Assembly (NCBI GenBank): GCA_030626185.1
Contig: DAOUPL010000001.1
Span: 1-36,614 of the forward strand
Origin: a bacterium
GTDB lineage: Bacteria > Babelota > Babeliae > Babelales > Vermiphilaceae
Direction of reading: 5' to 3'
Length of the DNA: 36,614 nucleotides
Shown piece after piece: positions 1 through 36,614 of the stretch. The notes beneath the pieces were generated by a model. The model did not search any database. It worked only from the letters and a program-made list of their open reading frames with translations, and was not told the origin of the DNA. Both the position numbers and the translations under genes were made by a program. Position 1 is the stretch's first letter. Every line of letters starts with the position of its first letter.

Positions 1-191
1 CTAAATAAAAAAAGTTTGCGAAGAAAACGCTTTCAAGCCGCATTAGATGAGAGTTATATTGCACATCTTATTGGATTAAAGGAAAATTAGATGCGTTTGC
101 CCTGATGGAGATCCTAACAAACAAGACAAAACAATCTTTTTTGTACATACTGGTACCAATTAAAATTTTAAACATTACAACAGGAATAGTC

Positions 192-725
192 ATGCAAAAA
201 AAATCACTACAATCTTTTTTGTTATCAATTTTGCTACTTGGCAGTTTTATTTCAATTGATCTCTACGCAAGCAGCAGTGATGCTAGTTGCTCACTTGATC
301 CACTAGAAGAGGCATTAGATTGTATTGAAATAAATGATCTATGCAGCCTTCATGAATTAATCAAAATGAATCGACTCGACACGCAATATTTACTAAAATG
401 CGCCTTTTATTATGAAAACCTAAACGTAATAACTTTTTTAATGAGTGAGTATGGCGCATCACCCTTTAAGAAAAATAAAAGCAACTTCAAACCTATTGAT
501 TACTGCACAAGCAAATCAATAAAAAAAGAAGTGTATTATTCAAGATTAGGACAAGCTTTACTACACCATCATAAAAAAACAAATTCTAATAAAGCAAATC
601 AACTCAATATGACAGCTAATCTATTTTATCACTTATGCAGCTGCCGAGAATTCTATTCAGATATAGAAAGTAGATCTGAATTTTTTACTACACCTACATC
701 TTCTAGCGAAGAAGATACAAAGTAA
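192..725 (+). CDS. Secreted hypothetical protein, possibly with one ankyrin-like repeat
   Basis: The ORF is 105..725. I prefer the ATG at 192 because AGGA (182-185) lies 6 nt upstream. The product then starts MQKKSLQSFLLSILLLGSFISIDLYA, a Sec-type signal. LLKCAFYYENLNVITFLMSEYGASP resembles an ANK repeat. I recognise no family. Confidence 0.5.
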   Translation: MQKKSLQSFLLSILLLGSFISIDLYASSSDASCSLDPLEEALDCIEINDLCSLHELIKMNRLDTQYLLKCAFYYENLNVITFLMSEYGASPFKKNKSNFKPIDYCTSKSIKKEVYYSRLGQALLHHHKKTNSNKANQLNMTANLFYHLCSCREFYSDIESRSEFFTTPTSSSEEDTK

Positions 726-727
726 AT

Positions 728-1009
728 CTATTCTAAAATACGAAAAACGCCACGAAAATCTTTTTTTGTCGTATACGGCTCTATCTCTAATGGATGGAGC
801 TGATGCGTTTCTACTTGTTCATGAAGTACATCTAAAAACGCCTCAACATTATCAAAAACTCCTGAAACGATAACATAAACAATATTTTCGGTTTTTTTTA
901 ATTGTGCCATTCCTTCCAGCCCTTGCTCTCGAGCATATTTTAGAACAACTTCTTTTAAAAAATTTTTTGGTATTTGCGCATTAAACGTGATGACTAAAGT
1001 TTGACGCAT
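728..1009 (-). CDS. Small alpha/beta protein, acylphosphatase-like fold (tentative), function unknown
   Basis: 93-aa ORF whose ATG at 1009 is preceded by AAGGAGAAG. The pattern GLEGMAQLKKTENIVYVIVSG..VEAFLDVL..FRGVFRI resembles the acylphosphatase fold, but the catalytic VQGVGFR motif is absent. Confidence 0.45.
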   Translation of the reverse strand: MRQTLVITFNAQIPKNFLKEVVLKYAREQGLEGMAQLKKTENIVYVIVSGVFDNVEAFLDVLHEQVETHQLHPLEIEPYTTKKDFRGVFRILE

Positions 1010-1145
1010 TGCTTCTCCTTTTTTTGCTTCGGATCAAAAAATACCAAAGTTTATCTAACTTTGTCAAAAGTTATCTTACAAGATCATCAAATATGATAGG
1101 ATAATAAAAAGTTAAATTATCCTTGATCATTTGGAAAAAACAATT

Positions 1146-2570
1146 ATGAGTAACAAAAATTATCGCTTGCGCTTTGCACCAGCGCCAACAGGCATGATGC
1201 ACTTAGGCAATGTGCGCACAGCACTTATGAACTTTTTATTTGCCAAACAAAACAATGCTGCTTTTGTGCTTCGCGTAGAAGATACCGACCCATCACGAAA
1301 CTTTGACCCACAAGCAAAACAAATTATGGCTGATCTGGCATGGCTCGGCATCACCTTTGACGAAGGACCATTTTTTCAGTCACAGCGCACAGAAACTTAT
1401 AAAGAAAAATTAGAGCAATTAATCAAAAGCAATCACGTGTACCGCTGTTTTTGTTCAGAAGATGAACTTAACAAAAAACGTGTACGCCAACGCGCACTGC
1501 GCACGGCACCACGCTACGATCGTGCATGCGCCAAACTTTCTGATGGTGAAATAAAAAAACGCCTTGAAAATAATGATTCTTTTATCTGGCGCCTCAAACT
1601 TGATCATGACAAAACAATAACCATTAGCGACCTTGCACGTGATAACATTGTTTTTGAATGCAAAAATTTTTCAGACTTTCCCCTCACACGTTCTGATGGC
1701 ACGTTCACTTTTATGTTTGCCAACTGCATCGACGACATCACTATGAACATCACGCATGTTTTTAGAGGTGAAGATCATTTGAGCAACACTGCAGGGCAAG
1801 CAGCATTGTTTGAAATCTTCAATCAACCATTGCCAACATTCTGGCATATGCCAATTTTGTGCAACATTGATGGCAAAAAACTTTCTAAGCGTGATTTTGG
1901 TTTTTCGTTAGTAGATTTAAAAAAAGAAGGTTATCTGCCAGAGGCACTGGTCAATTATCTTGCAATGACCGGCACATCGTTTAGTCACAAACTCAAAACT
2001 CTCGAACAATTAACCGGTGAATACAACTTTACCAACATTCACGGTAGCGGTCAGATTAAATATGACCCACAACAACTTATACTTCTTAACAAAAAATGGA
2101 TTCAACATCTTGATAATGATGATTTAGCAACGCGATGCTCAAGTTATCTTAAAGAAGAAATTGAAAAAGCTAATCTTTCACAAGAACGCCTCGCTCACTT
2201 ATTATCATTTGCAAAAAGTGAAATGAGCAGACTCGCTGATTGCAAAAAAGCACTTGCGCCAATTATTAACATCCCAAACATTTCAGCAGAACTTTTTATT
2301 GAACATGTTTCTGCCGACACGCTTGCTATAATTATTCCTATCATAAAAGCACACATGAATACTCTTGATAATCCTAATGCGTTTGTAAAAGCGATTAAAC
2401 ATGCAGCGTATGAAAGTGACATAAAATTACGACAGTTATTCTACTTTCTTCGTCTTGCCTTGATGGGCAACGTACAAGGATACGGTATATTTGAATTGAT
2501 CAGCATGCTTGGCAAGCAAGAAAGTACCGAACGACTCAATCGTGCGATTGCGCTGGTAACAAGCGGTTAG
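1146..2570 (+). CDS. gltX: Glutamyl-tRNA synthetase
   Basis: Class I aaRS motifs are present: RFAPAPTGMMHLGNVRTAL (HIGH = HLGN), VLRVEDTD and KLSKRD (KMSKS). I place the start at ATG 1146. An in-frame TTG at 1131 is also open. Confidence 0.93.
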   Translation: MSNKNYRLRFAPAPTGMMHLGNVRTALMNFLFAKQNNAAFVLRVEDTDPSRNFDPQAKQIMADLAWLGITFDEGPFFQSQRTETYKEKLEQLIKSNHVYRCFCSEDELNKKRVRQRALRTAPRYDRACAKLSDGEIKKRLENNDSFIWRLKLDHDKTITISDLARDNIVFECKNFSDFPLTRSDGTFTFMFANCIDDITMNITHVFRGEDHLSNTAGQAALFEIFNQPLPTFWHMPILCNIDGKKLSKRDFGFSLVDLKKEGYLPEALVNYLAMTGTSFSHKLKTLEQLTGEYNFTNIHGSGQIKYDPQQLILLNKKWIQHLDNDDLATRCSSYLKEEIEKANLSQERLAHLLSFAKSEMSRLADCKKALAPIINIPNISAELFIEHVSADTLAIIIPIIKAHMNTLDNPNAFVKAIKHAAYESDIKLRQLFYFLRLALMGNVQGYGIFELISMLGKQESTERLNRAIALVTSG

Positions 2571-2793
2571 CTTTTTGTTCAAACGCTTGCACAAAACCTT
2601 GTTGTTGATAAAATTTCATAAGCGTACAAAACTCATCGTTCATCGCTGGAGCTACAAAAAATTCAAGCAATCCTTTTTCAGCATTAAGTGTTCGTATAAA
2701 CACGAGATTATCGAAACTTTTTAACGTTGCGCTAACAAACCATGTTGTTGAACGAACAACAATTGCTTGATAATAAACTGAAGATAATGACAT
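2536..2793 (-). CDS. Small conserved hypothetical protein (DUF4911-like, tentative)
   Basis: 85-aa ORF whose ATG at 2793 is preceded by AAGGA. The segment FDNLVFIRTLNAEKGLLEFFVAPAMNDEF matches my memory of the DUF4911 pattern. Its 3' end overlaps the gltX 3' end by 35 nt in convergent orientation. Confidence 0.4.
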   Translation of the reverse strand: MSLSSVYYQAIVVRSTTWFVSATLKSFDNLVFIRTLNAEKGLLEFFVAPAMNDEFCTLMKFYQQQGFVQAFEQKANRLLPAQSHD

Positions 2794-2914
2794 GTTATCC
2801 TTATGTAAAACAAAATGTAAAACAAAAAAACTATCTTTTATTTGTCACAACAAGTAAAGAAGGTTATTATTAAAGCATATTTATTTTTTTAACATTATAC
2901 CAAAAGGACGATTT

Positions 2915-4129
2915 ATGTCAGCCGCACAAGCCAATAAAGTTGGCCTTGCAACTGCAACAATTATCGGCATTAATGCCATGATTGGTTCTGGAATTTTTAC
3001 TGCTCCTGCTACAATTGCCACAAACATTGGCCCCGCAGGAATAGTTGCTTATATTTTTGTGGTTGTAGCTGTCTGGTTTATGGCGCTTTCATTATCTCGT
3101 CTTGCAATGTTGTATCCACAAGAAGGATCATTTTACACCTACACAAAACCATGGGCTGGTCACGTTGGTGGCTTAATCGCCGGAGGATTTTACCTTGTTG
3201 GCCTCATTGTTGCAATGGGTTTATTATCTCGCGTTGCGGGTAACTACTTGCATCACGTTATTCCATCACTCAGCGTACACACATTAGGATTATTCACCTT
3301 GCTCAGCATTGTTGTACTTAATCTTTTTGGTGTTGCTTTGTCGCAACTTGGGCAACATATTTTAATTGTAACGACATTGTTCCCATTAGTTGCAACAACT
3401 ATTTTATGCTTTTTTTATGCTGATCTAAGCAACTTAACACCATTTGCACCGTACGGATTTACTAACGTGTTTAAAGCAACGCGTATAGTAATTTTTGGAT
3501 TTTTTGGTTTTGAGTCAGCAGCATCACTATTTTCTGTAGTAAAAAATCCCGCAAAAAATGTACCTCGCGCACTTACTTACTCAATTTTAGTTGTAGGTAC
3601 TGTGTACACCTTGTTTATCACATCAATTATTTCGTCAGTTCCTATGGAACTTTTTGCAAACCCTGAAACACCTTTGTCAGAAATTATTGCACATTTAATT
3701 CCAGAAAATACCTGGATTATTAACATGATTCATTTTGCAATATTATCAGCAATTATTGGCACTGTTCACTCGATGGTGTGGGGCTCAAGTATGTTTTTAC
3801 TTGATCTTGCAAAAAAAGCAAACAACAACGCTAAACAATACGCATCAAACATGCCTAAGCGAGCTCATCAATGTGCTGTGCTAACGGTTGGAGCTGGTAT
3901 CTATTTAGCATTTGATAGCATTGATAATTTATCATTATTCTTTTTCATCACAGCAGCATGCATAGTTTCTGCTTATATTCTTTCGATGATGACCTTGTTA
4001 TTTGATAAAAAAGAATGGCAAACTTTTGGTATAGTTAAAACACTTTTGGGGATTTCAACAGGGCTCATGATCTTATACTTTTCAATTGAAGGTTTAGTCA
4101 TTGAAGTAATAAGTATGCTGAGCAATTGA
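2915..4129 (+). CDS. Amino acid permease, APC superfamily
   Basis: 404 aa with about 12 hydrophobic helices. The N-terminal signature is GLATATIIGINAMIGSGIFTAPATIA, and FGFFGFESAAS follows. AAAGGA precedes the ATG. Confidence 0.85.
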   Translation: MSAAQANKVGLATATIIGINAMIGSGIFTAPATIATNIGPAGIVAYIFVVVAVWFMALSLSRLAMLYPQEGSFYTYTKPWAGHVGGLIAGGFYLVGLIVAMGLLSRVAGNYLHHVIPSLSVHTLGLFTLLSIVVLNLFGVALSQLGQHILIVTTLFPLVATTILCFFYADLSNLTPFAPYGFTNVFKATRIVIFGFFGFESAASLFSVVKNPAKNVPRALTYSILVVGTVYTLFITSIISSVPMELFANPETPLSEIIAHLIPENTWIINMIHFAILSAIIGTVHSMVWGSSMFLLDLAKKANNNAKQYASNMPKRAHQCAVLTVGAGIYLAFDSIDNLSLFFFITAACIVSAYILSMMTLLFDKKEWQTFGIVKTLLGISTGLMILYFSIEGLVIEVISMLSN

Positions 4130-4178
4130 CGCGCAACTAACGAGCGTGCTATATCTGTAGCAAAATAGAAGGAAACGC

Positions 4179-5699
4179 ATGTTTGAAAAGAACAAGCATT
4201 ATAAAATGAAATTAAATATTTTTATTATTGCAGGCATCGCATTATTGAGCGGATCAAACACATTGTTTGCTTTGCGTTCAACACTTACGCGACACGATGT
4301 TTTTCCGTTGTACAGCACTGTTGATCCAATGGACAAAATGTTAGTGCGCAAACAGAAACTCGAACTTTTTGACGCTGAATGGGCTGACGACAAAGGAGAA
4401 CGTTTTTTCTTTAGCGCTGCACCATTCGCACAAAACGCCGATCGTGGAAAACCAATGAGCGGCGGTTATTTTTTTGATTTAATGGATGCACTACTTGATC
4501 GTGATGAAGATAAAATTGACGATACCGACTTACGTTTTGAACGTTGCACACGTTCTGTTCCATTAATGGATCTTACTGGTCGCACACCAATGATTCCACT
4601 GGTGTTTGGTGATCTTCCACAAGGCAGAACACTTGGGCCATTATTGCAAGAAGCACAAAGTGAGTTGTTCCCTGGGCTAATGCCACCAATTAATGATGAA
4701 AATGTAATTGACCCATGCGAAGAATTTGGTTATTTTACTTTCTTCTCTAAAAAAGTTGGCAAAGTAAAATATCGCAAACGTGGTATTCGCTTTGATATGA
4801 GTTTACGCTTAGGACAAGATTTTGGTTTTAACCTACAAACTGGTGTGGCATCAATTTGCCAAACACGCGTTGAGCCAACCGATTTAACTGATCGCTTAAC
4901 GATTAGCAATGACCGTCTTGACTCTAATGGCACTTTTAACGGTCTCAAGCCTAATGACGTACAAGACTTTTTGATGGAACGTCTTGATTGCATAGCACAA
5001 GAAATAAAATTTGATCTTGCTGGTTATCAAAAAACTTCGATAGAAGAAGTACGAGCACAACTTTATTGGCGACACATCTTTAACATTGATCCTGACGATT
5101 ACAAAAAATGGCCCCACTTTTTATTCATCCCGTATCTACAACTTGGTGCAAGTTTCTCGCCAGAAGATCATCGCGATTACAACAAATTTTATAGCCTCGC
5201 CTTTGGCAACAACGGTCATCACTCAGTTGGCTTAAATGCTGGTCTTGCAATCGACTTTGCAGAAACTATAGAAATTTCTGGTGAAGTTGGTTACCTTCAC
5301 TTCTTTGACCAAACAATTGATTGCTTTAGAGTGCCAAACAGTAAACTACAAAACAACATCTTCCCGTTCACTACTTCTGTAGAGCTTGATCCTGGTCATA
5401 ACTGGCATTTTGCAGGTAAAATTGCTGCTCATCACTTTTTAGACAATCTTTCAATGTTCTTTGAATACATCATGGTAGAACACGCACCAGATGAAATTTG
5501 TCTCAAAAAAGCTGATTCTGCGTTTAAACCAGAAGTGTTAGAACGTCAATCAGGTTGGAAGACAAAACTTGCAAACATTGGCTTTAATTATGATATCTCA
5601 CCAAATATCACGTTAGGCTTCTTGTGGCAGGCACCATTATCACAACGCAACACATACCGTAGCACAACGTTGATGTTCAGTATTAGTGGTACGCTATAA
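4179..5699 (+). CDS. Secreted protein, putative outer-membrane beta-barrel
   Basis: GAAGGA lies 6 nt upstream of ATG 4179. The signal peptide is ..MKLNIFIIAGIALLSGSNTLFA. The C-terminal half has alternating hydrophobic strands and ends in a beta-signal-like TLMFSISGTL. I recognise no family. Confidence 0.5.
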   Translation: MFEKNKHYKMKLNIFIIAGIALLSGSNTLFALRSTLTRHDVFPLYSTVDPMDKMLVRKQKLELFDAEWADDKGERFFFSAAPFAQNADRGKPMSGGYFFDLMDALLDRDEDKIDDTDLRFERCTRSVPLMDLTGRTPMIPLVFGDLPQGRTLGPLLQEAQSELFPGLMPPINDENVIDPCEEFGYFTFFSKKVGKVKYRKRGIRFDMSLRLGQDFGFNLQTGVASICQTRVEPTDLTDRLTISNDRLDSNGTFNGLKPNDVQDFLMERLDCIAQEIKFDLAGYQKTSIEEVRAQLYWRHIFNIDPDDYKKWPHFLFIPYLQLGASFSPEDHRDYNKFYSLAFGNNGHHSVGLNAGLAIDFAETIEISGEVGYLHFFDQTIDCFRVPNSKLQNNIFPFTTSVELDPGHNWHFAGKIAAHHFLDNLSMFFEYIMVEHAPDEICLKKADSAFKPEVLERQSGWKTKLANIGFNYDISPNITLGFLWQAPLSQRNTYRSTTLMFSISGTL

Positions 5700-5794
5700 A
5701 GAATTCAAAAAATTAGACAAAGAGCTAAAGTAACGCTAAAATAAAGTATAATTACTGTATTAGATTATAAAATCGAAGGATAGGTACATTACCT

Positions 5795-6022
5795 ATGAGC
5801 AAAAAGAAAACAAATCTCGAAGTTAATGTTTTTGGCCCCGCAGATCGCGCTTTGCGTCGTCTAAAAAAGCTTTGTGAACGTGAAGGCGTAGTAAGAGACA
5901 TGAAGCGTCGTGTCTACTTTGAACCAAACACACAAAAGCGTCGCAAACGTTTAGTACGCGCTATTAAACAAAATATGACTCGTATGATTGCTCAAGGACT
6001 CATTGCTGTTCCTAAAAATTAA
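5795..6022 (+). CDS. rpsU: 30S ribosomal protein S21
   Basis: 75 aa and very basic. ADRALRRLKKLCEREGVVRDMKRRVYFEPNTQKRRKR matches the S21 pattern. Confidence 0.9.
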   Translation: MSKKKTNLEVNVFGPADRALRRLKKLCEREGVVRDMKRRVYFEPNTQKRRKRLVRAIKQNMTRMIAQGLIAVPKN

Positions 6023-6393
6023 TGAAAACTAATCGCGTACAAGATATTAAACGAGCTCAAAAAGAGTCGTTATTGTTTCAGAAACTTTCTGAATTCTTTT
6101 TACGCATCAAGCAAGATGAACCAAGCTTGCAAACATTGACACTCAATCGTGTGCGATTATCAAAAGATAAAAGTATGTGTAATGTTTACTTTATCGCTAA
6201 TGGTGGAATTAAGGCATTTGAAGAAATGCTCAAAACATTAGTTTTGTACAAACCATCAATGCGTTCATCACTCGCAAAATCAACGCATGCACGTTACACG
6301 CCACAAATTAAATTTCGCTATGACGAACATGCAGAAGAACAAGAACGCGTTAATGCATTGATTGATCGATTAAAAGACGAAGGTAACTTATAA
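6022..6393 (+). CDS. rbfA: Ribosome-binding factor A
   Basis: 123 aa. RVQDIKRAQKESLLFQKLSEFFL...LTLNRVRLSKDKSMCNVYF fits the RbfA KH-like pattern. Its start overlaps the rpsU stop (TAATG). Confidence 0.85.
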   Translation: MKTNRVQDIKRAQKESLLFQKLSEFFLRIKQDEPSLQTLTLNRVRLSKDKSMCNVYFIANGGIKAFEEMLKTLVLYKPSMRSSLAKSTHARYTPQIKFRYDEHAEEQERVNALIDRLKDEGNL

Positions 6394-6407
6394 TTACAAC
6401 ACTTTTT

Positions 6408-7157
6408 TTGTTCACCTCATTTATTATTTTTCTTTGTTGGGGTTCTTTTTTAAATGTTGTAGGTTATCGCCTTATTCGTTCTATTGATCTTGTTTTTTTA
6501 CGCTCACGCTGTAATGCGTGCAAACAGACACTTACGTGGTACGATCTTATTCCCCTGCTTTCATGGTTATCGTTACGAGGCAAATGTCGTTACTGCAATG
6601 TGCCTATTTCTTTTTTGTATCCACTTATTGAGCTACTTACTGCAACAATGCTGACTGCGTTACTTGTTTATGTCCCAGAGGCTTATTTTTTTGCGTACGC
6701 GTTATTTTTTTCAGCGCTTATTGTCGTCATTCGTTCTGATTTAGAATCGATGCTTATTTCACGTTTTACGTCGCTCTATCTTGTGCCACTTGGTTGGTTG
6801 TTTGCACATCTAAAGATGATTCCATTGTCGTTATGGCAAAGTTTCACCATCTCAATTGGTGCATTTTTCTTTTTAACTGCAATTAGTTGGTTTTTCAATA
6901 AAGTAACGGGTAAACAAGGTATGGGCCAAGGAGACATTGATCTTTTTACACTCATTGGTGCGTTTACTGGCGTTGTTGGTTGTTGGTTTACGTTGTTATT
7001 TGCTTCGCTCACTGGTAGCGTTATTGGCATAGCTTATCTTTTATATACTAAACAACAAATCAATACCCGTATTCCGTTCGGTCCCTTTTTATCTTTTGGT
7101 GCAATGATTTATGTGTTGCACGCACCAACAATTATCAAATTATTGCTTACCAAATGA
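6408..7157 (+). CDS. pilD: Type IV prepilin peptidase / N-methyltransferase (A24 family)
   Basis: It has a Cys-rich N-terminal box, CNACKQTLTWYDLIPLLSWLSLRGKCRYCNVPISFLYPLIE. Catalytic Asp contexts are IRSDLES and GMGQGDIDLF. The protein is polytopic and starts at TTG. Confidence 0.85.
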   Translation: MFTSFIIFLCWGSFLNVVGYRLIRSIDLVFLRSRCNACKQTLTWYDLIPLLSWLSLRGKCRYCNVPISFLYPLIELLTATMLTALLVYVPEAYFFAYALFFSALIVVIRSDLESMLISRFTSLYLVPLGWLFAHLKMIPLSLWQSFTISIGAFFFLTAISWFFNKVTGKQGMGQGDIDLFTLIGAFTGVVGCWFTLLFASLTGSVIGIAYLLYTKQQINTRIPFGPFLSFGAMIYVLHAPTIIKLLLTK

Positions 7158-7375
7158 TCTAACCAATCGAAAATATAATCTTTTGCGATGGATTTCATCT
7201 CTTCGCCTGTAATCATTCTCTTCTTTTTTTTAGAGCTATTAGAAAAATCACTACATTTTTCATTTTTACAAATTTTTGATTCATAATTTGTAAACGACAA
7301 TATATATCGTCCTGGTTGCTCACTTGCAACAACCACATTACTCAAACAAATCAAAAGAAATAAAACAAACTTCAT
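7109..7375 (-). CDS. Small secreted hypothetical protein sharing its leader with the ankyrin gene
   Basis: 88-aa ORF beginning MKFVLFLLICLSNVVVAS. This is nearly identical, at DNA level too, to the leader of 7412..8281. AAGGA lies upstream. Its 3' end overlaps the pilD 3' end by 49 nt, so the true C-terminus is uncertain. Confidence 0.4.
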   Translation of the reverse strand: MKFVLFLLICLSNVVVASEQPGRYILSFTNYESKICKNEKCSDFSNSSKKKKRMITGEEMKSIAKDYIFDWLDHLVSNNLIIVGACNT

Positions 7376-7403
7376 ACAAATATTCCTTAATCAGCAAAAT
7401 CAC
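7321..7403 (-). repeat. Duplicated RBS-plus-signal-peptide cassette, copy 1
   Basis: It aligns without gaps to 8227..8309 (offset 906 bp) at about 85 percent identity. It covers 18 leader codons, AAGGA, and a relic TGTGATTTTGCTGATTAA that matches the pilin 3' end GATGATCTTGCTGATTAA. Confidence 0.9.
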
Positions 7404-7411
7404 AAAACCAT

Positions 7412-8281
7412 TTAAAGAATTATACAACAATCTTCTTGCGGTTGCGTTCTTATTGCACCATTTCTTCGTAACGTACTTATAATGCTTCCTCTATAACATG
7501 AAGACCAATTAAGAAACCTATTTACTGCGCGATAAAGGTCAACTTTATTCCCTGTGCGGCGTGAAATAAATGCTTCATCCGTAGAAGCGTTATTATTTAA
7601 TAATAACTCTATTAAAAGTGGATAACGATAATGAATCCGAATACAGGAAGCTAAAAGATTAAGACGATACGATCTATATCGAATCTGTCCTAAATTTACA
7701 TCTGCTCCATGATCTATTAAACATCGAATTAAATCAAATCTCTTTAAATTTAGCGTCACTGAACATGCCAAAAATAATGGAGTTAATTCACAATCTTTTT
7801 CGTCATCTTGTATTGTTTCATTTATTTCTGCGTTGTTGTCCAATAATAATTTTACTTTTTCAAGATAACCTTTTGCACAAGCCAACATTAATGGCGAATG
7901 TCCAGGACCATTTCTTACTGAAACATCAGCACCATTTTCTAACAACAATCTCACGCTATCAACTGAGCCATACTCACACATTAAGCTTAAAACTGTATCA
8001 CCAAAACGATTTGACTCATTAATCGTGTCTTTGATTGTGTCATCTTCTTCTAGGAAGTTTTGCAATTCAGCATAATCTCCATAACAACACATTCGCATTA
8101 AAAAAGTATTACCGTTCTCATCAATACCATTGTCGCCATCTGTTAATGGAGAAATATTATTTCTGAAATATTCTGGCCATTGTTTTGTCGAGTTTTCATC
8201 AAAATCATCTAACGGTATGTATTCATCACTTGCAACAACCACATTACTCAAACAGATCAACAAAAACAAAATAAACTTCAC
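7412..8281 (-). CDS. Ankyrin-repeat protein with signal peptide and C-terminal CaaX-like box
   Basis: There are at least 4 ANK repeats: GNTFLMRMCCYGDYAELQNFL, GDTVLSLMCEYGSVDSVRLLLENGADV, GHSPLMLACAKGYLEKVKLLLDNNAEIN and LTPLFLACS..LIRCLIDHGADVN. The leader is MKFILFLLICLSNVVVAS with a GTG start after AAGGAG. The protein ends ..EDCCIIL. Confidence 0.85.
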   Translation of the reverse strand: MKFILFLLICLSNVVVASDEYIPLDDFDENSTKQWPEYFRNNISPLTDGDNGIDENGNTFLMRMCCYGDYAELQNFLEEDDTIKDTINESNRFGDTVLSLMCEYGSVDSVRLLLENGADVSVRNGPGHSPLMLACAKGYLEKVKLLLDNNAEINETIQDDEKDCELTPLFLACSVTLNLKRFDLIRCLIDHGADVNLGQIRYRSYRLNLLASCIRIHYRYPLLIELLLNNNASTDEAFISRRTGNKVDLYRAVNRFLNWSSCYRGSIISTLRRNGAIRTQPQEDCCIIL

Positions 8282-8309
8282 AAAATCACTCCTTAATCAG
8301 CAAGATCAT
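8227..8309 (-). repeat. Duplicated RBS-plus-signal-peptide cassette, copy 2
   Basis: This is the partner of 7321..7403. It spans the ankyrin gene leader, its RBS and the last 5 codons plus stop of the pilin gene. Confidence 0.9.
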
Positions 8310-8772
8310 CATAAAAGACCATAATCTCGCCATCTTCATTAATCATTAAGATATCAGCGTTGCCATCGTTGTCAATGTCGCCAGCAGCTGCTGCGACAAA
8401 ACTATTTTTATTTGCATGCGTCATAGAGAGCGTTGATGCCGGTTCTTGTAACTTTCCGGTAAAATGTTGTGTGCCTTCAGCGCCACCAGAAAAACCATAC
8501 GTGTAATAAAAGTTTTCATCTTTTGTGCCACCTTTATACCCTTCTGGTTTCCAACCTGCACCTTTTTTACCAAACAACGTGGAGGTATACTCACCATTGT
8601 CAGCCCAGTAGGCTTTTTGTGCTACATAAATTGCATTTAAGTTCATATACGCTTCAGCCCGTTTTGATTTTGCTAAAAACCGCAAACCATTTGGCACAAC
8701 CAACATTGCAAGAAACGCAATAATCGCTACAACTACTATTAATTCAATAAGTGTAAAGCCTTTTTTCATCAT
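8293..8772 (-). CDS. Type IV pilin / pseudopilin-like protein with C-terminal DxDxDG motif
   Basis: The prepilin N-terminus is MMKKG/FTLIELIVVVAIIAFLAMLVVP, with Glu at +5. AGAGGA lies 7 nt upstream of ATG 8772, although the ORF opens at 8802. The C-terminus reads GDIDNDGNADILMINEDGEI. Confidence 0.85.
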   Translation of the reverse strand: MMKKGFTLIELIVVVAIIAFLAMLVVPNGLRFLAKSKRAEAYMNLNAIYVAQKAYWADNGEYTSTLFGKKGAGWKPEGYKGGTKDENFYYTYGFSGGAEGTQHFTGKLQEPASTLSMTHANKNSFVAAAAGDIDNDGNADILMINEDGEIMVFYDDLAD

Positions 8773-8946
8773 ACTCACATCCTCTTTCTTTTTTGTCAGC
8801 ATACCGCTAATACAATGCTAATCGTCAAGTTTTAGCTTGCTTTAAAGATGTTTGATAAAAAATATAAAAATCTAAATTGCCTAATTTTAGGTACAATGGT
8901 ATCTTTTAATCACTCATATAAACACAAAACGCTTTTCCACAGGATT

Positions 8947-9336
8947 ATGATGAAAAAATTATTATTCACACTAGCACTTGCTGTCGCATTACCATTGCAC
9001 GTGCCAATACAAGCCAAAAACCCACTTGCTCAAGCAAAAGTAGAAAAGCTTGCAAGCAAATGGCCATTGAACACGAAACAAACAGTAATACTTGTAGCCA
9101 TTGCTGGAATTTTATATTTTGTAAATCCGATAGACTTATTGGTCAAGTTAATTATGGTATTTGGCCTTTTTTTTGTTTTATGGCATTCAGGAGAAATTGC
9201 TTCTGCTATAAAAAAACGTGACTTTAAAGAATTATTGCCTAAAATAAAAAAATATGTTGGCAAAAGCATTACTATTACAAAAAGCATGATTGATGGATGG
9301 ATGAATCAAGGCGAAATTAACGAAATTATTATTTAA
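8947..9336 (+). CDS. Membrane protein, signal peptide plus two TM helices, unknown function
   Basis: The ORF is 8848..9336. ATG 8947 follows AGGA and gives MMKKLLFTLALAVALPLHVPIQA. Two hydrophobic helices follow (VILVAIAGILYFV and LIMVFGLFFVLW). Confidence 0.5.
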   Translation: MMKKLLFTLALAVALPLHVPIQAKNPLAQAKVEKLASKWPLNTKQTVILVAIAGILYFVNPIDLLVKLIMVFGLFFVLWHSGEIASAIKKRDFKELLPKIKKYVGKSITITKSMIDGWMNQGEINEIII

Positions 9337-9337
9337 C

Positions 9338-9973
9338 CTAACGCCATAAATCATCAATTATCCGCTCTACGCGCACAACATCACTACCACGACGAACAAT
9401 AACCGGTTTTTGAAGCGTACAATCGACGATTGTTGACGATTGTACGTCTTTCTCCGTGCTTTCTGGATCATCACAAATAACTAAATCAACGCTCTCAAGC
9501 AAATCTTTGTCAATCTCATCACACGTTGTAGGAATTGGTTGCTCTGTTTTATTAGCGCTAGTTGAGAACAATGGGCCAACTTGACGCATAACAGACGTCA
9601 ACTGCTCATGCACCGGTAAGCGTAACGCAATGGCCCCAGAAGAAGACCGCAAAAATGACTCTATTCCCTCTTTGGTAGGCAAAATCACCGTCACTGGCCC
9701 TGGCCAAACTTCTTTAAGAAACGCCATAATCTTTGGTTTATCAGCAAAATCAACAAATTGCTCTACATCAGAAAACTTTTCTATAAGAATCAAATATGAC
9801 TTATTTTTTCTATTTTTCAACATATTCAACTTTTCAAAACCAATGCGATTAGTACGTGCAAAAAGACCAAACACCGTATCTGATGGCGCAATAACGACCT
9901 TATTATCACACAAGACATCAATCACTTGGTTAGCTATTTCTGGGGTATACCAATGAATACACGACTCTTTCAT
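9338..9973 (-). CDS. tsaC: L-threonylcarbamoyladenylate synthase (YrdC/Sua5 family)
   Basis: YrdC-domain motifs are present: VIAPSDTVFGL, PGPVTVIL, ALRLPVH and GPLFSTSANKTEQP. I place the start at ATG 9973. The ORF stays open to 10030. Confidence 0.85.
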   Translation of the reverse strand: MKESCIHWYTPEIANQVIDVLCDNKVVIAPSDTVFGLFARTNRIGFEKLNMLKNRKNKSYLILIEKFSDVEQFVDFADKPKIMAFLKEVWPGPVTVILPTKEGIESFLRSSSGAIALRLPVHEQLTSVMRQVGPLFSTSANKTEQPIPTTCDEIDKDLLESVDLVICDDPESTEKDVQSSTIVDCTLQKPVIVRRGSDVVRVERIIDDLWR

Positions 9974-10120
9974 CTTTTCTCTTTTGAAAATAAACCTAAA
10001 GGTTAACGTTAAATAATTTTTCTTTGACATTTTTGCAAATACCGTTATTATTAATAATAGCAGAGCTATTTAACGAAAAAAAGTAACCACATTTAAAAAC
10101 TCATACAAGATGGGAATATT

Positions 10121-11545
10121 ATGAATAATACAAATATTGCAAAACGTACTAGCAAAGGTGCTATCGCGCCTGGTGCTAAACAGTACAGCTATAATGACTT
10201 AATCAATTTTCTTGATAAAAATTGGCATACTAATGCCAATGACACCTCGCTTGCAGCAGCTAAAGAACTTGATAAAGCCCTTGGCTCTTTATCACAAAAA
10301 ATAGATAGTATCTTAATTTGTGGAAGCAACGGCAAAAGTTTAACCACTGACTTTGCAGCAAAATTACTCAAAGAAGAAGGATTGCGCGTAGGGACGATGT
10401 CTTCACCGCATATTTTGACGTATAACGAACGTATCAGCCTAAACGGCAAAGCAGTTTCTAACAAAACATTTGCTGAAATTGGCAATAAAGTTCTTAACAC
10501 AGCTGCAACGCTTGATCTTACGCCAAATTCTCTTGACGTATTAGTCATGATGGCGCTTGTGTACTTTACTGATCAAAAAACAGATCTTACTATTTTTGAA
10601 TACGATGAAACAGTTGCTGCTCATGCTGCAACATTATGTTCACCAAAAATTATCACTGTCACACGTGCAATTGATGACAACATCGATTCACAAAAAACAG
10701 TTAACGAAGAATTATTGCAAAAAATGCTTACTTCAGTGACTAAAGAGACAATTGTTGTTTCAGCTGATCAAAGCAAACTTAACTTACAACGCATGCAAGA
10801 AATCACTGAATCAAAAGGTGGCAAGTGGGCAATGCCTATCAGAAAACTTGCTGATTTGGTCTATCCATTTGGTCAACTTCATGGTCGTTGTGCAGCGTTG
10901 GCTGAACGTACCGCATATTTTTATGTAAATGAATTTGCTGATAAAAAGAAAATTAATCTTGAAATAAGTTTGCTTGCAAAGAAAAAAAGACAACGTGGTC
11001 GTCCAACTTTAGAAGCCAAACGTAAACAAGAACTTAACCCTCATCGTACAGTTGAACAATTCTGGCATGAACAAAAAGATGCGTTATCTGGTAAGTTCCA
11101 AGTACTTGATAAAGAAAAACCAACAATCTTGCTTGACAGTGCAGACAACGTTGATGCGTTAGAAAACTTATTACTTGGTGTTCGTCTCCTTCATTACCAA
11201 CGCCCAATTAAAGGCATTGCGTTAATGATTGGTAACAACACTGATTTGCATACGCAAAAGTTCTTTAAGTTATTGCGCTACTTCTTTAAAAAGATGTCAG
11301 GACAAATTGTTGTATGCCCAACACCAATCGAACCAGGTACTTCAGCAACAGCAAAATGGGATGCAGCAGCAATCACCAACGAAATAAAAAGCATGAAAAT
11401 CAAAGCACATTTGGCAAAAGATTTTAATCATGGCTTTGAATATGCAAAAAAACTTGTTGATGATCGCAACGGTCTTGTTATCATTACTGGCTCAAACGAG
11501 ATGGTAACACATTACTGGAAAAACAAAGGCATTAAAAAAATATAA
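10121..11545 (+). CDS. Folylpolyglutamate synthase-like Mur-ligase family protein, divergent
   Basis: ILICGSNGKSLT (compare GTNGKGST), GTMSSPHILTYNERISLNG and the C-terminal LLDSADNVDA..VIITGS resemble FolC. The EVGLGGRLDATN and IGLDH motifs are degenerate here (EYDETVAAHAATL and AIDDN). Confidence 0.7.
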   Translation: MNNTNIAKRTSKGAIAPGAKQYSYNDLINFLDKNWHTNANDTSLAAAKELDKALGSLSQKIDSILICGSNGKSLTTDFAAKLLKEEGLRVGTMSSPHILTYNERISLNGKAVSNKTFAEIGNKVLNTAATLDLTPNSLDVLVMMALVYFTDQKTDLTIFEYDETVAAHAATLCSPKIITVTRAIDDNIDSQKTVNEELLQKMLTSVTKETIVVSADQSKLNLQRMQEITESKGGKWAMPIRKLADLVYPFGQLHGRCAALAERTAYFYVNEFADKKKINLEISLLAKKKRQRGRPTLEAKRKQELNPHRTVEQFWHEQKDALSGKFQVLDKEKPTILLDSADNVDALENLLLGVRLLHYQRPIKGIALMIGNNTDLHTQKFFKLLRYFFKKMSGQIVVCPTPIEPGTSATAKWDAAAITNEIKSMKIKAHLAKDFNHGFEYAKKLVDDRNGLVIITGSNEMVTHYWKNKGIKKI

Positions 11546-11563
11546 CCGAGTTATTAATCACAC

Positions 11564-11848
11564 ATGATTCCAACAGAACTTTATTCAGTCTTTGTTGGCG
11601 CTTGTGCAGGAACTTTATATGGGCTTTCCTTTTTATTACAAGGGAAAGCCTTTTTTTCCTCCCAGCGCACTTCATCAAAGATAACACGACTCTTAATCCC
11701 ATTAATTCGCGTGACAAGCATCACCGTGTTGCTACTTTATCTATTGCGTTCTACGCCATTGCAGCCTATACTAATATTACTTTCGTTTTTAGTATTTTTT
11801 TGGATTAATATCCTACTTGCAAAGGCATCATCACATGGAAGGCTTTAG
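11564..11848 (+). CDS. Small membrane protein upstream of atpB (AtpI/AtpR-like by position)
   Basis: 94 aa with 3 hydrophobic segments. It lies immediately upstream of, and overlaps, the F0 a-subunit gene. The assignment rests on position only. Confidence 0.35.
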   Translation: MIPTELYSVFVGACAGTLYGLSFLLQGKAFFSSQRTSSKITRLLIPLIRVTSITVLLLYLLRSTPLQPILILLSFLVFFWINILLAKASSHGRL

Positions 11849-12566
11849 TCTTGCCAGCAAACATAGCTATCAACTATTATCTTTTTTAGGTATTAATCAC
11901 CCATTGCTATCAGTCAACATGGAAATAATCTTCCATACGTGGATAATTATGGGCATCATGATACTGACGCTTGTTGCTGCACGATTTATTTTGCATTACT
12001 CCATTGGTATTGCACGATTTACGGTTGTGCAAAGTGCGCAAACATTTATAAATTTGTGTGATGAATCTCTTGGTGAATTCAATTTTGCTCATGTGACCTT
12101 TATCACCACATTATTTTTGTTTATCGCTGGTTGCAATGTGTTACCAGTAATCCCGTGGCTTGAAGAACCAACACGTGATCTCAACACAACGCTTGCACTC
12201 GGCATTTTATCATTTTTGTACATCCAAAAAACCGATATTGCAACAAACGGCTTTATCAATTACATAAAAGGGTACTTTTCACCCTTCTTTTTATTGTTTC
12301 CACTCAACATTGTGGGCAAAATTGCCTCAATTGTTTCAGTTGCATTTCGTCTTTTTGGTAATATATTTGGTGGATCAATTATCACCACACTCTATTTTAC
12401 TGGATTATCAAAATCATGGTACTTACAAGTTTTTGGGATTGTAACCGGACTTAATTTATTAATTGTTGGTTTTTTCACCATCTTTGAAGGCATGTTGCAA
12501 GCATTTGTGTTTACCATGTTAACGCTGACGTATCTTGCAATGGCTACGCAAAAAGATGGTCGCTAA
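11835..12566 (+). CDS. atpB: F-type ATP synthase F0 subunit a
   Basis: FRLFGNIFGGSII carries the conserved stator Arg. The protein has 5-6 TM helices and sits just upstream of the c subunit. I use ATG 11835. The ORF opens at TTG 11817. Confidence 0.88.
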   Translation: MEGFSLASKHSYQLLSFLGINHPLLSVNMEIIFHTWIIMGIMILTLVAARFILHYSIGIARFTVVQSAQTFINLCDESLGEFNFAHVTFITTLFLFIAGCNVLPVIPWLEEPTRDLNTTLALGILSFLYIQKTDIATNGFINYIKGYFSPFFLLFPLNIVGKIASIVSVAFRLFGNIFGGSIITTLYFTGLSKSWYLQVFGIVTGLNLLIVGFFTIFEGMLQAFVFTMLTLTYLAMATQKDGR

Positions 12567-12585
12567 TTATGAAAGTTATTAATCA

Positions 12586-13551
12586 ATGATGTTTATTGCC
12601 TACTTTTTGCACTATTTTACTATTGCACTTGCTCTTGGCCTCAATTCATTAGGCGTTGGCATAGCTGAAGGACTCGTTGGCATTGCAGCAATAGATGCAA
12701 TAAACAAACAACCTCACGCGATGGATGCTATTCGTCGTACTGCGCTCATTGGCATGGCATTAATTGAAACAACCGCAATTATTAGTGTGTTAACCGTGAT
12801 CATGCTTGTGCTACAAACGCCTGACAGTGATGGTATGTGGTACACGTCATTAACTTCTATAGGTATTATTGCCGCAATTTGCATAAGTGGTTTTGTTATC
12901 AGTTTAATCTCAGCAGCACCGATACAATCAGCATGCAACACAATAGCACGACAACCATTTATGGCACAAAAAATATTAACGTTCATGATTATGACGCTTG
13001 CGATCATTCAAACACCAATCATTATCAATTTTGTACTCATGGTAATCATGTACAACAATGCGCTACAAAGTACTTGCTTAGCAGAAAGTTTACGATTAAT
13101 CTCAACTGGCATAAGTGTTGGCTTTGGTTGCATCGGCCCAGTAATTGGCATGAGCATCTTTGCAAAAACTGCATGCAAAAGTATTGGCATTAATCCACGT
13201 GCTTACAACAAAATTTTTGCATTTACACTTATTAGCCAAGCAATTATAGAAACTCCCGTAATTTTTGCTATTTTAGTCAGCGTTGTGCAACTATTTGTAA
13301 TTCCAACACTTACTGATAGCGAACTTCTTCGTGGCGTAGCATTACTCGCTGGTAGCATCGCCATCGGCATTGGCACGTTTGGCACTGGCATCTCTTCTGG
13401 CAAAACAGCCGCAGCGGCCTGCACGCAACTTGCAGAAAATCCTAAACAAAGTTCACAAGTTTCTCGCACAAGCCTCATCGCACAAGGACTTATTGAGACG
13501 ACCGCAATTTATAGTATTTTGCTCGCGCTTATCTTAACCTTTTTGTTCTAA
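12586..13551 (+). CDS. atpE: F-type ATP synthase subunit c, four fused c hairpins in one 321-aa polypeptide
   Basis: Four consecutive helix-loop-helix units are present. The polar loops are NKQP (aa 40-43), ARQP (121-124), GINP (201-204) and AENP (283-286). Exactly 18 residues after each loop Pro lie E61, Q142, E222 and E304. Gly-rich first helices occur in units 1, 3 and 4. The ORF has no in-frame stop. Confidence 0.8.
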   Translation: MMFIAYFLHYFTIALALGLNSLGVGIAEGLVGIAAIDAINKQPHAMDAIRRTALIGMALIETTAIISVLTVIMLVLQTPDSDGMWYTSLTSIGIIAAICISGFVISLISAAPIQSACNTIARQPFMAQKILTFMIMTLAIIQTPIIINFVLMVIMYNNALQSTCLAESLRLISTGISVGFGCIGPVIGMSIFAKTACKSIGINPRAYNKIFAFTLISQAIIETPVIFAILVSVVQLFVIPTLTDSELLRGVALLAGSIAIGIGTFGTGISSGKTAAAACTQLAENPKQSSQVSRTSLIAQGLIETTAIYSILLALILTFLF

Positions 13552-13612
13552 ACAAAAACTTGTTATAACTAAATAAACGGTAACAAACGCATAAAAAAGA
13601 GGAGTGTATACC

Positions 13613-14518
13613 GTGCACAAGTTGTACAATAATGTTCTTGATGCCATTGGCAACACACCATGCGTTAACGTAACGTTTAATGATACGCACTTTTATGCAA
13701 AATTAGAATACCTCAATCCTGGTGGCAGCATAAAAGATCGTTCAGCGCTGTATCTTATCGAACATGCTGAAAAAAACGGTTTACTCAAGCCCGGTTACAC
13801 AATCATCGATGCATCGTCAGGAAACCACGGCATTGCGTTGGCCATGATTGGTGCAATAAAAAACTATCCGGTGATCATTACCGTTTCAGAAAAGATAAGT
13901 AAAGAAAAGCATGACGCAATAAAAGCGTACGGAGCACAAACAATTATGTGCCCTGCAACAACTTTTTTAGAAGATGAACTAAGTTACCATAGTCAAGCAA
14001 AAAAACTACACGAACAAGATCCTCATTCGTTTATGCCCAATCAATACTTTAATCAAGTCAACGCTCAAGGCCATTATTATTCACTCGGGCCAGAATTGTG
14101 GAAACAAAGTAATGGAAAAATCACGCATCTTATCGCTGCAGCTGGCACTGGTGGCACCATAAGTGGCGCAGGAAAGTTTTTAAAAGAACAAAATTCAGAA
14201 ATACAAGTTATCGCCGTTGATGCACAAAACTCATATCGCTCAACAAACGGAAACCCACAACCATACCACGTTGAAGGTATGGGTGTGGATTTTGTTTCAC
14301 CAGTTTTAAATCACAACGTGATCGATAAATTTATTGCGGTAAACGATGATGACGCGTTTGCTATAATGCATTTACTCAGTAAACAACACGGTATTCTTGC
14401 CGGTCCGTCTAGCGGTGCTGTCGCACACGCCGCTCATGAATTTTGCAAAAATCACCAACCAGAATGTATGGTTGCTATTTTTGGTGATTCGGGGCGTGCG
14501 TACTTGAGCAAGTGCTAA
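13613..14518 (+). CDS. Cysteine synthase / cystathionine beta-synthase family PLP enzyme
   Basis: Motifs are LNPGGSIKDRSALY (Schiff-base Lys), SSGNHGIALA and AAAGTGGTISG. GTG 13613 lies 8 nt after AAGAGGAG (13597-13604). An in-frame GTG at 13604 is also possible. Confidence 0.85.
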   Translation: MHKLYNNVLDAIGNTPCVNVTFNDTHFYAKLEYLNPGGSIKDRSALYLIEHAEKNGLLKPGYTIIDASSGNHGIALAMIGAIKNYPVIITVSEKISKEKHDAIKAYGAQTIMCPATTFLEDELSYHSQAKKLHEQDPHSFMPNQYFNQVNAQGHYYSLGPELWKQSNGKITHLIAAAGTGGTISGAGKFLKEQNSEIQVIAVDAQNSYRSTNGNPQPYHVEGMGVDFVSPVLNHNVIDKFIAVNDDDAFAIMHLLSKQHGILAGPSSGAVAHAAHEFCKNHQPECMVAIFGDSGRAYLSKC

Positions 14519-15912
14519 CTTGTATAACTTGGTTGCGTTGTTCGTTGACCACCACCAAGGCCTGATGTTGTTTGTATATCACCTGGAAAAACAGTTTGTA
14601 AAATACCGGTAATAACATTATGGCCATCACTTCTTTCTACAGACTTTCCAAATTTATTACCCTTAATCCATTCTAATTGCTTATCTTTTGATAATCGTTT
14701 AGGATAACCGTCTAAAAACTTTCTTTGTGCTTTAGTTAATGAATCTGATATCAAAGCACGCTCTATTTCTTCATAAGAAAATATTTGTTTTTTAATTGGA
14801 ATAGAAAAATTAAGATACTTCGGAGAACCTTTAAACAAATTTGCTAAGCCTGTTACAATATTTATTAGCGCATTTGTTTCATTCACTCTTGCGCCAGTAC
14901 GGCCTTGTTTGTGTTGAGCACTTTCTGTAACTTCTTTTTTTATAACTTGTAATTGACTACCAGTTAACTCTAAACCAGAATCTTTCAATTGTTGATTGTT
15001 ATTAATCTGATCAAGCAAATTATTCGAAAATTCTCCATCATTACATTCATAATTTTCTTTTACGAACGGCTTTGCCAACTCCTTAAGATGGTAATTTTCA
15101 AAACCCAATTGGAATGCGGTTACAACATTTTCCATTTTTTGTCGCGTACCTTGTGATAACAAGTTTTCATATTGCTGTATTGCAGATTTTATTTCAACAT
15201 CTTTAAGCTTTTCTGCTTTTTCACATTGCTGTTCTGCAGATACTATTTGCCAATCCAAGCTTTCTCCTTGCTTTATAGAGTTTGCAAGTTGCTGTTTTGT
15301 AGATTTTATTTCAATAGGATTAAGCTTTTCTGCTCTATCATTTTGTAACTTTAAACCTGTTCCTTGATCTTCAGCGTTAGTAAGGTTTTGCTGCGCACTC
15401 CCCAACTCAACAATACTTCTTTCCTTATTTAGCCAATACGCACTTAAAGCAAAAAATTCAAGTTCTGTAACCATATCTGAATAAAATTTTAAGATATTTA
15501 ATGAATCATCATAATCGGGAAGACATTTTTTTTCTTGATATTTTTTAGAAAATGAGTCGACCACTTCTTTAAAAATAGGTCTTCTGTAACCCCAAAGACC
15601 TGATTGAATTTCTTCAATTTGAGCTTTTTGTATTGCTGAATTAAGTTGCAACTTTGCGCTTTCTAGATTTACTTCTTGAGTTTTATAGTCACCCTTTGCC
15701 CAAGATACAAAATAGCCTCCAGCAACTGCACTCAAAACACTTACGGTCAATTCAAAACCATACTTAATAACAAGTGGTTGAATTGCTGACCATAAATTGC
15801 CATTATTTTCATCAGGGTGTTCTTCAGCACATCTTACAAAATTTGATGAAGCCAACAGAACGCTCAAAACAAGAGAACTAAAAAATGATAACTTTTTCTT
15901 TTGTGCAAACAT
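14515..15912 (-). CDS. Secreted coiled-coil hypothetical protein with an internal 39-aa duplication
   Basis: AGAGG precedes ATG 15912. The signal peptide is MFAQKKKLSFFSSLVLSVLLASSNFVRCAE. The protein is Q/E/K-rich and helical, with duplicated AEKL(N/K)..EIKS..QQ units. I recognise no family. Confidence 0.6.
   Translation of the reverse strand: MFAQKKKLSFFSSLVLSVLLASSNFVRCAEEHPDENNGNLWSAIQPLVIKYGFELTVSVLSAVAGGYFVSWAKGDYKTQEVNLESAKLQLNSAIQKAQIEEIQSGLWGYRRPIFKEVVDSFSKKYQEKKCLPDYDDSLNILKFYSDMVTELEFFALSAYWLNKERSIVELGSAQQNLTNAEDQGTGLKLQNDRAEKLNPIEIKSTKQQLANSIKQGESLDWQIVSAEQQCEKAEKLKDVEIKSAIQQYENLLSQGTRQKMENVVTAFQLGFENYHLKELAKPFVKENYECNDGEFSNNLLDQINNNQQLKDSGLELTGSQLQVIKKEVTESAQHKQGRTGARVNETNALINIVTGLANLFKGSPKYLNFSIPIKKQIFSYEEIERALISDSLTKAQRKFLDGYPKRLSKDKQLEWIKGNKFGKSVERSDGHNVITGILQTVFPGDIQTTSGLGGGQRTTQPSYTS
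15184..15333 (-). repeat. Internal 117-bp-spaced duplication within CDS 14515..15912
   Basis: AGATTTTATTTCAA(CATC/TAGG)(T/A)TTAAGCTTTTCTGC occurs at 15184-15216 and 15301-15333. It encodes AEKLKDVEIKS and AEKLNPIEIKS. Confidence 0.8.
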
Positions 15913-15927
15913 AGGAACCTCTATAAT

Positions 15928-16953
15928 TTAAAATTCGAATTTACTGAATAAATCATCAAGCTCTTCTTCTTTTTGTTCATCACGCTCTTTGCCTTTTATA
16001 ATTCTGCGCAACAAGCTTCTAATTGAATCTTTTTTCTTTTTAACAATAAACACTGCTGACGTAATTACTGAAGCAGCCAAAATACTTTTACCAGAAGTTG
16101 TTGCTAGCAAAAAATTATACCATGAAAAACTATCTAAATACTGTTGCTGTACAATGCTTGGAATCTCTAATGGCCAGATTGCTATTTCATAAAAACGTTT
16201 AAATAAAGTATTTTCTTCGTTTTCAATTTTTTCTTTTTTACGATCTTCTTTTTCATTGTTTACCATTTTTGTGAGCTCTTTAATCTCAACTTCTTTAGCA
16301 TGGTAATATAATTTTTTCTCTTCTAATCTTTCTAAAAAAGCAAGTTCAAAAAACAATGCATTTTCTATTTCTTCTTTATCATTACTACTTTTAGCTTTTT
16401 GCCAATCGTTAAACAAACGCAAAGCTTTATTACCAGAAATTTTCGCTATCGAAATTTCTTCTTCACCACTAATCAAAACTCTCTGTACATCGATTAAATG
16501 CTTAGAACACATAGAAAGATAGCTTCTGAGTACTTCAATCTCTACAACACCATCTTTGGCATGCTTGCCTCCCAGTAAATTTGGTATACCAAGATTCTCT
16601 AATTGATTTTTCAAATCTTCTTGCGTGTCTAGGTGAAAAGAATCTTGTGCTAATTGCGAAGCATTGTACACAATCTGTGCTCGTTGAGAAAGCTGATTAG
16701 CAAGTGCATCTATTTGTTGCCCAATGTGATGAAGCGTACCATCCACTCCTAAATCATTTTTAGTCCAATTAACAGTTGCTATTTCTAGAATGTTATTTCG
16801 CGTCCAAAGTGATGAATCACTTTTAAAATCATCATGATGCATACGCTCACATAAAACTATGTTACTAAACGCCAAAAATCCACACATCACCAACACCGTC
16901 AGTAACGTATTCTTCTTTTTTTGTGCTTGTTTATTCATGTTAAAAAAAATCAT
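15928..16953 (-). CDS. Secreted/membrane-anchored coiled-coil hypothetical protein
   Basis: The leader ..MNKQAQKKKNTLLTVLVMCGFLAFSNIVLCE resembles that of the downstream gene. A C-proximal TM helix (ILAASVITSAVFIV) is followed by a charged tail. An alternative start is ATG 16938. Confidence 0.6.
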   Translation of the reverse strand: MIFFNMNKQAQKKKNTLLTVLVMCGFLAFSNIVLCERMHHDDFKSDSSLWTRNNILEIATVNWTKNDLGVDGTLHHIGQQIDALANQLSQRAQIVYNASQLAQDSFHLDTQEDLKNQLENLGIPNLLGGKHAKDGVVEIEVLRSYLSMCSKHLIDVQRVLISGEEEISIAKISGNKALRLFNDWQKAKSSNDKEEIENALFFELAFLERLEEKKLYYHAKEVEIKELTKMVNNEKEDRKKEKIENEENTLFKRFYEIAIWPLEIPSIVQQQYLDSFSWYNFLLATTSGKSILAASVITSAVFIVKKKKDSIRSLLRRIIKGKERDEQKEEELDDLFSKFEF

Positions 16954-16955
16954 AA

Positions 16956-24610: not shown

Positions 24611-25872
24611 TCAATTATTTACTTACACTGCTACTCAGTTGTTTTTTTTGCAATCAAAGTACATGCACAATAGAACAAACAAACCCAAACTATTTTTGGG
24701 GAAATTATTTGTTATCCGGTAGCAACATTGATCTTGCACAAGATTGGCTTGATATCGCCTTACAAAAATCACCTTCTATTCAGACAATAAAACTTTATCT
24801 TCCATTTTTGTTGAAAACAGAAAAACATCATAAGATTCAAGAACTTTACCACAAACATGGCAAAGAATTAGCACAAGACAAACAAGCACAGCAAATTTTT
24901 GCACAAAGCTTTATGCAAACAGATAAACACGATCAAGCACACGATATTTTAACTAATTTATACAAACTTCACCCTGATGATGCGCAAATAGCATTTCAAG
25001 CAGCGCAAATTTTTGCAAAAAAAGAACAATACGCTCAAGCGCTTGAGTGCCTTGAGCGTTTAGCAACACTAAACAGATCAAAACTGCATCCACTCATGCA
25101 GCACATCGCGCAAACATCACGCATACAACTACTTATTAAACTTGATCGTGTAGACGATGCATGCAATCAACTAGAAAAAATTATTCCCAACAGCCCACAA
25201 AAACAATTGTGGTTTTCTTTATTGCACGCATGCAGCAAAAAAACTTCACCCGATAAAATTATTAAACATTTCGAAACTATTAATAAACAAATTGGCGAAA
25301 CGCCATGGGGGCTCTTTTATCTTGCTGATCTTTATTACCAACACAAAAATAAATCATTCTCAACGCGCTACTTTGATCGTGCATTACAGCTCAGCGACAA
25401 TATGGCAGTTAAGTTATTAATGCTTGCTCATCGCGCAACATTGTATGTACGTGACAATAACGCAAAAGAATTAAAAAAGGTTATCAGTAACGGACTAAAA
25501 ATGAAAGCGGACTATCCACCACTATTGCATGCAGCAGCTCATTACTACACCACTCATGAAAAAAACATTGGATATGCACAACAACTTATTAATAAAGCGT
25601 TGCAACATGACAAAGAAAACCCTGATTATCTTTTGATGCACGCATACGTACTGTACAAACAAAAAAAATACAACAAAGCTGATCATCTACTTGAACAACT
25701 ACAAACAAAACTGAACAATAATGCCCTGCTGCTTATTCGTCTTGCACAAACAAAATACAAGCTTGGCAATACGAAACATGCAAAAGATCTTATTGCACGC
25801 GCAGAAGAGCACGTAGAACATCATAACGAACAACAACTTATTACCACGTTGCGCAATAAATGGCAGAAGTAA
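24607..25872 (+). CDS. TPR-repeat protein, possible lipoprotein
   Basis: It has repeated 34-aa helical-pair patterns with A/Y/L spacing throughout, for example AQIAFQAAQIFAKKEQYAQALECLERL and YLLMHAYVLYKQKKYNKADHLLEQL. The N-terminus MINYLLTLLLSC has a lipobox-like LLSC. Its start overlaps dciA (ATGA). Confidence 0.7.
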   Translation: MINYLLTLLLSCFFCNQSTCTIEQTNPNYFWGNYLLSGSNIDLAQDWLDIALQKSPSIQTIKLYLPFLLKTEKHHKIQELYHKHGKELAQDKQAQQIFAQSFMQTDKHDQAHDILTNLYKLHPDDAQIAFQAAQIFAKKEQYAQALECLERLATLNRSKLHPLMQHIAQTSRIQLLIKLDRVDDACNQLEKIIPNSPQKQLWFSLLHACSKKTSPDKIIKHFETINKQIGETPWGLFYLADLYYQHKNKSFSTRYFDRALQLSDNMAVKLLMLAHRATLYVRDNNAKELKKVISNGLKMKADYPPLLHAAAHYYTTHEKNIGYAQQLINKALQHDKENPDYLLMHAYVLYKQKKYNKADHLLEQLQTKLNNNALLLIRLAQTKYKLGNTKHAKDLIARAEEHVEHHNEQQLITTLRNKWQK

Positions 25873-26864
25873 AAAAAAAGACCATTGCCTTTGTTGCTGG
25901 TTATTCTGCAGGACACATCTTACCCTGCATAGCACTGCACAAACAAAAATATCACAATAAAAACGTACTTTTTTTTACTACAACAAATAAACTTGATACA
26001 CAATTGTTAAAAAAACAATCATCGTTTATCAACGTATTTATTCCATTGCATCGCAAATCACGCATGCGTATTCATCATTATTTTTTATTGCTATGGCACC
26101 TAATGTGCGCAACGATTAAAAGTGTATATTATTTGCACAAACACAAATCAGAACGCATAATCACAACTGGCAGCTTTATCGCATTACCTATTTGTTACGC
26201 TGCACGATTATTACGCATACCAATCGACGTGTATGAACTTAACGCACACCCAGGGCGAACCAACAAACACATCGCATTTTTTGCAACAAATGTTTTTGTT
26301 TGTTTTAAACGCACACAGCAACAATTGTTACCGTTAAAAACAACGCTTATTAATTATCCCCAAACCATTTATCCAATAAAAAAACAAAACAAAACTTCTG
26401 ATAAACCTACAATTTTAGTTCTTGGTGGGTCACAAGGATCAACGTCGTTAAACAGTATTATTTGTAAGTTGCTGGCAAGCAATACCGAACTACAAAACAA
26501 CGTATACTGGATTCATCAAACCGGAGATGGTGAATATCAAAAAATTAGCAATTGGTACAAAAAACAAAAAATTAATTGCACCGTCATGCCCTTTGCTGAT
26601 GATCTTACTCCCTACATCGCACAAGCTGATTTGGTTATTTGTCGCGCTGGTGCCGGCACACTTTTTTCACTTATTGCGTACAACAAACCATGTATCACTA
26701 TTCCACTAAGCACTGTGGCCGAAAATCATCAATTACTTAATGCAGAAGAACTTACAAAAAAACATCATAACCTCATAACCATTCTTGAGCAACAGATGCT
26801 CATACAAAACAAAGCTGAACTTTATAACCAAATAAAAAAAAAAATACAAGTTACACCAAAATAG
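25860..26864 (+). CDS. murG: Undecaprenyldiphospho-muramoylpentapeptide beta-N-acetylglucosaminyltransferase
   Basis: IAFVAGYSAGHILPCIAL is a G-loop variant. LVLGGSQGSTSLN, ADLVICRAGAGTLFSLIAYNKPCITIPL and ENHQLLNAEEL are also present. Confidence 0.88.
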   Translation: MAEVKKKTIAFVAGYSAGHILPCIALHKQKYHNKNVLFFTTTNKLDTQLLKKQSSFINVFIPLHRKSRMRIHHYFLLLWHLMCATIKSVYYLHKHKSERIITTGSFIALPICYAARLLRIPIDVYELNAHPGRTNKHIAFFATNVFVCFKRTQQQLLPLKTTLINYPQTIYPIKKQNKTSDKPTILVLGGSQGSTSLNSIICKLLASNTELQNNVYWIHQTGDGEYQKISNWYKKQKINCTVMPFADDLTPYIAQADLVICRAGAGTLFSLIAYNKPCITIPLSTVAENHQLLNAEELTKKHHNLITILEQQMLIQNKAELYNQIKKKIQVTPK

Positions 26865-28749
26865 TAATTGCTTGATCACGGCGCTTACGACGTGGGCGTT
26901 TGCCCGTAAAGGGATCTATCGTCAGCTCTTGCAATGCGTGATCGTACACAAACTTCTTTTTTTTATGCAGAATCTTTTTCGTCACGGCCAACCATAACGG
27001 AAACGCAACATCCACTGGATACACGTCCTCACCCAACGGTCGATTATCATCACAACCTAACCAAATTCCCGTTGTGTACGATGGAGTTGCACCAACAAAC
27101 CAGCATGTTCGTGAATCGTTTGTTGTTCCTGTTTTTGCAATAGCATCAATTTCATCCGACCAATAAGCGTTACTTTGTTCACTGCAATGCTGCATGCCAA
27201 GTGTTAACACTTTAGTAACTTGATCAGCAACAGAACGTTTAATCACTCGTTCTTTACGTTGTGTGTGTTGCCAAACAATTGTACCGTTACCATCTTTTAT
27301 CCATTCAACAATGTATGGCTCAACATAAACGCCGTTATGCGCAAAAATATTAAACATCCCCACAACGTCATGCAACGTCATGTCGACACAACCAAGCGCT
27401 AACGACGGATACGCGTGTAAGTCAGCACAAATATTACACTTACGTGCTAAATCAATTACCGATTGCGCTCCAACATCGAGCAATGTTTTTATTGTTACAA
27501 TATTATTTGAATGCGATAAAGCATGCGCTAACGTCATCTTGCCATTATGAGTTTTTGTATAATTGCGCGGTTGCCACACTTTTTTGCCATGCGATAATGA
27601 AAATGGTTCATCAACGCACGTATCTGCAAAAGTTTTTCCTTTTGCTATTGCAACAGCGTAAACAAGTATTTTAAAAACTGAACCAACTTGGCGTTCAGCG
27701 CATCGCGCACGATCAAACGTTGATTGAAAAAAACTATAGCCACCAATTAATGCTTTTACTGCACCAGAAGCAACGTGCATCGTGATTAACGCACCATCAA
27801 TCGGCAAGCAGAGCGTTGTACGCTGATACGCAACATGCTGCACAAACAACTGTTCTGCTTTTTGTTGCATCTGTTTATTAATCGTCACTTTTATTTGATA
27901 ACCATTGCAATACAGCGCATCTTTACCCAATAATTTTGTCATAAATGATCGCACGTATTCACGTACAAACAGACCAGTTTGATCTTCTTCGCGCTTTATA
28001 ATCTCTATATTTTGCGATAACGCATCTTCGTATTCATCACAAGTAATAATCTTTTGTTGCAACATCTTTTTGAGCACAACATCACGTCGCTTTTGTGTTG
28101 ATCGTGGGTACAACAATGGGCAATACGCTTGTGGCGATCGCACAATACCCGCGAGTGCTGCTGCTTGTGATAACGAAAGATCACACACTTCAATGCCCCA
28201 AAACTTTTTGCTTGCCGCCGCTATGCCAAAAATACCACAACCAAAACAGACATTATTCAAATACGCTTGTAAAATCTCTTGCTTGCTGCATTGTCGCTCA
28301 ATCAACAACGCATAAAATTGTTCTTTAATTTTACGAGCAAACGTTTTTTTATGACCAAAAAATAATAATCGCACAAGTTGTTGTGTGATCGTGCTGGCCC
28401 CTTGCCTTTTAGCACCGTGATACAAATTTACAAAAAATGATCGTGCAATGCCACGCAGCGATAAACCACAATGAGAAAAAAAATAACGATCTTCACTAGC
28501 AATAAATGCATCAATCACTTGTTGTGGTACTTGAGACAACGCAACAGGATATGATTTATCATACACAAACTGCCACAACTCATTGCCACCATCATCGATT
28601 ACAACTGATGGGACACAATCAACTGTTTTGCGAATAACAGAAACATCTATTTTATGCGTACGTAAAAAAAATAGCGCAACAAAAGCACTCACGCAGAAAG
28701 TCAAAAATACAAAACTAATACAAAAAAAGAGCAACCTTTTGCCCGTCAT
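26851..28749 (-). CDS. Class A penicillin-binding protein (bifunctional transglycosylase/transpeptidase)
   Basis: Glycosyltransferase motifs are EDRYFFSHCG, GASTITQQLVR and RKIKE. Transpeptidase motifs are GSVFK (SxxK), SHSNN (SxN) and KTGTT. It has an N-terminal TM anchor. I place the start at ATG 28749, because the ORF codons up to 28821 run into a terminator hairpin. Confidence 0.9.
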   Translation of the reverse strand: MTGKRLLFFCISFVFLTFCVSAFVALFFLRTHKIDVSVIRKTVDCVPSVVIDDGGNELWQFVYDKSYPVALSQVPQQVIDAFIASEDRYFFSHCGLSLRGIARSFFVNLYHGAKRQGASTITQQLVRLLFFGHKKTFARKIKEQFYALLIERQCSKQEILQAYLNNVCFGCGIFGIAAASKKFWGIEVCDLSLSQAAALAGIVRSPQAYCPLLYPRSTQKRRDVVLKKMLQQKIITCDEYEDALSQNIEIIKREEDQTGLFVREYVRSFMTKLLGKDALYCNGYQIKVTINKQMQQKAEQLFVQHVAYQRTTLCLPIDGALITMHVASGAVKALIGGYSFFQSTFDRARCAERQVGSVFKILVYAVAIAKGKTFADTCVDEPFSLSHGKKVWQPRNYTKTHNGKMTLAHALSHSNNIVTIKTLLDVGAQSVIDLARKCNICADLHAYPSLALGCVDMTLHDVVGMFNIFAHNGVYVEPYIVEWIKDGNGTIVWQHTQRKERVIKRSVADQVTKVLTLGMQHCSEQSNAYWSDEIDAIAKTGTTNDSRTCWFVGATPSYTTGIWLGCDDNRPLGEDVYPVDVAFPLWLAVTKKILHKKKKFVYDHALQELTIDPFTGKRPRRKRRDQAITILV

Positions 28750-28821
28750 CACTCTCTCGCCTTTCATTGATGATCTATTGGGTATGCACAAATGTTGTAA
28801 CATGCCACAGAAAAAAAGCAA

Positions 28822-28853
28822 ACAAAAAAAAGAACCGGTATAAAACCGGTTCT
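28822..28853 (-). terminator. Rho-independent terminator downstream of 28886..29647
   Basis: A perfect 9-bp stem, AGAACCGGT (28831-39) / ACCGGTTCT (28845-53), encloses a 5-nt loop. On the minus strand it is followed by TTTTTTTGTTTG. Confidence 0.85.
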
Positions 28854-28885
28854 TTTAAATTACTTTGATAAATTAGATAATCAAA

Positions 28886-29647
28886 TTACGCTTGATCGTC
28901 TTCTTCAAATTCTTCAAATCCTGCATCTTGCATACTTTCTATAGCTTCAAGCACAGCTTTATATTCAGCATCAATTTCATCTTCGTCGTTTTGACCAAGA
29001 ATAGCAACTTTAACTTTGTCGAATAGTTTAGAAACACCTTTGTCATACACTTCGTAAGCCACACCAGTTACAACTGTTGTTAACACAACAGCAGTAGCAA
29101 TTTTACAATTACGACCCAAGAAAATTGTTTTTAATGAACTTAAGCAATCTAAAGTGCTGTCTAATGAACGTTGAGCCATATTTGTAGCGTCTTTGTACGC
29201 TTCTTTTGCATCATTATATTTTACTTCTGCATCAGCAATTACTTCTTCACTAGCTTCTTCGTCAGTTTTAATTTCTTTAAGTTCTTTAGCAGCTTCAAGC
29301 ATAGCTTCACGCAAATCACTTCTACTTGAATCAACAACTTCATCAATTGAAGTTTTTGTTGGAGCATCAACTACTTTAGTTTCTAAATTATCAGCAGCTT
29401 CTTGTTCTGCAACTAATTTATCAGCAGCTTCTTGTTCTGCAGCTAATTTATCAGCAGCTTTTTGTTCTGCAACTAATTTATCAGCAGCTTCTTGTTCTGC
29501 AACTAATTTATCAGCAGCTTTTTGTTCTGCAGCTAATTTTTCATTTGAATAGTCTCTATAATTATAAGTAGTACCTTCAGAATAAACTAAATTCATACTT
29601 CCCAAAGATAATAATAATGCGAGCGAAAATACTTGTGTGTTTTTCAT
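28886..29647 (-). CDS. Secreted tandem-repeat protein with C-proximal TM helix and acidic tail
   Basis: The signal peptide is MKNTQVFSLALLLSLGSMNLVYSE. Five 10-aa AEQ(K/E)AADKL(V/A) units follow. The TM helix is IATAVVLTTVVTGVAY and the tail is FEEFEEDDQA. A strong terminator lies downstream. Confidence 0.7.
   Translation of the reverse strand: MKNTQVFSLALLLSLGSMNLVYSEGTTYNYRDYSNEKLAAEQKAADKLVAEQEAADKLVAEQKAADKLAAEQEAADKLVAEQEAADNLETKVVDAPTKTSIDEVVDSSRSDLREAMLEAAKELKEIKTDEEASEEVIADAEVKYNDAKEAYKDATNMAQRSLDSTLDCLSSLKTIFLGRNCKIATAVVLTTVVTGVAYEVYDKGVSKLFDKVKVAILGQNDEDEIDAEYKAVLEAIESMQDAGFEEFEEDDQA
29398..29547. repeat. Tandem repeat, 30-bp unit x5, in-frame inside CDS 28886..29647
   Basis: The unit TTATCAGCAGCTT(C/T)TTGTTCTGCA(A/G)CTAAT is repeated head-to-tail at 29398, 29428, 29458, 29488 and 29518. 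Only two positions vary, giving E/K and V/A changes. Confidence 0.95.
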
Positions 29648-29958
29648 AGTCAGACAACTCCTGTAAAATGTGTCTATAACAAATTTGTAACTCTATTTAG
29701 AATTATCGCTCAGCAATTTGTAATTGTCAAATTTTTTTGTAATTAAAAAATAATCATACAACAATCTATTTAACAAAAAAAAGTTATTAACAAAAAATAT
29801 TTAATAAAAATTGTACTCACATTTTTAATAGTTATCGATTATCAGATTATTGAAAATAATAAATTTTACTCATTCATTAAGCTATTCTTTATTTAAACCC
29901 CCTTTACAAATAGAAACAAAATTGCTATTATTTTAAAAAGAACAAATCTTTGAAAATA

Positions 29959-30330
29959 ACGTCATTACACAGACAATCGCATGTGTCCTGCACATGAGGA
30001 AAGTCCGGACTCCTAACAAAAACGATACCATTGAAGAAGTTAATTCAACGATGGGCAGTATTGCCAACAATGCTGACGGAAAGTGTCGCAGAAAATAACC
30101 GCTTGTCACTTGTGGCAAGTAAGGATGAAAATGGGTGGTAAGAGCACCCAATAATCACTAGTAATGGTGATTATGGATAAACCCTATCGGGAGCAAGACA
30201 ATGCAGCGTAAACGATCTTTGTTTCGGTTAATTACGCGGGTATGTCGCATAGATAAATGATTGTCACTCATTACTTTTTTGCGTAAAATATAATGAGTAC
30301 AGAATCCGGCTTATCGTGTGATGGCGTACG
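29959..30330 (+). ncRNA. rnpB: RNase P RNA, bacterial type A
   Basis: The universal P4 strands are present: GAGGAAAGTCCGGACTCC (29996-30013) and ACAGAATCCGGCTTA (about 30299-30313). GGTAAGAGCACC is also present. P1 can form between ACGTCATTACACAG (29959-29972) and TCGTGTGATGGCGT (30314-30327). The ends are accurate to about 10 nt. Confidence 0.85.
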
Positions 30331-30361
30331 CATCACTTCTTATAAACAAGAAAGCACAATC

Positions 30362-31132
30362 ATGATCGCTTCTTCGTCAATTAATCACTATCTCTTTATT
30401 GGATTACTTGTTATTATTCTCGTCAGCACCTATCTTTTTATTGCGTATAATCAAAAAAAAACAAAACCTCTCAACCAATTAAAAAACACAAACGATATGA
30501 TTATTTTGTGGGATCTGCATGAAGTTGTGTTTCAGCGCAGCATAATCGATTGGACAAAAGAAATCATAACCTTTAACGGCAAATGGCAAGCTATTAAAAA
30601 AACTTCGTGGCCAATGTATAAACTATTTTTCAAATACTTTTTATACGTACTCGGCATACAAAAAGGTGATATTAGCAGTGAAGAACTTATTGTACTTGCC
30701 AAACAACAAGGCAATGATGAACTTGTGCGCCTTGCTGTTACTGTTGGATCACGTTATACGCCAATAACAGAAACGGTTGATATTATTAAAGATTTACACA
30801 GTCATGGTTATAAACAACATGTTGGCTCCAATATTGGCCGCACCATTTATAATCATTTTAGCAATCTTTATCCAGAAATTTTTACTTACTTTAATCATGT
30901 CACGTTAGTTGAACCAGAACAAAATAAACCATTAATCAAAAAACCAAATCCACTATTTTTTAAAAACTATTTAGATAAAAATAATTTATCACCAAAACAA
31001 GTTATCTTTATCGATGACAAACAACACAACGTTGATGCTGCAAGACACGTTGGCATGATTGCAATACGATTTACAACACCAGAACAATTGCGTCAAAATC
31101 TTGGCGAACTTGACATTTTAGCAAAGCGCTAG
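30362..31132 (+). CDS. Membrane-anchored HAD-superfamily hydrolase-like protein
   Basis: The ORF opens at 30293 inside rnpB, so I use ATG 30362. There is an N-terminal TM helix (LFIGLLVIILVSTYLFIAY). HAD-like motifs are ILWDLHEVVF (DxH instead of DxD), HVGSNIG, KKPNPLFF and FIDDKQHNVDAARHVG. Confidence 0.65.
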   Translation: MIASSSINHYLFIGLLVIILVSTYLFIAYNQKKTKPLNQLKNTNDMIILWDLHEVVFQRSIIDWTKEIITFNGKWQAIKKTSWPMYKLFFKYFLYVLGIQKGDISSEELIVLAKQQGNDELVRLAVTVGSRYTPITETVDIIKDLHSHGYKQHVGSNIGRTIYNHFSNLYPEIFTYFNHVTLVEPEQNKPLIKKPNPLFFKNYLDKNNLSPKQVIFIDDKQHNVDAARHVGMIAIRFTTPEQLRQNLGELDILAKR

Positions 31133-31198
31133 ACAGACAAGTGACAAATGGTATACTTGCTAACAGTAATAATTAACCACAAAAAAAGGAGCTCTTTT

Positions 31199-31960
31199 AT
31201 GAAGAAGTTTTCAATCGTATTACTTACCCTCTTTTGCCTCTCTCAAACACATGTCACTCATGGTAATGATGCAGAATGTATTTCTGTAAACGATAACTGT
31301 GAAAAAACATGTAAAAAGATGTATCGCATTCGCTCAACAAAAGCATGTCCATGCCCAGAAAGTTGTGCTTCGCAAGATGGTGATGCATGTGCGCAAGATT
31401 GCCAAACGTGTAACGGCGATTGTTTACAAGCGTGCGCTGATGCTTGCAACAAAAAACGTATGACCAAAAATGATTGTTGTCCAGTTACAGGACAAACGAA
31501 CGCTGAAGGTTGTTGCCCAGCTACCGGAGAAACATGTAGTGACGCTTGTGCACAAGATTGTGCTGATGCATGTGATAAAGCAAAAAAAGATTGTCCGTAC
31601 GCTACAAAAAACATTACTTGGAAAACTGCAGCAAAAAGCTCAAAACTCAAGTTTACCGTAAAAAAAGCTGATGACGCCAAAGAAAAAGGTTGGGAACGCA
31701 TAAAAGAAATTGTACAAGCAGCATTCGTCCAAGCAGAATTACCAGTTGAAAAAGAAGATGACAAAACGTATTCAATGACTATCACTAAAGGTAGCATGAA
31801 TACACAAGAATGGGTTGACACATTAAATTACGTTAAAGATCTTGGTATGGAAGTTATCGAAGAACTTGAACAAGATGATGTTGCAACAGGCGGCATAATC
31901 TCAATTGAACTCACTGCTGACGATGATCAAGACATGACTGAAGAAAATGCTAACGCATAA
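31199..31960 (+). CDS. Secreted cysteine-rich protein with acidic C-terminus
   Basis: AGGAG (31187-31191) lies 7 nt before ATG 31199. The signal peptide is MKKFSIVLLTLFCLSQTHVTHG. There are 21 Cys in about 110 aa, with duplicated DACAQDC and CCP(V/A)TG(Q/E)T motifs. A perfect 13-bp terminator hairpin follows. Confidence 0.7.
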   Translation: MKKFSIVLLTLFCLSQTHVTHGNDAECISVNDNCEKTCKKMYRIRSTKACPCPESCASQDGDACAQDCQTCNGDCLQACADACNKKRMTKNDCCPVTGQTNAEGCCPATGETCSDACAQDCADACDKAKKDCPYATKNITWKTAAKSSKLKFTVKKADDAKEKGWERIKEIVQAAFVQAELPVEKEDDKTYSMTITKGSMNTQEWVDTLNYVKDLGMEVIEELEQDDVATGGIISIELTADDDQDMTEENANA

Positions 31961-31990
31961 AACTTAGAGTTTTTTCATAAAAACCCCAAA

Positions 31991-32025
31991 AAAAGAGAAC
32001 AGTTTTCGAACTGTTCTCTTTTTTA
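31991..32025. terminator. Bidirectional terminator between convergent Cys-rich gene and uppS
   Basis: A perfect 13-bp stem, AAAGAGAACAGTT / AACTGTTCTCTTT, encloses a TTCG loop. It is flanked by an A-run upstream and a T-run downstream. Confidence 0.85.
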
Positions 32026-32712
32026 TTTACCAAAATTGCGCTGACAACTATTAAAGGAATTTAAAACATTTTGTAAATCATCTAAAGCTAAATCAGGCCA
32101 TAAACAATCTAAAAAATATAACTCTGCATACGCGACTTGAAACAACAAAAAATTACTCAATCTTTTATACCCACCGGTACGGATAACAACTGACGGTGAT
32201 GGCACATCGCACGGTGTCCACAAATAGGATACAAATAAATCATGAGAAACATCAGACGCTTTAATTTTTTTATCTTCTACTGCACGTGCACACGCTTGTG
32301 CTGCAGAAATAATTTCTTGTTGCCCACCATAACAAACATAAAATAACACAGTAAGTTTTTTGCACGCACGTGTTGCAGTCTCAACATGTTCAGTCTGCGT
32401 TAACACATCATCAGGAAAATGATGTTTGTCACCAACAAATTTTATACAAATATCATGTTGTAAAAAAAAATCATACTTTTCTTTAAGTTGTTTAACTAAT
32501 GTAGAAAACAAAAGTGAAACTTCACGCGAAGAGCGTTCTAAATTTTCTAAAGAAAATGCATACAAAGAAAGATAAGCTATGTTGTTTTTTAAACAAAATG
32601 AAATAGTTCGCTCAACAGCATCGATACTTGCATTACCAATAGTTTTTGAAAACCCGTGACGTTTTGCCCATCGTCGGTTGCCATCCATAATACATGCAAG
32701 ATGCAACACCAC
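32023..32712 (-). CDS. uppS: Undecaprenyl diphosphate synthase (cis-prenyltransferase)
   Basis: Motifs are HLACIMDGNRRWAKRHG, LSLYAFSLENLERS and IRTGGYKRLSNFLLFQVAYAELYF. The start is GTG. Confidence 0.92.
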   Translation of the reverse strand: MVLHLACIMDGNRRWAKRHGFSKTIGNASIDAVERTISFCLKNNIAYLSLYAFSLENLERSSREVSLLFSTLVKQLKEKYDFFLQHDICIKFVGDKHHFPDDVLTQTEHVETATRACKKLTVLFYVCYGGQQEIISAAQACARAVEDKKIKASDVSHDLFVSYLWTPCDVPSPSVVIRTGGYKRLSNFLLFQVAYAELYFLDCLWPDLALDDLQNVLNSFNSCQRNFGK

Positions 32713-32730
32713 ACTACTCCATAATAAAAT

Positions 32731-33384
32731 TTAATTAACTAGTGCATGCTCTTTATACGCAACACGTTTTTTTACAACGCTTATCACACTCATCACAACT
32801 GCATGCAACACAAACGCAGTAGCTGCAAAAATTACACGCTCTGCACAAACTACCGGAATTAATGCTAGCCACGCAGATGCTGCCATAGGTACTGTGTATA
32901 ACCAAATAACTGATCCGACTGCATGCCCAACAAACGTACTTGCTAACAATCGCGCTGATAATGATTGCAAACCAAAAAGATAAATACCAATTGGCACCAA
33001 CCAAAATAACGCATATGGCGCAGCATAAAAACCAACTGGATGCGCAATAAATAAAATCATGCTTACAACTGGAACCAATAAACGAATTGCCCAATGATTA
33101 TACGTCATGTACAAAGAAACAAATATACCAGGAATAATAAATGCTAATGATGCCAATGAAAATGATGCACCAATTGCATAACGTGCAACAAAGCGCACTA
33201 TCATTGCCACAACTGATACGCTACCACCCCACAAGCCAAGTAATGGATAAACAGCATTAACTCCTGAAAAAAAGATATTGTGTGATCCAACAATAAAACT
33301 TACTTTACAAAACGATGCTACAAACAATACACCAAAAGTTGCAAAAAAACCTACTAATCGCTTTATTGAATTATTTGTAACCAT
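32731..33384 (-). CDS. Polytopic inner-membrane protein, unknown function
   Basis: 217 aa with about 6 hydrophobic helices. I recognise no diagnostic motif. An ECF S-component-like role is only a guess. Confidence 0.6.
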   Translation of the reverse strand: MVTNNSIKRLVGFFATFGVLFVASFCKVSFIVGSHNIFFSGVNAVYPLLGLWGGSVSVVAMIVRFVARYAIGASFSLASLAFIIPGIFVSLYMTYNHWAIRLLVPVVSMILFIAHPVGFYAAPYALFWLVPIGIYLFGLQSLSARLLASTFVGHAVGSVIWLYTVPMAASAWLALIPVVCAERVIFAATAFVLHAVVMSVISVVKKRVAYKEHALVN

Positions 33385-33431
33385 TAATTGCCCTTACTTA
33401 CAAAGTATAATTTCTGCTTTTTAAAAGTATA

Positions 33432-34484
33432 CTACGTATTATCTTCAAGGTCGACTTGCCCTGGAGTAAGATCAACTAACACGCCACAACACTTTTCAGC
33501 TAGGCTTTCTCGTTCTTTTTTAGAATATGCATTACCAGCAAAAAAGGGTATACATCGTGCTTGACTCGCCAATTTTTTTTGCCATGCAAAGAGGCACTCT
33601 GAAAACCACGATCTTAACACATGTTCTACATCAAGATCATACACAACATACAAATAATCATCATCACCTAGAAACTCAAATAACAATTTGTTCTCTGTTG
33701 GATGTTTTAATACATTAGACAATTTTGTTAATTCATAATCATTTTGATCTTCAATAATTTGTTCTAATAATTGAGAATCAAAAAGTTTTTGCAAGGTCAA
33801 ACTATCACCTTCTTGAATAACCTTTCCAATCTTCCAACCCGGCAACAAAATACCTACCTCACCGTCACGCTCTTCTCTTCGTTGGTGAGTTATTTCCAGC
33901 CACAAAATCAAATAATCATAACAATTTAACACCATGCGTATTTCATCATCTTCATGCAAAGTATCTAAAACACCTTTTTGTTCTATCGTTATTGCATTTT
34001 CAAAACCATCGAAGTTAACAGAATTCCAAAAAATAGTATTTTGCTTAGAGTAAATAGATTCACATTCATCAAAAAACCAATAGCGTGCATTTTGTGCAAA
34101 TAAACTATTTTCCAAAAATCGATCTAACGATTTAAAAAACACCTTAAACTTGGATCTTTTACGACATTTTTTAAACTTAGTTCTTTTGTAATTTAACAAT
34201 TCATAACCGTATGCATCACCAATTAAAAATAACGTTATTATATAATTATTACTAAAAAATTGTGTCCGCAATGCTAAAACTGATTGGTTTTTTAATTGTT
34301 CATGAAATAGCGAAGAATTAAGTGGAACCGTTATACTATCTTTTTTAGAATGAACTGAAACTAACCAACTTTTACAAAAATCATAATCTTCAACAATCAT
34401 TGCTGGCAAAGGAACAATTAATTCTTGCTGTGCAAAACTTTTTAAACAAAAAAATAATAAAAACAAATGAATAATACGTTTCAT
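33432..34484 (-). CDS. Secreted hypothetical protein
   Basis: 350-aa ORF with signal peptide MKRIIHLFLLFFCLKSFAQQ and an acidic C-terminus. I recognise no family. Confidence 0.6.
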   Translation of the reverse strand: MKRIIHLFLLFFCLKSFAQQELIVPLPAMIVEDYDFCKSWLVSVHSKKDSITVPLNSSLFHEQLKNQSVLALRTQFFSNNYIITLFLIGDAYGYELLNYKRTKFKKCRKRSKFKVFFKSLDRFLENSLFAQNARYWFFDECESIYSKQNTIFWNSVNFDGFENAITIEQKGVLDTLHEDDEIRMVLNCYDYLILWLEITHQRREERDGEVGILLPGWKIGKVIQEGDSLTLQKLFDSQLLEQIIEDQNDYELTKLSNVLKHPTENKLLFEFLGDDDYLYVVYDLDVEHVLRSWFSECLFAWQKKLASQARCIPFFAGNAYSKKERESLAEKCCGVLVDLTPGQVDLEDNT

Positions 34485-34523
34485 GATGATCCTTGTTGTA
34501 AAAACTAACGCACCTTTACAATA

Positions 34524-35186
34524 TCAATTATTTTTTAATGGTAAACATTCTTTACAAATTAGCTCAAATACTTTTTCTAAATCATCAGTGAGAAATAACA
34601 AATCAAGATCTTCTTGTAAGACTAACCCATGCCTAAAAGCTTCGTTCTCTGCCCACATCATAAATGGTCGCCAATATTCTACGCCAACAAGAATAATTGG
34701 TACCCGTGGTAACTTCTCAGTTTGTACCAGCGTAATAACTTCAGAAAGTTCATCCATTGTGCCAAAACCACCAGGAAAAACGACAAATGCATTAGAATAA
34801 CGCGTTAACAACCATTTACGCGCAAAAAAGAAATCCAACTCAATGTATTCTTGCACACAGGAGTTAGGATCCTCGGTAAGATCACGCACACCAATGCCAA
34901 TACTTTTTCCTCGTGCTTTTTTGCTATAAATAGCGCCACAATTGGCAGCTTCCATAATCCCTGGTCCACCACCAGTAAGCACAGAAATACCATCATCAAC
35001 AAATAATTGTGATAATTCATGGGCTTTTTTCGCATAAAAATCATTTTGCTTAAAGCGCGCACCACCAAAAATAGAAACAATCGGCTTGTTTAAACCAGAA
35101 ATACGCCAAATGCCATACAACATCTGTCGCCAAACACGAAATGATCGAAATAACGCATCGAAAAAAAACTTTATTCTTTTATTCAT
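34524..35186 (-). CDS. LOG-family (TIGR00730) nucleotide phosphoribohydrolase
   Basis: Motifs are VSIFGGAR, VLTGGGPGIMEAAN and FVVFPGGFGTMDELSEV (PGGxGTxxE). I use ATG 35186. An in-frame GTG lies at 35192. Confidence 0.85.
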   Translation of the reverse strand: MNKRIKFFFDALFRSFRVWRQMLYGIWRISGLNKPIVSIFGGARFKQNDFYAKKAHELSQLFVDDGISVLTGGGPGIMEAANCGAIYSKKARGKSIGIGVRDLTEDPNSCVQEYIELDFFFARKWLLTRYSNAFVVFPGGFGTMDELSEVITLVQTEKLPRVPIILVGVEYWRPFMMWAENEAFRHGLVLQEDLDLLFLTDDLEKVFELICKECLPLKNN

Positions 35187-35345
35187 TCCCACATCCCCGT
35201 TAATTACCCTTAATTACAGTCTAACGATGGTAATATTGACTTGTCTAGAATATTTTTCTTTTCATATTGAAATTATCAGTGCGTTTTTGTTACAATAAGA
35301 ATAGATGGAAATAAACATGAATACAATTCTTGGTAGGTTATAAAT

Positions 35346-36590
35346 ATGAAGATAACGATAAAATGCCTTATTCTCGCCCTTTTTATACAGGCAACCCCAA
35401 ATCTTTATGCTACACAACAACAAAAACCTATCTGGGTGACTATCTTTATTCATGGTATTATGAGCATTAAATCACACATAAATATTAATAACTTTATGCA
35501 CTTTATGTGTGATGAGGTAGAAGATACCATTTACGCAAAAACCGTTAATTGCATGCGAAACAACCCATTTTTCTATAAAAATCAACCAATGCAAGCCTAT
35601 GGGCTCCAACCAATAAATAAACAACTTATGCAAGGCGACACCTCAGCAGCAACGGCACATTTGTACAAAATGGTTGAAAGCATGATAGATCTTGATAAAG
35701 ATTATAAAGATCATCTCTTTTATACCTACGGCTGGTCAGGGTTACTCAGCGCAAAACAACGATTAAAAGAAGCATATCAACTTTTTGATGAACTTTACAC
35801 ATTACAAAAACAAATAGAGCTATCATGCGGACAAACGCCAAAATTTCGCATTGTCAGCTATAGCCATGGTGGCAATCTTGCACTCAATCTCGGTGTTATC
35901 GCACAAAAACATCCTGAACAAAATCTAACCATTGATGAGCTAATTTTAATTGGTACGCCAATACAACACGAAACTGATTATCTTGTTCATGAACCAACCT
36001 TTAAAAAAATTTACAATATTTATTCACAACTTGATCGCATTCAAAAATCAGACTTTTTCTCGTTCCATCGCTTTTTTTCAGGAAAAACATTTGAATCCAG
36101 AAAAGACTTTATTGTTCCAAAAAAAGTCACACAAATACGGATTCGCATCTCACAAGACAAATACCCGGAACGACCGTTATCACTAGAACAACATCTGCAA
36201 TATTCTGGCCAACGACGTCGTTTTCGTGATAAATCTCCCGGACATATCGAATTATGGTTTTATGGTTGGACACCGAGCAAATACAGAGAAGATTTTCCAC
36301 TATCACCACTACCAGTAGCAATCTTATTACCACACATCATCGCTGAGCTTAAAACATTGCGTGAAATGCCCGCTCGTTGCACCTTTGAATTGCGTCCAGA
36401 ACATGCGGTAAGCATTATTCGTGCACAAAAAGCTGTTCATCCACGAACGTTTTTATCTCCAGAGCAACTGGAACGCTTAAAGCGAATTGCACAAAAGATC
36501 ACCCCACCACACCAACAACAAGAAGATTATGATGCACAAATAGAACAAGCATTCGCTGAAATAGAACAATTACTAAACAAATCAAATTAA
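35346..36590 (+). CDS. Secreted alpha/beta-hydrolase, lipase/esterase-like
   Basis: The signal peptide is MKITIKCLILALFIQATPNLYA. WVTIFIHGIMS is an oxyanion HG-type motif. IVSYSHGGNLAL is a nucleophile-elbow variant of GxSxG. The C-terminal tail is Gln/Glu-rich. Confidence 0.6.
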   Translation: MKITIKCLILALFIQATPNLYATQQQKPIWVTIFIHGIMSIKSHININNFMHFMCDEVEDTIYAKTVNCMRNNPFFYKNQPMQAYGLQPINKQLMQGDTSAATAHLYKMVESMIDLDKDYKDHLFYTYGWSGLLSAKQRLKEAYQLFDELYTLQKQIELSCGQTPKFRIVSYSHGGNLALNLGVIAQKHPEQNLTIDELILIGTPIQHETDYLVHEPTFKKIYNIYSQLDRIQKSDFFSFHRFFSGKTFESRKDFIVPKKVTQIRIRISQDKYPERPLSLEQHLQYSGQRRRFRDKSPGHIELWFYGWTPSKYREDFPLSPLPVAILLPHIIAELKTLREMPARCTFELRPEHAVSIIRAQKAVHPRTFLSPEQLERLKRIAQKITPPHQQQEDYDAQIEQAFAEIEQLLNKSN

Positions 36591-36614
36591 ATACAATCCG
36601 TCATTGACTAGAGC

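What the first reader, a model, noticed from the sequence alone, without database searches (positions are those of the whole stretch)
7412..7429. Ankyrin-repeat protein ends in CCIIL, a eukaryotic CaaX geranylgeranylation box
The last four residues before the stop are C-I-I-L (codons 7424-7415 on the minus strand). This is Cys, two aliphatic residues, then Leu, the consensus for host geranylgeranyltransferase I. Legionella and other intravacuolar bacteria are known to use CaaX boxes to anchor effectors, including an ankyrin effector, to host membranes after host prenylation. Ankyrin repeats plus CaaX argue strongly that this protein acts inside a eukaryotic host. The N-terminal Sec-type leader is unusual for such effectors and raises the question of the export route.
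Basis: partly seen in the sequence, partly recalled or inferred. Interest (0 to 1): 0.6.

Follow-up and report, generated by a model that had tools for sequence, protein, structure and literature searches.

The report
Secreted ankyrin protein with host-lipidation tail
An exported ankyrin-repeat protein of an uncultured intracellular bacterium (Dependentiae) ends in CCIIL, the tail eukaryotic cells use to attach a lipid anchor; such tails recur far above chance in this and related genomes, so the host probably pins these proteins to its own membranes.

Summary
ORF 7412-8281 (-) encodes a 289-aa protein with a Sec-type leader, about six ankyrin repeats, an 8-residue polar linker and the tail C-C-I-I-L-stop. 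The CIIL codons are 7426-7415, not 7424-7415.

The tail is not chance. The only ortholog (72% identical, same gene order) ends CCVII. In this 67%-complete genome, 4 of 33 ankyrin proteins end in a canonical CaaX box, against 2 of 746 other proteins (p = 4e-5). Two of these tails carry K-Ras-like polybasic tracts.

Three related genomes show the same pattern:
- G064: 26 CaaX ends against 2.7 expected.
- A G024 sample: 10, against 0-3 at other offsets.
- G013: 7, against 0-5 (weak).

No prenyltransferase, VirB4-type T4SS ATPase or T3SS gate protein was found. Secretins, GspE/PilB ATPases and ATP/ADP translocases are present.

Best reading (0.65): the protein is exported by Sec, crosses the outer membrane by a secretin or in vesicles, and is geranylgeranylated by the host at Cys286, with Cys285 perhaps palmitoylated. 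It works like Legionella AnkB and the Pel effectors but is not a member of that family: it has no F-box, and it has a Sec leader rather than a T4SS signal. I found no paper linking Dependentiae and CaaX. Nothing has been tested experimentally.

The parts
7412..8281 (-). Gene for the 289-aa leader-ankyrin-CaaX protein (GTG start at 8281, TAA stop at 7414-7412)
8289..8294 (-). AAGGAG ribosome-binding site, 7 nt before the GTG start; it overlaps the stop codon of the upstream pilin-like gene (8293-8295), so co-transcription is likely
   Evidence: the same 12-nt pilin-Ank spacing occurs in ortholog locus L001
8228..8281 (-). Sec-type signal peptide, residues 1-18 (MKFILFLLICLSNVVVAS); predicted cleavage after VVA
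   Evidence: sequence inspection; 78% identical in the ortholog; SignalP not available
8114..8227 (-). Variable acidic N-terminal stretch of the mature protein, residues 19-56 (the 19-58 bin is 38% identical to the ortholog)
7454..8113 (-). About six ankyrin repeats, residues 57-276; the last, degenerate repeat (about residues 243-276, ending ...RRNGA) falls in the best conserved bin (residues 239-281, 95% identical to the ortholog)
   Evidence: Pfam; AF2 core pLDDT 70-90 for residues 70-160
7430..7453 (-). Eight-residue polar linker IRTQPQED between the last repeat and the Cys pair
7415..7429 (-). C285-C286-I-I-L. The CaaX box is C286-I-I-L (7426-7415), of the GGTase-I type because X = L. C285 is a possible second, S-acylation, site
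   Evidence: rule from established knowledge of CaaX prenyltransferases
8293..8802 (-). Upstream pilin/pseudopilin-like gene (N_methyl motif), directly coupled to the ankyrin gene
6408..7157 (+). Prepilin peptidase (Peptidase_A24 with its N-terminal domain), part of the type II secretion / type IV pilus machinery that is the candidate outer-membrane export route
   Evidence: secretins and GspE/PilB ATPases elsewhere in the genome
7109..7375 (-). Downstream 88-aa ORF with a nearly identical leader (MKFVLFLLICLSNVVVAS) and no CaaX box; the leader-plus-RBS cassette is duplicated (7320-7402 vs 8226-8308, 87% identical)

Best explanation
The gene encodes an effector of an obligate intracellular, protist-associated bacterium (Dependentiae-like).

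Shown by sequence: the gene is translationally coupled to a pilin-like gene. The product has a Sec-type leader, about six ankyrin repeats, a short polar linker and the tail CCIIL.

Inferred mechanism:
1. Sec exports the protein and signal peptidase I cuts after VVA.
2. The mature protein leaves the periplasm through the genome's type II secretion / type IV pilus secretin apparatus or in outer-membrane vesicles, and reaches the host cytosol.
3. Host geranylgeranyltransferase I reads C286-I-I-L and attaches a C20 isoprenoid to Cys286. Host Rce1 and ICMT then trim and methylate the end, and Cys285 may be S-palmitoylated as a second membrane signal.
4. The lipid anchor fixes the ankyrin domain on the cytosolic face of a host membrane, where it binds an unknown host partner.

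The protein is one of a set of leader-plus-CaaX proteins that this lineage uses in this way.
For: - The tail, the ankyrin repeats and the leader are confirmed.
- The ortholog keeps C-a-a-X (CCVII), with ED-CC invariant, although residues 19-58 are only 38% identical.
- In G000, 4 of 33 ankyrin proteins end in CaaX against 2 of 746 others, p = 3.8e-5. All six CaaX proteins have leader-like N-termini, against 31% of the proteome.
- The tails copy eukaryotic two-signal anchors. KKKKKKGRCSIM, KKKNTGCCSIL and KPKKRRCKIL are polybasic; CCIIL and CCSIL have an adjacent Cys. An adjacent Cys or polybasic tract occurs in 22 of 52 CaaX tails against 12% of other proteins, p = 5e-8.
- Related genomes show a position-specific excess at exactly -4. 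G064 has 26 against 2.7 expected, with other offsets at 0-6 (Poisson 4e-17); 21 of its 29 CaaX proteins (looser a1 pattern) are ankyrin proteins, and one ends in CVLC, the same box as AnkB. A 231-kb G024 sample has 10 against 0-3. G013 has 7 against 0-5.
- The linkers before the Cys are enriched in S, P, G and A and depleted in hydrophobic residues.
- None of 235 unrelated ankyrin proteins from the global database has a canonical box, apart from one that is itself from G064.
- ATP/ADP translocases are present, which marks an intracellular energy parasite.
- Two secretins plus GspE/PilB and PilT ATPases are present, and no VirB4 or FHIPEP homolog is found.
- Precedent: Legionella AnkB and the Pel effectors are prenylated by the host at CaaX (PMC2916131, PMC13081727).
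Against: - There is no experimental evidence of any kind: no proof of secretion beyond the periplasm, of host-cytosol delivery or of lipidation.
- Passage through an oxidising periplasm with 11 cysteines, and the step from periplasm to host cytosol, have no known mechanism here.
- G000's whole-proteome excess is weak on its own: 5 against 1.0-1.7 expected, and other offsets also reach 5.
- Counts in G064 are inflated by paralogy.
- ORFs and signal peptides were called with crude home-made heuristics.
- The ortholog's X is Ile, a poorer GGTase-I determinant than Leu.
- The AF2 model is poor (pLDDT 53), so accessibility of the tail is not shown.
- The PF00432 search had no positive control, so absence of a bacterial prenyltransferase is not proven.
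- A phylum-wide DNA-pattern scan for polybasic-CaaX-stop gave only noise.
Confidence: 0.65

Rival explanations
1. The tail is functional inside the host but is read by a different lipidation system. The Cys pair next to a hydrophobic end would be S-acylated by host DHHC palmitoyltransferases without prior prenylation.
For: Cys doublets are common in these tails: CCIIL, CCSIL, CCMQ, CCLQ and CCCSLF. S-acylation needs no strict motif.
Against: The excess is strictly position-specific, with Cys at -4 followed by an aliphatic a2 and a permitted X. That is the reading frame of the CaaX prenyltransferases, not of DHHC enzymes. Many tails have a single Cys, for example CSIM, CVMM, CKIL, CILF and CLLS.
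Confidence: 0.07
2. The box is read by the bacterium itself. It would serve own lipidation, C-terminal processing or sorting of Sec-exported proteins in the envelope, so the protein would act at the bacterial surface or in the periplasm.
For: All carriers have Sec leaders. An earlier scan note (e1-2135331) raised self-prenylation using an own mevalonate pathway. Periplasmic ankyrin proteins exist in other bacteria (cited in PMC6561590).
Against: No homolog of the protein prenyltransferase alpha (PF01239) or beta (PF00432) subunit is found in G000, G013 or G064. No bacterial system that reads a C-terminal C-a-a-X is known. Polybasic-plus-CaaX and CC-aaX tails are copies of eukaryotic small-GTPase anchors that bind the acidic cytosolic leaflet. 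No transmembrane or sorting helix follows the Cys.
Confidence: 0.08
3. For this particular protein the CaaX-like ending is a neutral accident of a Cys-rich protein (11 Cys in 289 residues) with a hydrophobic end.
For: By chance 1-3 proteins per genome end in such a motif. G000's proteome-wide excess is not significant alone. Only one ortholog exists to judge conservation.
Against: Expected chance hits among the 33 ankyrin proteins number 0.11, against 4 observed. The tail class is kept in the ortholog while the neighbouring residues P281 and Q282 changed. The same architecture recurs in three other genomes.
Confidence: 0.05

Closest known systems
Legionella pneumophila AnkB (F-box / ankyrin / CaaX 'CVLC') and the Pel/CMP prenylated effectors (PMC2916131, PMC13081727)
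   Same: A bacterial protein of an intracellular parasite of protists, with ankyrin repeats followed by a short linker and a C-terminal CaaX box. In Legionella, host FTase/GGTase-I lipidates the Cys and anchors the effector on the cytosolic face of host membranes. One G064 ankyrin protein even ends in the identical CVLC.
   Different: There is no F-box (Pfam) and no sequence relationship beyond generic ankyrin repeats. It has a cleavable Sec leader instead of a Dot/Icm signal, and no VirB4-type T4SS ATPase is found in the genome. X = L predicts geranylgeranylation rather than farnesylation. The repertoire is much denser in relatives: at least 26 per roughly 1350 ORFs in G064, against 7-11 per Legionella genome.
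Salmonella enterica SifA (C-terminal CLCCFL; from my own knowledge, Reinicke et al. 2005)
   Same: A CC-containing CaaX-type end (CCFL) that the host geranylgeranylates, with S-acylation of a neighbouring Cys. This is the same two-lipid logic proposed for CCIIL.
   Different: SifA is delivered by a type III system, is not an ankyrin protein and has no signal peptide.
Eukaryotic two-signal CaaX anchors: RhoB (CCKVL), Ral (CCIL/CCLL), Ykt6 (CCIIM/CCAIM), K-Ras4B (K6...CVIM); recalled from established literature, not retrieved here
   Same: The tail CCIIL is of the same form as these anchors. Sibling proteins in the genome copy the K-Ras/Rho polybasic form: KKKKKKGRCSIM and KPKKRRCKIL.
   Different: These are host proteins made in the cytosol. 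The bacterial protein must first cross two bacterial membranes.
Signal-peptide-bearing ankyrin proteins of cultured Dependentiae (Chromulinavorax destructans, Babela massiliensis; PMC6561590)
   Same: Same phylum-level lifestyle and architecture. In Chromulinavorax, 78% of 98 ankyrin proteins carry signal peptides, and only Sec-type export was reported.
   Different: That paper does not mention prenylation ('prenyl' occurs 0 times). No paper in the searched library combines Dependentiae with CaaX.

Membership tests
Eukaryote-type CaaX prenylation substrate (GGTase-I class) | Cysteine exactly four residues from the C-terminus | tested here: met
   C286 at -4, followed by TAA; kept in the ortholog
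Eukaryote-type CaaX prenylation substrate (GGTase-I class) | a1 and a2 aliphatic (a2 especially I/V/L), with X = L or F for GGTase-I | tested here: met
   The box is C-I-I-L. The ortholog has C-V-I-I, where X = I is a weaker GGTase-I determinant
Eukaryote-type CaaX prenylation substrate (GGTase-I class) | Flexible, solvent-exposed polar linker before the box | tested here: inconclusive
   The linker IRTQPQED is polar and contains Pro. Pooled linkers in G064 are rich in S, P, G and A. The AF2 model is too poor (pLDDT below 50 for residues 196-289) to show accessibility. PrePS is not available
Eukaryote-type CaaX prenylation substrate (GGTase-I class) | Physical access to cytosolic prenyltransferase, and actual thioether lipidation | not testable with these tools
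   Needs expression or labelling experiments
Legionella AnkB / Pel prenylated effector group | F-box domain (AnkB) | tested here: not met
   Pfam finds only ankyrin families
Legionella AnkB / Pel prenylated effector group | Translocation by a Dot/Icm type IV system | tested here: not met
   The protein has a Sec leader. No VirB4-family ATPase (PF03135) is found in G000, G013 or G064. Dot/Icm-specific families were not searched individually
Legionella AnkB / Pel prenylated effector group | C-terminal CaaX on a protein of an intracellular bacterium | tested here: met
   (ATP/ADP translocases indicate an intracellular lifestyle)
Sec/SPase I secreted protein | Basic n-region, hydrophobic h-region, small residues at -3/-1, and no further transmembrane segment | tested here: met
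   The leader is MK-FILFLLICLSNVV-VA|S. My hydropathy heuristic finds no later transmembrane segment. This rests on inspection and a crude heuristic only; SignalP was not run
Ankyrin-repeat protein (Pfam clan Ank) | Matches above the gathering score to Ank_2, Ank, Ank_3, Ank_4 and Ank_5 | tested here: met
   Ank_2 85.8 bits against a cut-off of 27.3

The most novel reading that the evidence does not exclude
In Dependentiae, 'Sec leader + C-terminal CaaX' may be a general two-part address. The leader takes an effector out of the bacterium, with no injection apparatus. The CaaX box, often with a Ras- or Rho-like second signal, then has the host lipidate it and sort it to a chosen host membrane. 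In some genomes about 2% of all ORFs carry such tails, which would be the densest prenylation-mimic repertoire known in bacteria. This implies an undescribed route from the periplasm into the host cytosol.
Probability: 0.45. Interest if true: 0.75.

Novelty: new variant of a known kind. Interest (0 to 1): 0.6.

Why it matters
Host prenylation of bacterial effectors is established only for proteins injected by type III or IV systems (Legionella AnkB and the Pels, Salmonella SifA).

Here the same eukaryotic address label sits on proteins with ordinary Sec leaders, in a phylum where I found no VirB4-type T4SS ATPase and no T3SS gate protein. It recurs at high density in several genomes.

If the tails are really read by host enzymes, they are direct evidence that Sec-exported Dependentiae proteins reach the host cytosol. 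That turns the open question of how these common but barely studied parasites of protists deliver effectors into something testable. CaaX-tagged proteins would mark true cytosolic effectors. A Cys-to-Ser mutation or a prenylation inhibitor is a simple test, and X-residue preferences (Q, S and M against L and F) may reflect host range.

It also gives a sequence-only rule for picking effectors out of the very large 'secreted ORFan/ankyrin' sets of these genomes.

Tried and rejected
- **Phylum-wide DNA pattern.** I searched 261 genomes for AAAAARAAR-N{0,12}-TGY-NNN-NTN-NTN-TAR. In-frame spacings were not enriched, and none of the 30 fetched loci ended an ORF of 60 aa or more. The pattern is noise-dominated in AT-rich DNA and I dropped it.
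- **More orthologs.** The search for related loci in metagenome contigs and genome contigs with the two-sequence alignment gave no further orthologs. The 40 nearest GTDB relatives have only generic ankyrin hits.
- **Structure.** An AF2 model from a two-sequence alignment was poor (mean pLDDT 53). It says nothing about the C-terminal third, so I ran no fold search.
- **Homologs of another CaaX protein.** C49:3202-4341 (...EKCLIQ) has no homolog at all, so its tail conservation cannot be judged.
- **Self-prenylation.** I considered it and rejected it as the main reading, because no PF00432 or PF01239 homolog was found. Caveat: the PF00432 search had no positive control.
- **AnkB family membership.** Rejected: no F-box, and no T4SS marker was found.

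Full report
**1. Observation**

The ORF listing and the minus-strand sequence show an ORF at window 7412-8281 (-), 289 aa, ending ...GAIRTQPQEDCCIIL-TAA. The codons are:
- C285 7429-7427
- C286 7426-7424
- I287 7423-7421
- I288 7420-7418
- L289 7417-7415
- stop 7414-7412

Its sub-range for C-I-I-L is 2 nt short.

Pfam gives only ankyrin families (Ank_2 E = 3e-24). By eye there are about six repeats (residues 57-276). The last one is degenerate and ends ...RRNGA. An 8-residue polar linker (IRTQPQED) and CCIIL follow it.

The N-terminus MKFILFLLICLSNVVVA|SDEY is a textbook Sec/SPase I leader. The GTG start at 8281 has an AAGGAG site 7 nt upstream, which overlaps the stop codon of the preceding pilin-like gene. 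The two genes are therefore very probably co-transcribed.

**2. Organism**

The window is contig C23 of a 756-kb, 71-contig, 35% GC assembly that is 67% complete.
- All 261 genomes of its phylum in the held collection fall in one order.
- Earlier notes of this scan call it Dependentiae. I did not verify the name independently, but several features fit. The genome is small. About 31% of ORFs have leader-like N-termini. It encodes about 33 ankyrin proteins.
- TLC-type ATP/ADP translocases are present in G000, G013 and G064 and absent from 14 control genomes.
- Each of the three genomes has two secretins and GspE/PilB plus PilT ATPases. A prepilin peptidase lies 250 bp from the gene.
- No VirB4-type (PF03135) or FHIPEP (T3SS/flagellar) homolog was found.
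- For Chromulinavorax, the literature reports Sec as the export system, 44% of CDS and 78% of ankyrin proteins with signal peptides, a cytoplasmic replication site and budding vesicles (PMC6561590).

**3. Is the tail conserved?**

Only one ortholog exists in 5.8 billion proteins. This is P0002: 72% identical, 291 aa, on a Logan contig with the same Sua5-hyp-pilin-Ank order. It ends HEDCCVII.

Identity by region:

| Region | Identity |
|---|---|
| Leader | 78% |
| Residues 19-58 | 38% |
| Ankyrin core | 76% |
| Residues 239-281 | 95% (6 synonymous, 2 non-synonymous changes) |

In the tail, P281S and Q282H changed. E-D-C-C is invariant. I287V and L289I are conservative. The C-a-a-X class is kept while the sequence around it drifts. 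A strain variant (the representative of cluster P0001) differs by Q282K and keeps CCIIL. Searches of metagenome and genome contigs gave no further orthologs.

**4. Is it more than chance within the genome?**

I made a crude greedy longest-ORF set (806 ORFs, 88% coding).
- With a canonical pattern, 5 C-terminal matches are found against 1.0-1.7 expected. Other offsets occasionally also reach 5. The proteome-wide excess alone is therefore weak.
- The carriers are not random. All six have leader-like N-termini.
- Four are ankyrin proteins by Pfam:

| Protein | Tail |
|---|---|
| C23 (this protein) | CCIIL |
| C24:8361-9188 | ...SDSQDNQKKTENWSCVMM |
| C71:1444-2310 | ...DIPLKKKKKKGRCSIM |
| C71:744-1364 (its tandem paralog) | ...ILKKKNTGCCSIL |

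- The other two are orphans: C40:3783-4118 (...KVKPKKRRCKIL) and C49:3202-4341 (...LPEKCLIQ).
- The association with ankyrin repeats is 4 of 33 against 2 of 746. Fisher gives p = 3.8e-5. The binomial against the motif's internal frequency gives 5e-6, or 2e-4 if the paralog pair counts once.
- Of 235 ankyrin proteins retrieved from the global database by two searches (own and orthologous sequences excluded), only one has a canonical box. That one (P0217...PSCVLC) lies on the chromosome of another genome of the same order, G064.

**5. Related genomes**

I rebuilt G064 from 20-kb pieces. It is OY970169.1, MAG MFD02248.bin.2.92, 1,417,897 bp, from a different family.
- 26 ORFs end in the strict pattern against 2.7 expected, while offsets 5-23 give 0-6 (Poisson 4e-17).
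- With a looser a1 position there are 29 carriers. 21 of them are among 154 ankyrin proteins.
- Nearly all full-length carriers start with a leader. Tails include CCMQ/CCLQ (12), CILF (3), CLLS, CLLF, CVLQ, CIMQ and CVLC.
- Aligned from the C-terminus, position -4 is invariant, -2 is L/M and -1 is mostly Q/F. Positions -7 and further back are highly variable. The linker is enriched in S, P, G and A and depleted in hydrophobic residues.

A 231-kb sample of G024 (same family as the window) gives 10 against 0-3 at other offsets. It includes an ankyrin protein ending ...KKEKKTEKCKIL.

G013 (same family, ankyrin-poor) gives 7 against 0-5, with a recurring SSC[SVT]IS end on leader proteins. This is suggestive only.

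Pooled over the four genomes, 22 of 52 CaaX tails have an adjacent Cys or at least 4 K/R upstream, against 12% of other proteins (p = 5e-8, with the paralogy caveat). These are the two classical 'second signals' of Ras/Rho anchors.

Earlier notes of this scan report the same theme in at least 7 other Dependentiae genomes. I treat these as leads, not evidence.

**6. Who reads the box?**

No homolog of the protein prenyltransferase beta (PF00432) or alpha (PF01239) subunit is found in G000, G013 or G064. The PF00432 search had no ringing control, so this is absence of evidence. The only known machinery that reads Cys at -4 from a free C-terminus is eukaryotic FTase/GGTase-I.

**7. Mechanism proposed**

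*Shown:* architecture, operon coupling, conservation and enrichment.

*Inferred:*
- Sec export and leader cleavage.
- Exit through the T2SS/T4P-type secretin apparatus or in vesicles.
- Arrival in the host cytosol.
- Geranylgeranylation of C286 by host GGTase-I (X = L), followed by -IIL removal and carboxyl-methylation.
- Possible palmitoylation of C285.
- Membrane-anchored ankyrin domain binding a host target.

Confidence is 0.65. The main gap is the periplasm-to-cytosol step, together with the complete lack of experimental data.

**8. Comparison with what is known**

It works like Legionella AnkB and the Pel effectors (PMC2916131, PMC13081727) and like Salmonella SifA (my own knowledge). It is not a member of the AnkB family:
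- It has no F-box.
- It has no homology beyond generic repeats.
- It has a Sec leader instead of Dot/Icm-dependent delivery.

The full-text library holds no paper combining Dependentiae with CaaX, and no relevant paper combining TM6 with prenylation. The Chromulinavorax paper does not mention prenylation.

I therefore class it as a new variant of a known kind: host-prenylation mimicry coupled to Sec-type export, in a new phylum.

**9. Caveats**

- ORF calling and leader detection are home-made heuristics.
- Paralogy inflates the counts.
- G000 is incomplete.
- The polybasic DNA-pattern scan was uninformative.
- The AF2 model was poor.

Noticed in passing
window 7320-7402 and 8226-8308: An 83-nt cassette is duplicated 906 bp apart at 87% identity. 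It holds the RBS, the first 18 codons of the leader and the relic 3' end of the pilin gene. It heads both the ankyrin gene and an unrelated 88-aa ORF (7109-7375).
   Followed up: partly
G000 C71:122-2310 (outside the window): Three tandem leader-ankyrin paralogs. Two end in polybasic CaaX (KKKKKKGRCSIM, KKKNTGCCSIL) and the third ends ...NLLSDII. In another strain a 248-aa chimera (P0122) joins the N-terminus of the first paralog to the C-terminus of the second and keeps CCSIL, which indicates recombination between the paralogs.
   Followed up: partly
G064 (loci L046-L116), e.g. 916162-937472; G024 sample (L172-L183): Many leader-ankyrin proteins have a conserved Met-Glu right after the leader: ...ANTQC-MEQP, ...YA-MEP, ...HG-MKRK, ...NG-MEQPEP. 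This could be a conserved mature N-terminus or sorting motif, or an alternative internal start that would give a leaderless isoform. It is not present in the window's protein.
   Followed up: no
G064:C1:816883-817866 (P0217, locus L184): A leader-ankyrin protein that ends in CVLC, the same tetrapeptide as the farnesylated box of Legionella AnkB.
   Followed up: partly
G013:C1:764698-765845: A GspE/PilB-type ATPase gene interrupted by in-frame TGA, TAG and TAA stops. It is either a pseudogene or an assembly error; a second, PilT-like copy is intact.
   Followed up: no
G000 C40:3783-4118: A 111-aa orphan with a lipoprotein-like leader (...SGAAFG-C) and a Rho-like polybasic tail KPKKRRCKIL. An N-terminal bacterial lipobox and a C-terminal eukaryotic CaaX box on the same small protein is an odd combination.
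   Followed up: no
window 8293-8802 and locus L001 2045-2521: The pilin-like gene (N_methyl motif plus an FG-GAP-like C-terminus) sits directly upstream of the ankyrin gene in both the window and the ortholog contig, 11-12 nt apart. The conserved pairing may link the effector to the pilus/T2SS apparatus.
   Followed up: partly

Follow-up and report, generated by a model that had tools for sequence, protein, structure and literature searches.

The question raised by this locus is whether the rotor of a bacterial F-type ATP synthase could be built from a c subunit whose four hairpins are fused into one chain and whose second hairpin lacks the carboxylate expected at its ion-binding site. The locus lies in a stretch of bacterial DNA of 36,614 nucleotides (GCA_030626185.1, DAOUPL010000001.1:1-36614), referred to below as the window. 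While F-type c subunits usually follow a one-hairpin format of about 70-90 aa, the protein considered here, hereafter called c4, breaks with this format by its 321 aa and four hairpins encoded in a single frame. In the same line, the rule that every hairpin of an F-type c subunit has a Glu or Asp in the middle of its C-terminal helix holds for hairpins 1, 3 and 4 of c4, whereas hairpin 2 has Gln142 at this place. At the same time, c4 shows what characterizes an F-type c subunit, namely a match to the Pfam family PF00137, a hairpin with a polar loop, and an adjoining F-type a subunit with its Arg.

The gene coding for c4 occupies positions 12586..13551 of the + strand (321 aa and a stop codon) and is defined by its ORF, by PF00137, and by an AlphaFold2 model. 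An initial annotation of the same DNA had claimed one uninterrupted 321-aa ORF with four hairpins at this place, which is borne out by the four separate stretches in which the whole protein matches PF00137 (E 2.3e-32, 111.5 bits for a cut-off of 24). Using an HMM trained on the same family's own hairpins, these were delimited to aa 8-77 (12607..12816), 90-157 (12853..13056), 169-237 (13090..13296), and 252-319 (13339..13542), all on the + strand and close to the limits proposed earlier (12-77, 92-157, 172-238, and 253-321). Hairpin 1 contains the helix-1 motif GVGIAEG, the loop NKQP, and the carboxylate of E61 (GAA, 12766-12768), as well as a second Glu, E28 (GAA, 12667-69), already pointed out at that time. 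Hairpin 2 displays the loop ARQPF and has Q142 in place of the carboxylate (CAA, 13009-13011), and the Gly motif of its helix 1 (GxGxGxG) is gone, as had been noticed. Hairpin 3 combines the loop GINP with the carboxylate of E222 (GAA, 13249-13251) and the motif IIETPVIF, and hairpin 4 the loop AENP with the carboxylate of E304 (GAG, 13495-13497). The three carboxylates and the single Gln are exactly those first reported, as are the codons given at that time for E61 and Q142. An alignment of the four c4 units, taken as segments of about 80 aa, brings their loop Pro residues and likewise their ion-binding residues into register and, in agreement with the initial annotation, the latter lie 18 residues past the former in each of the four units. 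Finally, the eight helices that had been anticipated are found in the AlphaFold2 model (pLDDT 92.6, pTM 0.89; 32 homologues as input), in which eight long helices are separated at the level of the hairpins by turns at residues 42, 123, 203, and 285, i.e. inside the loops KQP, RQP, INP, and ENP, respectively.

Within NCBIfam, c4 obtains its top scores with F-type c models and lower ones with V-type K models. A V-type identity of the protein was considered and rejected, the stator gene being that of an F-type a subunit and the F-type c models scoring best.

The c4 protein is not confined to the genome of the window, but constitutes a phylum-wide family of the Dependentiae that is already present in public databases. 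A search of 5.8 billion proteins retrieved 654 homologues coming from NCBI, JGI, ENA, and Logan, the best 120 of which are all 316-330 aa long and share 46-96% identity; in a 50%-identity representative library, about 150 clusters were obtained at E<=1e-30, nearly all of 305-330 aa and with an identity going down to ~28%. The named homologues are simply called 'ATP synthase F0 subunit C', along with Candidatus Dependentiae/Babeliales, and they point to this lineage (TM6, Babelota) for the window. A survey of GTDB, with a single genome for each species, yielded 61 distinct c4 loci representing 61 species, among which the complete genome AP025250.1 and several single-chromosome records of more than 1 Mb. 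The named loci belong to Dependentiae, Babeliales or TM6, and the remainder were assigned to Dependentiae by homology and synteny.

The initial annotation had itself envisaged that the fusion could be only apparent, with fewer than four PF00137 matches, an ORF split by frameshifts or stops, or tandem atpE paralogs collapsed by the assembly. The matches are four, as mentioned above. Neither frameshift nor stop interrupts c4 at any of 64 loci from the 61 species, complete chromosomes and long-read assemblies included, each of the 64 giving a single tblastn HSP in one frame. As regards collapsed paralogs, near-identical DNA repeats are absent from the ORF, in which the only internal matches are short ones of 60-80%, none being above ~79% over <=30 nt. 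Besides, comparison with relatives at 96% and 87% identity, obtained from independent sequencing runs, gives a dN/dS of 0.08-0.11 for c4 overall and of 0.04-0.06 for the Gln hairpin, which is the lowest or near-lowest among the hairpins. The c4 gene is under purifying selection.

The surroundings of c4 further link it to an F-type enzyme. In line with the initial annotation, its direct upstream neighbour is atpB, coding for the F-type Fo a subunit, i.e. the stator with the ion channel (11835..12566, + strand; PF00119, E 6e-33), and an a-subunit gene is found directly 5' of c4 in all 64 loci. The ORF call of atpB opens at the TTG at 11817 and an ATG is present at 11835; the latter is probably the true start, leading to a product of 243 aa, since close relatives (L071 and L073) have a product of this length. 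Among solved proteins, this product comes closest to the a subunit of Bacillus PS3 (E 8.6e-18), and the window protein aligns with the solved a subunits of Bacillus PS3, mycobacteria, chloroplasts, and E. coli. Their LRLFGNI motif, containing the Arg, corresponds in this alignment to FRLFGNIFGG, whose Arg (codon CGT, 12348..12350, + strand) is the essential stator residue and is taken here as the equivalent of E. coli aR210. A motif of the FRLFGNIFGG type was found in 61 of the 64 loci, and the window a subunit also has a QAFVFTMLT motif. Overlapping the start of atpB, at the usual position of atpI, a small hydrophobic ORF of 94 aa (11564..11848, + strand) has no match in Pfam and NCBIfam; by tblastn, 37 Dependentiae loci have a homologue of it at the same place, which is occupied by ORFs of 92-94 aa in L002, L067, and L068.

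On the 3' side, c4 is followed in the window by the gene of a cysteine-synthase-like PALP enzyme. The conserved gene order reads gltX, rbfA, prepilin peptidase, sua5, folC-like, small ORF, atpB, c4, an optional glycosyltransferase, and cysK, and the proteins of this neighbourhood are ~50% identical between loci. An ankyrin protein, a type IV pilin, a prepilin peptidase, and DciA are also encoded in the window, whose G+C content is 36%. No other ATP synthase gene was recognized by Pfam among the remaining window ORFs scanned. Likewise, genes for F1, b, and delta were found neither in the window (Pfam on its ORFs) nor within 10 kb of c4 at any locus (Walker search), the six-frame search of the 65 sequences (64 loci and the window) detecting no alpha/beta Walker motif over this distance. 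Finally, the separate single-hairpin c gene that the initial annotation had suggested to look for in related genomes was not seen nearby: within +-10 kb of c4, in the window and in the 64 Dependentiae loci, there is no monomeric c gene, and the sole c ORF of each locus comprises exactly four hairpins.

The pattern of the ion-binding sites is strongly conserved. Across the same 65 sequences, E61 and E222 are present in 65/65, as is Y309, and position 142 is a Gln in 63, a Val in one, and a Glu in one, position 304 being an Asp in 43 and a Glu in 22. In the loops, R122, Q123, and P124 of hairpin 2 are invariant or nearly so, and the GINP of hairpin 3 in the window corresponds to GINR in most relatives. 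Among 269 retrieved proteins, 201 have the E-Q-E-(E/D) pattern, seven have Met, Leu or Val at the second site, and five have Asp at the first one. The fact that Gln is kept at position 142 even though its codon, CAA, is a single base away from the Glu codon GAA points to selection on the site itself.

Eighteen of the 269 proteins have a carboxylate in all four hairpins, E-E-E-(E/D). In a neighbour-joining tree of c4, they form one contiguous clade beside the large E-Q-E clade, and two of the corresponding loci, L067 and L068, present the same order of small ORF, atpB, c4, and glycosyltransferase gene. As a separate clade with the same neighbourhood thereby keeps all four carboxylates, the fusion of the hairpins probably preceded the loss of one of these carboxylates. 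Since the tree was midpoint-rooted, the EEE(E/D) clade may otherwise have arisen by reversion from the EQE pattern. The age of the fusion is suggested by another comparison: the four units are 23-29% identical to one another within one protein, whereas each of them is 45-57% identical between species, indicating that the fusion is old and that every place in the chain is under constraints of its own. Each unit has its own conserved signature. A simple history of duplication from c to c2 to c4 was also considered but is not supported, because the profile comparison pairs units 3 and 4 and units 1 and 4 best, and not units 1 and 3 together with units 2 and 4.

Among solved structures, the best match of c4 is the c1 subunit of Acetobacterium woodii (PDB 4BEM chain J), in terms of both sequence (E 3.1e-14) and fold (rmsd 1.9 A over 158 columns), and the sequence and fold searches found no PDB chain covering more than two of the four c4 hairpins. 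This c1 subunit belongs to an F-type Na+ ATP synthase, of which it is the 'V-type-like' c. It resembles c4 by its F-type setting, by the fusion of F-type hairpins, and by the succession of a carboxylate hairpin and a Gln hairpin, as seen in hairpins 1 and 2 of c4. However, it has two hairpins and one site where c4 has four hairpins and three sites, and it occurs only once per ring, alongside nine monomeric c2/c3 subunits (PMC9171764), whereas c4 has no monomeric c nearby and presumably forms a homo-oligomeric ring.

The proteolipids of V/A-type enzymes likewise match c4 in fold across two hairpins, but they work with a V-type a/I subunit whereas c4 is accompanied by an F-type a subunit (PF00119) and scores best with F-type c models. 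In archaea, multi-hairpin proteolipids are known from Pyrococcus, from Methanocaldococcus jannaschii, with three hairpins and two sites, and from Methanopyrus kandleri, with 13 hairpins. We know of no V/A example with a pattern of three sites out of four. The fusion of hairpins followed by the loss of some sites is a trait that c4 shares with these proteins, including NtpK of E. hirae, the eukaryotic c, c', and c'', and the archaeal forms with 2, 3 or 13 hairpins (PMC9171764). Fused F-type c subunits have also been engineered, and both the E. coli c2 and c3 (Jones and Fillingame 1998) and the Bacillus PS3 single-chain c10 (Mitome 2004) assemble into working rings (PMC8809890). In the PS3 c10, one hairpin with E56Q abolished ATP synthesis and E56D lowered the activity (PMC8809890). 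These constructs are man-made and consist of identical repeats connected by designed linkers, whereas in rings of c4 a Gln hairpin would return at every fourth position, and this hairpin is conserved throughout a phylum.

Among the full texts searched, no publication was found on a multi-hairpin F-type c subunit in Dependentiae or metagenomes. A four-hairpin F-type c subunit with three of its four sites, fixed in a phylum and apparently the sole c, therefore seems to be without published description. Other undescribed multi-hairpin c genes were met during the same search in F-type clusters, with a PF00119 a subunit, a PF00430 b subunit or a monomeric c alongside. In L065, from a bacterium reading UGA as Gly, a 13-hairpin c adjoins an F-type a subunit. 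L066 has an atpI-a-c5-c-b-b' operon whose five-hairpin c keeps a single Glu (EQQQQ), and L069 and the contig bearing P0245 show the order c4-c-b, with a four-hairpin c that also has a single Glu (EQQQ). Three-hairpin forms of c are present among the retrieved proteins as well.

Regarding the coupling ion, H+ appears likelier than Na+ for c4, given that E28 and T63 of the window are not conserved. The initial annotation had seen a hint of Na+ coupling in E28 and in the E-T-T stretch of unit 1. Both features do exist in the window, with T62 and T63 following E61, but the hint weakens in the family: position 28 is a Glu in only 25 of the 65 sequences (Gln in 29 and another residue in 11), and T63 is replaced by Ala in 45 of them. 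In I. tartaricus and F. nucleatum, the Na+ motif comprises Q/E32, E65, S/T66, T67, and Y70, with Q/E32 and E65 being provided by one hairpin and S66, the V63 carbonyl, and Y70 by its neighbour (PMC3692424). In c4, the Gln32 of I. tartaricus is replaced by Leu or Met at the unit-3 site (E222). If the neighbours of each site are assigned by analogy with E. hirae NtpK, the preceding hairpin being assumed to supply ligands, this site would also have Pro at the position of T67, the unit-4 site, at position 304, would have Ser271, and the E61 site would be Na+-like, with Q/E28, E61, and T62 completed by T305 and Y309 from unit 4.

In the light of these data, we consider it likely that c4 is the rotor proteolipid of the Dependentiae F-type ATPase, and that this enzyme works as an ATP-driven pump with a ring of c4 chains in which three of every four sites are active. 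The four diverged hairpins are joined head to tail by short linkers into a chain of eight transmembrane helices, these linkers being expected on the periplasmic side since an F-type c hairpin has its termini there. Several copies of c4 would then close into a c-ring of 8, 12 or 16 hairpins, and three copies, i.e. 12 hairpins, would be the most likely size. Known F-type rings contain 8-17 hairpins, with 8 and 12 among them (PMC7594442). As to the origin of these hairpins, we infer that c4 is the only c of the ring, with no co-assembling monomeric c.

Within such a ring, E61, E222, and E/D304 would carry ions, while the Gln of hairpin 2 would pass the stator Arg of the a subunit without any ion, so that one turn would move three ions per c4 copy rather than four. 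A ring of n copies would thereby have 4n hairpins and 3n sites and would translocate n ions per ATP. For 2, 3 or 4 copies, this would amount to 2, 3 or 4 ions per ATP against 2.7, 4 or 5.3 otherwise, namely 25% fewer, and with fewer ions per ATP a given ATP/ADP ratio would sustain a larger ion-motive force. In V-type c subunits, duplication associated with site loss is generally held to keep the ring size and to cut the number of ions per ATP, making a steeper gradient possible (PMC9171764).

The direction in which the enzyme would run, as an ATP-driven pump maintaining the membrane potential, is taken from the literature. Dependentiae have no TCA cycle and no electron transport chain, and possess ATP/ADP translocases importing host ATP (PMC4776705; PMC6561590). 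All those examined encode an ATP synthase, which probably operates in reverse to hold the membrane potential (PMC4776705; PMC6561590). Pumping is proposed precisely because these bacteria lack a respiratory chain and import ATP from their host, and the association of c4 with F1 rests on the same published genome descriptions. The functional idea of the initial annotation, i.e. a lowered ion/ATP ratio favouring ATP-driven pumping, fits this published energy metabolism. Nevertheless, a shift of 25% is modest, and the fusion as such must have another reason than gearing, because it also exists without site loss in the EEEE clade. Moreover, since E56Q in the PS3 c10 abolished ATP synthesis, a Gln hairpin is not automatically tolerated and its role may exceed that of a silent gap; given that E56Q and E56D both impair this c10, the natural combination of a Gln hairpin with a mixture of Asp and Glu must be offset by other changes. 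The Gln hairpin may therefore have a role of its own, for instance in stalk docking or as a detent.

The alternative that best survives the available evidence, even if it appears unlikely, is a hybrid rotor as in A. woodii, in which c4 would be a minor component co-assembling with a monomeric c encoded elsewhere, the ring being then not bound to multiples of four hairpins. Such mixing has a precedent in A. woodii itself, where c1 is combined with nine single-hairpin c subunits (PMC9171764), and outside the Dependentiae the multi-hairpin c genes of L066, L069, and the P0245 contig adjoin a monomeric c in classic operons. However, neither the window nor the 64 Dependentiae loci have a second c ORF within +-10 kb, and multi-hairpin proteins of the hybrid type keep one carboxylate (EQQQ, EQQQQ) whereas three or four are retained in the Dependentiae c4, which is what one would expect of the principal ion carrier.

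A role of the fusion and of the Gln hairpin in assembly or in stalk docking, and not in gearing, is also rather improbable. The fusion would in that case make a chaperone unnecessary for setting the ring stoichiometry, hairpin 2 would be specialised in binding the gamma/epsilon foot, and the lost carboxylate would just be tolerated. The divergence of the loops goes in this direction, only unit 2 keeping R-Q-P-F invariant and unit 3 having mostly lost Q-P, and so do the signatures proper to each unit and the EEEE clade, in which the fusion comes without site loss. A merely tolerated loss is nevertheless at odds with the fact that 63 of 65 sequences specifically retain a Gln at position 142, with Glu one base away. 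A contribution to docking is in any case compatible with the proposed role of c4 as a three-site rotor proteolipid, and does not exclude it.

The detachment of the a-c4 pair from all other ATP synthase genes at every locus might suggest a free-standing ion-conducting or rotary membrane module devoid of F1, which we regard as very improbable. Split atp operons are common in bacteria, and c4 conserves the cytoplasmic loops of the RQP type, through which F-type enzymes make contact with the central stalk. In addition, an ATP synthase is present in every member of the Dependentiae considered in two genome studies (PMC4776705; PMC6561590). Finally, the idea of an assembly artefact, of frameshifted tandem paralogues or of a decaying pseudogene, in favour of which no point was found, can be considered as refuted by the recurrence of the same ORF in independent NCBI, ENA, JGI, and Logan assemblies, including megabase-scale contigs and complete genomes or chromosomes, by the single stop-free HSP at each locus, by the lack of collapsible repeats, and by a dN/dS of ~0.1.

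Starting from the three-site rotor proposed above, a bolder joint reading can be formulated, albeit tentatively and with doubt prevailing. Three c4 copies would make a 12-hairpin ring matching the threefold symmetry of F1 and giving exactly 3 ions per ATP, and the Gln hairpin would meet the stator Arg once per 120-degree step, thereby acting as a detent by which ATP-driven pumping is favoured; natural F-type multi-hairpin c subunits, with 3, 4, 5 or 13 hairpins and one to all carboxylates, would moreover be widespread in uncultivated bacteria. If this were true, the rotor-gearing 'evolutionary playground' of the archaeal A-type enzymes would extend to bacterial F-type ones, and in the Dependentiae the states before and after the change from EEEE to EQEE would be available in a natural series.

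The ion/ATP ratio, a basic bioenergetic parameter, depends on how many ion sites the c-ring contains. So far, the fusion of hairpins with subsequent deletion of a site has been documented in V/A-type enzymes and in one F-type case, the c1 subunit of A. woodii. To these, c4 adds an F-type enzyme whose whole ring would apparently be made of four-hairpin chains with three sites out of four, and for which rings of only 8, 12 or 16 hairpins and integer ion/ATP ratios are predicted. Its sister clade with all sites allows the loss of one site to be compared in otherwise similar proteins, and the contrast with the engineered c10 raises the question of which adaptations make a Gln hairpin tolerable. 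As cultivated hosts exist for Babela, Vermiphilus, and Chromulinavorax, these predictions are testable. They concern an architecture that is fixed across a whole phylum of energy parasites, in an enzyme thought to work only as a pump.

At the fourth carboxylate of c4, the fused four-hairpin F-type c subunit, Asp is found in two thirds of the species and Glu in the others (window 13495-13497, and the same position in loci L004-L064), so that Glu and Asp sites would naturally be mixed in most rings. In engineered PS3 rings, activity was reported to be lowered by the E56D substitution (PMC8809890). Besides, one Dependentiae-type c4 clade of about 18 clusters keeps four carboxylates (EEEE or EEED in hairpins 1 to 4), as in the genes at L067:10001-10960 and L068:10001-10954. 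In unit 3 of this clade, the position corresponding to Q32 of the Ilyobacter tartaricus c subunit is occupied by Gln, whereas it is Leu in the EQE clade, whose members carry Gln in hairpin 2. The gene order at L067 and L068 is unchanged: small ORF, atpB, c4 and glycosyltransferase.

In the window, the small ORF (11564-11848) is hydrophobic, overlaps the start of atpB and occupies the usual atpI position. It is conserved, with a length of 92-95 aa, and was matched by no Pfam or NCBIfam family; it may encode a divergent AtpI-like ring-assembly factor. As for the a subunit, the gene-caller output for L003, a 1.73-Mb long-read chromosome, lists none 5' of c4. Gene loss was nevertheless rejected, since tblastn recovers an intact a-subunit frame there (L003:9240-9980, 56% identity over aa 2-247); the missing entry is an annotation gap.

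Several MAGs with the Dependentiae-type atpB-c4 locus were deposited as 'uncultured Pseudomonadota bacterium' (record titles of L007, L009, L020, L027-L029, L034, L057, L062 and L064), which is probably a taxonomic mislabel. Elsewhere in the window, candidate host-interaction or effector genes lie at 7412-8281, 20533-22392 and 14515-16953, all on the minus strand. The candidates include a secreted-looking ankyrin-repeat protein and two large coiled-coil-like ORFs for which no family match was found. A further candidate, of 619 aa, ends in a bacterial EndoU nuclease domain, and the small ORF that comes after its gene may specify the cognate immunity protein.

Outside the Dependentiae, F-type operons of the atpI-a-cN-c-b-b' type were found at L066:8919-12596, at L069:225-2015 and on the contig encoding P0245. 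Their cN has five hairpins (E,Q,Q,Q,Q) or four (E,Q,Q,Q or E,Q,Q,H) and is followed by an ordinary c gene of 80-83 aa. These gene sets resemble the hybrid-rotor type of Acetobacterium woodii, although their multi-hairpin members are larger. Among the retrieved protein sequences alone, P0264 (E,Q,Q) and P0256 are three-hairpin forms, while P0251 has five hairpins, each with Glu.

A further case, at L065:10001-12907 (+), is a 968-aa c subunit of 13 fused hairpins. In all 13, helix 1 contains GxGEG and helix 2 contains LVESAAIY, a combination resembling the two-carboxylate Na+ motif. In this gene, 90 in-frame TGA codons stand for Gly under genetic code 25; together with a contig G+C of 29%, they suggest a Gracilibacteria- or Absconditabacteria-like organism. 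Because its gene lies directly 5' of an F-type a-subunit gene (12967-13863), itself followed by an additional c-like ORF starting at 13896, the 13-hairpin protein could constitute a single-chain F-type rotor ring.
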